Of a stretch of DNA of 64,000 bases, positions 1 to 64,000 are shown one piece after another (within the stretch, counting starts at the first letter, position 1; each line of letters starts with the position of its first letter). A program made the translations under genes and the position numbers. Source of the DNA: the human T2T-CHM13v2.0 reference genome, Homo sapiens; NCBI RefSeq assembly GCF_009914755.1, contig NC_060925.1; one strand, given 5' to 3'. The notes under the pieces are model-generated. The model was not told the origin of the DNA and did not search any database. It worked only from the letters and a program-made list of their open reading frames with translations.

Positions 1-99
1 TTCAAGAAGCCTTTCTAATCCAAGTCAATTCCTCTTGTATTAGTTCCAATAATTGTTTTCTTTCTACTTCTACTACTATTTGTGCAGAGTGTGAATCAT

Positions 100-481
100 G
101 CTGTATATTATTCCTCTAGGGTCCCCTAGCGAATCATACTTCTTACCTAGTAAGAAGTATGGTCCCCAGTGAGAGCTTGATAAGGGCTTGTGCATTTGTC
201 TTGACCTCTTAAAATAGTGCCCTACAACTATTCAAAGAAGATTAATCTAACCAGCCCACTGAAAGATGAGAGACTGCGAGGAAAACTGAGGTGCTCCATT
301 CACTAGCCAGAATTAAGAACAGTTGCAGCTGTGGGTATGATCGTAGGTGAGAAGAGCAAAAGAGCTCTCCAGTGAAGCCCAGCCTTAAATGCTGATTTTC
401 AGAACTGTGAGTAAATAAATGTTACTTGAAGTCAGTACATTTTGGCGTGGTTTGTTGCACCTCAGTTGATAACTGATGCAC
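100..481 (+). mobile_element. MLT1 (MaLR) LTR, degraded
   Basis: MLT1-type 3' end 'cagaactgtgagtaaataaatg...ttttggcgtggtttgttgc...gataactgatgca'. Confidence 0.7.
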
Positions 482-1451
482 ACCCCTGTTTCGTAACATG
501 ATTTTTATCTTTCACATCCACCTCTCTAGCTGAATAGCCAGACTATACAGCTAATTTCCTTTCTTGACTCATAACGGAAGAAGATTGAAGGCGCATATGT
601 TGGGAAAGAGAAGATTTAGTGTAAGTAGCAGCATGACAAAAAGCCTGAGTCATACACAACCTCATAAGATCAGGGACATTTAAAAATCAGGTAATGAGCT
701 GTAGGGGATATTAATCTAAAAATCCATGGAGCACAAATCCTGTGTAGCTCTTACTACATCACCTTAGTTAAAAAGATTTTTACTTAATCTCTAAGTGAAT
801 AAATTATATTTAAATCCCCCTTTCCTCTCACTTAAATATTTCTATTCAGTAGACTCACACCGTGGATTCTTAGCTGATTTCTGCTTCATGCTTCAAATTT
901 AATTTGTTATTTACATGTGCAAATTGGTTTTGCATAGATATGGTAAGCCATATCTGCTTATGAAATGTTAAATTTTAAGAAATAGGCATCTTAAAACATT
1001 CTCTCATATTAAGTTTTCATCTTCCGTCATTCTGCATATTGCAGACATCTGATCAGACTAAATCAGCAATAATTAGGCAGTATTTACAATTAAGCCAAGC
1101 TTAGAACATTGGCATATGGCTTGTGAGATCAGGTGGCTTTGTGTAGGATTTTTTGCTTGGTTTATTAAGAAGTAATCGTGTATACCTATTCGTATCACAA
1201 AACCTCTGAAAATATTTTAAACCATCAAAAGAAATTATTGCTGCTTTTTCTTTCCCATCTTTTTATATTTCCCTTAAAGCTCCTGATAGAAATGAGTAGA
1301 AAGAAACTATTTTATTTAGAATAAAAAAACTCTAGGTTAGTATTTGAGACTCTGGCCTAATTTTCTCTAATAGCTTATCACTCGGTCATTGTGGCTTTGT
1401 GATTTGGAAGGAAAACTATCTAGAATAGGTGTCAGCATGCATTAATGCAGA

Positions 1452-1577
1452 CATATTCATTCATTCAACAAATTATTTTGAATGTCTACTACATCTCAGC
1501 ATTGTTCTATGTCCCACAGATACAGCATTGAACAAAATGGGCTAAGCCTCTAATCTTTTGGAGCTTATATTCTAATT
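1452..1577 (-). mobile_element. L2 3' end fragment
   Basis: 'ttcattcattcaacaaattattttgaatgtctactac...ggagcttatattcta' is the reverse complement of the L2 tail. Confidence 0.75.
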
Positions 1578-1960
1578 GTTGTTTTAATACCTCCAACCCA
1601 AATTTAGTTGGATGTTGAGACTGATGATCCCTATATACACACCAAGAGGATATAAAAGATTACTCATGTATCGAGGCTTTCAGGGTGGAGTGCAGGATAG
1701 GCATCCAAGCTGATAGAAAATAACTTAAACATAGAGAAGAAAACATCACTAGTATTTACTGTGGTTGGGGGTGTGTCTGGGGTGAGGGTTTCCCCTGCAA
1801 CAGTCTGTTGGTTACTCAGTTTCGACTTCCCCCGTCTCCAGAGAGGGAGCACAATGACTTTCTTACTTGCTTGCCCAGAAGGGGGACAAGAAGGGAGGAG
1901 AGCGGGATGGGGTATAAAAGCTGTCAGATGTAAAACATCAGAAGTAGCGTTAGTTCCATT
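1577..1960 (-). mobile_element. ERVL-class LTR (LTR53-like, subfamily tentative)
   Basis: 'tgttg...acctccaacccaaatttagttggatgttgagactgatgat...cacaccaagagg' resembles an ERVL LTR end and abuts the pol remnant. Confidence 0.5.
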
Positions 1961-2049
1961 AAAGTTCATGTTTGATATTTAGTTGATTACCAAAATGTGT
2001 AATAATTAAATAATTGTACTTATTTATGTAAGACTTTATGGTGCTCTAA

Positions 2050-4130
2050 GGGGCTTATAGCCTAAGGCTGGTAAGGGAGATTAAAGCTCTGCTGAATTCC
2101 TTGCTCAAGAGTGCCTTGAGTATTTTGAGAAATGAAATTAGTTCCTTGGTCACTATCAATAATGTTTACAACTTCAAAAGGAATAAGAAGTATCTGGTAA
2201 TAACTTGTATTGTAGTTTGAGTATGTACAGATATAGGTGTGATTTTGATTTATATTTTTATTATCTGTGAGGACATTGCCATAGAATTTTACCCCAAAGG
2301 GATGACTTTGGTTGCTGAATTGTGGTTGTTCTTTGACCAGATGAGCAGACCATTGGCAATGGCTCAAGAGCCTGGAAAAATATGTAGATGGAGATAATTG
2401 TGGGCTATGGCATATTCTAGTGCCAAAAATGGCTAAAGTTTGTTTGATTGTTCTGATCTTTGGGTATTGTCTTCGGGTGGGACATCTTTGTCAGAAATGG
2501 ATATAACATTTGTTAGAAAAGGATGTACTATCAATAGATAGTAAATCTCTTCTGACTCCATTACACGTAATAGTGACACTGTGTTCTGTTCTATAAAGTA
2601 CACAAACTACCTTTTCTGTTTAGTCGGTTGATCCCAAGAGGCTTTCCCGATGGTTGATGTGTCTAGCAGAGGGTCGACATACTCCAGTACCATCGCATCT
2701 GTTATGGGACTGGAAACAAACAAAGTGACTTCCTTCTGTAGGTGGAATATGCCAGAGGCTCTACTCTGTATCATTTTTATTCAGTAAGAAGGATTCTATG
2801 GCTGTGTTGGATCTGTAGGATGCTTTATCCATGCCCTAAGGCATGATAGGAAAATGAGTCCTAAGGCCCACCTTTGAGACAAGTTAGCATCATTTTCCAA
2901 AAGGTTCAATATTCAGCCTACAGTGGTTATACTGATGAAATATATCTGGTGGCCAAAGAAGACCGTTTTTTGGCACCAGAAGCCTATGAGCAACCTATAG
3001 CCAACATGTGTATTCCAGAGATTCCAGGATGCATGAGAGGAAGTTCTTGGGTCCTCTGGAGTGAAAAAGTGTCTGAGGTGTGATGAAGGTAGTCTCTCTC
3101 TCTCTCTTTTTTTTTTTTTTACATTTTGTAAAGACTGGACCTTTTGTTGTTGGAGACACCATTTAAAGCGGACCAATTTGAAGATAACTATAAAATGGAT
3201 TTAAGTGAAATTTGTAAATGAAGAATTCATTGCTTCAAGAACCAAAAATGCCAAAAACATGTTGAGCTTGTTTCAAAATTGAGGGTTCTAATAGGGAAAA
3301 AGTTATTCCTTGATGGCAGTTTTTGACTGACCAAATAATGCCCAGAAATTTAAGTGAGGTGGTGGGACCTTGTACTATGTGTATGGTAATGGCTCATCCC
3401 TTTTTATCAGTTGCTTTGTGAATGTTTGTATCTTGACTAAGTGCACAGAATGAATCTCCTCAGAGAAGAATCTCACCAATGTACCATATCCATGATGTAT
3501 CATTCCCATTGATGCCATCAATCTATCTTACTCAGGTAATCTTGGATAAAGGTGGATGTGATCGAGATCTTGCCTGCAAAGATTGTGTGATATGGGAAGA
3601 TTGTGGGGATGCTATATGGGTATCCAGGTAAAAGTGACGTGTGTTGCATTGAAGGTAAAGGAAAACTGCTAAGCGGCTATTGAAATAGGCAAATATAAAA
3701 TATATTATTCAAATCCATAGTAGTGGGTAATTTCAGTAATATTAGGTTTGGGGGCTTTAATCAGATAAATCATGGTATTAACAATGTGATAATCCAGTAT
3801 TAGGTACCATTCCCTTTTACTAGGTGTTATCACTGGAAAATGTGGGCTATTAAATGTGGTACATTAAATGGGATAGTAGGTAAAATGGTGCCTTCCTTTT
3901 GTAGGTCTGAATGAAGAGTGGGTCTTGAATTATGGGCCTTGATTTATCTGGTCCTTGTTTTCTCTATGTCCAGACATGCTAATTAATTTCCCCAGTTTGT
4001 AAAACTGTGTCTGATGTTGAATAGTAGTACTCCCAAACTGCTAACCTGGGAGTTTATTTACTGCAATCAAATAAGGACAGTTTTCATATTTCAGCGTGTT
4101 CCACGTGACTGTTCTGTTCTAAAGGAGAAT
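2050..4130 (-). mobile_element. Decayed ERVL-class internal pol (RT and integrase remnants)
   Basis: ORF 2062-2367 has integrase-like 'IIDSDQGTNF...FNLPYQP'; minus strand near 3550-3670 reads 'QFSFTF...TFTWIP...HNLCRQDLDH' (ERVL RT-like); many stops and frameshifts. Confidence 0.75.
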
Positions 4131-4215
4131 GAGAGTGGAAAGAAACAATAGGAAGCATAATACAATTCAGGGTAATAAGTGGAATAAATGAAAAAGTCAA
4201 ATGAAATTAGTAACT

Positions 4216-4477
4216 TCTAGCACTTTGGGAGGCTGAGGTGGGCGGATCATGAGGTCAGGAGTTCGAGACCAGTTCGAGATGGTGAAACCCTGTCTCTACT
4301 AAAAATATAAAAATTAGCCGGGTGTGGTGGCACACACCTGTAGTACCAGCTACTCAGGAGGCTGAGGCAGAAGAATTGCTTGAACTGTGCTCACCGCGGA
4401 GGTTGCAGTGAGCTGAGATCGCCCCATTGCACTCTGGCCTGGGTGACAGAGCGAGACTCCATTTCCAAAAAAAAAAA
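4216..4477 (+). mobile_element. AluS, 5'-truncated
   Basis: Alu consensus match, A-tail, TSD approx 'aaattagtaa' on both sides. Confidence 0.95.
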
Positions 4478-5021
4478 TTAGTAATTTATGAAGAGGCATA
4501 TAAATTATGGCTTATTTAATTGTGCATGACTTTACTTGGCATTTTTAAGAAAAACACAGTGGTGAAACAATTGTAGGCTATCTTAACATAGTCTAGATCT
4601 TCCATAGCTTGGAGTCTTAGTGAAAGACACAATTGGAACCCCTTCAGGGTTCTAAATATTGTGATTACCTATGTCTATGGAGCAGTACTAACAATTAAGA
4701 AATGGCATAAGTAGCTTTAATATCTATCTCTTTGCTCTTTTATCGCCAATTAAATTTTTTTAAAACTTGTAATTTATGATTTTTTTATTCTAGTTTGCAT
4801 ATCATAAAGGGATCATATTGTTAATAAAGTATAAAATTTAATTGTCACTTTAAAAATCCTTGGTCGTCTTCATTGTGCTTAGTTCTAAATTCACAAAGAT
4901 GAGATGTTTTACAGAGTTCCTCACGTTGATAAATATTTGTAATTACTTACTGTAAAAATATGAGGTCATATTGTCCTCATTTTGTCATGAGTTGTATTCT
5001 TAGGGAGATGAAAACACTTAT

Positions 5022-5236
5022 TTTGGGTCCTACTGTGTATCAGGCATTGTGCAAGACATAAAAATGTTAAGCTTCAATGCCATAACACACCGTGATAAGA
5101 TCAGAAAACTGGGGTTTCATGGAAGTCAATACTTAGGACAAAGACATGCAGCTAGTAAGTGGAGTAATAGGGCTTCGGACCCTAGGTTTGACTGATTCCA
5201 AATTACCTGTTCTTTCCTTTACAAAGTGCTGCCTCC
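5022..5236 (-). mobile_element. MIR
   Basis: 'cctactgtgtatcaggcattgtgc...gaaaactggg...cagctagtaagtggag...aggtttgactgattccaaa' MIR core. Confidence 0.75.
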
Positions 5237-6854
5237 ACTGTCAGTGATGAATCATTGTTTTCATCACATTGCCAAAAGGTAGTAACTGAAGTTCAATTAT
5301 AAGATATAATCCGTCAAAATGTTTGAAGTTTTTTTATTATAATTAATCATACTCTGAGTTATGTCAGGAGATGTATTAAAAATATAACCGAAGGATAGTC
5401 AGAAAAGAACCACATTGCCAAAGCAGATGTCTCTGAATCAGAATCTATAGATTATAATCTTGTCTGTAACACTAGTTTCATGACTTTGTTCAACTTTTTA
5501 GAGCCCTCTGGGAATTTGGTTTCTAAAGTAACTTCCTGCCCTCAAAGTCTGATTTCTACAATTTACTATACGTATTTATGATTACTGGGTGAGGTACACT
5601 TACGAGCTAGCTTGATTGAATATTTTTGAAGAATATTCAAGAACTACATTTTTAAAAATTTGTTCAGTGGGTTAATTCAGTAAGGACTATCTGCTTTTGC
5701 CCCAAGTGGAAGAGTAGTCCTAATCTAAAAGATACTTTCAACTAAGTTCTGGGGAATACTTTGCTTTTTCTCCCCATCGTTGTGTTTATCTTAGAATCTC
5801 TTGGTGGTCATATTATTAGATAAGGAAAAGCTGTGCTTTGGAAATAGCAGCGCCCCAGAAGGGTGGAGACCCAAAGCTTAGAGACAGGCTAGAAATGCCA
5901 TGTTCTGAAATAGGTCAGATTTCAGATGAATGATAAATTGAATGGATGAAAAATAGCTCTTAGCCACTTTATTCCAATGAAATACCATGATAGAGTGATG
6001 AGTCATAAGAGTAGCTGAAAAAAATCGAATTGTCAAGATTAGTATTAATATACAGAAAAATAGATGTTTAGTAATATTTTTAAATATTAAGAGCACTTTA
6101 ACATGTGCAATGTAAAGACAAGAGCTTTGATTAAAACTTTGATTTTATATACTTTTGTATATAAAATATTAATATTTTATATACAATAGAGGCTTTGCCA
6201 ATTGTGTTTCTAAGGGCTGAAGAGATATAAAATTCTAATTCAAAAGCAACACTAATTTTGCCCATTTGGCATTGAAGTCTTTATGGTTGAGATTGATCAA
6301 CCAGACTGTTGAAATGTTTAACAGCATTCCGTAAGGGCATTCAAGAAGTCTCATCATTCTTACTTTATATTAAATAATAGTTTATCTTACTGATTTTCAA
6401 AATAGATTTATCTTATCTGATCTTCAAAATAAATTTTTCTATTAGGTGGTGAGAGTGCTGACCAGCTAACGAGTATGCCAACTCCTTTAAAAACTATAAC
6501 TGTTGTTAGCGTAAATAGATAAACTAATACTCTTGTTATTCATTCAATAGTAATTAATTCTCCAGTGTTTTTCTATTACTGATGCACAAATGAAAACATG
6601 CCCATGTTTGAATTGTGATAACACCCCCAAATTACTGACCTCCAATGATACTCTCCCAGAAACAATCTGTTGGCTTTCTTCATTTGTGCAAAATATAACA
6701 CTTTCAAGGTTTAGATGAGAATACAAAAAAATGTTTTCTTTCTTATACTCTCTCTCCTTCACTTCCTATTCTCAATTCATAATCTTCCACTATAGGGGAA
6801 AGATGTGTGCAGTTTTGTGAGTTCATTTTATAAATCTACAAAATATCTATTGTC

Positions 6855-7242
6855 TGTCCTAGTTCTTTGTCTGCTGCTGTAACAGAATAACCACAGACTG
6901 GGTAATTGATAAAGAAAATACGTTTATTTGGTTCACAGTTCTGGAGGCTGGGAAGTCGTAGAACATGGAATCAACATCTGGTAAGGGTCTTCTTGCTGTG
7001 TTACTTCCCATGGAGGAAGGCAAGAAGGCAAGAATTATGTGCAAAAAGAGAAAACAGGATGGGCCATGCTCCCCATATAACAACCCACTTTCACAATAAC
7101 TAACCCACTTTCACAATCACAGCATTAATCCATTCATGAGGGTGGAGCCCCCATAACCTAGTAACTTGATGGACTCACCTTTTAATATGGCAATTTAATT
7201 TCAACATGAGGTTCAGACGGGACAAATATTCAAACCACAACA
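6855..7242 (-). mobile_element. MST (MaLR) solo LTR
   Basis: TG...CA ends, 'cacagttctggaggctgggaagtc', 5-bp TSD ttgtc at 6850-6854 and 7243-7247. Confidence 0.9.
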
Positions 7243-8258
7243 TTGTCTAAGCCTGGAGTGAGAAGATGATGAAACTACATAGATTGTATGTGATATTTTA
7301 CTGGTCAGAATGGCTTAACTACCTGAATTTTATTTGTCACATTAAAACATTCTTTCATTGTCAAACTTTAAAATGACTGTCAAACTGACAGCTGAGTGAG
7401 TAAAGCAGTAATTCAACAGCAACTGCTTTTTAAGAAAGAGGTATAAAGTGTTGAATCTGGTAGTTTAGTCACTGTTCAAACTAGAATTTTAATTATGTAA
7501 CCCTTATTTATTCAATATATCATCATTAATGTTAATCAGACATATTCATTGTTTGTCTCCTTCTAGAGGGGGAAACAAATCTAATTATATTTGATGTAAT
7601 ATTTACATATGTATCTAGATAAGACCAAATGAAGTGTTACTCCAATGAAATAGCAATGTTTCTGACATCCTGAGAATGAAATGACCCAATACGGAAAGAC
7701 TTTTGATACATACAGTTGTTGTTGGTACATATTTGCATACTGATATTATGATAATTATAAGTAACTTTTATATTATTGTACTTTGAGAAGAATATGTTTA
7801 TCTAAAGTTGTTTTGAGTTCAGAATTAAACATATTCTATTTCTATATTTGGATCAAACGAAAATCTTATATGTTTAGTAAGACAAAACTTAAGATGGAAG
7901 ACTATACATAAAATGACATATATTAATATATATCTGTATTAAGAACATTAATAGTAGTATGCTCATAAAATAGTCAACTAAAATATAATTCAAAAACAAG
8001 TACTCTTATTATTGATATTGAGTGAAATGTTTTTTGTATAAAAACCATTTTTAAAAGTTAAAATTTAGAGTTTTCTAATGTCATCACTATTGCAACTATC
8101 ATCAATAAAAGTGCTATTTTAAAATATACAGCAAATTATTATCATTACTTATAAAGATGTTCTCCCTTTCTACCTAAAAACATAACTGTTTTGAGGCTAT
8201 AGAGATTGCATGGCATGTGCACATACACACTCAGACACACATTAAATACCTCAGCTTT

Positions 8259-8536
8259 AGGCTGAGCAGGGTGGCTCATGCCCATAATCCCAGCATTTTG
8301 GGAGACCAAGGCAGAAGATCACTGAAGCCAGATGTTCAAGAACACCCTGAACAACATAGTAAGACACAATTTCTACAAATTTTTTTTTTAATTTTTTGAC
8401 TCATGCCTATAGTCCCAACTACTATGGAGGCTGAGGCAGGAGGATCTCTTGAGACTAGGATTTCAAGATTACAGTGAACTATGACTGCACTTCAGTCTGG
8501 GTGGCCAAGTAAGACTCTGTCTTTAAATTTAAAAAC
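8259..8536 (+). mobile_element. AluJ, degraded
   Basis: Diverged Alu dimer with internal deletions. Confidence 0.85.
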
Positions 8537-9654
8537 TTTATCAAGTAATATTTAAAATTTTCCCTACTTTATCCAGAATTCATATGTCACACATGATGCC
8601 AATCCTATCCACGTGTCTAATTGCATACTTGATAATATTCCAGCTCCCTGACCATTCTCACCCCATCTCTGACTCCACCCTATCTATCCATGAACCTTTA
8701 CTTATTATCCATGTGTCCTTGGGAATGGAGGTAGAGAGATGATGCTTCAACAATTAAATTGCAGGTGCTACTAATTGGAAGACAGAAAAGAAAGAACAGT
8801 GAAAGTATGACTTTTTTTTCTGACAGGGACCTGAAACTGGGTCAAGCTATGGTAGCACTAGTATGGATAAAGAAGAAGGTGCTCATCTAAAAGTGTTTGC
8901 AGAGAGGGATTTGACAACAATGAATCTTACAGATAGGCTAAGATAGGAATGTTTCTATTACCGTAGAAATAACAACAAAATGGCCAACATGTGTTGGTAC
9001 TTACTGTTCACCAAGTACCGTGCTAAACATCACGATCGCACTATCTCATTCCAACCTCACAAAGTGCCTGGAAGATAATATCACACAGTGATTACTTGCA
9101 TGAATTCAGGAATCAGATTATCTGGGTCCAATCCTAACTTTACTGCTTCTAACTATGCAAACTTGGGATATTGCTTAGTCTTTTTTTTCTTCAGTTTTCT
9201 CATCTATAAATATTTGGCCTACCTTAAACATTTATAATAAATATTAAATGATATACAGTGTGTCAATTGTTACAAATAAAAAATTCATTAACACACCAAA
9301 AATAATTGAGCATCAGTATGTATCATATAACATTCCCAGCACTTTAAGATGCTGTTAAAAAAGTAGAAACAGATTCCTGACCATGTCAATTACATCCAAT
9401 GAGAGTAACATTTAATCTGCCAACTACAATTACTACTGTTATTATATAAGTTTTTCAGATGAGAATCCTGAGGATTGGTCTGAAGTACCAAAGCTTGTTT
9501 TCTGAACATAAGGAAGTTTGGGCAGGGTCATAGACTTTTGAATTCATCATTCTAGAAAATAGGAATGGATGTGAAGAAGAATTTGTGCCCAGTTAAGGTT
9601 GGAAACCATACACTTGCGATATATATCTAAAATGATATTCGTGATTATATAATT

Positions 9655-10422
9655 AGTCTACTCACTTAAGCCAAAAGCTTGGAGTTATCTTTGACTCCTA
9701 TCTTTGTCTCACATTTTATATTTAATCAATCAACAAGTTCTATTGGTTATAACTTTCAAATGTGTCTGCACATTGACCACATTTTATAATCTACACAGCC
9801 ACCAGCGTAATCTAAGTTTCTAATGCCTTCCCTCTATATTATCATAACAGCCTTTCCCTCTCAGTCTCCTACCGTGTTCTTCACACAGATGGAAGCCATA
9901 GTATATCACTCCTTCACTCCAGGGCCTCCAATGGCTCCCATTTCTTTCAGAAGAAAATAAAAATTCCCTGCTATGGCCTGCAAATCTCTCCACAAACTCT
10001 CATTCTTATTTTAGCTTTTATTGTTGTAGATCAACTTCATTTGCTCTGCAATTTAATCTTCTTCCAACATACCAAGCATACTTCTACCACAGAGCCTACC
10101 TACTGCCAGTGATGCGTTCCTTTAGACATCCTATGGCTCCATTCACTGCTGCATTCAGCTGTGTGTTCAGATATCACTTAGCTTTCCTTCTTCACAATGC
10201 ATGAATCGGTACACACACCATAGCTACTCTGTGCCTCTTAATATACTTTGATTTTTTTCATTTATTTCTGACTGGCACCTATTGATTTAGCTGTTTCTTT
10301 TTTTAATTGCCATCCATTCCTACTAGAATATAGACTCTATCACAGTAGGGCCTTGGCTTTCTTCACTGCCATTTCCTTGCCTTAACACAAGTGCAGCACC
10401 TGGATCTAGTAGCCACTCAATT

Positions 10423-10464
<42 letters not shown>

Positions 10465-10510
10465 TTTAAATGAATGAGTGGATGAATGAATGAATAAATC
10501 AATGAATTTA
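9655..10510 (+). mobile_element. L2 3' portion
   Basis: 'cttggagttatctttgactcc...ctccaatggctccc...ctagaatatagactc...tgaatgaatgaat' L2 body and tail. Confidence 0.75.
10425..10463. repeat. (CA)n microsatellite
   Basis: Perfect AC run. Confidence 0.98.
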
Positions 10511-10949
10511 AAATGAATGCAATTTTTTTTCAACAGTATTCAGCTTACTAAGTACGGAAACACAGAAGCTGACTAATCCACAACTTCTTTCTTTCTTTTT
10601 TTTTCAGATTTATACAATAGAAGACTAAAATGCTTGAGGGTGGTGTTAAGATATTGGTAAGTTGACAAATGAATCATCAGCCGTCGGTTAATGAATGTGA
10701 AGAAAATGTTATTGACATTTCAGAGAAAAATATATGAGCCTCAATGAGTTTGAAAATGCTTTATCTTTGTAGTAAACTACTAAGAGTTTGATGACAAAGA
10801 GATTGCGCTCAGAAGAAGGTGATGAAAAAGTGTTTTAATATATGCTGTATGGAGTAGGAATGATTCATGCGGAGTTGATGCTCAAATTCTAAAACTCTTA
10901 AACTCTTAGCGGCAGGAGTCATCTTAAGGTAAAACCATAATTTCTATAA

Positions 10950-11262
<313 letters not shown>

Positions 11263-11436
11263 TAATCCAGATGTGTTCAGAAATGCCCTATTTTTGTTAA
11301 TTGATAGGTATTAATTGTCTCACTGAATATAGGAAGAAATTAGTGACTTTAGTTTTATTAAGGACTCTTCATACTGTGATTGATTATAGACTTTTGGATT
11401 AGCTAAGACACTCCAGATCTGACTGCACGGTCTAGC

Positions 11437-11661
11437 TCTTGATGGCTAATATAGTATAGCCACCAGCTACATGCATCTGTTTAAATTTAGATTCATATTA
11501 ATATTAATTATAATTAATGACATTAAAAATCCTATTCCTCAGTCTTACTAGCTACATTTTCAGTGCTCAAATGCCACCTGTGGTTAATGGCTACCATCCT
11601 GACAGTGCAGATACAAAAAGAAGTCTTTGTTCATCTCAGCAAATACTACTGGAGAGCCCTG
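11437..11661 (-). mobile_element. MER3 (hAT-Charlie MITE)
   Basis: 'tagccaccagctacatg...ttcctcagtc...tagctacattttcagtgctcaaatgccac...gacagtgcagata'. Confidence 0.8.
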
Positions 11662-13010
11662 GTCTAGTAGAGGATCACCACGGTACTGGGGTAGCCAGAA
11701 ATACAGAATGCTTTATTTCTGTGACTGCATTCCTAAATCTAAATACCACGTTAGTTTGCTAATGTTGATATAACGGTAAGATTGTATCATGCATGACAAA
11801 TAATCAACTGTCTCAAAAGATAGTAGTTGTATTCTTGTATGCATTAAGTTTTTAAAGATGAAGTATGAGTTTTAGGGAAATTGAAGACCATTGAAACCCA
11901 CATGGTTAGATAGAGTTACCTGTAATCCAGTTAGTAATGAATTTCAAAAACTGTTGACTACATTCTTTCAATGACAAAAAAGAAGAGATACTTCTTGTAC
12001 TTGAACATTGTATATTAAAAATGGGGCATAGAGGAATATGCTCTCTCTATCCTAATTTTAATTCAACAACTTTTTGACTTTTATCTTCAGAAAGATTTTT
12101 GTATTCAGAAATGAACTTAGACATTAAAAATATATAGGGAATAGTATACTCAAAGATCCACTGTTATTGGATACAGTCTATGAACTCACTCACTACAAAG
12201 GGTGACAATGTTCAGCAGGAAGAGTCTGGGTGACAGGAGTATGAATTCATCTGTGTGTTATCACATTGAGTGCTTATGCAGATTATCCACTTTTATCTCA
12301 GTTTATGCTGGATTTCTGAACCTGGCATATACTTCGGGACTGAACAGATGGACTACTTGTATTTTTGACTGGTAAGGCAATTAGTAAACAATGGCCCAAT
12401 AAGGGGAAAGCTCATAAGAAAAGGTAACATCACAGGAGGCTCAGTGACTAGAAAAGGTCGTCCAAAGAAAACCCTTGTAGAGAAAATCGTAAGACATAAT
12501 TGAGGGTGTCACATCTACTTAGGACCCCACATTCCTTCATTGTGGAAATGGCTAATATCAATGGGAAGCAATCAATACTGCCTACAGACAGACTTACAAG
12601 CTAAATTTCATTAGGAAAGGCTTCACTGGCTGGTAAAAAAAAAATTAAATAATAGGATTATAAGTGATCATTCATAATATATTACTAGAATTTGTATTCT
12701 GTTCACGAGGAGTATGGGGAGGGTCGTCCAGGCCCATGGGCTATTGTTCTGTAAGACCTATAACTCTGTGTGCCATGAAGGGATGGGAGAGATGTGAAGA
12801 ATGATTAATAAAAGTCCTAGAAGCACAAGCGAGGAAGCAGAAGTTTGAGACAGTAGTGAACAGCAGGAAGAACACTTGACATTTTTTCCTCCATCAATAG
12901 CTACTTAAGTAAGCATGAAGTTCTGGGTTTCACAAGCTTGCTATTTAGTGCTCCTGCAGGACCTGTTAAGAACACTAAAGACAAATTATACCTGAAAGGA
13001 ACCCAGGGAC

Positions 13011-13205
13011 CTGCACTGTCCAATATGGAGCCAATAGCCACATGTTACTAGAAAATAAGTGCCTGAAATGCGGGAAGTCCAAACTCAGATAGGCTCTAAG
13101 CATAAAATGCATATCAAAATGGAAAAAAAATAGTATGATAAAAGTATGCAAAATATCTCATTAATAACCTTATATTGATTACATGCTAATATGATCTTGT
13201 TTTGC
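13011..13205. mobile_element. MER33-like hAT-Charlie fragment
   Basis: 'ctgcactgtccaatatggagccaatagccacatg...aaaatatctcattaataa...tatattgattacatg'. Confidence 0.75.
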
Positions 13206-14651
13206 CTATACAAATGTGTTGTATTAAGGGACTGATTCAATCAATTATTTTTTATTCCATTTTTTGTTTCATTGCCTGCCCTAATCTGACTCACTGCAAT
13301 TGTCCTAATCTGACTCATTGCAAATTGTCCAGTTAATTGTATATTTACTGGTTGATGGAAAAGTGTCTAGTAGCTATTGCTATATAGTATGTTAAGCTCT
13401 AGCTAAAACCTAAAAGGTATTCTTTGCCTTTATACTAATGACATTGCTGTGGCAGGAAATAATGAAGTGAATGCTATTACATAAATATTTGGTATTAATC
13501 CATATACAAAATGTGAGTGCAGAATTCACCCCTAAAGTACAAATTTCTGCCCCCTAAATCGGCAACTCTGGAGGTGCTTAAAATTTGTGCATTAACAAGC
13601 TCTGTAGGTTTCACTGATGCCTGCTAACCTTTAAGAACCTCTGCTCTCACAGTATTTTAAATCTTTATTCTGGAGGAAGGATATCAACCTTTTAGAAATG
13701 GCTAGATAATTTATTATTGTTTTGCCAGAGATCTCTATCTCAGGAGAGTTTTTACTTAACAAAATTACATACAAGCCATCAAGAGAATGAGAGATGAAAG
13801 GAATAATATTCATAACCATAAGCTCTCCTAGGCCAGTTATGAGCCTTTTCCTTTAGGTGTCTATCACTGGGAACTGGAAGACTGAGATGCATGTCCACAG
13901 GAGGTGGGCTCAATGGCAATGTGAAAAATTTTAGAGCTATGATAATGGGAATATCTTGGGCTTCTTCATCAAATTCGTTTCCTCATCTAGTCTTGTGTCA
14001 GAGTTGTTTGTAGGTTGGGTAGGTATTATTGCCCCAATTTATGAAGGGTAAGATGTTTTATAACTCTGTTATCATGACTGAGTGTATTTCCAAATGAACA
14101 AGATATATTGAATTGTTTCTGAAAAATACCATTGTTTGCAAATTATTAAGTCAAAATAATGTAAAAGTATGGTGTGTTTTAAGTTGAATGATACTTGCTA
14201 ATTGTGATTACGTGTGTCCTGTTATTAGTATTACCCATACTCAAAGGTAAGGCATTATTTTTTGAGTTTACTATTCCCACAGATCACCTAAGGAATTTAT
14301 TAAAATGTAGATTCCACCTTCGTAGACCTGAAGAGGGGTCTGAGTTTTTTCATAACAAGGTCCTAGGAGATGCCGAACCAGGGTCCCCGTTTTGAATAAC
14401 CAAGCACCCCCACACCAGTCCTTTGGAATCCAAAGCTGCATTTTTTACCAAGACTAGTGGGTGAATCTTGGCACATTAAAGTTTGCAAAACACTGATACC
14501 ATGATCTAAAGTGATTGAAATGTTTGACTGTTCTTTATTACCACCTGGGAAACTTGAATAAAATCTGATTCCTGGGTCCTATACTGGACAAAAAAAGTTA
14601 GAAATTGTGTGGTGCAACAGAACCTGGTAACAATGTATTTTCAGAACTTCC

Positions 14652-15194
14652 TGGGTAAGGAAGACAGAATAATGGTCCCCTGAAATTGTCCACATTCTAA
14701 TCCTTGGAACCTGTGAATATGCTGCCTTTTGTGGCAAAAGTGACATTGCAGGTGTGATTAATGTTAAAAGTCTTGAAATGGGGGAGATTGTCCTGGGTAA
14801 TTCAGGTGAATCCAATGTAATCACATGACTTTTACAAGTGAGAAATGTTTCCCAACTGAAGATGGAGACTTGATGACAGAAGAAGGGCCCGAGAGATACA
14901 ACATCACAAGATCTCCACCCACTTACTGTTGCTGGCTTTAAAAATAGGTTAATGGGGACTCCAACCAAAGAATGAAGGTAACCTCTAAAAACTGGAAAAG
15001 ATAAGGAACTAGATTTTCTCCTACAGTCTCCAGAAAAGAATGCAGCTCTGTAGACACCCTGAATTTATCCCAGTGTGACTCATGTTAACCTTCCAGCCTA
15101 CACAACACTGATAACACAAATATTATCATTTGTGTTTTTTCAAGGCACTATGCCTGTAGTAGTTTGTTATAGCAGCAATGGGAAATTAATATAC
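14652..15194 (+). mobile_element. MLT1D-like LTR inserted among MER5 fragments
   Basis: 'cagaataatggtcccc...ggaacctgtgaatatg...tgcaggtgtgattaa...tttgttatagcagcaatgggaaattaatata'. Confidence 0.85.
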
Positions 15195-16537
15195 CAGTGG
15201 ATATTAACCCACAACCATTGCTCTAGGGGTCTATCAGAAGAAGCCAGCAGAAGGCTTTTGGAGTTTCTTATACATAATAAGGGTTTCTTGGGTCCAAGTG
15301 TCCTGCAGATTCCCAGAATTTCCTGACCAGCCCAGTCACTCAGATCTATGTCTGCCATACAGGGATCTCTGAAAGGTTGAGGAACCACTGTGTACCTGTA
15401 ACTTTGAAAGTAAGTGCAATTTTGCTAATGTTGATAGATTATGCCCCTAATCATTTGTTTTCAAAGTGCTATATGGATAAAGGTGGGTGTTTTTGTTTGT
15501 TTTTTTGTCTGTTTATTTTATTTTGTTCTATTATTTTGGTGGGAGGAAAGGAGGAGGTGGGTGTTACAGAGTCAGAAAAAAAGTTGAAAATAAGAAGGCA
15601 GTAAATGTCCCAAATTTTTATAAGATTTTTGGCATCAGAGTCAATAAAACATTCCATGACATACAATATAATCCCAGGTTTTGAAGATCTAGCTGCCTTA
15701 GTAGTTACTGAGAATGACAGACATTTTCCTACCCTTCCATCTCAAGAGCTACCTTTCTCCTTCCATGTTGTCATTTCTGCTGTTGTTCACAGATGATCTT
15801 GCTCCCTTCAGAGACAGAGCAATGGTGGCTGTAGCCACAAGGCTTCTGTGTGCACAGAGGAGTTTCCCTGTGAGGCTCAAGGAGCCCTCAACTGTGATTA
15901 CGGGGAATTTTTCCCAATGCAAATGCCTCTTCCATAGTCACAATGACAAAATAAAACATGTTAGGGCAGCCACCCTTTCTGAGCTCTAGTGCATGCTAGT
16001 TGGAATGCGTATCAAATAAAAATCCCATTTAAATATATTTTATTCATTTTGCATCTTTAAGTAATTGGATTTATTGAATTATCAACGAAATAACTATAGC
16101 TTTCATCATCAGTCTAAGTTTCTATAGTCTAGTAAATTATAATGAGAATATTCAAATGGCTTTTAACAGCTGACATTAAAGAAGCATTTCTAGGGATATC
16201 AGAATTCTAGAAAACACAAAATTTGGACACAGGCTAGGGTTCTATGATATGGTGGTTTATTTAGCTAATTTCAAGTATAAATTAAAGAGCTGCTTTTATT
16301 ATAAAAAAGCAAATTTATGGAGCACAGACTCCTTCTAAAAGGTCTTGATTCAACAAAATATAAGGACTGAAAACTGCAATAGAGTTACCAGAGATGCCAT
16401 TCTTTTAAAATTCAGCAACGTTCATTTCCATTGTGCTTAAAGTTTTTGTATTTCTCTTTTTAGCAACATAGGTTTGAAGACTATTTTACAATATTGTATA
16501 GAATATAAAACTTCAAAGTACATATTTCCTATGTAAA

Positions 16538-17800
16538 GTCACATGCTGTATAATGACATTTCAGTGGTCCCATAAGATTATAATGGAGCTGGAAAATTCC
16601 TATTGCCTGGTATTTACAATACTATATTTTTACTGTTATTTTAGAGTGTACCCCGACTTATTAAAAAAAATCAAACAAGTTAACTATAATACAGCCTCAG
16701 GCTGTCTTCACGAGGCATCCAGAAGAAGGTATTGTTATCATAGGAGATGACACCTCTATGCTTGTTATTGCCCCTGAATACCTTCCAGTGGGACAAGAGG
16801 TGGAGGTGGAAAACAGTGATATTGATGATCCTGACTTGTGCAGGCCTAGGCTAATGTATGTGTCTGTGTCTTAATTTTTACCAAAGTTTTAAAAGTTAAA
16901 AAATTGGGAAAAAGCTTATTGAATAAGGATATAAAGAATATGTTTTGTACAGCTCTGCGATATGTTTTAAACTACGTTATTACTAAAGAGTCAAAAAGCC
17001 TTAAAAACTTAAAAAATTAATTAAAAAAGTTACAGTATGCTAAGGTTAATTTATTATTGAAGAAAAAATTAACAAGTTTAGTATTGTCTGATTTGTAAAT
17101 GCTCATAAAGTCTATAGTAGTGTATAGTAATATCCTAGGCCTTCACATACACTCCCCATTCACTCTGACTCACCCAGAGCAACTTCCAGTCCTGCAAGCT
17201 CCATTCATGGTAAGTGCACTGTACAGGTGTCCCATGGCTGGAAACCATCATTCTCAGCAAACTAACACAGGAACAGAAAACCAAACACCGCATGTTCTCA
17301 CTCATAAATGGGAGTTGCACAATGAGAACGCATGGACACAAGGAGGGGAATATCACACACTGGGGCCTGTCGTGGGGTGGGGGGCTAGGGGAGGGATAGC
17401 ATTAGAAGAAATACCTAATGTAGATGACGGGTTGATGGGTGCAGCAAACCACCATGGCACGTGTATACCTATGTAACAAACCTGCACGTTCTGCACATGT
17501 ATCCCAGAACTTAAAGTATAATAAAGAAAGTAAAAAAAAAAATCTTTTATACTTTTTTTACTGCGCCTTTTCTATGTTTAGATAGACACATACTTACTGT
17601 TGTGTTATAACTGCCTACAGTATATAGTATAGTAACATGCTACACAGGTTTGTAGCCCAGGAGCAATAGGCTATACTATATAGGCTAGGTGTGTGGTAGA
17701 CTATGATATCTAAATTTGTACACTCTATGATGTTCACACAATGATGGAATCACCTAACATTTATCAGGACGTATCCCCGGTGTTAAGCAACACATGATTT
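16538..17800. mobile_element. Tigger3 (Golem) derivative, interrupted by L1PA
   Basis: 'gtggtcccataagattataatggagctggaaaattcctattgcct' start and 'ggacgtatccccggtgttaagcaacacatga' end. Confidence 0.85.
17236..17542 (+). mobile_element. L1PA (PA7/8-like) 3' end, heavily 5'-truncated
   Basis: 'ctggaaaccatcattctcagcaaactaacacaggaacag...agaacttaaagtataataa' plus A tail. Confidence 0.93.
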
Positions 17801-18229
17801 TGTTATACTAACAATTCTCTTAGAGATTATTGGGGAAAAATTTAATAAGATATTTCCTACGTTTGTAATAGACCATCAGTGGTGACGCTCTAACAAGCTG
17901 TCATGAAGATGGCCATACACAACAATTCTGCGTGTTTTCTTTTGCTATTTAAGAGTGCTCTGTTTGGGAACCCTGACTTATAAACCGTGGTTCTGGCCAG
18001 ATGGAACCTCTGAAGATATGAAAGAAACAAAAAGAGAGTGGAAAGATGTTTTAATACAGAGTATAAAAAGAAGGGATTGTGTGGAAGCATAATAAAGGCA
18101 AGAAATAAAATTCCTTTAAAGCTGATATGAATTAGAAGGGAGATGACTGATTCAGAAAAGCAATGCAGATGCAGTGAAGCATTTCAGAGACATCTGAAAT
18201 AAAATGAAAACAGGTGCCTCTAAACTGCT

Positions 18230-18775
18230 GTCTCTTTGTACTTTGACTCCTGCCCATCTATTTTCTACTTGGCAGCCAGGAAGATTCTGTGAGAATTCAA
18301 GTCGGACCCTGCCCCTCCGTGGACATCCCTCCAATGGCTCTCCGTCAAGCTAATGTCCTTCCTCTTGCTCTTGAAAGCCTCTCATGATCAGCCTTCCAGA
18401 AAACAGCCTCAATTCAACCCATCATTTGCTCCCCCAGGGCTTCTGCACCTGTTCTTCCTGCATTAAATGCTCTTTGAGTCTGTGTGAGTCATTCCTCTTC
18501 ACTTCCTTTGACATATATGAAATGTTTATATTTTCTGCCTTTTACTGGAAAACTTCACCCCCACGCCTACACCCCTTCTATTTCCCTTCTTTACTTTCTT
18601 TTTTTCTTTGTCTCTAGTTCTACTTACTTTCCAGCTTATGCTATTTATGACTGTCTATTTTTTCCTATACTGCAATGTAAGCTCCAGGAGAGCAATGAGA
18701 TTGTCTGAAATATCAGCACCTGGAGCACTGATTGTATTTTAGGAATTCGATAAATACTTGCAGAATAAATGAGGT
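18230..18775 (+). mobile_element. L2 fragment
   Basis: 'ccctccaatggctc...tgcaatgtaagctccaggagagca...ataaatacttgcagaataaatga'. Confidence 0.65.
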
Positions 18776-19159
18776 AGCAATGATCATGTCTTCTGAAGAA
18801 GAAATAATCATTAATATTCAGTACTCAGTAGGCATCAAATCTATGTTGAGTGCCTTCCATAGATAATCTCATTTACTCTTAATAACAAACCTATAATAGA
18901 TGCTAATACCGGACCTTGCTTACAGAGGAAGTAATAGGATGATGGGGAGGGGTAAAATGTGGCATAGACATGGTTGTGGGGTAGTTGTGGTTATCAGAGT
19001 CTTCTGATACCAGTAGTTTTTTCTTTTAATTTGTGGTTATATAGGAATGATCTACAATGTCTGTTGGTTTATTATGTTAGAATATTATATAGTTGTTTGG
19101 GCAAAGCATCATGATAGAATTATACACATTAATCCTATCAGGAAATTGATACGATTTAA

Positions 19160-19482
<323 letters not shown>

Positions 19483-20141
19483 GTCAACTACAATAAACTT
19501 ACTTCGCCTTGGCAATAAACACCAGAGAAAAATTTATCTCTCTAAAAAAAGAGAATTCAACCAAATTCAGCTTTCTCTCTTAGGAAATGTTATTATGTTA
19601 CCATTTTCTCCTGGTGGACCTCAGAATCCCTATATTGAGAGTCAAAAGAAACATAGGGCATAGTAATGACCTTCGTGGTTCTTAGTATTATATTAGTTGA
19701 TTTACAAAGAATAATTGAAAAAATATACCTATTTCTAGATTGTATCAAAATTATATTTGACTCATTTTATAACTTTAAAATGTGCCCAAATTGAAAAATA
19801 TAGTACAATAAAGAATCTATATTATCCAAAGACTTCATATCTTTGTAAATCATTTTTATTTTGATTATTTTTTCCTGGTATATGTTAGTGGTCTTTATCT
19901 CCTCAGGAGTAAAGTATCTTTTATTACTCAGAAACTGAGCTCAAAGTGATGTAGGTACAATAATATTTTATTTCAAAGGGAAGTGTGCACTCATAATTCA
20001 TTTTCCTCTGCTGTGGCTTGTAACAAGAAAAGGGATGAACTTAGAACAGTAGAAGAAATATTTTAAAAAACAGCAGTGGGATTTAAAAATAACTACTGAG
20101 CTGGATGCCACCTGACCATGATGCCTTTTCAGTTTCACACG

Positions 20142-20577
20142 TGTATTTGTCAGGGCTTTCCAGAGAAATGGAACCAATAGAATGAATATGTATATATCAG
20201 GAGACTCATTATGGGAACTGGCTCATACCATTGTGGGGGCCAAGAAGTCCCATGATCTCTGCTGTCTGCAAGCTGGAGAGCCAGGAAAGCTGGTGATATA
20301 ATTCAGTCCAAGTCTGAGAACCAGATAGCAAGAGGAGCAGATGGTGTAAGTCCTGGTCTGAATCTGAAAGCTTGAGAACCAGAAATGCCAATGTCCAAGG
20401 GCAAGGGAAAATGGATGTCTCAGCTCAAACAGAGAGAGGAAATTGAGCCTTCCTCTACATTTTTGTTCGATCCAGGCCCTCAATGGATTGCAGGGCCCAG
20501 ATTGGTGACAACCTTACAGTCATACTCAGAAACAATATTTTAATACCAGCTCTTTGGGCATCCCTTAGACCAGTCAC
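20142..20577 (-). mobile_element. MLT2B-type LTR (3' LTR of the ERVL provirus)
   Basis: 'tgtatttgtcagggctttccagagaaatggaaccaatag...aagtcccatgatct...tctgcaagctggagagccaggaaagctggtg'. Confidence 0.85.
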
Positions 20578-20904
20578 AAGTCCATTCCTTGGAAATCTGG
20601 GCATTCACATGCATCTCTTTAAGTCATGCTCAATGTCTAAATAAGGAAAATAACAAGGTCAAAATTCCACCCAACATAATATAACTATCCTGCATACAAC
20701 CAAAAATGCACTAACCCCTTCCTCAGGAGAGGAGGTACATTCTTTGAGGAATGGTCACTCTTCTTCTTGATATTTCATAACTTAAATAATATGAAGTAAA
20801 ATTCACAGTAGTTAATTACTGATATAGAGTCAATACATCTTATGTTATGTGATAAAGAAATAAGAGAGGAAAGAAAACAGAAAAACTTGCTTAATATACA
20901 CACA

Positions 20905-21215
20905 TATTTTATATATAGTTTTTATATATGTATATACATATACTATATATAGTATATATAGTATATATATATATATACTATATATAGTATATATAGTATA
21001 TATATATATATACTATATATAGTATATATAGTATATATATATATACTATATATAGTATATATACTATATAATAAATATATATTTATATATATATATATAA
21101 TATATATATTTATATATACATATACATATATACATAGACTATATATAGTATATACATATATGTATATTATATATAAAATATATATTTATATATAATATAT
21201 ATTTATATACATAAA
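20905..21215. repeat. TA-rich tandem repeat, core period about 33-35 bp
   Basis: Unit ctatatatagtatatatagtatatatatatatata recurs with C at 20943, 20978, 21013 and 21046. Confidence 0.9.
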
Positions 21216-23568
21216 TCTATTCATAACAAATGAAGGAGAAAATGCTCTTGACAATTACAGTTCTGTTGCTGTAACTGGTCATGTGGTCATAGCTGATCGT
21301 TACCTTCTTCCACTACCCATTCTGTATTCTCTTTGGCGTTAGCAAGCACCTCAGATGGTTATGGTTCTTTATTTGGTGGGTTGACCCAAACCTTCATTCC
21401 TGAAGAGCCTAGGCCATTAGTTGTTCTGCCTGGATTGAGTTGTTGCAGTTTTACAATGCTCTTAATCATAAGCATGTGTGATTTAAAGATACGCTAAGGG
21501 ATCTTATGTTTTCTAAACATACTCTTCCTTACTTCCATTGTGGAGTGGTAGTCTAATTTACCCTTAGCAGTCAAGATAAATCACAGCCTGCAGAATAACT
21601 CCCTTCTTTACTTGTTGATTCAGCGGCATAAGGAGCCCAACATAGCTGGGTGAAAGTCTTAACTTCCAGTTCAATGAAACATTGTTGTGTCTCCTGGTGG
21701 AAGCATTCTTCCCTCTGGAACTAAGACCTCTAGGCCAGCAGAGGATAAAGTTGTAGGAATAGTAAGAAAACGTTTTGTTGGTGAGTCATTAGAGGAAACA
21801 GTGTGTGGTACCACTCCCATTTATGTTCCTTGATTCCTGGAACTGTGAATACTGGCTATAAGAAAAACAATACCACATTGAGAGCATATACAACCTTCTG
21901 GAGAACCTTGTCCAAGCTCTGCAAAGTATTGCCACCTAGCTGGGGCTGTAACTGAGTCTTCAAAAGGATGTTATACTGTTCTATCAAGCAAGCTACGTCA
22001 GAATGGTGAGGAACATGGAAGACCAGTGAGTTTCATGAACATGGGCCCACAGTAGCACTTCTTTTGCTGCTAAGTGGGTTCCTTGATCAGAAGCAATGCT
22101 TTATGGATTACCATAATGGTGGATAAGGCATTCTGTAAATCCACAGAAGTAGTTTTGGCAAAATCATTGTGTTCAGGGAAGGTAAGACTATATCCATTTT
22201 AAGTGTCTATTCCAGTAAGGACAAAACACTGCCCTTTGCATGATGGAAGTGGTCCAATGTAATCAACCTGCCACCAGGTAGCTGGCTGATCCCCCCAGCT
22301 ACCTGGAGGAATGGTACCATATCAGGGGCTTAGGGTCGGTTTCTTCTGCTGGAATATTGAGCATTCACTGGTGGGCATACCCATGTTAGCCTTGGTCAGT
22401 GGAGGTCCATGTTGCTGAGCCCATGCAAATCCTCCATCCCTGTCACCATGGCCACTTTGTTCAAGAGTCCATAGGGTGATAACAAGGATGACTGAGGAAA
22501 GAGACTGATATCCATAGAACAGATCATCTTATTCACTTAATTATTAAAACCCTTCTCTGCTGAGGTCCACCTTTAGCAAACATCCACCTGTGACACAAAT
22601 ACTTTCAGGCTTTTTATCTACTCACGGAGGTCTATCCGCATACTTCTTTCCCAAATTTCTTTGTCACCGATTTCCCAATCATGTTTCTTGGGAGTCTCTG
22701 ATTATTCAACCAAACCATTGGCTTGTTTTGGTATGTAATTGCATATCTGGCCATTTCTTCTTCTAAATGAAGTACGAAACCAGGTGCACCGTCTGAAGTT
22801 CTGCCCACTGAAAGGAGTTCCCTTTACCAATGTCCTTTATGGGTATCCCAGAGAGGGGCTGTAGTGCTGCAGCTGTCCACTTTTGAGTGGCGCCTGCCTA
22901 CCATGCAGAACCATCTGAAATCAAGAACCAAGTCTCCTATTCCTATGCCGAGTGATTGTAAGGAACTTTTCATGAGGTCGTATGTGCAGGGTTGTAGAGA
23001 GAGGGCAGCATAGCCGGAGTGGGGACCATGGGCATGGGAGCCACTTCTTCATGTAACTTCCTTGTGCCTTCAGAGTCTGCTCAAGCCCTATCACATGTAT
23101 ACCACTTTCATTTAAGGATAGTGTTTCTGTGCACATTCAACCTTAGGGCTTTGTGGGTCAGATAACACCCAGTTCATGAGGAACACCTCAGGCTGCTGTA
23201 TGAGAACTTGGTGACCCATGTGTCAAGCATTCAGGTTTTACTAAGGCCCAGTAGCAAGCCCAGATGATGGCGGGGCTTTTCTTCAACATCCTAAAAGCTT
23301 GAACTGTGATTCACCTACTGGAGCCTGACATAGGCTTCATATAGCATTCCTATCTGCTACTGACACCTCAGGCACCATTGGATCTACTGGCTCACATGGC
23401 CCAAGTGGCAGAGCAGCTTGCACAATGGCTTGGAGCTGTTACAGACCTTTCTGTTGCTTTGGACTCCACTGAAAACTAGCAGCTTTTCAGGTCATTTGAT
23501 TAATGGGCTGGAGTAACACACCAAAATTAGAATATATGGTGACTCCAAAATGCAAATAAAACTACTAG

Positions 23569-23933
<365 letters not shown>

Positions 23934-24138
23934 TCTTTTTCATTTTAAAGGGATATCTGGACATGCACCACTGAACCCCCAGAAATTTCACGGAGATATA
24001 GGTTCCTGGATTATAGTCAGATATATTTCCCTCCCTCTGACATGCAAACGTCTTACCAATAAGTCTACAATAGTCGTTACTTCTTGTTCAGTAGGTTCAA
24101 TTAACGTAAGGTCATCAATGTAATGGACTAGTGTGATA

Positions 24139-24173
24139 TGTATGTATGTGTATATATATACATATATATATAT

Positions 24174-24211
<38 letters not shown>

Positions 24212-25458
24212 TTATATATATATATGTCACATTTTCTTTATCCACTCATTGACTGATGGGCATTTGGGCTGGTTCCATATTTTTGAAATTGCCAATTGTG
24301 CTGCTATAAACGTGTGTGAAGGTATTTTTTTTTTGTATAATGACTTCTTTTCCTCTGGATAGATACATAATAGTGGGATTGCTGGATCAAGCAGTAGATC
24401 TACTTTTAGTTCTTTACGGACTGTTCATACTGTTTTCCATAGTGGTTGTACTAGTTTATATTCCCACCAACAGTGTAAAAGTTCCCTTTTCATTGTATTC
24501 CTGCCAACATTAATTATTGTTTTATTTTTTTGATTATGGCCATTCTAGTAGAAATAAGATGGTATTGCAATGTGGTTTTGATTTGCATTTCCTTGATAAT
24601 TAGTGATACTGAGCATTTTTCCATATGCTTGTTGGCCATTTGTATGCCTTCTTTTGAGAATTGTCTATTTATGTCCTTAGTCCACTTTTTGATGGAATTG
24701 TTTGTTTTTTTCTTGCTGATTTGTTTGAGTTCCTTGTGGATTCTTGGTATTAGTCCTTTGTTGGATATATAGATTGTGAATATTTTCTACCACTCTGTGG
24801 GTTGTTTGCTAACTCTGCTATTTCTTCTGCTGTACAGAAGCTTTTTAGTTTAATTAAGTCCCATCTATTTATCTTTGTGTTGCATTTGCTTTTGGGTTCT
24901 CGGTCATGAAGTTTTTGCCGAAGCCAATGTCTAGAAGGGATTTTCCAATGTTATCTTCTAGAATCTTTATGGTTTCAGGTCTTAGATTTAAGTCTTTGAT
25001 TCATCTTGAGTTTATTTTTGTATAAGCTGAGAGATGATGATCCAATTTCATTCTTCTACATGTGGCTAGCCAAGTAGTCCAGCACCATTTGTTGAATAGG
25101 GTGTCCTTTCCCCCCTTTATGTTTTGGTTTGCTTTGTTGAAGGTCAGTTGGCTGTGAGAATTCGGCTTTATTTCTGGGTTCTCTATCCTGTTTTACTGGT
25201 CTATGTGCCTATTTTCATACCAGTACCATGGTGTTTTGATGACTATGGCCTTGTAGTATAGTTTTAAGTCAGGTAATGTGAGGTCCCCAGATTAGTTCTT
25301 TTTACTGAGTCTTGTGTTGGCTATGTGGGCTCCTTTTTGGTTCCATATGAATTTTAGGATTGTTTTTTCTGGTTCTGTGAAGAACGATGGTGGTATTTTG
25401 ATAGGAATTACATTGAATTTGCAGATTGCTTTTGGCAGTATGGTCATTTTCACAATTG
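24139..25458 (-). mobile_element. L1PB-like ORF2 3' fragment with (TA)n
   Basis: 'cacattttctttatccactc...tgctggatcaa...gaattttaggattgtttttc...ggcagtatggtcattttcacaat'. Confidence 0.85.
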
Positions 25459-26576
25459 TAATAATCACTTGTTTTTCACAGTATGATAGTCTTTGATTAT
25501 CCTGGTAGATTCAGTATGCTAATATTTAGCTTATGTTACTGAGTTTGGTCTATCGTTTTATTATTTTTAACTGCTCCCCTCTACAATGTAAATGATAGAT
25601 TTAAAGAAAATAAATAGGATAATATCACATTTTTCTGTTGTTAAAATTTATATACCAAGAGAAATCTCAGTTGTTTACATGTATATGTTTGGGAGAGGTA
25701 ACTTTGCAAGTCAGTTTTTTTCAGTTTTTCACTGCTGCTTAAGTAAATTTTCCTATATATATATATATGTTTGTTGTTGTTATGATGTGCAAATTAATTA
25801 GTTTAGAGGGGTATAGTTTTGTCTTAATTGAAAGTTTCATAATTTTTCTATAAACAGATGTTTTCTGTTTGTATATCTCATTTGTTAATATATATTCTCT
25901 GTATTAAAATTATTCATATTTATGTGAATAATTCTTAGATTAAATAATCTTGGTTATTTAAAATGTATTAGTTCTTCATTTCCTTCTTTATTTATTTTTC
26001 TTCCTTTTAAATTGACTTAGGTGCAGAGAATATTGACTAAGAGCAGGTCTTGAAGAATTAGCTTTGACATTAAAAAAAAAAAACCTTAACCGTTATCATC
26101 TTTAAAATCTGTGTTATAATACCACCTTCTGATAGTGTTGTGGTAAGAAATAAATGAGATATATAATCAAAGCACTTAGTTTACTGCTTTGCAAATTCAG
26201 TTCTAAATGTTGGCTATAAATACTTGAATATAGTAAGTGCATTTGCCATGTTCACCCAGTCTATTTTTTTTTCTCGATTTCATGGATGTCACTATATTTT
26301 ATTGCACATGTGTAATTTCATCTTTTATAGAAGTCCTCATTATTAATTTTGATGTTTTATTTGAATCAGTGTTTTAATATTTTGGAAATGAATTCCCCAA
26401 TTCTGTTTGCTTTTGTTGTTCTTTAGACTTAACACATTACTAATAATTCCTTTATTTTCATTTTTGCCTGAAAATTTGACCTTATTTTTATTCTGGATAT
26501 TTAAAAGCTAGAATTTCATTTTTTGCCTTGTAAATGTACATTTATGAATATATAATGGAAACTTGGAAAATATATA

Positions 26577-26891
26577 CAATCATCCCTTGGTATCCTGGAG
26601 GACTAGTTCTAGGACCCCCTGTGGATGTCAACATTTGTGATGCTCAAGTCCTTTATATAAAATGGTGTAGCATTTGCATATAAACTATGCACATCCCCTT
26701 GTATACTTTAAATCATCTCTAGATTAACTACAGAATACCTAATATGATGTGAATGTTATGTAAATAGTTGTTATACTGCTTTAATAGAATAAGTAAAGAA
26801 GTCTGTACATTTTCAGAATCTTTAAAATATTTTTGATCTGCAGTTGGTTGAATCTACAGATATGGAACTGTGTATACCAAGGGCTGAATGT
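26577..26891. mobile_element. MER2 (TcMar-Tigger MITE)
   Basis: 'tcccttggtatcc...gatgctcaagtcctttatataaaatggtgtag...gttggttgaatctacagat...agggctga'. Confidence 0.88.
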
Positions 26892-28478
26892 GTATCTTTC
26901 CTAAGACATAATGTACTATTAACAAACATTAATAATTATACCATTTACATCTTACCAGTTACTAATTTTCCCAACTTTATTTTTATCTTCTTTTCAATGA
27001 CAATGAGTGCTATCAACGTATGTATACTTATTTTATTTTACTCAGATACTTTAATAAACTTATGAAAAATATTTCTGCACTAAGTAACACAGTGAATAAA
27101 ATTCATGGCTGAAGTCCTCACTTCTCCATTCATTCATTTACTTACTAACCCAAGAAATTGTATCTATTGTAAATGAGGCATTATACTGGGTGTTAGGAAA
27201 ATAAGCAAGAACTAATTAGGGGTATAGTTAGTCTATTTGAGTGTGGAGTCAATCTTCACTCACAATGTAATGTTAAGATAACTATTCTCAATTAAACAAA
27301 TATCTGTTTGATAGAAGTTGAACAATAGACCTCATTAGTAGCAAATATTGTGTATTTATAGGGAGTTTGGGACATGTGAAGCAAATAGCAAAATACTAAT
27401 TTTGGAAGCTCTTCTTTGCTGCTGCGGCTTCAAAATATTAGCCTTAATGCTTAAATCATATAAAATTATTGAATTACAGTACCCAGAGAATCACTAAATT
27501 ATATCAAAGTAATTAATAACTATGGAAGGATGGTCACAAATTATTTCAGAGATTAAAATATACTCTGAATTTTTACATCTCTAAATAAAATTATTTATAT
27601 ATCACGATTTTTGTTAGTCAATCATACAAATACTTAGTAATATTTATCAGCAGAAAATTTTTCTCTAGGTCTAATTTAGCATTTTTACTTTAAAGTGCAT
27701 ATTTATATACAATGCTTCAGAATAGAAACAACATGAGCTGTTGAAGATTGAGTAATTCACTAGAGATTTTGGTAATAGTAATCATATTTAAAATGGTGAT
27801 TATAGAAAACTTCTTACATTTATCAGTTTATTAGTAAATATAAGGCACACTATAAGCATTTTACATATACAAGGAGTCTTTCATAAATTTTCATTAAAAA
27901 TTTATGTTTTGAAAAAAACTATGCATAAATTTAAAATTTTTTCTGCACCAAAACAAGCTCATGTTAAGTTGTTACACATGTCTGAACAAGATCTAGTTTA
28001 AGGCATTAAGAAGGATAAGAAATCACTTTGAAAAGAATTCCTAACAGAACAACCTGAATTATGCTAAAATTGAAGCAAGAACAAATATCAAATTTATAGT
28101 GAAGCTTGGATGGAAGAATGGTTAAATCATTGTCGCTTAAAAAAATAGCTTATGAGGACAATGCCCCGAAGAAATCAGTGGTTTTCAAATGGATAATTCG
28201 TTTTAAGAATATAAGAGATGACGTTGAAGATGAAGCCCACAGTGGCAGACCATCCACATCAGTTTGCAAGGAAAAAAAAGTAATCTTGTTTGTGCCCTAA
28301 TTGAAGGAGACAGACAATTAACCGCAGAAACAACAGCCAACATCGTGGACTTCTCAGCTGGCTCAGCTTAGACAATTCTAACTGAAAAATTAAAGACAGG
28401 CAAACGTTCCACTTGATGGGTGCCAAAACTATTGCACCCGCGTCAGCTGCAGACAAAAGCAGAGCTTTCAATGGAAAT

Positions 28479-29308
28479 TATTTTTTTTTTATTGTACTTT
28501 AAGTTCTAGGATACATGTGCACAACGTGCAGGTTTGTTACATATGTATACATGCGCCATGTTGCTGTGCTGCACCCATTAACTCGTCATTTACATTAGGT
28601 ATATCTCCTAATGCTATCCCTCCCCGCTCCCCCCACCCCATGACAGGCCCCAGTGTGTGATGTTCCCCTTCCTGTATCCAAGTGTTCTCATTGTTCAATT
28701 CCCACCTATGAGTGAGAACATGCGGTGTTTGGTTTTTTGTCCTTGCGATAGTTTGCTGAGAATGATGGTTTCCAGCTTCATCCATGTCCCTACAAAGGAC
28801 ATGAACTCATCCTTTATTGTGGCTGCATAGTATTCCATGGTGTATATGTGCCACATTTTCTTAATCCAGTCTATCATTGATGGACATTTGGGTTGGTTCC
28901 AAGTCTTTGCTATTGTGAATAGTGCCACAATAAACATACATGTGTATATGTCTTTATAGCAGCATGATTTATAATCCTTTGGGTATACACCCAGTAATGG
29001 GATGGCTGGGTCAAATGGTATTTCTAGTTCTAGATCCTTGAGGAATCACCACACTGTCTTCCATAATGGTTGAACTAATTTACAGGAACAGTGTAAAAGT
29101 GTTCCTGTTTCTCCACATCCTCTCCAGCACCTGTTGTTTCCTGACTTTTTAATGATCGCCATTCTAACTGGTGTGAGACGGTATCTCATTGTGGTTTTGA
29201 TTTGCAGTTCTCTGATGGCCAGTGATGATGAGATACCATCTCACACCAGTTAGAATGGCGATCATTAAAATGTCAGGAAACAACAGGTGCTGGAGAGGAT
29301 GTGGAGAA
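28479..29308 (-). mobile_element. L1PA (PA3-5-like) 3' fragment with a fold-back inverted duplication at its 5' end
   Basis: Poly-T, L1 3'UTR and ORF2 C-terminus (ORF 28695-28937 'MFIVALFTIAKTWNQPKCP'); 29228-29308 is the inverse of 29109-29189. Confidence 0.95.
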
Positions 29309-29583
29309 CTGGAAAATTTTTAAAGTGAGATCAAGATCCTGAAGCATTTATTTGCAAAATTATAACAGGAAATAGAACATGGCTTTGCCAGCACAATCTT
29401 GAAGATAAAGCACCATCAGCACAATGGCTACCAAGAAGTAGAAGTGGTCTAGTCAAAGCAAAAGCAGACTGGTCAAGAGGAAAAATCACAGCAACAGTGT
29501 TTGGGGAGGCTCAAGGCATTCTTCTTCTTGACTCTGTGGCGGGCCAAAGAATGGTGACATCCACTTATTATGAAAGTGTTCGG

Positions 29584-30014
<431 letters not shown>

Positions 30015-30269
30015 TTAGTTGAGAATTTTGATAGAAAATCTTAGGCATCCACCTTGTAGTCCTGACTTGGTGCCTGCTGACTTCTCTTTGTTTCCTAATC
30101 TTAAAAATATGTGTAACGGGCACCCATTTTTTCTTCAGGTAATAATGTAAAAAAGACTGCGTCATTATGGTTAAATTCCTAGGACTCTAGGATTCTTTGT
30201 TCTTCAGGGATGAAGTAAAAAGCTGGCATCATCACAAAAATGTCTTGAGCATGGTGGAGCTTATGTTGA

Positions 30270-30598
<329 letters not shown>

Positions 30599-32124
30599 AA
30601 TATCTTTTATTTTTATCTTTGAATCTCATTTTTCCAAGATCTTTTTGAAGTATCCTCATATAAATATATTCATTACTTCATACAACCCAAAGGCTAGACC
30701 TATCATTATTCCTAATTTATAAATATGAAATTGAGAGAGAAAACAGATATGTACATTGGTTAATATTACACAAACAGATTACTATCAAACAATCCTAAGT
30801 TAACACTGAGGTATTAACAATGAGGTATTAACACTTAGTCAGTGAATTAACTGACTGTCAGGAGGCAAGAAGCAGAACATGTTCATACATATCGGTTTTG
30901 CAAAATTGAAGTTTGTCAGATATTTTGAACACAGTTCCGTAACTGAAGGACCTTTGAAGACTCTTTGGAAATAATGATCTTGTTGTTTCATATGACAGTG
31001 AGGTTGCTTCTACAAATTCTGTTCTAGTCAAATAAAAATTGAAGAAGATCGTATGGAAAATTTCTTTTTTTGATGGAAAATTTTCAGAAACAAAAAGGGT
31101 TTGTTTTGTCATTTCATATGTACCAATCATGTTCACTATGAGATTAAAATGTGTACTTTTTTCCAGAGCTATGAAACTGAAGACATACTATATTTCTTCT
31201 AGGCCACAACATATAGTAATGACAAAATGTTTTTTATAAAATTTAGATTTTATTTTTTTCTTTTAGTTTGTTGTTCTTTAATGTTTGGTTTCAAAACTGA
31301 AAATATTGTCTCGATTTTAAGTTTGAAAGTACTCAAGAGCAAACTTGTGGATACACATCTTTGTATCCCCAGTGTCTAGACCTGGATTATTACATTTGCT
31401 CAGTATTTGTTAAATATGTGAAAGCACCAAGTAATGGGCAAAATAAGGTCAATCTTAACTAGCCACATGTCTATAAGAATTTTTTTAAATTACCCACATT
31501 TGTGGCTCACAGGGATGTTGATCTTCCAGTTGGTAAATCAAATATTAGGGTGTTTTCATGAATGGTATTGAACCTAAGTGTAGTCCATACACTTTACAGA
31601 AAGCCTTTGTTACCTCTGAAACCAATAGTATTTATTAAAGAAATTGATGTTAAAATAACTAACCATGGTTTACATCCTCTATATTTCAATCTCTCCCTTT
31701 CTCTTGCAAAAAGAGTCAAATTCAGACAGTCTTTAAGTTCTTCATAATTCCTTATTATGAAAATCAGAAGTTAGTTTGTATGCACATAATAAAAATATAA
31801 ATCTACTATAGACATTAAACATACTAAAAAAGGAAAGATTTCCACCTTTCTTATGTCTTCCACCTAAATATATCTCTTAGTCATAATGTTAAGACTGTAG
31901 CTATGAATCATTAACACATCAGAAAAATATTATATCAGATATACTATTTTATCTTTAAATTTAATTCTTTCATAAAACTCACATTCCATGTATCACCATT
32001 CCTTTGCAACAAATAACAGTTCAGTTGAGATTCTCTGCCTTTCTCTGTTGAGGTGAAAATGTTTTGAAACCCAGATATAAAATCAGGATAAAGTGAAAAA
32101 TGTTCCATTTATTGGCAAAAGTTT

Positions 32125-33460
32125 AGACACATAGATCAATGGAACAAAACAGAAAGCCTAGAGATAAACCCAAACAAGCATAATCAATTTATTTCTGACA
32201 AAGATTTAAAAGAAATTTAATATAGAAAAGAAATCTTTCAACGAATGGTTCTTGAACAACTGGACATCTATATGCAAAAAAATGAAACTCAACACATATT
32301 TTATGCCTTATACAATAACGAACAGAAAATGGATCATAGGCCTACATGAAAAACACAAAAACTATAAAACTTATTTGAGAAAACAGAAGAAACGTTATTC
32401 AACAATGAGTTTGGTGATGACTTTTTCAATACAAAACCAAATACATCATTCGTAAATGAATATTAATAAATTTGACTTTAGAAAAATTAAAAACTATTAC
32501 TTTGCGAAAGAGACTGTTAAGACAAAAAAAGGACGTTAAAGGTTAGGAGAAATCCTTGCAAACCACATATCTGATGAAGGACTTGTATTGGGAATACATT
32601 TAAAGAAACCATTTAAAACTCAAAATTAAGAAAATGAACAGCCCAATTAAAAATAGACAAAATAAATTAACAGACACCTCATTAAAGAAGACATATTTAG
32701 GGAAAATAAGCATATGAGCATATTAACATATGATCTACATCATAGAGCTTCTTTTGTTTTTGTTATTATATAAGGTATATGTGTTGAGGTTCACTTTTTG
32801 CATATAGATATCAATTGTTCAAGAAACATTTGTTGAAAAGATTTCTTTTTTCCATTACATTTCTTTTAAATCTTTGTCAAACATCAACTGATGATGCTTG
32901 TTTGGGCTTTCTGTTTTGTTCCATTATAAGAAATATTCCAGATAAAAAACCTACTTACTCTATGATTCCATTTATTTGAAATCCTGTAAAAGGCAAAACT
33001 GTGATGATGGGAATACAGTGCAGTGATCACCAGGGGGTTGAAGCAAGGAGCGTATTTGACTAGAGGAAGAACGGGATATTTTAGGTCAGTGGAGCTGATG
33101 TGGCACTGGAGTATATGGCACTGTGGTGGTGGAAAGCCCAGGAAATCTATGACTGAAAGCTCAGAAAAGCTATGACTGTCACAATCCACTGAACGTCGCA
33201 GCATTGATAAAGACAGCTTTAATATTTGCAAATTTAAATTACCAACTGAGAAGTCAGGGAGTCCCAGGATAAAATACAGGCCATAACAACAGAGCTAATT
33301 ATACTACAACTGTGGGGCAGAGTCCTACCAAAGCAGTCGGAGCAAAAAGGGACTGATGAAACTAACTTTGGAAAATAGTTTTCTAATCAAAACTTTAAGG
33401 TGAAAACAAAAGGCACAGTCCATAAACACCACAGTCTAGTTGGTAAAGTCACTTCTCACA
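32125..33460 (+). mobile_element. Old L1M (MC/MD-like) fragments with an internal inverted duplication
   Basis: 'agacacatagatcaatggaac...aaccacatatctgat...tatgattccatttat...aaaaggcaaaact'. Confidence 0.75.
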
Positions 33461-34854
33461 GGGGCACAGGTATACATTCTAATGTATAAATTCTGTGTGT
33501 ATACCAGGGCTCAACAAAGGAGTAGATACACAGCATATGGACCTTCCCCACTCTCTGAAAGCAGAACAGTGGAGCCATTATAGAGCTTGCTTCCTTTATT
33601 TCCTGTCATTTATGAATCATTGTCTTTTATTGAGTAATGTCCAACATCTTGAAAAAATAGAGAATAGGAAAATAATAGAGAAATCAGTGAAATGGAGTTG
33701 GTTTTTCAAAGAGATCACCAAATTGCCAAGCCATTAGCGAGACTGACTAAGAAAAAGAGAAGACTCAAATAAGTAAAATCAGAAATGAAAGTGTGGAAAT
33801 TATACCAATCATATAGATAGGTTAAATATTTTAATTTCTCTCTTTCTTGTAATTTAAATGTCTTTTACCATTAGTGACTTAAAGCATTTTACAGTATATA
33901 TTATATATTTATATATTATATATATTTCATATTTTATATATTTTATATGTGTAAAATATACATGGACCCTCTTTTCTTCAATTGCCCGTGTAATAATATG
34001 TAAGGTCTTTTGTACATTAAAGAAATTTATCTCATAAATGCATTTATGTTGCAAATCCTCCAGTTCATCATTTGGTGATAATTTTGTCTTTATGGTGAAT
34101 TTTTGTGAAGTCACATCTGTCACTTTTATGTCTTCTGCTTTTGGTAGAAAGCTTTTTCTGCATAGAAAGACCTTCTCTATTGTAACTTTATGAACAATAC
34201 GCGTTTAAATTTTCTTAGTGCTCATATATTTAATCAATCTAAAATAGATATTGTGCATTTCAATCAGAAATGTATATTATTTTGAGCTAGGTATACTATT
34301 AGCATATTTCATTCTCAATGAGTAGTCAACAATCTCATTCATTTAAAAAATACATCGCATCCTTATTGCTAAAACAAATTTCACTAACCATATGTGTTTG
34401 ATGACTCTGTTCTTTTTCTGCAAGGCTATCTTTCTTATATTGGTGTTTTATTTATTTTTGTTTTCTGTGTATTCTTTTAGACCACTCTTTATTTTTAAAA
34501 AATTACCCTCATAATCTAGAGAAAGGGGGTAAATAAGACAATCAGTTTTGGCAATACATATATATTTTTGTACTTAAGTGCAGCAAATGAACTGTGGAAT
34601 CATGGAATAGATTCAGCAACCAGCATGCTATGTGTAAAAGGTACTTACGGTTTGATCAGGTAAATTAAAAAGTTAAAGTTGACTTAGCTGAAAACAAGTT
34701 AACATATGAAATTATATCAATAGAAATATAGTAGGCAGGATCATGGAGATTGGTCTGCTAGCTTTATGCAGTTTATATCAAAAGTTTAAATTTATATCCA
34801 TGCTGAGTGCTCACATTTATGAGGGCTACTGTGTAGTCATCTGACAAATTGTCA

Positions 34855-36690
34855 AATATTAAATTAATATTAATATAATATAATTAATTATAATATAATA
34901 TATTATATTAATATGTAATATAATATATTATATTATGTTAATATGTAATATAATATAGTATATTATGTTAATATGAAATATAATATAGTATATTATGTTA
35001 ATATGAAATATAATATATAATAACAATATCAATATAATTATAATACAATTTAATAATATTAATATAATATCATTATAGCAATTATACAATGATTATAATA
35101 TAATTATCAATGTATTAATTATTACTATATTATTAATAATATTATTAATATGTCAATTATTACTATATTGTTAATATAATTATTATATAATATAATATAA
35201 TTATATCACTATTATTATATTATAGTATTAATATAATAGTGTATAACATTAATATAATATAGTATTAATATAATAGCGTATAACATTAATATAACATAGT
35301 ATTAATATAATAGCGTATAACATTAATATAACATAGTATTAATATAATAGCGTATAACATTAATATAACATAGTATTAATATAATAGCGTATAACATTAA
35401 TATAACATAGTATTAATATAATAGCGTATAACATTAATATAACATAGTATTAATATAATAGCGTATAACATTAATATAACATAGTATTAATATAATAGCG
35501 TATAACATTAATATAACATATTATTAATATAATAGCGTATAACAATAATATAACATAGTATTAATATAATAGCGTATAACATTAATATAACATAGTATTA
35601 ATATAATAGCGTATAACATTAATATAACATAGTATTAATATAATAGCGTATAACATTAATATAACATAGTATTAATATAATAGCGTATAACATTAATATA
35701 ACATAGTATTAATATAATAGCGTATAACATTAATATAACATAGTATTAATATAATAGCGTATAACATTAATATAACATAGTATTAATATAATAGCGTATA
35801 ACATTAATATAACATAGTATTAATATAATAGCGTATAACATTAATATAACATAGTATTAATATAATAGCGTATAACATTAATATAACATAGTATTAATAT
35901 AATAGCGTATAACATTAATATAACATAGTATTAATATAATAGCGTATAACATTAATATAACATAGTATTAATATAATAGCGTATAACATTAATATAACAT
36001 AGTATTAATATAATAGCGTATAACATTAATATAATATAGTATTAATATAATAGCGTATAACATTAATATAATATAGTATTAATATAATAGCGTATAACAT
36101 TAATATAATATAGTATTAATATAATAGCGTATAACATTAATATAATATAGTATTAATATAATAGTGTATATTAATATAATATAGTATTAATATAATAGTA
36201 TATAATATTAATATAATATAATATCAATATAATAGTATATAATATTAATATAATATAATATCAATATAATAGTATATAATATTAATATAATATAATATCA
36301 ATACAATAGTATATATTAATATAATATAATATCAATACAATAGTATATATTAATATAATATAATATCAATACAATAGTATATAATATTAATATAATATAT
36401 CAATATAATAGTATATAATATAATATAATATATCAATATAATAGTATATAATATAATATAATATATCAATATAATAGTATATAATATAATATAATATATC
36501 AATATAATAGTATATAATATTAATATATTAATATAATAGTATATAATATTAATGTAATATAATATTAACATAATGTATATAATAATATAATAGTATATAA
36601 TACTAATATAATATAATATTACTATTATAGTATATTCTAACTTACATTACTATATAATACAATTAATTGTGATATAATTAATATTACTAA
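34855..36690. repeat. About 1.8-kb AT-rich tandem block containing a 37-bp VNTR (35224-36185, about 26 copies)
   Basis: Unit agtattaatataatagcgtataacattaatataacat; unit starts at 35224 and 36149 are 25x37 apart; degenerate AT repeats on both sides. Confidence 0.97.
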
Positions 36691-38702
36691 AACCGGACAA
36701 TGTGTCATATGGATAAGTCTAAAAAACCAATTGTGATTTGTGGTTTGTATGGGTGGTGGGAAAATAGCTTTGTATGCTAATGGAAAAGAAAATTTATATT
36801 CATTCCATGTGAATTACTTTGGTCCACTGCTCATTTGAAAAATATTTCCATTCAAGAGGCACTGCGTTCCCTTAGCTCCTGTTTGGTTGCCAAGAGATTA
36901 AGTTTGTCCTCTAGTGACTGATTTATTTCCACTCTGTGGAATGGCTCACATTAACAGGGAGATAAAGAGTGAAAAACTAAAATTTCATTTATAAGAGTTT
37001 AATTTATTTTTACCAACAGATTGAACCGAAACTCTATAATACTAGAAATTAAGCCTGAGGGTTGGCGCTAGGTTAATAATGTCCTTTGTTTTCCTTCCCT
37101 TAGATTTCTCTTTTGCTACAATTATTTCATCACCACAGTTAATCCCAGCAAGTCCCCATTAATTCGATGCCAAACAGAACAGTATTCTAAACCAGCAACT
37201 CCGTAGTTACTTTCTATGGCTCAACTTTCAGAGTTTTTGTGAAGAATGGGATTTAGAAGCTTATTATTGACCAAAAATACGTAAAGCAGACTTGAAAGTT
37301 GTTTTCTGGGATATGGCTGCACTCTTAAATCACTCACAAATTGAGAAAGAATAACTGAAGCCAATAGAGGCAATGGTAGAATGCAGATATTTTCCTCTGA
37401 CTGTTCTATGTTAGAAACAAAGAGAAGAGGTAGAAGAAATATATAAGGAACAGTTATAGACGCTATAGAAACTGGAATGAAAGCGTTAATCATTAATCCC
37501 ACGACTTACCTGGAAGTTTGGATTCTATATGTCTTTGTGATTTCAGGTCTTGAGCCATTTTTTGGGAAACAAGAGTTCAGCTTATTTATCACAATAAATG
37601 ACTGTTGTTTTTTTTTTCCCTCTGCTATTATATAGAAATTAACTTAAAATTTCCTAAACTAACATGACTCCAACAAGAGAAACTAGAGATAGGGGGTAGA
37701 AATTATTTTAAAAAACAAGAGAGTTTTAACAATAAGATTTGTCATTACAAAGTAATAATAATTGATTTCCACGCCTTCATTTATTCTCCAGGGTCCTTTA
37801 TAAAAGGATATTAAATTTCAAACAAGAGCCAGACTATAAATAGCACTGAGAAAGATAACGCATTTAATTAAATATGTGTTTAGTGAATGACTGATTTCAG
37901 TTAATTTCTAAGAATATGATTTGACAATGTGACTGTTTTCACAGTTTACGGTGTTCAAAAAGAAAAGGAATACTGCAGATTATGAGAGAAGAAACTAGAG
38001 TTTTACATAAACTTTTTTTTAGGATTGAATCAAACTAAATTAGCACTTTTAATTAATTTTGTATGTTAAAAGTTGTAGATCACTATGCTAACATATCAAC
38101 CAAGAAAATAATACGCTTGGGAAAGTTTCTTGAAGTGGAATAAGGTATTATGCAAAATGAAGATGAATGAGATTTGGTTATCAAAATGCTAACCATCAAC
38201 ACCTACCTGCCAATCAAAATGTATTGGTAACTTATTTTAAATTTCAGATAAAAAATTAAAGATATTCTAATGAATCCAAAATAAATATAAAAAGATAAAT
38301 AGTATATCCAGAGAAATTAATTATATAAATGAATTTTCTGTCTCAGATTATACATCAAAGATATGGTCATGTCTGTTTTACTTACTTTGTATAATATTAT
38401 GTCACATATGTAAATTGATAGCTCTATTAAAACTGTAAAAAATATTAGTGAAGTGTATTTCCCAATTCATACTTTGTGTGCAACTTTTTTTTCATTTATT
38501 GGACAAGTCATTTAATTTGACAGCTCTAATTTTATGGAATTGTTCTTTCAAGACATATACTTGAAGTTGCTCTTTATATCAATCTTGTACGACCTTCTTC
38601 ATATTTTTCTCATCTCACAATCTAGGCATACCCTCATAAAATAATATACATATTTTATTGTTAGTATTGCTGCTGTCATTGCCAATATGCAGAAAAAGTT
38701 AG

Positions 38703-39129
<427 letters not shown>

Positions 39130-39731
39130 TCATGTCTTCTTATTCTATGAAGTTGCTTATATGAACCTATATGTGTATGAAAAACAGTAGCTTTTTCTGT
39201 GTAAGGAGGAATGCAGAATAATTATGTTAGTCTTGTGGCACCAGTGTTAATATAATATGACCAACTGCTTTTTCAATAAAATTAGAAAACTGCTTCTTGG
39301 CAATCCAATAATATAGCAAAAAATGTCATTTCTCACTTCATACATGCTCTGTCAAGTTTGTGTACTCAGATCAATCTGAGATTATAGTTTCCAGTTTTTC
39401 TTTTTGTATTTTATCTAGTGTTCCCTCCTTTGTGTGTTCAGTTTGTGTAAAATTCTAAATAGTTCTTTTAAGTCTCATATTCTCCCTGAAATTGGGGACT
39501 TTAGACAACATTAATTTTCCTTTGTTTCTGAGTCACTCTTATATTCAGCTGCATGCACTTTTTGTTGGATATTTTGTGTCTCTTCTTCATTTTTCACAAA
39601 TGTTGACCACAAAGAAACAAGATCATTCAAATATAGAACTAAAATGATAATTAATTTTATTTTCTAGTAAGTTTTACATCAAAGCAGGAGATATACTTAT
39701 AAGGGACCCAACAAATCAATGTATTTTTCTC

Positions 39732-39802
39732 ATATATGTGTGTGTGTACATATATATATACACATACATATGTATATATGTATATATGGGTGTGTATATA
39801 TA

Positions 39803-39845
<43 letters not shown>
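39732..39845. repeat. Compound (TG)/(TA) microsatellite
   Basis: Seen directly. Confidence 0.95.
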
Positions 39846-41644
39846 TTTAACACTGCTTTTCCTCTTGGGCCAATCATGTTGAATTCATCCTAGAACATAG
39901 CCTACTGCTTTGCCCTTTTAAAACAATTTCCTGTAAGTATTTTCCTGGCTGATGTAGTTTCAGGACTCTGTCCTATTGTTTTAAATTTTATTTATAGTCA
40001 AGAACAGGTTTTATTATCACTAAAGTGTCCTTTGTATTCTCTCAAAAAATGCAATGCATATCTGAGGAGGTGGACGGGTATTAAAATAGGAGATGGAAAT
40101 TATAATATAGTGAAGGGAGAACAGCAACATAATGTAGTAGATTCTAACCTAGATGAAGTAAAAACAAAAAATAAAGTAAAATAGATACAGTAGGACAAAA
40201 TTGCTTGTAGCACAGAATAATTAGATAAAATATACAAATTGTCTGTATAATGCATCAGCAAGGTGCTGATGCAATGGAGAACCAATGGGGTTTATATTGC
40301 AAAAAGGAAGGGCCTCCAAGAGGCGGGCTAACTTCTGGAACCACTTTTCCTTAGGGTGCTTACTGACTGCAAAAAGCAGGAGACTGGGAGAATGTGCACT
40401 TTGCCTAGAGGACTGCTGCTGGGGCACTGGATGACCTCGTGGCTGAAGAGACACATTTGAAGACTTGAAGCAATCTAATCATATGTAGTTGGTTTTGTCT
40501 TTAAGACATCTGCCAAATTCTGAAATTACATAGGGCTTAAGTATAAAATATATAAGCTAGACATCTCTTTACAACCAGAGCTGAGATCAGGAAACGATTA
40601 GTTAAGAGCCGATTGGATGTATTAATACATGCTGCTAGAATAGTAGTGAAGGACTGAGCTTTATTAAACTTGTAATTAGCCACTACTCTACTTACCTAGC
40701 AAAGGGAGGTGAAGCACACTCTGCTGAAGTAAAACTTAATCTGTAGCTTTAGGCATATTATACGCAATGTCCAATATGCAATAAAAAATCAGTAGGTATT
40801 CCAAGAGGGAAGACCACAGACAACAGAAGCAAAGCTGCATGTGATCAGATAATGGAATTAGCAGACGAGAATTATAATTAAGGATGATTAAGAAAACAGA
40901 GGACAAAAGGGGAAAAAGGAGTAGAAAGATGTCAAAAATTAACTAGAGAACTGTAATCCATGAAAATTAATTAAATGGAAGTTCTAGAACTGAAAAGGAT
41001 GACATCTAAAAAGAAAACGGAGATGTTTTGGAAAAATCTCTGACGATTTTCCATTAAAAAATGCCGGTTTTATTAAACAGACATACTAGATTTGATTTCA
41101 TCCACTTCTTCTACTAGCTAGATAAACTTAATTTCACCTACTTGGGCATTAGATTCTTTATTTTTACCATTTGCACAATAATACCTATCCCTTAGAGTGG
41201 TTTTACTCAAATGAAATAATATATAACAAGCACCTAGAGTAAAACCTGCCACAAATAAACCTAAAAGATGGAAGTTTTTATTCTAATATTAACCTAAAAT
41301 AATATTAGTTTAAAATAACATTCGCTGATTTTTATAGGAAATAAGTACATCAAGGTTTTTTACAAAAAGAAAAGGAAGGATTATATGAAGGCTGACAGTG
41401 TCACATGATGTTTGTAGAACCGAAAAATGAATTAAAGATGGACGAAATAGCAAGTCAAAAGGGCAACCCTGGAAGAAAAGTGCAGCGAGGTAGAGAGTGA
41501 AAACAGAAGACAAATTTGAAGCAATGTCTGTTTTGTAGATCTTGTTTTCTGGAAACTTCATTCTCACTTAAGCAATGATGGTTTCTCTCTCATTATCCTG
41601 ATTAGAGCAAGGAGAATAATTCATGAGATTCTGCAATTTAAGCT

Positions 41645-41647
<3 letters not shown>

Positions 41648-41697
<50 letters not shown>
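41648..41697. repeat. (CA)n microsatellite, about 25 units
   Basis: Perfect run. Confidence 0.98.
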
Positions 41698-41699
<2 letters not shown>

Positions 41700-42261
41700 C
41701 TTGCTAGACTTACACATATTCTGCTAGCTGCTGAGGATAGATATTTCTAAGTGAAAAATGCTTCATAAATAGTAAGATGTAACTGTGCTAATGGCCATGT
41801 GACAGGGTATAAATCTACAGCTAGGATCTATTCACAGATGTCCACTTAAGGTTGATTAGTTCTGGCTAGTGTTTCTTTTACTTGTCAGCAAGAGGAAATT
41901 TTATTTCAGACAGTAGGGAAAATTCAGAGACTCAGAGACACACGTAAATAAATAATCTTAGGGAGATTTTATATATATGTTTTTTGATAAATTACCATCT
42001 CCCTAAAGCCAAAGGGAATCCAACTGCCACAGATCCCTTACTGTTGCTGTACCTTGATAAAAGCCCTAGAATTTAAGATTGGAAACTTTTGCTTTTATTT
42101 TTATTTTAAAGTGATACATCCTCAACTGGTAAGTCAATTTTTACTTAATTTGTATGGAAATGTTATTTTCTACTTAGTCAACATAGTTTCTAGCTTCAAG
42201 AAACTAGAAAACATTATATTTTTATTTTTTTAATCTATGACAGCATAGATATTGCAAAATA

Positions 42262-42765
42262 TATTTTTCAGAGATGGCTGCACCAATACATATTCCAACC
42301 CCATTTCTCTATTGAGAGGGGCATCTATGTTTCTTCCCAATGAAACTGAATGAACTTGTGTAACTGCTTTGACCAACAGAATCCAGAGAAAAGGACAGTG
42401 CATGACTTTTGAGGCTAGATCATGAAAGGCAACAAGCCTACTACTGGCTAGAATCTTTCTCTTGGCTCATGTGCCTTTTGGAGCCATGAGTCATCAGGTT
42501 AGAAACTCAGCTATTCTGACGCTGCCATACTTAGAAGACCATATAGGGAAACCACATACAGATGGAGCTGCCTGAGGAATCCGAGCTATTTGAGTCTTTC
42601 CAGCCCACGCATTCAAATAGGAGTGAAAAAGCCTTTGAAATGAGAGTTCATGAGAGTTCCTCAACCTGAATGGTCCTTATGAGCCATGCTGTGTTCCTAA
42701 CCCTTAGAAAGTCTGAGAGATAATAAATGATTGTTTTAAGGTATTAACACAGAAAAAGTAACTAG
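42262..42765 (+). mobile_element. MLT1 (G/H-like) LTR
   Basis: 'agatggctgc...gtaactgctttgaccaacagaat...catgacttttgaggctag...gagagataataaatgattgttttaag'. Confidence 0.75.
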
Positions 42766-45700
42766 GATCTACGTCTTAATAGTTCAAACTTTTAATACAC
42801 CTAATTGGTGTTAAATAGGATCACACTGCTAAAATTGTGGGGTCACCATAACTATGGTGTGAAGTTGGAGTGTAAATTATTTGGTTAGTCATTTTATAAA
42901 CCTTCTTTATTTTCATTTTGTCACTGTCTCCATAGTGCTTTGAAGTTAGGTAGTTTCAAATTGAGTCTTGATTTTACCACTTATTAGTATTCTAATTTTC
43001 AGTGTTAACTCCCCTCTTGCTGTTTCCTCATTTATAATAATAAAGGTGATATGACCATTGCTAAATGAGATCACATATTTGAAAGCTTGTTATACAATGT
43101 TTCAAATGTAGAAGGCACATATTCACATATATGTTGCTCTTTGTGGAGCACGTATAAGGGTCATTTGGAAGTGAGGATAACCTGGATTTGAAAATTCAAT
43201 TCCTCATGTATCTATTTAAAATTTTGAGAGTTACTTAAGCTTCTTGATACCAGGGAATTGCTAATGACAAACTAAAATTCCTGCTGAGAATAACTGAAAA
43301 AGTTACATAAAACCACAAATTATGCATATGAAGTTATCAGAGAACTGCTGGGAAACGGCAAATTAAAGGGACAAAATGCTGGAGAAGGCATTTCCGTGAA
43401 GCGAGGTTAGCCAGCATTCTGCAGTCACTTTTATTTTTTTTTTAAACCAGACCACAAGTAGGGGGCTGAGATTCCCATGATTTGGACAAACATGTGAAAC
43501 AGAAGGTGAAAAAAGAAGCAGGGCTTTTGGTTGTTACATAAACGAGAAAGAAAACAATAATTATAACAATGACACATTAAGAGACCAGAATTCTACTACG
43601 AAGAGTCATTAATTGAAGTTCTGGCCTGTCAGATTGCCCCTCAAAATATTTGTCAAATTCACAAATTATTTGGGACATGAAGCTAAGAGACAAAACAAAA
43701 GTTATCTGAATAACAGCACTGAAGACTTAGGGTCCAGGTCCCTGCAGTGGGTAACACCCTACTGATTGCACCAGTCTCCCAGTTGGACCACTTTTCCTGT
43801 TAGCTAAGTCCTAAGACTGGGGATTAATTAGAGCTAGACTAAGGCTTAGCAGACGTGCAACCTTACCTCAGGTTGGGTCAATACATGATTAAAAGAAAGC
43901 AATCTGTCTCTTACTCTATCTGCCTAGGAAAGGAAAGTGAAAGCTAACAAAACAAAAAAAGAGAAGTAAATACATTCATAAATAAAAATGGTAGTTTTTA
44001 ACATAATTTTTCAGTAACTCATAGAACAAGCAAACCAAAAAATAAAAAAATAATTTGAATATTTGAATTGTAATATTAAGAAATTCAGCTTAACAAGAAT
44101 ACCCAGTAACTGCAATTATACATGAAAACAATTTCAAAACATATGCATGAAAAGAATGTGAAAACATATTCTATAAGAGCCAGAGAGCAAACTTCAACCA
44201 ATTTCAAATAATTGGACTCATGCAGAGTATATTCTCTCGCCACAGATGAATTTTTGAATTCAATAACACACACACACAAAAATACAAAATGTCCAAATGT
44301 TAATTAAAGGAAACACTTCAAAATAACTCACAAACATAATTTTTATAAGTTTTAAAAAATATTTAACTGAATGTAATAAAAAAGACATAATATGCAAAAT
44401 GCAGCTAGAACAGTGCTTAGGTGAAAATCATGCCCTTGAATGCAGGTAGATAGGTAAATAACTAGATACATAGATGCCTAAAGGTCACTGACTTAAGCAC
44501 CCACCTCCAGAAGCCATACAAAATGATTATATTACAGCCAGAATAAAGTGAAAGAACAAAAGAATGTATAGCAGAAATCAATGAAATAGAAAGCAGATAC
44601 AAAAAAGAAAAAATAAGCATAATAGACAAAATTTTCTTCTCATAAAATGAATAAAATTTATAATCTAAAAAATTTAATAAGGGAAAGAGAGCAAGAGAAC
44701 AAGAGAAACTAAATACAAATAACAGTATCAGAAAAGAAAAGAGGGCATCACTACAGTCCCCATAGTTATTAAGAAGGAAAGAAGATAATAGAAGCAATTT
44801 TATTCAATTAGATTTGAAATCATAGGTACAATAAGCATATTCCTTGGAAATGAAAAATGTAAAACTGACAGGAAATCTGGATACCCTTTATCTAGTCAAG
44901 AAATTAAATTTATGTCAGATTCTTTCACGAAATAAATGAATAAATGATCTCTGCCTATATGCTTCATCAATGACTTCTGTAAACTTAGAAAAGATTTAAT
45001 ACTAATCTTACAAAATTTTCTCCAGGGAATTATAAGATGGAAGGCACTTTATAATTTCTTTCATGAGGCCCACAGGATTATGATACTGATACCTGTTGAT
45101 AGTGATACCTGACAAGGCTTTGATGGAATAAATGTCAAGGAACTCTCTCCCATAAACATATATGTAAAATTTAAACAGAATTAGTAAATGGAATCTAGCA
45201 ATATGTAAAATAGGAAAATCTAAAATGTGGAAATCTGACCAACTGTGACAGATTTCAGGACTGCAAGAAGTTCTTTAATTAATGGAATAAACAGAAAAAT
45301 GTATGTTATCCTCTCAATAAAACCAGCAAATGCACCTGAAAACAACACATCACAATTTATAGCTATTTTCAAAATATGCATAAGTAGAAATGGATATTCT
45401 TAATCTGATAAATATTATCTAAAAACAAGCAACAAAGCAACTTATACTTACTGATAAAATATTGAATGCTTTCCACCTGAAAAGAAGAATGAGAGAAAAA
45501 AATCCGCTATTACAGTTTCTATTGAAATTGGGTCAAAGCTCTACACATAATAGAAAGACAGGATTTAAAAAAATAAAAGTATTAAAAGGAAGAAATTATA
45601 ATATTGTTACTTCCTGTTTTAATACAGAATATTCAAAAATCTGGAAATAAATATATTAAATTGAATACATAAGTTTAATAAGTCCACTGAAAAAATGGAC

Positions 45701-46586
45701 AAAATAGGTCATATTAGTAAAAAATAATTAAATACTGTAATTTAAAAGGAAACCACTGAAAATAACATCAGAAAACATCAAATACCAAGAAAACATTTAC
45801 TAAAATTGTTTAAGTGACTCCAAAAAGTGCCTCACGGTTCCAAGACAAATTGTTGATGATATCAATAAATGGAAGGTATACCATGTTCAAGGTTTAAATT
45901 ACTCAATTTGTAAATATTTTATATCTTCATAAATCCATTTATAGAGTTAATATATTCCCAATAAATATTCCAATAAGCAGTTTTGTTGAAATTGAAAACT
46001 GATTCTACAATATTTAAACAGATAAAATTTGGAAAGCATATACTACCGGATATCAAGGCTTGCTATAATGCCATAACAAGTAAAACAACTTGATGTGGGC
46101 GAAAGTAAAGATGAATCAATCAATGGAAGAAAAATGGGTTCCTGAAACACTTAAACACATATAGTTATTTGATTTACCTAAATGTCACTGAAATACAGGG
46201 AATGAAACAATAGTCTTCCAGTAAAAGACGTTAGGTTTATTTGATACATATAGAGAAAAACACATTAAAAAGTACCTCACAAAGACAGAAGCAGCTCCAG
46301 ACAGAGTTTTGTCCTAAATGTGAAGGGTAAACTATAAAACTGCTTAGTGATAACACGATAGATTATCTTCATGATCTTGGGGCAAACAAAGATTTGTTGA
46401 AGGAAATGAAAGCCCACTAAGCAGACATGACAGTTTTTATAACTTCGGCTTCCTTAAAATTAAGAACTTTTGTTTTCAAATAATTTTCATATATCAAACA
46501 ATAGACTTGCATTCAAAATGTATGAAGAATTCCTTCAGATCCATAAGAAAAGAGGGAAAACCCTCTCAAATAAATGGAAAATAATT

Positions 46587-46944
<358 letters not shown>

Positions 46945-46961
46945 CTAAAGATGATGAGGAA

Positions 46962-47031
46962 ATACTCAAGAATCCTATGAGAAAACACCCAATAATCCTA
47001 TGAGAAAACACTCAATAATCCTATGAGAAAA
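46962..47031. repeat. 23-bp tandem repeat, about 3 copies
   Basis: aatcctatgagaaaa at 46971, 46994 and 47017. Confidence 0.9.
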
Positions 47032-50000
47032 TGCTTGCCTCATTTGTCATCGATAATTTTCAAATGAAAACCAAAATGAGATACCCATTTATACCTAATG
47101 GAATAGACTAAAAATAAATGCAAAATAAATTGACACTAAATAATGAGCGTCTAATACTCTCAAATATTCTGAAGTACAAATTTGGGCAGGAAAAAAATCG
47201 CAGTATTCACTAAACTGAACAAAAGCATACTCTATGACTCAACAGTTTCACTTACTGGAATCTACCCAACAGACATGCGGCCATAAGTCATCAAAAGCCA
47301 TGTACATGAATGTTTGTATTGGCTTCCTTATTTACAACGAATATCTGGAATTGATTAAAATGTGTATCAACACTAAAATGGAAAAATACTTTTAATATAT
47401 TAATAAAATGGAATCCCATACATCAATGAAGAAGAAAACTAATACTACTGCTATTTGGTCGTAATACTGAGTATGTGCTTTATATAAAGTATGTGAAATT
47501 TAAGCAGGCAAAACTATTCTATTTTATATATATATATATATACACACTATTCTATATAATGTGAGGGCTCAGAATATTATTTACTTTTGTGTGTAAGTTA
47601 ATAACTGATATCCATAAGAGAAGCTTCTGGGGTATTGATTATGTCCTATATGGTTACATGGCTTTATTTACCTTGTAAAAGTTCACGAAACTCTAGATTT
47701 ATGATATATGCAACTTATTGTATGCATGTTATGCATCAATTTAAACAATTGAAAAATCTCCCCAGCTTGCACATATTAGCATAATTTTGGTAGGAATACC
47801 TACAGGGGCCAGCGATGTAACAAGGACCATCTAAATTAGAAATGAGGCAACCTATATGTAGCTCCAACTAAATGCTATCATTCAGAATTGCAAATCTAGT
47901 GTTGTCATATTAAGAAAGCTAGACATTTTAGATTTTTTGTGAAATTTTCTCGTTTTAAGTGTTTCTGTTTTATCCCCACTCCCAAACAGTATGTTAACAT
48001 AAAAAACACAAAACGTGTTTTATCTAGGAGCAAACGTTTTGTGCTCATTGAAATTTTGGTATGATTATTACAATCTTGATAACAGATGTCTTTCCTCTGT
48101 AATTTTCTTAAACAGAGAAATGTAGACCTGTCCTTCGGTTATTGTTAGGGCAACCTCAGTGCTGCATTAGTATTGTTTTCTATTGTGGTATCTTTCCTTT
48201 CTGCTACCTCAGCTTTCACAAGTCATTTTTATTCTTTTTTGCCAGCTCAGCTGACCATCGTGAATGTTATTCTGTACTGAATCATCAGTATAGAATGGTT
48301 GCAATTCAATTAGCTGTCAGGGTATATAACCTCAAATCTACTCCTGGTCAATATTTATGAAATGCTCAGCTGAGAGGCACAATATTTATGGAAAAGTTTC
48401 TGAAAGGTAAGCAGTGCACTCATTCTCTGAATGCTCTTAATAGCTACCCATAAATTAATCCATAGTACAAGTGTACCACCCACCTAGACCACAGAATTTT
48501 GCCACCTCCTAATACAACAGAATTTACAGAATTGCCTTTTGGCCATATGCCATAAGCATACAATGAGAGATAGAGTAAGAAACCTCCCTAACACATTTGT
48601 TGCATTTATGCTACATAACTGTTTTTCCAATGATGAATCACCATAGAAATATCTCTTGAACCCAAGCATCAAAAAAAAAAGCTACTCATGGCAATCGGAT
48701 TACTTTTGTTTCATGGGCCCTCTGACTCATGTGCCTCCCTGCTTCTCGAAAGAAGGGTACCTGGAATTACATTCATATGCAGGAAACTAGAAAATCAATA
48801 TGGAATATGGAGATTTTCGCTGAAAAATTAATTTTACTCAAATATTTAGAGAAACATTTTGAATTTTTATACTCTCCAAATGCTTTGCCACACATGCATA
48901 TAAATAAACTAATCATAAGCCATTTTCTCCATTTTGATTGGTAAATATTTTTTATTTTTAGTTTGTTTTGTAGATATCTTAAAAGTATAAGTTTGAAGCA
49001 TAAGCTTTCATGACGCCAGTATAAGTGCACAAGACATTTGAGAATGTAAAGATAAGAAATAATTAAGACTATGAAAGGTATGGAATTGCTCCTGATGTAA
49101 CTCTTAAAGACTTTGACAACAAGGAATGCAAAAGCATTATCAAAGTATACCAAGATATTTGATAGAAAACATATTCAAATGTTTACCTTAATTGTGTATT
49201 TATTGAAATGAAAATAAATTCCAGTTCCAATTTTGCTAAAAACCCTGAAGTATGACAACCTAAATATGTCACCTTCATGTCATTCTTCAAGACTAATTAT
49301 TTAGCATGTTTTTTGCCTTCTTTAGCAAAGAAATACTGAGCAAGTATATTTATTCTAATATTAGAGCCTGACTTACAAAATTGTCATTTTATCATATATG
49401 ATATCAAGGTTGAAATTGCACTTAGTTACTACAAAACAAAATGGTGAATGTTTGCAATGCACATAAAAGATAAGCAAATTGAAGCACATATGAGAGTTAA
49501 TAAAGACAAGAGGATGCTTAAAGTTTCAAGAAGCCAAGAGCAGGATAGCTACAAGAAATTGGAATCATATTGGAATCAAACATTGCATTAACAATACTGA
49601 CTGCAAAAGGATCAATATCTCAGATTTCTAAGGGCACATGATTATGAAAACACAATTTCAGACCAAAGAAAAATAGCCAAAATATATATTGCTATATTAT
49701 TCAAAGGTTAACCTGTTTTCCAAACTTTAAAAATATTCTCAGGAATATATTTCCTCAAAACAATAAAGAGATCCAAAATAATAGTAATATTAGATATAGA
49801 CCCCGACAATTTCTTTCTAGAGGGGAAGAAAAACAAGCATCAAGTTGACAGTTGAGTAGCAAGGTGAGCATGCATGCAATCAATTGAAATGAGAAAAGGT
49901 CAGGAACCCCTAGAAAAAACATAGACTTATGTACGTTTTTTCTATTAGATAGATACTATTAGTAATCAAATGGTGTCATAGCTTAAGACAAAAAGAAAAT

Positions 50001-51898
50001 TAGAATAACAATTGAAAACTCCAGAAAAATAAAATTTTACTTTAAATAATCCTTCAATTATACATCAAACATACTATGGTACAATTTTGGATTGATGAAT
50101 GCCAGTTTAAAAAGTTCCGTCTGACTCATTAATCTGGAATAACAGATTAAGTATATTTTAGCTACATCCTCTTTTCTGCTCTTTTAATTTCACCTTTTAG
50201 GATAAATTAATATTTACAAAATTACAATAGTGTAAATGTTATTCGGTAGTTTTCCCTTTAGAATAAACTTATAGAAAAAAGAGAGAAAATTGAATTGCAG
50301 TTACTGATGATAATGTAAACATTATACAATTTTTCAATGTTGTTGAAACAGTATTACAAACAGTAGCTGAGAAGTGAAGAGGAGATTGCAGAGGAAGGAA
50401 AACAGTAGACATATACATTCCATTGTCATGCTTAATAGAAAATTAAAATATAATTTCTAATACTTACAGAAAGAGAAATAATTATAAAATATCTCACATA
50501 GATTAAACAATTTCAGAACACATAAAATTTGAGAACAGTGAATGAAGAATTGGAAATAGTTTTCATGAGTTAAATTCCTGGTCACTGAATGATAAATAAA
50601 TATTATCTGTAATTACAAAATGGGCATAGATGTACGCTATGTAAATTTCATCAATAGGTTTAAAATAATAGTTTTTAAAAGTGGTTACTTTTAAAGGGTC
50701 ATGATGGAGAATTGTATTGGGATACCATTTTTATTTTTATTTTTGTACCCTTCAGTTCTATTTTATTATTTTTTAATCATTCAAATATGTTACTCAATAT
50801 CAAATTCTTTTTATAAAACATGATAATTTGGCTTTGCATCCATTTTTTTCTGGCTAAAAAGGAGACTTATTAATAATACAATAAGCATAAAATAGGAAAA
50901 TTTATGTTATTTCCTACAAGATAGGTTATAAAAACATCTTGTTAGATAATGTTACCACAATAAAAGAAAAGCTGGTGAAACTTCAGGATATAGATATGTT
51001 AAATGTAATAAACAAAAATTTGAAAATTTTAAAATGCATATATTATTTTACTGAATGCTGCTATTGGAATGTTTTTTAATGTATTCCAAAGATATATTTA
51101 AAAAACTGGTTATTAAAGAAAATAATAGATTTCAGTTTATGTAGTTTATGTTAGTGATCAGACAATTTTACAGATCCTTAATGAAGATATATCTTATATA
51201 GAGTGCTTGAATGTAAAATCAATGGTAAACACTTTTTTAAATGATTTCAATTTTCAATCAATTTAAAGATAATATGGGGATATGTCTGCAGATTGGACCA
51301 ATACTGTGAGGAAAAGTATGAATACGTTTTAACAGCATTTACAACAGCTTACCTTCAGGCATTTACTTCAGGTTTCCACAATGTGAAAAAATCAGTGTTC
51401 TTGTAAACATGATAAAGTTTTTTTTTAATCAGTGATTTATACATGCATAAGTATTTGTGGAGCTTTTTATGAGGAAATGGGAAGCAACTGCTGTGACTTA
51501 CTCTAATATAAAATTTATCTAAGTCTTTTTCATGATTTTGCAAATTCACTGTTAAATTGCACCTGACAACATCATAGCAATAAAAATTAAGTTTGAGTGT
51601 TAGATGGTTGATTGCCTGAGGCTCCTTTACATGTCATGAAAAGTTAAAGTTTGAGTTGTAAGATAAGTAGCATCATCAGTCAACTTTCTTCACAGTGAAA
51701 TTCCTTTGATGAGTATTTCACAAAGAAAAAAAATCTAATGATCGAATCATAAAACCTTTGACCCAATCATCTGACAGAATTGATTTGATCTCCAGTCAAG
51801 AAGATACACTTCTCGATACTTTGTTATATCTGTGAAATGACCTTCTCTTTTAAGAAATATAGCAGGTGAATTACTCAAAGAAGTCTTTCTAGTAATGA

Positions 51899-52254
<356 letters not shown>

Positions 52255-52676
52255 CTATTTAAATGGATAATTTAACTGGTAAAGAAAAAAATAGAAGCAA
52301 TTCTTAGAAACCAGAAAGAGAAAGAAAGGAAGGGAAGGGAAGTGGATAGGAGGAAAGAGGAGGGGTGAGGAAGGGAGGGGGAAGGGACGAAGAGGTAAAT
52401 AAGCATAGAACCCAGGAATACTCTGATGTTACCTGTGATAGCTTAGAAAACTTGATTTAAACACTAATCTGGGACTCAAAAGACAAAGGCTGGTGACTAA
52501 AGAGTTGGGGCTCAGATCTGAGATTCCTCTATCAAAGATCATATCCCAGAAGAGTGAAGGCCTCAGTAGGTAAACTAGAAAACACAGCAGAGGTAAACAG
52601 AGAGTATTCAAGACTTTCCCTAAGTGTTAATTTCCCTTGGTTTCTTTGGGATATTAGCTTGCTCATGTGCATTTTG

Positions 52677-52977
52677 TTCTTTTTTTTTAAGAGACAGAGT
52701 CTTGCTCTGTTGCCCAGGCTGGAGTTGGTGCGGTGGCACCATCTTGGCTCACTGGAGCCTCAAACTCGTGGGCTCAAATGACACGCCCACTTAAGCCTCC
52801 CGAGGAGCTGAGATTACAGGCGCAAGCTACCATGTAAGGCTAATTTATTTTTATTTTTGTGGAGACGAGTCTTGCTATGTTGCCCAGGCTGGTCTCGAGT
52901 TCCTGGGCTCAAGTGATCCACCCACCTCAGCCTCCTAAAGTGCCAGAATTACAGGCAAAAAGCCACCATATCCAGCT
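52677..52977 (-). mobile_element. AluJ
   Basis: J-type sequence; 14-bp TSD tcatgtgcattttg at 52663-52676 and 52978-52991. Confidence 0.92.
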
Positions 52978-53042
52978 TCATGTGCATTTTGAGGTCATCT
53001 AAGAATGTGATGGAATTTTTTTACCTGATTTTGCTATACTAC

Positions 53043-53695
53043 TGTTCAGAGAAAATCCAAACTCTATAAAGTAGTTCAGAGGTTTATTCTGAGCCATTAT
53101 GAGTGACCGCAGCCTGGGGAAAACGCAAACCCAAGAAGCCTTAAGTAAGTAGTCTCCGAAGTGTTTGGATTACAGTTTGGTTTTATACATTTTACAGAGG
53201 CCAGAGTTACAGGCAAAGACATAAATAAGTACATGGAAAGTATATATTGTTTTGGCCCAAAAAGACAGGATATCTTGAAGCAGGAATCCCCAAGTTTTAG
53301 GTGGATTCAGATTCTTTAATTTGCAGTTGGTTAAAGTAGTAAGACTCTCTCTAAAACTTGGAGTCATCAGACAGGAATGTTTTAAGATAACAGTGCTATG
53401 TAGCAAGATTGATGGCCAGCAGGCTTGACTTAACCTTTGCCTTGCATGGCATTGGGTCTTATTTGTAATTTGGAATTTCATTGCCATAAGGAGTGTGTTT
53501 GTCAGTGTTATAATCTCCGTTTTACATGAGCACTGGTCAGTTGTGCCTAAACTCCAAAAAGAAGAGGATATCATGGGGCATGTCCAACCTCCCTTAAACA
53601 ATCATGGCTGAAAATTTAGTTGTCAAGATTTGTGTTGGTCAAGAGGGGGTCCATTTTCAGCTAGTAGGGAGCTTAGACTTCATTTTTAGTTTACA
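53043..53695 (-). mobile_element. MER4-family (ERV1) solo LTR
   Basis: TG...CA ends; 'gaggtttattctgagcca...cagtttggttttatacatttta...gggtccatt...tttttagtttaca'. Confidence 0.8.
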
Positions 53696-53924
53696 TCAAA
53701 CAGTGACTTCCTTCTTTCCAGAAATTTTTCTCTTAGTAACCAATTTCAGGAATAAGATGGCTGATTTTTGTGTCAGTTTCATCTCTCTATGGACCAAATT
53801 TGCGGAGGTCTCAAGGGAACTACCAATTAAATACGTCTTACCTAGTATATTTCCTTTCTCTTAGGGGTACCTTCCTTCCCGTTCTTGCCTGCTTTTAGTC
53901 ACTCTTAACTCTTCATAAGGTTGA

Positions 53925-54311
<387 letters not shown>

Positions 54312-56437
54312 TATCTTTTTTTAAAGCTAAGCTGTCTTTTCTAATATAATGTAAATATACAAATTGTGTTATTTTAAAGTGCAATTTCATGACAGAATTT
54401 CAACTACTTAAATACATGATGTCCGTGGTAAACACTATTTTAAATTGTGATAAAATACTTAAAGAAAATAGTAAACATATGGTCCTGGATCCTGAGAAAA
54501 TAATTCCTCACACAATGCACGAAATGTATCCATTTCTTAAAAATGTCAAACATTTGCTTTTCCTTAGGTGTAAATAATTTTCTCCTTTGGGAGAATTGGT
54601 GATGCTGAATAAGTGATTTGTGAAGCAAAGTAAATTTATAAGATCATTACAAATGGCAGCTTCCAGAAAATGGTGAGGGTAATATGTCAAGGCAAAAAAA
54701 AAAAAAAAAAATGCTGTTTCTTCAGTCACTGAAAATCATCTCCTTAATCATGTTGCTTGGGGAAAAATACATTTGCTTTTCCCGTCTAATTTTCCAAATG
54801 ACATGCTGATTTTACATGGCTCTGTTGATGCATAAGTAATTGATAATTCAGAAGAATGTATAATACAATGTTCTTGAATATCTTAACATTTTGTCTCAGT
54901 TGGGTAATCATCTACTTCTTTCTTCTTACAGGTCCCTATTATAAATTAAATAAATGAATATTTTGAATGATTCTTTAATCATATACATATAGACTATTGA
55001 TGAGTAAAATATATATTTTGATAAATCTTCCACTCTACTATCCAATATAAAATTTAAAAACAATGTCTTCTGTAATATAAAACACTGTATAATATAAAAA
55101 TATTAATCAAACTTAGAGTTTAAGAATGTGGAATCTCCAAGCTAAACCCCTTTCTCAGTTTTTGGTTAATCAGGGATAAAGTGAAGATTAATATGATGAA
55201 GATTGCTGATATGGAAAGAGTGGAAAATAATTATTCAGACTGGATTTTTTAAAGAGGCTTCTTGCTTTAATAATAGTGGGAGATGAAGAGGAATGATGTG
55301 ATTTTTATTTTTTCACCTGCTTTTTAGTTTTTGTAAGCAGAGGCATCTTTACTAAACCATCTGGCTTTTATAATTACTAATCAGAGGCAAGATGCTGTAA
55401 GCTTCTTATCAGTCAGAGTTCATCATTCCTCACTGATTGCTCCAAATAGCCAGGAAAATGGAGAATCACAGTTCATATACATGTAGCCAAGAAAAACAAA
55501 AATTAAACTCTGTTCTATTCTGGAGAACTTGTCCTGTGAAAACACTACGTGCATCCCCTTTGGCCAGGAACACCACAGTGGTTCTGTTCACACAGCTAAT
55601 GGGAGCTGCTCCAGAATTTCTGTCTCTTCCACTCATGGGAACCTGAAGTAGTTGAAGGCACCATGCAAGATGACAAGAAGTGGCTGCCTCATTGTATACA
55701 TTCAAATTTTGGAGGAAGAACATATGATAGAAAAAGCTTAGGTCACATGATATAGGTGTGATTGATAAAGCATCAAGGAATGCTGGGAAAGTGAGATTTG
55801 GTTTCTTCAACATTTGCAATGGAAGACAAGGTCCACCTTACAAAAAGGGGAATTTGGAAAATGTAAATTCAGATGCTCACTAGACAAAAGAAATGGCAAG
55901 TATCCACTATGGAACGGTCTAAAAGAATTAAAAGCACCATTGACCAAAGCTAATAGTTAGTTAATGATAACAGCTACAAACTTAAAGGTAATTTAAAAAT
56001 TCCAATTACACCTAATTTTGTTTTTTTAAGCCCATTGAAATATTTTTTAATGAAATACTGTTCAGATTTTCAGGAACTTCTTGAAAATTGTAATGCATTT
56101 GGTATGCAAGTGGAAAAAAATCTGTGATCCAAAGGGAAGTATCTGTGAATTTATAGACAATAGTCCCCCTCCAAATGGTGATTGTTTTTTTCTTCTTGCA
56201 GGCACATCTGTGATTTTATGTTTGTAGTTTGAAGAATTTTGTTTTTAGCTTAGCTTGTTTTTTTTATCTGTTAGTTCTTCAAGACAATCGTAAGTATACA
56301 TTGATTGTAAGACTATATAGTAGGCTTCCCTATGTTGAACTGGTTATATTTAATCATTCCATTTAATCAGGACACTATCTGAAATCTGAAATTTCGACTA
56401 TGCTTATGCAGATTTGTGTATATAAATTCCGACTTCC

Positions 56438-56739
<302 letters not shown>

Positions 56740-58478
56740 TTATATATTGTAAAATTATTTCTTTTTGCAGATATCTAAGTTAGCCTAATGTATTTCACTT
56801 AGTCTGTTGGATAATGGTTATTTTTCTTTGGTTCTTTAATGGCACTGCTAATTATCTAAAAAATTACCAGAAAGTAACCTAAGAAGATGCAAGTCTAGCA
56901 CCTATCGTGGAAAGTCAGTCAAGTACAAAAGAGAAAATTTTATGGTTATTTTAAAATGAGCAGAATCAAGCTTCTATGGATTTCTTAAGCACTTCAATTT
57001 CTTTTGCAGTTTCTCATATTGATTTTATGTGAGTATAATTATTCTAAAGTAACAGCAGATATACCGCTATTTAAAACAATATAAATATTAAATACTTTAT
57101 GCAAGAAAATACTCAAGAATTAGTAAAAAGGAGGCAATATTACCCAATAGAGATGTAGAAGACATAAGCTCTAAAAATTCACCCACTAATATATTCTAGG
57201 AAGATCTATGGCTAATTTTCCCCAATGTATAATTACATTTGCTCGAACATGTCCTAAAGGTTTCTTCATTGAATGCCACCCTCACAGTTCTGGCCCTTTT
57301 CCTTTAAGCTTAATCAGTATTTGTAGTCTTATATTTTTAAAATTCCTAATGCTTACTCCAATCTTTTAAATTTTGGATCTCATCAACTTCACATTCTAAT
57401 GATGAAGATTCCCTTGAAAGCAACATAAAAATTTACTATAAGATGCACCCTCTGAAACGCTGACCGCATTTATACTATTGAAATAACCAACTCACCATAT
57501 ATTTAAAAGGAAAGTGTTCACAATTCTCACGTTTGTTCCAGAAACTCTAAGACCGTTTTGTTTTCCTTTATGAAGATGGCTGAAATCACTGCATCAACTA
57601 TGCTCAAGCCACTTTATTAGGGGAAGAAAAGAATCAGAGCTATGTGCCAAGTGCCAGGTTAGGGGTTAAAAAGTTTAGAGTGACAACACATGTACCAGAA
57701 TCTTGGCATGTAGTAATAGGATAACTTTAAGACAAATTCTTAAATACCGGAGTAAGAAGAGCAGGACCTAAAATTAATCAACGATGTACTATGTGCCCAA
57801 ATTGCCACTATTGTTCCTTATAGATTTATTTTTCAAGTAGACCATAAACTCTCAGACTTTTCACTCTATATAATTCTTATCACCATACTGAGAATATAGT
57901 AAACAGAATGTTTGCTTACTAATTATCTAATTTATTAAGATACTGGAAACAGCAAGAGCTTTTTCCTTTTTCTTTTTCAATATCCTCTAAACCCATAAGT
58001 TGAGCTGATTCAATTAGGAAGGTTCAGATATTGTACTGTAAACCTTGGATTTAGATACACTTTGGCCCAATCCTAGTCTTACCATTTCTAGAAGGGAAGC
58101 CTTGAACAAATTCTTTAACTTCCATGAACTCCAATTGCTTTATTCATAAAATGAGGATTAATTTTTTCTTACAACATAAACTGGAGGCTACATTGAGGTG
58201 GCATGTTCTCTGATAATAATATTAGTGTTATTTATTCTGTTACTATTATTATGTATTATGCTGTGGTATAAAAACAGCATTTTGGGGTTGAGTTAATAAC
58301 ATGCTTATTATTTACTGTTTTCTGAACAAGGACACATAGTGTAGGCTAATGCTAAATTCTCTAAACTTTATGTTTTCATGATAGTGTAGGGTTGCATTCT
58401 TCCTGTCTCAGTAAAACCTCTTTAAAGGAAAAAGGTGTGGACTTTTCTATGTTTTTAGTAGATCTGAGAAAGATAGTC

Positions 58479-58959
58479 TGTTAGCTTGCAAAGATGGCCA
58501 CAATTTCTTATCTCTCCCTGTATCTGTATTTTTGCCAGACTATTCCGTAGTTCTTCTAAAGGGATCAAGTCTATTTCCTTACCTTTTAAATATGGACAGG
58601 TTTTGTGGCTTTCTTTAGTTAATATACTCGGTGGAACTGATGATGTGTAGTTCTGACTTAAGACATCTATGGGATGTTTCTGCTTCCTCTGTGGCTCTCT
58701 TGCAGGCTACTTCTGGCATGTCCTTGTGGTAATGGGAGATTTGCAAGAAAGCAGTCCAAGGCTTTGATCAGCCATCTGCCATCCAGCCTTCAAATCTGTA
58801 AGCCAGATCAACAAGGAAGATTCACATAGCCAACTGTCAGCTGACTCAACAGTGTGCCCAATACACACTGCTTGTTAAATGCCACGAGGGTTTGGTTTAG
58901 TTTCTTAAAAGGAAATGTTTTTTCCTTTTAACTGTATCAGTCAAAAGACAACTGATACA
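58479..58959 (+). mobile_element. MLT1H-like LTR, degraded
   Basis: 'ttgcaaagatggccacaatttc...agtctatttccttacc...ttgttaaatgccacgagggtttgg...caactgataca'. Confidence 0.75.
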
Positions 58960-59033
58960 GACTCCAAAACTGTGTGCTAACTCATGATGGCATGTTAAAA
59001 CTGGAATGTGTCCAGCTATATAAAAAATTTTTT

Positions 59034-59327
59034 GGCTGGGCGCAGTGGTTCACATCTGTAATCTCAGCACTTTGGGAGACTGAGGCAGGAGGATTCCTTG
59101 AACTCAGGAATTCGAGACTACCCTAGGCAACAAGGGGAATCTCCGTCTCTACAAAAAATGCCAAAAAATATTAGCTGGGTATGGTGGTGCATGCCTCTAG
59201 ACCCAGCTGCTTGGGAAACTGAGGTAGGAGGATCACTTGAGCCCACGAGGTTGAGGCTGTTGTGAACTGAGATCACACCACTGCACTCCCAGCCTAGGTG
59301 GCAGAGTGAGACCCCGTCTCAAAAAAT
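59034..59327 (+). mobile_element. AluJ
   Basis: 'gaggatcacttgagcccacgaggttgaggctg' J-type right arm. Confidence 0.92.
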
Positions 59328-59640
59328 TTAAATTTTTTTTAAAAAATTATGATTATGTGTGGAGGGTTAATACGTTATTTCATTTATTTTCCAACTTTTA
59401 ATTGTGATTAAAAAATGACACCTACAGAAAGTTACAAGCATAGAAGAATATATATATATATATATAATATATATATCCCTCATTTAGATGTGCAAATGTT
59501 AACATTTCACCACACTGATTTCTTTTTGTATTCATCTGTAGGATTGTTTTCTGATGAATCAATTGAAAGTAGATTAAAGATAGCATAATCTTTCATTATT
59601 AAATTTTGTCTAGCCATGGTAAATGACTACTAGTCACTCA

Positions 59641-59858
59641 CTTATTGTAAGACACAGCTTCCATTTAGCAGGACTCCATCCATGGAAGTTGTTTGAAAGG
59701 CCGATGCATATTGGATATGGCCAATGTCCTTGTGGTAATGGGAGAGGTGCAACACACTGGGAGAGGCCAATGCATTGGCCATATCCAATATGCACTGGCC
59801 TTTCAAAGGGCTTCCATGGATGCAGTCCTGCTAAATTGAAGCTGTGTCTTACAAGAAG
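59641..59858. repeat. Long inverted repeat: 86-bp arms, 46-nt loop
   Basis: 59641-59726 vs reverse complement of 59773-59858: 78/86 identical, no gaps (aligned by hand). Confidence 0.97.
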
Positions 59859-60989
59859 TTTCATATAAGACATCCTTAAGAATCATGTTTATGAGTAAAT
59901 TGAAATTTAACATAAAAAATAAATTACAAATACATATGTAAATATGAGACACCAGTTTTTTTTCCTACTTATAGGAAAAAAATTTTAACTAGATACATTA
60001 TATCTGAAAAACATTTATTAGAACTTCACAACAATTAGCTTTGACAATGAACCTTAACACTTTCATTTGCCTCAACAGATTTGGAAATGAGGTTATGGTA
60101 AAATATTATACTTACTTTATAGTGAGCATCTCATTGCTCTCAGAAGAACTAGAGAGTTAATTCTGCTGTTAAGTAATAATGTATGTAATTTTTTTTCTTT
60201 CAATAACTTTTTGTGTTCTTCTAAAATACAAAATCACGCTGTGGAAGTAGATGAATACGCTGATCTTTGTTTTTATTATTTTTTCTCTGTTATATATAAG
60301 AAAATTTCTCCTCTGATAATAAATGGATATATATATATTATTTTTTCATTTATGAATTAGGTCTTTCTTGTTTGCTGAAAGAGTTTTATCTAAACATCAT
60401 TGTCACCTGTGCTAACTTGAAGTGTTGGGGATAAAAATTGCTTTCTTTCTTTTTATTTCAATCACCAGAATGTGTAGAATTAGCATTTTGTAAACTTGTG
60501 AGCAAGGCATCAACAAAACCAAGCCCAAACTTCCTGGATTGGACCTCGGTATTTTTCCCATGAAAATTAATTCTTAAAGAAGGTATCACTTAGAGAAATT
60601 ATCTGCACATAAGAACCACATAATCTCGCAAAGACAAAAAGCTTTCAAGTTCCTAGACACCACCCAAAATCAAATGAAACAAAGTTTCATGAATTAAGGT
60701 CCAGGAACTTGAATTTATCAATAGTTCTTTCCATAACTGTGGCATGTTCTTCCTTTTCTTGTAAAAGGACTTTGCTTGCTGAGTGATCAACCTATCCATC
60801 TCTTCTTTATCTTCCAAAAGTGTACAGGTAATATAAAGAGAAGTTATAAACCAAAAATTCAATAACACTAGTCTTATATTTATCTCTGTATTTAACTTTA
60901 TCATAATTCTTTATTTTTTCATATGGCTTCAAATTGCTATCTAGTGTTTTTTTGTTTGTTTGTTTTCATTTCTTCCTAAAGGACTTCCT

Positions 60990-61715
60990 TTATCATTCTT
61001 CTTGGGAGTGCAGACTCCCTCAGCTTTTGTTTATCTGGAATGTCTTACTTTTACTTCATGTTTGTCCTTTCTCTGTCCCCTCTTTCTGAGCTTCCTTTTA
61101 TGTGTATGTTGCTTTATGTGAATGGTGCTCCAGAGGTCTCCTAGACTCTATTGATTTTTCTTCATTCTTTTTATGCCTCAGACTATATAATTTCAACTGA
61201 CCTATCTTCAAATTCATGGATTCTTTCTTCAATGTATGCAAATCTTTTTTGGAAAACTTCTAGTGAGTTTTTCGTTTTAGTTCTTGTACTTTCAACTCCA
61301 GATTTTTTATTTAGTTTCTTTTTATAGTTTCTATCTCTTTAACGAAATTCTTTGTTCATGCCTCATTTTCCTAATTTTCTTTAACTCTTCACCCATGACT
61401 TCCTTCAGTCATTCAGTGTATATTTGACTTGAAATGTTTGACTAGTAAGTACAATGTCTGTTTTTCTAGGGACAGTCTCTGTTTTTTTTTATGAGCTATA
61501 TTTCTATACTTTTTGTTTCTTCACATGCTTCCTAATTTTTTGTTGAAAAACAGACATTTTGAATATTATAATGTGGTAATTCTGGAAAGCAGATAATTTA
61601 TTATCCCCACAGTCTGTCTTATTTCTTGTTTTGCTCTGTGCCTGTTTCTAAACTATTTTTGTAAATCTGTATTATTTGTCATGTATAGTCTCTCAATTCT
61701 ATGTTCCTTAACTTA
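60990..61715 (-). mobile_element. Old L1M fragment
   Basis: 'gactccctcagcttttgtttatctgg...tcaactgacctatcttcaaattca...tgtactttcaactccaga'. Confidence 0.7.
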
Positions 61716-61717
61716 TA

Positions 61718-62316
61718 TGAAGTTAAGTGATTCAAAATCTAAGCTGTTGAAATTTATTTTGAGCCTCAAAGCAATGTGAATACAGAGCCTGAGTCAACAA
61801 TAGGCAGCTGTAACCTAAGCAACTGTAACCTTTATTTCTCTGATTATAGATTAGCCTTAGTCCTTACCTGAGTTGTTTTATAGATGTGTTAAATTACTGA
61901 AAGGTGCCAGAGAAGACATTTTTACTATTGACAATTGATCTTCATTATAGATTAACTTTTTTGTTGCCTTTCTCACACAGACTGTGCGTGGCTATCATAT
62001 TATTTTAAGATGGAATAATAATTTAAGACTTTTAAATAGAAAAGGAAATGAAAAATTACTGTAAAGAAGAGAAAATAAGCTGTACAGGAAATACAAACTG
62101 TAGTTAATTTGTTGTTGCTCTTAAACTAGCTTTGTATTGAAAATGTCATAATCCTGTGAGATGTATTTGTTTTCTGCCTATACAAGCAAGAAATTAACTT
62201 TGAATTTTGGAACACTGACCCTATCTCTCTGGATTCTGTGTCTCCCAAATGGCTATTCCCAGCTTTTTACGTGAATAACAGCGGATTGTTATTCTTTCAA
62301 TCACTTCAGGTTGACA
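61718..62316 (+). mobile_element. ERV1 MER4-group solo LTR (LTR49-like, tentative)
   Basis: TG...CA ends; 'aagctgttg...ttttgagcct...gcctgagtca', 'ctgtgtctcccaaatggctattcccagc...ttcaggttgaca'. Confidence 0.65.
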
Positions 62317-62335
62317 CTTGTGCTCAACTAGTGTT

Positions 62336-62637
<302 letters not shown>

Positions 62638-63862
62638 TCAGCTAGTGTTTTGATAAAGATTTTTTTAAACATGAGAGGCCAAAAAAAATGATAAAAATAG
62701 ATCAATAAATGGAGATAGAGAAAAAATTTTTGAAAATAAAATAAAAACCGCTCTAGTCCTTGCAAATTGGCTCTGTGCTAGACCACTCCTTCAACCTTTA
62801 GCCAATCTATTTACAACTTTGCCTTTAGCTTTAAATTCGTGCTTTTAATGTGCCCAAGATCAGCCATTGTTTAAAAGCTCTGTTTTCTGGTGTGTCCTGC
62901 TTTTGATATGCATGTGATTTCTAAATTCCCCAGTATACACAGTAAAGACAAACAAAGACAAATTACCATATATTCAGAATTTTATAAAATATGCAGCATA
63001 TTTAATAATGCAATTATAGAATATTTAAATTAATTTTAAGCACCGAAACAAAATCTGTTTTTATTATTTAAAACATGTTCATATAAGCTGTTGTATTTAT
63101 AGTTTTTCTAGTAATATTGTTCAATTAGTAAAATTAAATCAAGATATATATGTATGTATATATATACACATATGCTTTTATGTATACACACAAAAACATA
63201 CATATATTTATGTACATGGATATGTATATACACCTACACATAAAGAACACTGTTAATTAGCTACTTAAATTATTGAAAACATATGTACTACTATACCTGA
63301 GAGTTATCATTATTCCTTAGTTTTATTTATCTTAGTAATATTGTTATCCTAGTAAAATTAAATCAAGCTATATATGTATGTATATTTATCTTATGAGTAC
63401 TTTTATATCTCAAATAAACTTTCTTTCTAGGTTTTCCAGCCAAGCTTTGGTGCTCTATTCTTGGCCTCACTGCAATATTTTGCCCCAGATAGCTGTAAGT
63501 TGGTTGTCTTAGTGTGTTTTTGGAAAATGTCCACCTCTTTTCTGAAGTTTGAGGGTTAGGAGTTAGCCCAAAAAGAGACAAGCTCTTTGTGTCACCCATT
63601 CAAGTAATGCCAGAGTAAAACAAACACAATTCATTACACATAAGGCCTGCTCTGGTATCTCCAGAACAAGGAGGAGCATCCCATACTGGGAACACAGGCT
63701 TTTGTCTTCAAGGTCACCACAGAGCCAGGGAGGGGGTTGGGGCAAGGGAAAGTAAAAAGGTCACAAAGCCTTACTAACCTTTTAAGTTGCCTTGGTATTC
63801 ATTCTCTAAAATCATAGGTGAGGTAAGCTGATAATGTTTTATTTACTTAATTAAAAAATGTA

Positions 63863-64000
63863 TCCGGGCGTGGTGGCTCACGCCTGTAATCCCAGCACTT
63901 TGGGAGGCCGAGGCGGGAGGATCACGAGGTCAGGAGATCAAGACCATCCTGGCTAACAAGGCGAAACTCCTTCTCTACTAAAAATACAAAAAATTAGCCG
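63863..64000 (+). mobile_element. AluY left arm, cut by the window end
   Basis: 'gaggtcaggagatcaagaccatcctggctaac'. Confidence 0.93.

What the first reader, a model, noticed from the sequence alone, without database searches (positions are those of the whole stretch)
58718..59745. Hairpin loop carries an exact 22-nt copy of an LTR sequence 1,006 bp upstream
Seen: atgtccttgtggtaatgggaga occurs at 58718-58739 (inside the MLT1H-like LTR) and at 59724-59745 (stem top and loop), same orientation. Patchy similarity continues past it (tgcaa...gccat...gcc(t)ttcaaa in both). From memory the LTR copy is far from consensus here, so the match looks locus-specific rather than family-wide. Inference: (a) templated insertion by polymerase-theta end joining or template switching; (b) the hairpin arose from a local duplicate of the LTR; or (c), speculatively, a structured RNA displaying a guide-length loop that could pair with the neighbouring LTR DNA or its antisense RNA. 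An exact 22-mer next to eroded flanks is hard to explain by an old duplication alone.
Basis: partly seen in the sequence, partly recalled or inferred. Interest (0 to 1): 0.8.

Follow-up and report, generated by a model that had tools for sequence, protein, structure and literature searches.

The report
LTR patch at palindrome centre
A short piece of a nearby ancient retroviral LTR was copied into the exact middle of a unique 220-base DNA palindrome, most likely as a scar of error-prone DNA break repair and not as a working RNA element.

Summary
The 22-mer is exact at 58718 and 59724, same strand, and occurs nowhere else in the T2T genome. Identity extends to 27/29 nt and then stops: no flank similarity beats shuffles.

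The hairpin is a single-copy palindrome, not a transposon family. Its arms are 59640-59726 and 59773-59859 (87 nt, 91% complementary), with a 46-nt spacer.

The spacer reads like a repair scar:
- the LTR patch, joined at a 3-nt microhomology (ATG);
- 5 unexplained nt;
- a second short TGGGAGA(GG) copy, making a 9-nt internal repeat (41 of 20,000 shuffles);
- GGCCAATG, which repeats the left arm's last 8 nt and forms a perfect 16-nt palindrome with the right arm.

Arm divergence (8/87) and patch divergence (2/29) do not differ.

Best reading: a break or stalled synthesis at the palindrome centre, repaired by microhomology-primed, repeatedly aborted copying from LTR-derived DNA 1 kb upstream. 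Option (b), an old LTR duplicate, is not supported. Option (c), an RNA guide, has no evidence. Dating and the order of events need primate orthologues, which were not available here. This is a tidy example of a known kind; interest is low to moderate.

The parts
58718..58746 (+). Presumed donor tract in LTR-derived DNA: the exact 22-mer (58718-58739) plus 7 more nt, of which 5 match the hairpin copy
   Evidence: D2, 27/29. The exact word is found genome-wide only here and in the hairpin. Four of the 6 two-mismatch relatives lie in one LTR family.
58760..58806 (+). LTR-tail motif region showing that the upstream copy lies in LTR-derived sequence
   Evidence: The 24-mer 58780-58803 has 9 other genomic hits at 3 mismatches against about 1.3 expected (my arithmetic) and 0 for the control. 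Three of these (L047, L051, L052) share a common LTR tail, and the window aligns with them here. Homology outside the motif is not significant.
59027..59330 (+). Alu element lying between donor and hairpin (5 CpG left in 304 nt)
   Evidence: Sub-threshold Metazoa_SRP matches at 59035-59151 and 59174-59322. Sequence read; CpG count.
59640..59726 (+). Left arm of the palindrome, ending in GGCCAATG at the symmetry axis
   Evidence: I1. Arm alignment shows 8 mismatches in 87, about 5 events. Single-copy by three probes.
59724..59752 (+). LTR-derived patch (27/29 identical to 58718-58746). Its first 3 nt (ATG) are shared with the end of the left arm, forming a junctional microhomology
59727..59772 (+). 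The 46-nt spacer between the arms
   Evidence: The longest internal direct repeat is 9 nt, reached in 41 of 20,000 shuffles.
59753..59757 (+). CACAC: 5 nt with no identified template
   Evidence: No local source above chance. A genome-wide probe of 59746-59766 gave only 7 unlinked hits at 2 mismatches.
59758..59766 (+). Second TGGGAGAGG, a direct repeat of 59739-59747. Its first 7 nt also match the LTR at 58733-58739
   Evidence: A 7-mer shared with a random 81-nt window segment occurred in 144 of 5000 trials.
59765..59772 (+). GGCCAATG: a direct repeat of the left arm's last 8 nt (59719-59726). With 59773-59780 it forms a perfect 16-nt palindrome, as expected if a hairpin-capped end was opened 8 nt off its apex (inference)
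   Evidence: Coordinates. The mechanism is inferred.
59773..59859 (+). Right arm of the palindrome
   Evidence: The palindrome ends sharply, with no degraded outer extension (454 of 500 shuffles reach the observed score).

Best explanation
A 2 x 87-nt palindrome of unique sequence broke, or stalled DNA synthesis, at its symmetry centre. The lesion was repaired by microhomology-primed, low-processivity, repeatedly aborted DNA synthesis. That synthesis used LTR-derived DNA about 1 kb upstream as a transient template, most simply the strand exposed on the opposite, resected break end. Proposed steps, all inferred: (1) the spacer-less palindrome forms a cruciform or hairpin and is cut at the centre, giving hairpin-capped ends; (2) one end is opened at the apex (...GGCCAATG) and the other 8 nt off the apex, which creates the extra inverted GGCCAATG; (3) a 3' end anneals on the LTR, copies a few nt (TGGGAGA), dissociates, re-anneals and copies 22-29 nt; (4) the new end, now finishing in ATG/CAT, pairs with the other break end and is sealed. 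The result is a 46-nt spacer that stabilises the palindrome, which would help explain why it survived. Shown directly: the exact, locus-specific copy, its sharp borders, its central position, the direct repeats and the single-copy arms. Inferred: the break, the enzymes (Pol theta-like end joining, hairpin opening) and the order of steps. I expect no function: this is a neutral mutational scar roughly 15-50 million years old.
For: Exact 22-mer, 27/29 overall, same orientation. Genome-wide the exact word exists only at these two sites, so the neighbouring copy is by far the best donor. Homology stops abruptly at both ends, which fits a short templated patch. The patch sits at the axis of a palindrome whose arms are single-copy: of 28 loci fetched with the inner-arm probe, none matches more than 26 nt; the mid-arm and outer-arm 24-mers hit only the two arms plus 1 and 3 chance-level sites. 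Scar features: ATG is shared at the left junction. TGGGAGAGG occurs twice in the spacer (41 of 20,000 shuffles reach a 9-nt repeat). GGCCAATG is duplicated, giving a perfect 16-nt palindrome at 59765-59780. Arm divergence (8/87) and patch divergence (2/29) are indistinguishable (Fisher p = 1.0), so palindrome and patch are of similar age. Literature (passages read): Pol theta end joining leaves 3-30-bp insertions identical to flanking DNA, produced by aborted rounds of synthesis; direct-repeat insertions come from copying the other resected end (PMC7165422). Human palindromes break at their centre through diagonal cruciform cleavage plus hairpin-tip cleavage, with Artemis and ligase IV implicated (PMC4940405). 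A 42-bp central spacer abolishes inverted-repeat-induced recombination (PMC3300023).
Against: The template is 1006 nt away, whereas described Pol theta templated insertions are local: microhomology use is largely limited to about 15 bp from the break (PMC7165422). Two adjacent mismatches (TT in the LTR, GG in the hairpin) fall inside the 29-nt tract, so either the copied tract is only 22 nt or two substitutions followed. Five nt (CACAC) have no template. The second LTR 7-mer is only weakly significant (144 of 5000 random segments). The origin of the palindrome itself is unexplained. Direction of copying rests on geometry and motif-level LTR evidence only; masked-flank tests against LTR copies were not significant. 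There are no outgroup genomes, so no intermediate state (a palindrome without the patch) has been seen, and gene conversion between the arms could make the palindrome look younger than it is.
Confidence: 0.45

Rival explanations
1. One complex replicative event (serial template switching of the FoSTeS/MMBIR or foldback type) created the palindrome and the patch together. A 3' end from a broken or stalled fork copied briefly on the LTR 1 kb away. It then snapped back on its own strand through the ATG/CAT microhomology and copied about 87 nt in reverse, which became the left arm. It then rejoined the original template at 59639/59640. In this model the right arm and part of the spacer are the ancestral sequence.
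For: The similar divergence of arms and patch fits a single event. The outer borders of the palindrome are sharp. Foldback inversions of 2 to about 150 bp with a 41-nt loop are documented at yeast breaks (PMC11724301, passages). Template-switch mutations create hairpins of 28 and up to 83 bases in primates (PMC10710096, passages). MMBIR-type insertions assembled from two or three templates are documented (PMC8421209, passages).
Against: The 16-nt perfect palindrome GGCCAATGCATTGGCC at the right junction would have to pre-exist, at about 1 in 65,000 per site unless it caused the event. MMBIR insertions as defined in PMC8421209 are inverted copies of templates within 100 bp, whereas the patch is direct and 1 kb away. 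The four-point template-switch model explicitly leaves out multi-round and long-range switches (PMC5453318).
Confidence: 0.35
2. The hairpin arose from an old local duplicate of the LTR, and the 22-mer is the last well-preserved remnant of that duplicate.
For: Same orientation and proximity. The 22-mer resembles a motif of an LTR family.
Against: No similarity beyond the 29-mer in either orientation. A 22-nt exact island inside otherwise unalignable old copies is very unlikely. The arms have no relatives among the loci fetched with the three arm probes; the LTR-family loci were compared with the hairpin only as flanks, not significantly.
Confidence: 0.04
3. The copying ran the other way, or the identity is kept up by short-tract gene conversion between the two sites.
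For: The LTR identity of 58718-58746 is shown only at motif level. At position 23 the hairpin copy (G) agrees with related LTR copies while the LTR itself has T.
Against: The hairpin copy interrupts an otherwise perfect symmetry and is flanked by an 8-nt duplication, which is the signature of an insertion there. The upstream copy sits 40 nt from an LTR-tail motif and is colinear with other LTR copies over 33-43 nt. Conversion needs flanking homology, and there is none.
Confidence: 0.05
4. The hairpin is a palindromic transposon (MITE), or a transcribed hairpin RNA (miRNA or endo-siRNA precursor), whose loop displays a 22-nt LTR-sense guide that pairs with the LTR's antisense RNA or DNA.
For: A very stable hairpin. 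The loop segment is guide-sized and identical to the neighbouring LTR. Weak hits to the Rfam hairpin families MIR2630 and mir-3927.
Against: The Rfam hits are far below threshold (87 against 144 bits; 27 against 90 bits), score equally on both strands, and one is a plant family, so they are generic hairpin matches. The arms are single-copy and I saw no target-site duplication at 59639/59860 in the sequence. The supplied RefSeq table has no gene or miRNA here. Known small-RNA guides come from stems, not from 46-nt loops (general knowledge). The spacer is partly self-paired.
Confidence: 0.03

Closest known systems
Polymerase-theta-mediated end joining with templated insertions (TINS; PMC7165422, passages read)
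   Same: The insertion length (22-29 nt) lies within the 3-30 bp reported. It is identical to DNA in cis. There is a junctional microhomology (ATG). The short direct repeats inside the insert are as expected from aborted, repeated synthesis. The direct orientation is as expected from copying the other resected end.
   Different: The template is about 1 kb from the junction instead of within tens of bp. The event is in the germline and fixed. The site is a palindrome centre. Enzyme dependence cannot be tested from sequence.
Centre breakage and revision of palindromes (PATRR translocations, PMC4940405 passages; 'center-break' palindrome revision cited in PMC3300023, original paper not held)
   Same: The modification sits exactly at the symmetry axis. 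The 8-nt inverted extra copy fits opening of a hairpin tip off the apex. The resulting spacer of more than 40 nt is of a size shown to quench inverted-repeat instability.
   Different: This palindrome is not AT-rich (46% G+C) and is shorter than PATRRs. The outcome is an insertion, not a small deletion or a translocation.
Foldback inversions and template-switch mutations that create hairpins (PMC11724301, PMC5453318, PMC10710096; passages read)
   Same: An inverted copy of adjacent unique sequence with a spacer of about 40 nt. The arm length (87 nt) lies within the 2 to about 150 bp and up to 83-base ranges reported.
   Different: Those models use a single switch and return and give only inverted copies of nearby sequence. 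Here a direct-orientation stop-over 1 kb away is also needed.
MMBIR templated insertions (MMB-TI, PMC8421209; passages read)
   Same: A short templated insertion flanked by microhomology, and multi-template junctions are known.
   Different: As defined there, the template is within 100 bp and the copy is inverted. The LTR patch is direct and 1006 nt away.

Membership tests
Pol theta templated insertion (TINS) | Inserted tract of about 3-30 bp identical to DNA flanking the break | tested here: met
   22 exact, 27/29 overall. The length range is from PMC7165422.
Pol theta templated insertion (TINS) | Template lies locally, within tens of bp of the break | tested here: not met
   The donor is 1006 nt upstream, and about 700 nt even without the intervening Alu.
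Pol theta templated insertion (TINS) | Microhomology at junctions and repeats from aborted synthesis rounds | tested here: met
   ATG shared at the left junction; 9-nt repeat in the spacer (41 of 20,000 shuffles); 8-nt GGCCAATG duplication.
Pol theta templated insertion (TINS) | Dependence on POLQ | not testable with these tools
   Needs a cell-based assay.
Single template-switch mutation (four-point model) | One switch and return; the copied fragment is the reverse complement of nearby sequence | tested here: inconclusive
   The arms fit. The LTR patch is in direct orientation and long-range, which the model excludes (PMC5453318).
MMBIR templated insertion (MMB-TI) | Inverted copy of 10 bp or more of a template within 100 bp | tested here: not met
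   The patch is direct and 1006 nt away.
MITE / palindromic DNA transposon | Multiple related copies in the genome | tested here: not met
   Three arm probes give only the two arms plus chance-level hits. None of the 28 loci fetched with the inner-arm probe matches more than 26 nt. Caveat: families diverged by more than about 15% would be missed.
MITE / palindromic DNA transposon | Target-site duplication flanking the terminal inverted repeats | tested here: not met
   The flanks read ...CTAGTCACTC | arm ... arm | TTCATATAAG..., with no duplication seen by eye.
miRNA / hairpin RNA family (Rfam) | Score at or above the family's gathering threshold | tested here: not met
   MIR2630 87 against 144 bits; mir-3927 27 against 90 bits; both hits on both strands.
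ERVL-MaLR LTR (MLT1H-like) for 58480-58920 | Colinear homology to the family along the LTR | tested here: inconclusive
Motif-level only. Four of the 6 near matches of the 22-mer lie in one LTR family. L007 is colinear over 28/33 and L004 over 33/43. The tail 24-mer is enriched, 9 hits against about 1.3 expected, and aligns with 3 LTR tails. Flank tests are not significant.
PATRR-type fragile palindrome | AT-rich, several hundred bp, near-perfect symmetry without a spacer | tested here: not met
   46% G+C, 2 x 87 nt, 46-nt spacer.

The most novel reading that the evidence does not exclude
The palindrome is transcribed, and its 46-nt loop presents an LTR-sense 22-mer that pairs with antisense transcripts or the unwound DNA of the neighbouring LTR. 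That would be a locally born cis-acting guide or decoy created in one step by a repair accident. A milder version: the scar is a rare germline record of a single break repair that combined off-apex hairpin opening with kilobase-range trans-templated end joining. That would extend the known reach of templated insertions.
Probability: 0.03. Interest if true: 0.7.

Novelty: new member of a known kind. Interest (0 to 1): 0.25.

Why it matters
This locus is a clean, fixed germline example where most of a complex junction can be read base by base. It shows a unique palindrome whose centre carries a patch copied from 1 kb away, plus the short repeats expected from stop-and-go repair synthesis. It illustrates how long palindromes can be stabilised in the human genome, and how a single mutational event can create a long hairpin with a loop matching a neighbouring element. 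It does not open a new question. A genome-wide census of such centre patches could, however, say how far repair polymerases reach for templates in the germline.

Tried and rejected
1. Chance: rejected.
2. Family-wide LTR word: the exact form is specific to this locus. The near matches (2 mismatches) lie in other LTR copies that share nothing else with the hairpin.
3. Extended LTR-hairpin homology: none.
4. Degraded outer extension of the palindrome: none (454 of 500 shuffles score as well, and 22 of 45 same-geometry control pairs).
5. Transposon family for the arms: the whole-genome DNA searches found only the locus itself and its own inverted arm. That search also failed to find any relative of the LTR segment, so it is insensitive to old repeats. 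The pattern probes were at chance level. I first read the 50 hits as a family. My arithmetic then showed about 53 are expected by chance, and the reversed control is low because it contains CpGs.
6. Second donor for the rest of the spacer: none locally or genome-wide.
7. Rfam: the MIR2630 and mir-3927 hits are generic hairpin matches.
8. Proving the LTR identity by pairwise alignment to other copies: it failed beyond 22-43 nt.
9. A hAT-like 8-bp target duplication around the 38-nt insert: rejected by eye, because the insert has no terminal inverted repeats.
11. The original centre-break paper is not held.
12. No primate or other mammalian genomes were available, so dating by orthologues and co-variation tests could not be done.

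Full report
**Observation**

The 22-mer ATGTCCTTGTGGTAATGGGAGA occurs exactly at 58718-58739 and 59724-59745 on the + strand. It occurs nowhere else in the window even with 3 mismatches, and 0 of 100 shuffles gave a match. The match extends to 27 of 29 nt with a start-to-start spacing of 1006 nt (D2).

In the whole T2T assembly the exact word is found only at these two places. Six further sites match with 2 mismatches. The reversed-pattern control gave 0, and about 0.8 are expected by my own arithmetic for a uniform genome.

The claimed patchy similarity beyond the match is not confirmed. After the 29-mer, local alignments of the LTR flanks against the hairpin flanks, in both orientations, are no better than shuffles (48/300, 145/300, 291/300 and 278/300 shuffles reach the observed score).

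**The hairpin**

- Arms are 59640-59726 and 59773-59859: 87 nt, 91% complementary, 46 nt apart (I1).
- The predicted fold is extremely stable. As RNA it is -154.3 kcal/mol with z = -16. As DNA it is -89.2 kcal/mol with z = -17.4.
- The arms differ at 8 of 87 positions in about 5 mutational events, including one 3-nt cluster and one GA/AG swap.
- The palindrome ends sharply. The outer flanks are not complementary above chance (454 of 500 shuffles score as well; 22 of 45 same-geometry control pairs elsewhere in the window score as well).

The hairpin is not a member of a recognisable repeat family.

- The inner-arm 21-mer with up to 3 mismatches gave 50 hits. That is the number expected by chance (about 53, my arithmetic).
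- None of the 28 loci fetched with that probe shares more than 26 nt with the hairpin.
- The mid-arm and outer-arm 24-mers hit only the two arms plus 1 and 3 sites at 3 mismatches, against about 1.3 expected.
- A 1066-nt query covering the palindrome and its flanks matched only itself, its own inverted arm, and a (TA)n microsatellite.
- I saw no target-site duplication at the arm borders.
- The Rfam hits (MIR2630 at 87 bits against a threshold of 144; mir-3927 at 27 against 90) score equally on both strands, and one is a plant family. They reflect hairpin shape, not kinship.
- Caveat: repeat families older than about 15% divergence would escape these probes, and no repeat library was available.

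**The upstream copy**

Four of the six two-mismatch relatives of the 22-mer (L003, L006, L007, L008) align with each other as copies of one LTR family. I recall this family as THE1/MST-like MaLR, but that name comes from memory and not from a tool.

L007 is colinear with the window over 28/33 nt, running past the 22-mer. L004 is colinear over 33/43 nt upstream of it.

Forty nucleotides downstream, the 24-mer 58780-58803 has 9 other genomic hits at 3 mismatches, against about 1.3 expected and 0 for the control. Three of those loci (L047, L051, L052) share a typical LTR tail with which the window aligns.

Beyond these motifs, pairwise tests against individual copies are not significant. The best of 24 tests was 8/200, and the best of 6 tests was 44/500. 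So 'LTR-derived' is supported at motif level, while 'MLT1H' could not be tested.

An Alu lies between donor and hairpin, shown by sub-threshold SRP matches at 59035-59151 and 59174-59322. With only 5 CpG left in 304 nt it is probably older than the event, but that is a guess.

**Anatomy of the centre** (sequence, coordinates)

The left arm ends in GGCCAATG (59719-59726). The spacer then reads as follows.

- **59727-59752:** TCCTTGTGGTAATGGGAGA-GG-TGCAA. Together with the preceding ATG this is the LTR patch, 27/29 identical to 58718-58746.
- **59753-59757:** CACAC, with no identified source locally or genome-wide.
- **59758-59766:** TGGGAGAGG, a 9-nt direct repeat of 59739-59747. A repeat this long arises in 41 of 20,000 shuffles of the spacer. 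Its first 7 nt also match the LTR, although a 7-mer shared with a random 81-nt segment occurs in 144 of 5000 trials, so this is only suggestive.
- **59765-59772:** GGCCAATG, a second copy of the left arm's last 8 nt. It is followed directly by the right arm (CATTGGCC...), so 59765-59780 is a perfect 16-nt palindrome.

If the 38 nt at 59727-59764 and one GGCCAATG are removed, the two arms abut as a spacer-less palindrome.

**Interpretation**

The structure has the hallmarks of a repair or replication scar:

- a sharply bounded templated patch in direct orientation;
- a junctional microhomology (ATG);
- short direct repeats as left by aborted and resumed synthesis;
- a few untemplated bases;
- an inverted 8-nt extra copy, as expected if a hairpin-capped end was nicked 8 nt off its apex (like P nucleotides; inference).

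The literature fits this (passages read in each case).

- Pol theta end joining leaves 3-30-bp insertions identical to flanking DNA through aborted synthesis rounds. Direct-repeat insertions arise by copying the second resected end, and inverted ones by intramolecular hairpin priming (PMC7165422).
- Human palindromes break at their centre through diagonal cruciform cleavage plus hairpin-tip cleavage, with Artemis and ligase IV implicated (PMC4940405).
- A 42-bp spacer placed at the symmetry axis abolishes inverted-repeat-induced recombination, and a 52-bp spacer removes fork stalling at Alu inverted repeats (PMC3300023).

The LTR lies on the far side of the presumed break. After about 1 kb of resection, its + strand would be exposed as a template for the 3' end of the other break end. 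This explains both the direct orientation and the side on which the donor lies.

I therefore favour a centre break of a just-born or pre-existing perfect palindrome, repaired by iterative microhomology-primed synthesis on the LTR (confidence 0.45).

The main rival (0.35) is a single serial template-switch or foldback event that made the left arm and the patch together.

- Foldback inversions of 2 to about 150 bp with a 41-nt loop occur at yeast breaks (PMC11724301).
- Template-switch mutations of 28 and up to 83 bases create hairpins in primates (PMC10710096).
- The four-point model explicitly excludes multi-round and long-range switches (PMC5453318).
- MMBIR insertions as defined in PMC8421209 are inverted copies of templates within 100 bp.

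Under both models the element is a non-functional scar.

**Points against**

- The 1006-nt template distance lies outside the local range described for Pol theta.
- The two adjacent mismatches (TT against GG) fall inside the tract.
- CACAC is unexplained.
- The origin of the palindrome is unknown.
- The direction of copying rests on geometry plus motif-level LTR evidence.

**Age**

Jukes-Cantor distances are as follows.

| Comparison | Differences | Distance |
|---|---|---|
| Arms, all mismatches | 8/87 | 0.098 |
| Arms, counted as events | 5/87 | 0.060 |
| Patch | 2/29 | 0.072 |

Arms and patch are not distinguishable (Fisher p = 1.0). Zero mismatches in 22 nt is unremarkable at these rates (P = 0.12-0.28). 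With recalled neutral rates of 1.0-2.2 x 10^-9 per site per year, this gives roughly 14-49 million years. That is far younger than an ancient MaLR LTR (recalled as older than 100 million years). Conversion between the arms would bias this estimate downward.

**Other readings**

No family match reaches threshold, the supplied table has no annotated gene, and the loop is partly self-paired. Expression and conservation could not be examined, so I leave it at about 3%.

**Novelty and score**

Templated insertions, foldback inversions and centre revision of palindromes are all known. This locus is a neat fixed germline example that combines them, with an unusually distant template.

My literature searches were on mechanisms. 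I did not search for this specific locus. From the listings I saw no title on kilobase-range templated patches at palindrome centres, which is weak evidence of absence.

Interest is 0.25. The decisive test is a primate alignment, which was not available here.

Noticed in passing
window 29109-29189 / 29228-29308: The only other long inverted repeat of complex sequence in the window: 81-nt arms, 98% complementary, 38-nt spacer. By eye it lies inside LINE-1 sequence with the two arms in opposite orientation. That would fit an L1 5'-inversion junction made by twin priming, with an overlapping duplication. Both the L1 identity and the mechanism are recalled, not tested.
   Followed up: partly
window 20890-21190: An AT-rich microsatellite-like block that forms many overlapping near-perfect palindromes, for example 66-nt arms with 0-nt spacer at 85% and 56-nt arms at 96%. 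It resembles palindromic AT-rich repeats, which are known to be fragile. Similar but weaker blocks lie at 24130-24230, 34870-34990 and 39734-39845.
   Followed up: no
window 59440-59490: A (TA)n microsatellite about 150 nt upstream of the palindrome. It is the only part of 59335-60400 with matches elsewhere in the genome.
   Followed up: no
window 58740-58741 vs 59746-59747: The only two differences inside the 29-nt tract are adjacent (TT in the LTR, GG in the hairpin). GG also follows the second TGGGAGA copy. At position 23 the related LTR copies L007 and L008 have G like the hairpin. Either the donor carried G(G) at the time of copying, or the GG was copied from the GGCCAATG junction.
   Followed up: partly
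L014 (G000:C4:114147971-114147991): A 23/24-nt match to the innermost arm plus the first two spacer bases (TGCAT.TTGGATATGGCCAATGTC), with no homology beyond it. About 0.1 hits with 1 mismatch or fewer are expected by chance for the 21-mer. Its origin is unknown and it is probably a coincidence.
   Followed up: partly

What the first reader, a model, noticed from the sequence alone, without database searches (positions are those of the whole stretch)
59641..59858. Long hairpin with ungapped 86-bp arms, not recognisable as a known repeat; candidate structured RNA or small-RNA precursor
Seen: 59641-59726 pairs with 59773-59858 with 8 mismatches and no indels around a 46-nt loop. The sequence is high-complexity and more GC-rich than its surroundings. 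As + strand RNA, 3 of the 8 mismatches become G-U wobbles, against 1 on the - strand, a weak hint of a + strand fold. A mini-hairpin (tgacta-c-tagtca, 59624-59636) lies just 5'. The cassette appears to interrupt an old L1M 3'UTR remnant (about 59390-59605, resuming near 59860). Inference: a pri-miRNA or hairpin-siRNA precursor, an ADAR substrate, an unrecognised MITE, or a neutral fold-back scar.
Basis: partly seen in the sequence, partly recalled or inferred. Interest (0 to 1): 0.8.

Follow-up and report, generated by a model that had tools for sequence, protein, structure and literature searches.

The report
Single-copy fold-back inverted repeat scar
A real, very stable 220-base hairpin-forming inverted repeat in a human gene desert is a one-off local inverted duplication whose loop carries a repair patch copied from 1 kb away, most likely a neutral scar of DNA replication or repair and not an RNA gene or a transposon.

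Summary
The hairpin is real. Arms 59640-59726 and 59773-59859 are 87 nt each, pair at 79 of 87 positions with no indels, and enclose a 46-nt spacer. It folds far better than shuffles on both strands (z -16.4 and -17.5).

It is not a repeat family. In the whole CHM13 assembly it matches only itself. The same search recovers 76-80% identical copies of a control repeat. It has no target-site duplication and no Rfam family at gathering score.

New here: 29 nt spanning the left-arm/spacer boundary (59724-59752) match 58718-58746, about 1 kb upstream on the same strand, at 27 of 29 positions with 22 exact. That 22-mer occurs perfectly only at these two places in the genome. The spacer also ends in an 8-nt copy of the left arm's inner end and holds an internal 9-nt direct repeat.

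Best reading: an inverted duplication made by template switching or fold-back repair, with a centre carrying microhomology-joined templated filler. It is probably tens of millions of years old and neutral. No evidence for or against transcription could be obtained. The claimed L1M flanks could not be verified. The kind is ordinary, so interest is low to moderate.

The parts
59640..59726 (.). Left arm of the inverted repeat (87 nt)
   Evidence: I1; mismatch table; matches only itself and the right arm in the genome
59727..59772 (.). 46-nt asymmetric spacer (loop), read here as a composite repair patch
   Evidence: Parts: templated block, 5 unexplained bases (59753-59757), a second copy of a 9-nt direct repeat, and an 8-nt duplication of the arm end
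59724..59752 (+). 29-nt block (last 3 nt of the left arm plus the first 26 nt of the spacer) that copies 58718-58746
   Evidence: 27 of 29 identical, 22 exact, E 1e-6 against 63 kb; nhmmer E 0.0008; exact 22-mer list; perfect 22-mer found only at these 2 places genome-wide
58718..58746 (+). Upstream partner of the spacer block, inferred to be the template (donor)
   Evidence: The direction of copying is inferred and only weakly supported (versus 47)
59739..59747 (+). First copy of the 9-nt direct repeat TGGGAGAGG inside the spacer
   Evidence: read (spacer sequence)
59758..59766 (+). Second copy of TGGGAGAGG; its last two G overlap the 8-nt duplication (2-nt junction microhomology)
   Evidence: read
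59765..59772 (+). 8-nt direct duplicate (GGCCAATG) of the inner end of the left arm (59719-59726). With the start of the right arm it forms a perfect 16-nt palindrome, 59765-59780
   Evidence: 16-nt self-complementary match 59765-59780
59773..59859 (.). Right arm of the inverted repeat (87 nt)
   Evidence: (91% over 87 nt to the left arm)
59866..59872 (+). 7-nt direct repeat (TAAGACA) of 59648-59654. It is the only flank-related direct repeat and is offset from the repeat ends. Either a template-switch return point or chance
   Evidence: scan for direct repeats of 4-12 nt around both ends
59624..59636 (.).
   Evidence: 109 such stems in 64 kb

Best explanation
This is a single-copy inverted duplication: one arm is a reverse-complement copy of the other.

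Origin (inferred). It was made in the germline of a primate ancestor by a DNA-level error, either polymerase template switching at a stalled fork or fold-back synthesis at a break. It was not made by transposition.

The centre (inferred). It carries a repair patch. A 3' end finishing in the inner end of the left arm (...GGCCAATG) paired through the 3-nt microhomology ATG with a site about 1 kb upstream. It was extended for 26 nt, dissociated, picked up 5 bases of unknown origin and a re-copied 9-mer, and was joined through a 2-nt (GG) microhomology to the other side. That left an 8-nt duplication of the centre. This could have been part of one multi-switch event, or a later 'centre-break' revision of an originally spacerless palindrome.

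Consequence. Either way the result is a 46-nt asymmetric spacer, a length at which inverted repeats stop provoking breakage in mammalian cells. That would explain why this one survived.

Shown: the repeat, its uniqueness in the genome, the copied 29-nt block, the 8-nt and 9-nt direct repeats, and the absence of a target-site duplication.

Inferred: the mechanism, the direction of copying, the order of events, the age (arms differ at 9.2%, JC 0.098, roughly 20-50 million years at the usual primate rates I recall), and neutrality.
For: (1) Uniqueness.
- Whole-genome DNA searches with the hairpin return only the locus itself and its own reverse strand, with 1 first-look candidate.
- A 28-nt outer-arm pattern with up to 3 mismatches hits only the two arms, control 0.
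- Two 22-nt arm seeds with up to 3 mismatches gave 50 and 14 non-self hits. I checked 18 and 14 of these loci and none extends beyond 33 nt.
- Sensitivity control: the same search with a 301-nt LTR-like repeat gave 6075 candidates and 39 non-self matches at 76-80% identity among the 40 scored.

(2) Arms that are 91% alike with no indels imply a copy made recently relative to any old repeat family. A family that young would have been detected.

(3) Templated spacer.
- 27 of 29 identity to 58718-58746, E 1e-6.
- The chance expectation for a 22-nt exact match of the spacer in this window is 2e-7.
- The 22-mer is perfect only at these two sites in 3.1 Gb.
- The homology does not continue on either side: local alignment scores are reached by 23 of 500 and 392 of 500 shuffles. 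So it is a short patch, not a segmental duplication.

(4) Junction microhomologies and the 8-nt and 9-nt direct repeats are read directly from the sequence.

(5) Literature.
- Template switching creates complete hairpin stems in one event; more than 50,000 events are inferred on the human lineage, and multi-switch cases exist (PMC10710096, passages).
- Templated insertions flanked by microhomology are the MMBIR signature (PMC8421209, passages).
- A 42-bp spacer abolished inverted-repeat-induced recombination in human cells. The same paper reports a study in which a 52-bp spacer abolished replication stalling, and it names centre-break palindrome revision (PMC3300023, passages).

(6) A second hairpin of similar size in the same window arose from an L1 rearrangement. 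Such structures are therefore not rare by-products.
Against: - The ancestral state was not seen. No other primate genome was available, so which arm is the original, and whether either arm is native to the site, is unknown.
- Both arms are much more GC-rich (0.46) than the flanks (0.26). That fits an insertion of foreign DNA at least as well as a duplication of local sequence.
- An 87-nt copied tract is long for a template-switch mutation. The example described in PMC10710096 is 28 bases, and its miRNA-like class has 30-55-base stems.
- No clear microhomology was found at the outer junctions. The only direct repeat is a 7-mer offset from the ends.
- The direction upstream-to-spacer is weakly supported. 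Two loci picked by the 22-mer align to the upstream region beyond the seed (E 3.4e-5 and 6.3e-4). With the 22-mer removed, the flanks alone give no hit.
- The MMBIR templates described in PMC8421209 lie within 100 bp and are inverted. Here the template is about 1 kb away and direct.
- Neutrality is assumed from the lack of annotation, not measured.
Confidence: 0.55

Rival explanations
1. A foreign palindromic element inserted here. It could be a solo or very low-copy MITE-like transposon, or captured filler DNA of unknown origin whose source has been lost or has diverged beyond recognition.
For: The whole unit is a terminal-to-terminal inverted repeat. Its GC content (0.46) is discontinuous with AT-rich flanks (0.26), as expected of an insertion.
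Against: No other copy exists in 3.1 Gb at a sensitivity that finds 76-80% identical repeats. No target-site duplication of 4-12 nt lies at the ends. Arms 91% alike would make it younger than any copy-less family could plausibly be. Sub-threshold Rfam hits to MITE-like miRNA models owe their score to stem pairing.
Confidence: 0.17
2. A transcribed long hairpin RNA: a young small-RNA (miRNA or endo-siRNA) precursor or an ADAR-edited double-stranded RNA. It would have been born from the inverted duplication and now be under selection.
For: Extremely stable fold on both strands. Template-switch hairpins are documented raw material for new miRNAs (PMC10710096). There are slightly more G.U wobbles on the + strand (3 versus 1).
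Against: No Rfam family reaches its gathering score: MIR2630 87 bits against 144, mir-3927 43 against 90. The hub's table shows no annotated gene or MIR locus over it, and none within 100 kb on one side. PMC10710096 reports that a promoter is the limiting factor and that few such hairpins become annotated miRNA loci. An 87-bp stem is outside the 30-55-base range used there. The 3-versus-1 wobble split of 4 transition mismatches is not significant. Both strands fold equally well, as any DNA palindrome does.
Confidence: 0.06
3. A by-product of retrotransposition: an inversion with overlap (twin-priming-like) created when an old L1 or another RNA was reverse transcribed into this site. The second hairpin in the window, at 29109-29308, appears to be of this kind.
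For: The same window holds an 81-nt-arm, 98% complementary hairpin with a 38-nt spacer, inside an L1 ORF2 C-terminal remnant.
Against: The arms have no detectable L1 or other repeat relatives. An inversion formed when an ancient L1M inserted should by now have arms far more diverged than 9%. No poly(A) or poly(T) tract adjoins the cassette. The spacer patch comes from local genomic DNA, not from an RNA.
Confidence: 0.05

Closest known systems
Template-switch mutations (TSMs) that create hairpins in one step (Mönttinen et al. 2023, PMC10710096; Mönttinen and Löytynoja 2022, PMC8794818, search listing only)
   Same: An inverted copy lies next to its source. The stem is near-perfect and arose without indels. 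The locus is single copy. Multi-switch complex events are described.
   Different: The arms (87 nt) are longer than the cases described there. The locus is intergenic with no promoter known. The parent-child reconstruction that defines a TSM could not be done here. The spacer carries an extra patch templated from 1 kb away.
Centre-break palindrome revision and microhomology-mediated templated insertions (MMBIR or polymerase theta end joining; PMC3300023, PMC8421209; Cunningham et al. 2003 is cited in PMC3300023 but not held)
   Same: An asymmetric centre interrupts an otherwise symmetric repeat. The filler is copied from nearby DNA. There are 2-3 nt junction microhomologies, a short duplication at the break, and signs of repeated abortive copying.
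   Different: These were described in transgenes, cell lines, cancers and disease CNVs. Here it is an old, fixed germline event inferred from one sequence. The template is direct and about 1 kb away, not inverted and within 100 bp.
Palindromic MITEs that became miRNA genes, e.g. Made1 and hsa-mir-548 (PMC1784062, title and start of abstract seen)
   Same: A near-perfect palindromic unit of 80-230 bp that would fold as a long hairpin if transcribed.
   Different: MITEs are multi-copy and have target-site duplications. This unit is single copy with none.
L1 inversion hairpin in the same window (29109-29189 / 29228-29308)
   Same: Similar geometry: about 81-87-nt arms and a 38-46-nt spacer.
   Different: That one is made of L1 ORF2 sequence and lies within a stretch the hub's table lists as masked repeat (28455-29369). 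The finding's arms have no repeat relatives.

Membership tests
MITE (non-autonomous DNA transposon) | Terminal inverted repeats | tested here: met
   The whole unit is an inverted repeat, 87-nt arms, 91%
MITE (non-autonomous DNA transposon) | Target-site duplication directly flanking the ends (TA, TTAA, 8 bp and so on) | tested here: not met
   The scan for direct repeats of 4-12 nt around both ends found only a 7-mer, lying inside the left arm and 6 nt beyond the right arm
MITE (non-autonomous DNA transposon) | Multiple dispersed copies of similar age | tested here: not met
   Only self matches in 3.1 Gb. The control repeat gave 6075 candidates and hits at 76-80% identity
Canonical pri-miRNA / annotated miRNA family | Match to a curated miRNA family at its gathering score | tested here: not met
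   Best: MIR2630 87 bits against 144; mir-3927 43.4 against 90; none at threshold in 59000-60500
Canonical pri-miRNA / annotated miRNA family | Stem of miRNA-like length (30-55 bases as used in PMC10710096) | tested here: not met
   The stem is 87 bp; criterion read
Canonical pri-miRNA / annotated miRNA family | Transcription, and small RNAs of about 22 nt with defined ends | not testable with these tools
   No expression data held. The hub's gene table lists no transcript over the site
Template-switch / fold-back inverted duplication | Inverted copy adjacent to its source, unique in the genome | tested here: met
Template-switch / fold-back inverted duplication | Ancestral sequence with one arm only, converted in one step | not testable with these tools
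   No other primate genome is held. The genome tools cover prokaryotes and this one assembly
Templated-insertion repair junction (MMBIR or alternative end joining) | Inserted bases copied from a nearby template | tested here: met
   27 of 29 to 58718-58746, 22 exact, unique pair in the genome
Templated-insertion repair junction (MMBIR or alternative end joining) | Microhomology at the junctions | tested here: met
   3 nt (ATG) are shared by the arm end and the upstream site. 2 nt (GG) are shared at the join to the 8-nt duplication. These are short, so weak on their own
L1M 3'UTR as the interrupted host sequence | Flanks align to L1M copies or consensus and are contiguous across the cassette | tested here: inconclusive
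   No relatives of the flanks found. No ORF2 remnant upstream. No repeat library available

The most novel reading that the evidence does not exclude
The hairpin is a natural, fixed germline example of a long palindrome that was 'defused' by centre-break repair with a templated patch. In addition, it is transcribed in some tissue as a primate-specific long double-stranded RNA that yields small RNAs or is ADAR-edited. That would make it a de novo RNA locus born in a gene desert by template switching.
Probability: 0.05. Interest if true: 0.6.

Novelty: new member of a known kind. Interest (0 to 1): 0.22.

Why it matters
As a locus it probably does nothing. Its value is as a clean, readable fossil: a unique 87-bp-arm inverted repeat whose spacer still shows where its filler was copied from and which microhomologies were used.

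If primate alignments confirm the order of events, it would be a documented germline case of two processes. One is template switching that makes a long hairpin. The other is palindrome stabilisation by a templated central insertion, which is mostly known from transgenes, yeast and tumours.

For the scan, it shows that a high-complexity long hairpin in human DNA need not be a MITE or an RNA gene.

Tried and rejected
- Rfam on 59000-60500 and on 59620-59880, both strands. All matches were sub-threshold. MIR2630 and mir-3927 score through stem pairing with little sequence identity, so I rejected them as family membership.
- Seed patterns from the arms, followed by BLAST and nhmmer of the hairpin against the loci fetched (18 loci, 14). 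The best was 33 nt at 88% in L075. One-mismatch seeds on C10 and C4 do not extend. Rejected as relatives.
- An RNA covariance model. In the window it finds only the hairpin itself.
- Extended homology between the upstream region and the hairpin beyond the 29-nt block, which I suspected by eye. It is not better than shuffles, so I rejected it.
- 'The upstream copy sits in an old repeat family.' L057 and L063 align across the seed, but the flanks alone give nothing. I kept this only as weak support. Many 3-mismatch hits of the 22-mer share one recurring variant of it, which probably belongs to a dispersed repeat (an LTR, by my recall). The four such loci fetched (L056, L059-L061) gave no nhmmer hit to the upstream region, and only a chance-level one (E 0.44) to the hairpin.
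- L1M test. A gapped motif taken from the left flank gave 6 hits against 4 for the control, with no homology in the 5 other loci. A right-flank 22-mer gave 33 against 51 for the control. Pfam on upstream frames gave nothing relevant.
- The mini-hairpin as a meaningful element: at chance frequency.
- Pfam on the L1 remnant at 28455-29228 gave no family; the PDB sequence search identified it instead.
Cunningham et al. 2003 is not held.

Full report
THE OBSERVATION. The inverted repeat is real and slightly longer than reported. Arms 59640-59726 and 59773-59859 are 87 nt each, pair at 79 of 87 positions with no indels, and are separated by 46 nt. As RNA, 59620-59880 folds at -151.5 kcal/mol on the + strand (z -16.42) and -149.1 on the - strand (z -17.52). 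None of 200 shuffles reaches either value. The two strands fold equally well, which is what any DNA palindrome does and says nothing about an RNA. The unit has 0.459 GC against 0.26 on each side.

The eight mismatches are 4 transitions and 4 transversions. They fall into five clusters if adjacent ones are merged. They give 3 G.U on + and 1 on -, a split of four transition-type mismatches that has no statistical weight. The small hairpin at 59624-59636 exists, but 109 stems of that kind occur in the window. In the whole window, 94 inverted-repeat pairs of 30 nt or more lie within 1 kb of each other. This one ranks fifth by the tool's order and, unlike the AT-rich ones, is of high complexity.

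NOT A REPEAT FAMILY. The assembly that holds the window (3.1 Gb, 24 contigs) can be searched.
- With 59600-59900 and with 59640-59772 as queries, the only matches are the locus itself and its own opposite arm. The first look found a single candidate.
- The same tool failed to find relatives of the flanks, so I ran a positive control. A 301-nt piece of a dispersed LTR-like repeat (L059) gave 6075 first-look candidates. Among the 40 scored, 39 were non-self matches at 76-80% identity. The hairpin is therefore single copy down to roughly that identity.
- Three seed patterns with up to 3 mismatches probed further. The 28-nt outer-arm seed hits only the two arms.
- The two 22-nt seeds give 50 and 14 non-self hits (controls 10 and 1). 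Among the 18 and 14 loci fetched, none aligns to the hairpin beyond 33 nt.
- A covariance model of the hairpin finds nothing else in the window. It could not be run on the genome.
- Rfam gives no family at gathering score. The best, a plant MITE-like miRNA model (87 bits against 144) and mir-3927 (43 against 90), score through pairing.

Arms that are 91% alike could belong to a transposon family only if that family were young. A young family would have been found.

THE SPACER IS A PATCH. nhmmer of the hairpin against the rest of the window and the loci then held (48 sequences, 403,818 nt) gave one hit, 58716-58770 (E 0.0008). BLAST defines it as 59724-59752 against 58718-58746, same strand: 27 of 29 identical, 22 in an unbroken run, E 1e-6 (exact-match list). 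The chance expectation of such a 22-mer match for the spacer in this window is about 2e-7. Genome-wide, the perfect 22-mer occurs only at these two places. The similarity stops on both sides. Local alignments of the sequences beyond the block are matched by 23 of 500 (3' side) and 392 of 500 (5' side) shuffles. So this is a short copied tract, not a segmental duplication.

The block begins with the last three bases of the left arm (ATG), which both sites share. After the block come five bases I cannot place (59753-59757). Next is a second copy of a 9-mer that already occurs inside the block (59739-59747 and 59758-59766). Last is an 8-nt copy (59765-59772) of the inner end of the left arm (59719-59726). 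Its first two G overlap the 9-mer. Together with the start of the right arm it forms a perfect 16-nt palindrome. In other words, if 38 nt of filler and an 8-nt duplication are removed, the two arms abut as a spacerless palindrome.

WHICH COPY IS THE TEMPLATE? I infer upstream to spacer. The spacer copy is bounded by junctions, and palindrome centres are where breaks occur. The two adjacent differences (GG in the spacer, TT upstream) may be later change upstream. Two loci fetched through the 22-mer pattern (L057, L063) align to the upstream region across and beyond the seed (E 3.4e-5 and 6.3e-4). They resemble the spacer version just after the seed. But these loci were chosen by the seed, and the upstream flanks without it give no hit. 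This support is weak.

FLANKS. No target-site duplication of 4-12 nt lies at the ends. The only direct repeat is a 7-mer at 59648-59654 (inside the left arm) and 59866-59872 (6 nt beyond the right arm). It may mark a switch-back point or be chance. The flanks have no detectable relatives, no ORF2 remnant lies upstream, and there is no repeat library here. An Alu occupies about 59035-59330 (SRP-model hits), between the upstream template and the hairpin.

MECHANISM. The best-supported account is a DNA-level copying error. One arm was synthesised from the other by a template switch or fold-back. The centre was sealed, in the same multi-switch event or in a later centre-break revision, by microhomology-primed synthesis on a site 1 kb upstream, then abortive re-copying and a 2-nt microhomology join.

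The literature read supports each element:
- Template switching makes whole hairpin stems in single events and is common on the human lineage. More than 50,000 events are inferred in genic regions, and multi-switch cases are noted (PMC10710096, passages).
- Templated insertions flanked by microhomology are the signature of MMBIR-type repair (PMC8421209, passages).
- A 42-bp central spacer abolished inverted-repeat-induced recombination in human cells. The same paper reports a study in which a 52-bp spacer abolished replication stalling, and it names centre-break palindrome revision as an outcome (PMC3300023, passages).

A 46-nt spacer therefore plausibly explains the survival of this repeat.

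AGE. The arms differ at 9.2% (JC 0.098). With primate neutral rates that I recall (about 1-2.2e-9 per site per year) this is roughly 20-50 million years, less if adjacent mismatches are single events. The 29-nt block differs at 2 adjacent sites, compatible with the same age.

WEAKNESSES OF THIS ACCOUNT:
- No outgroup was seen.
- The GC jump at both ends suits a foreign insertion at least as well.
- The copied tract is long for a template-switch mutation.
- The outer junctions show no clear microhomology.
- The template is farther away, and in direct orientation, compared with the cases in PMC8421209.

RNA READINGS. Nothing supports them beyond the fold itself. The hub's table shows no transcript over the site. 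The only lncRNA in the window ends at 18749, and no gene lies within 100 kb beyond the window. PMC10710096 reports that a promoter is the limiting step and that only a small fraction of such hairpins become annotated miRNA loci. Expression, editing and conservation data were not available, so this reading is unlikely but not excluded.

COMPARISON AND VERDICT. It works like a template-switch or fold-back inverted duplication with a templated repair junction, and it meets the features of those kinds that could be tested. It is not a MITE (two of three defining features not met) and not a member of any curated miRNA family. It is a new, well-preserved example of a known kind of mutational scar. 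Interest is low to moderate, mainly as a readable record of palindrome formation and stabilisation in the germline.

LIMITS.
- There was no repeat library, no other primate genome and no expression or editing data.
- Supplements of the cited papers were not opened.
- PMC8794818 and PMC1784062 were seen only in search listings.
- Cunningham et al. 2003 is known to me only through its citation in PMC3300023.

Noticed in passing
window 29109-29189 / 29228-29308: A second long hairpin: 81-nt arms, 98% complementary, 38-nt spacer. It lies at the end of an L1 remnant whose minus-strand reading matches human L1 ORF2 protein residues 1097-1275 (E 1e-104). The right arm is the same ORF2 segment in the opposite orientation. 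It looks like an L1 inversion with overlap (twin-priming-like, my recall) or a later fold-back.
   Followed up: partly
window 58718-58746 and loci L057, L063: The upstream partner of the spacer block may lie in an old, unnamed dispersed repeat. Two loci share about 40-60 nt around the motif, but the support vanishes without the seed. Many other genomic 3-mismatch hits of the 22-mer share one recurring variant, probably part of a dispersed LTR-type repeat by my recall.
   Followed up: partly
window 59035-59330: One Alu element (two sub-threshold hits to the SRP RNA model, 59035-59151 and 59174-59322, plus Alu-derived miRNA models) sits between the upstream template and the hairpin. A (TA)n tract at about 59440-59476 is the only part of the flanks with genomic matches.
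   Followed up: no
window 20910-21182, 34871-35015, 36101-36577: AT-rich, low-complexity palindromic tracts with 43-124-nt arms and spacers of 0 to about 300 nt, most only a few nt. They resemble palindromic AT-rich repeats in composition. Not examined.
   Followed up: no
G000:C4:114147971-114147992 (L075) and G000:C10:80318896-80318917 (L007): Each holds a one-mismatch match to a 22-nt seed from the arms. Each is individually unlikely by chance (about 0.02-0.05 expected under a uniform model, my estimate). The similarity extends to at most 33 nt. Unexplained; probably chance.
   Followed up: partly
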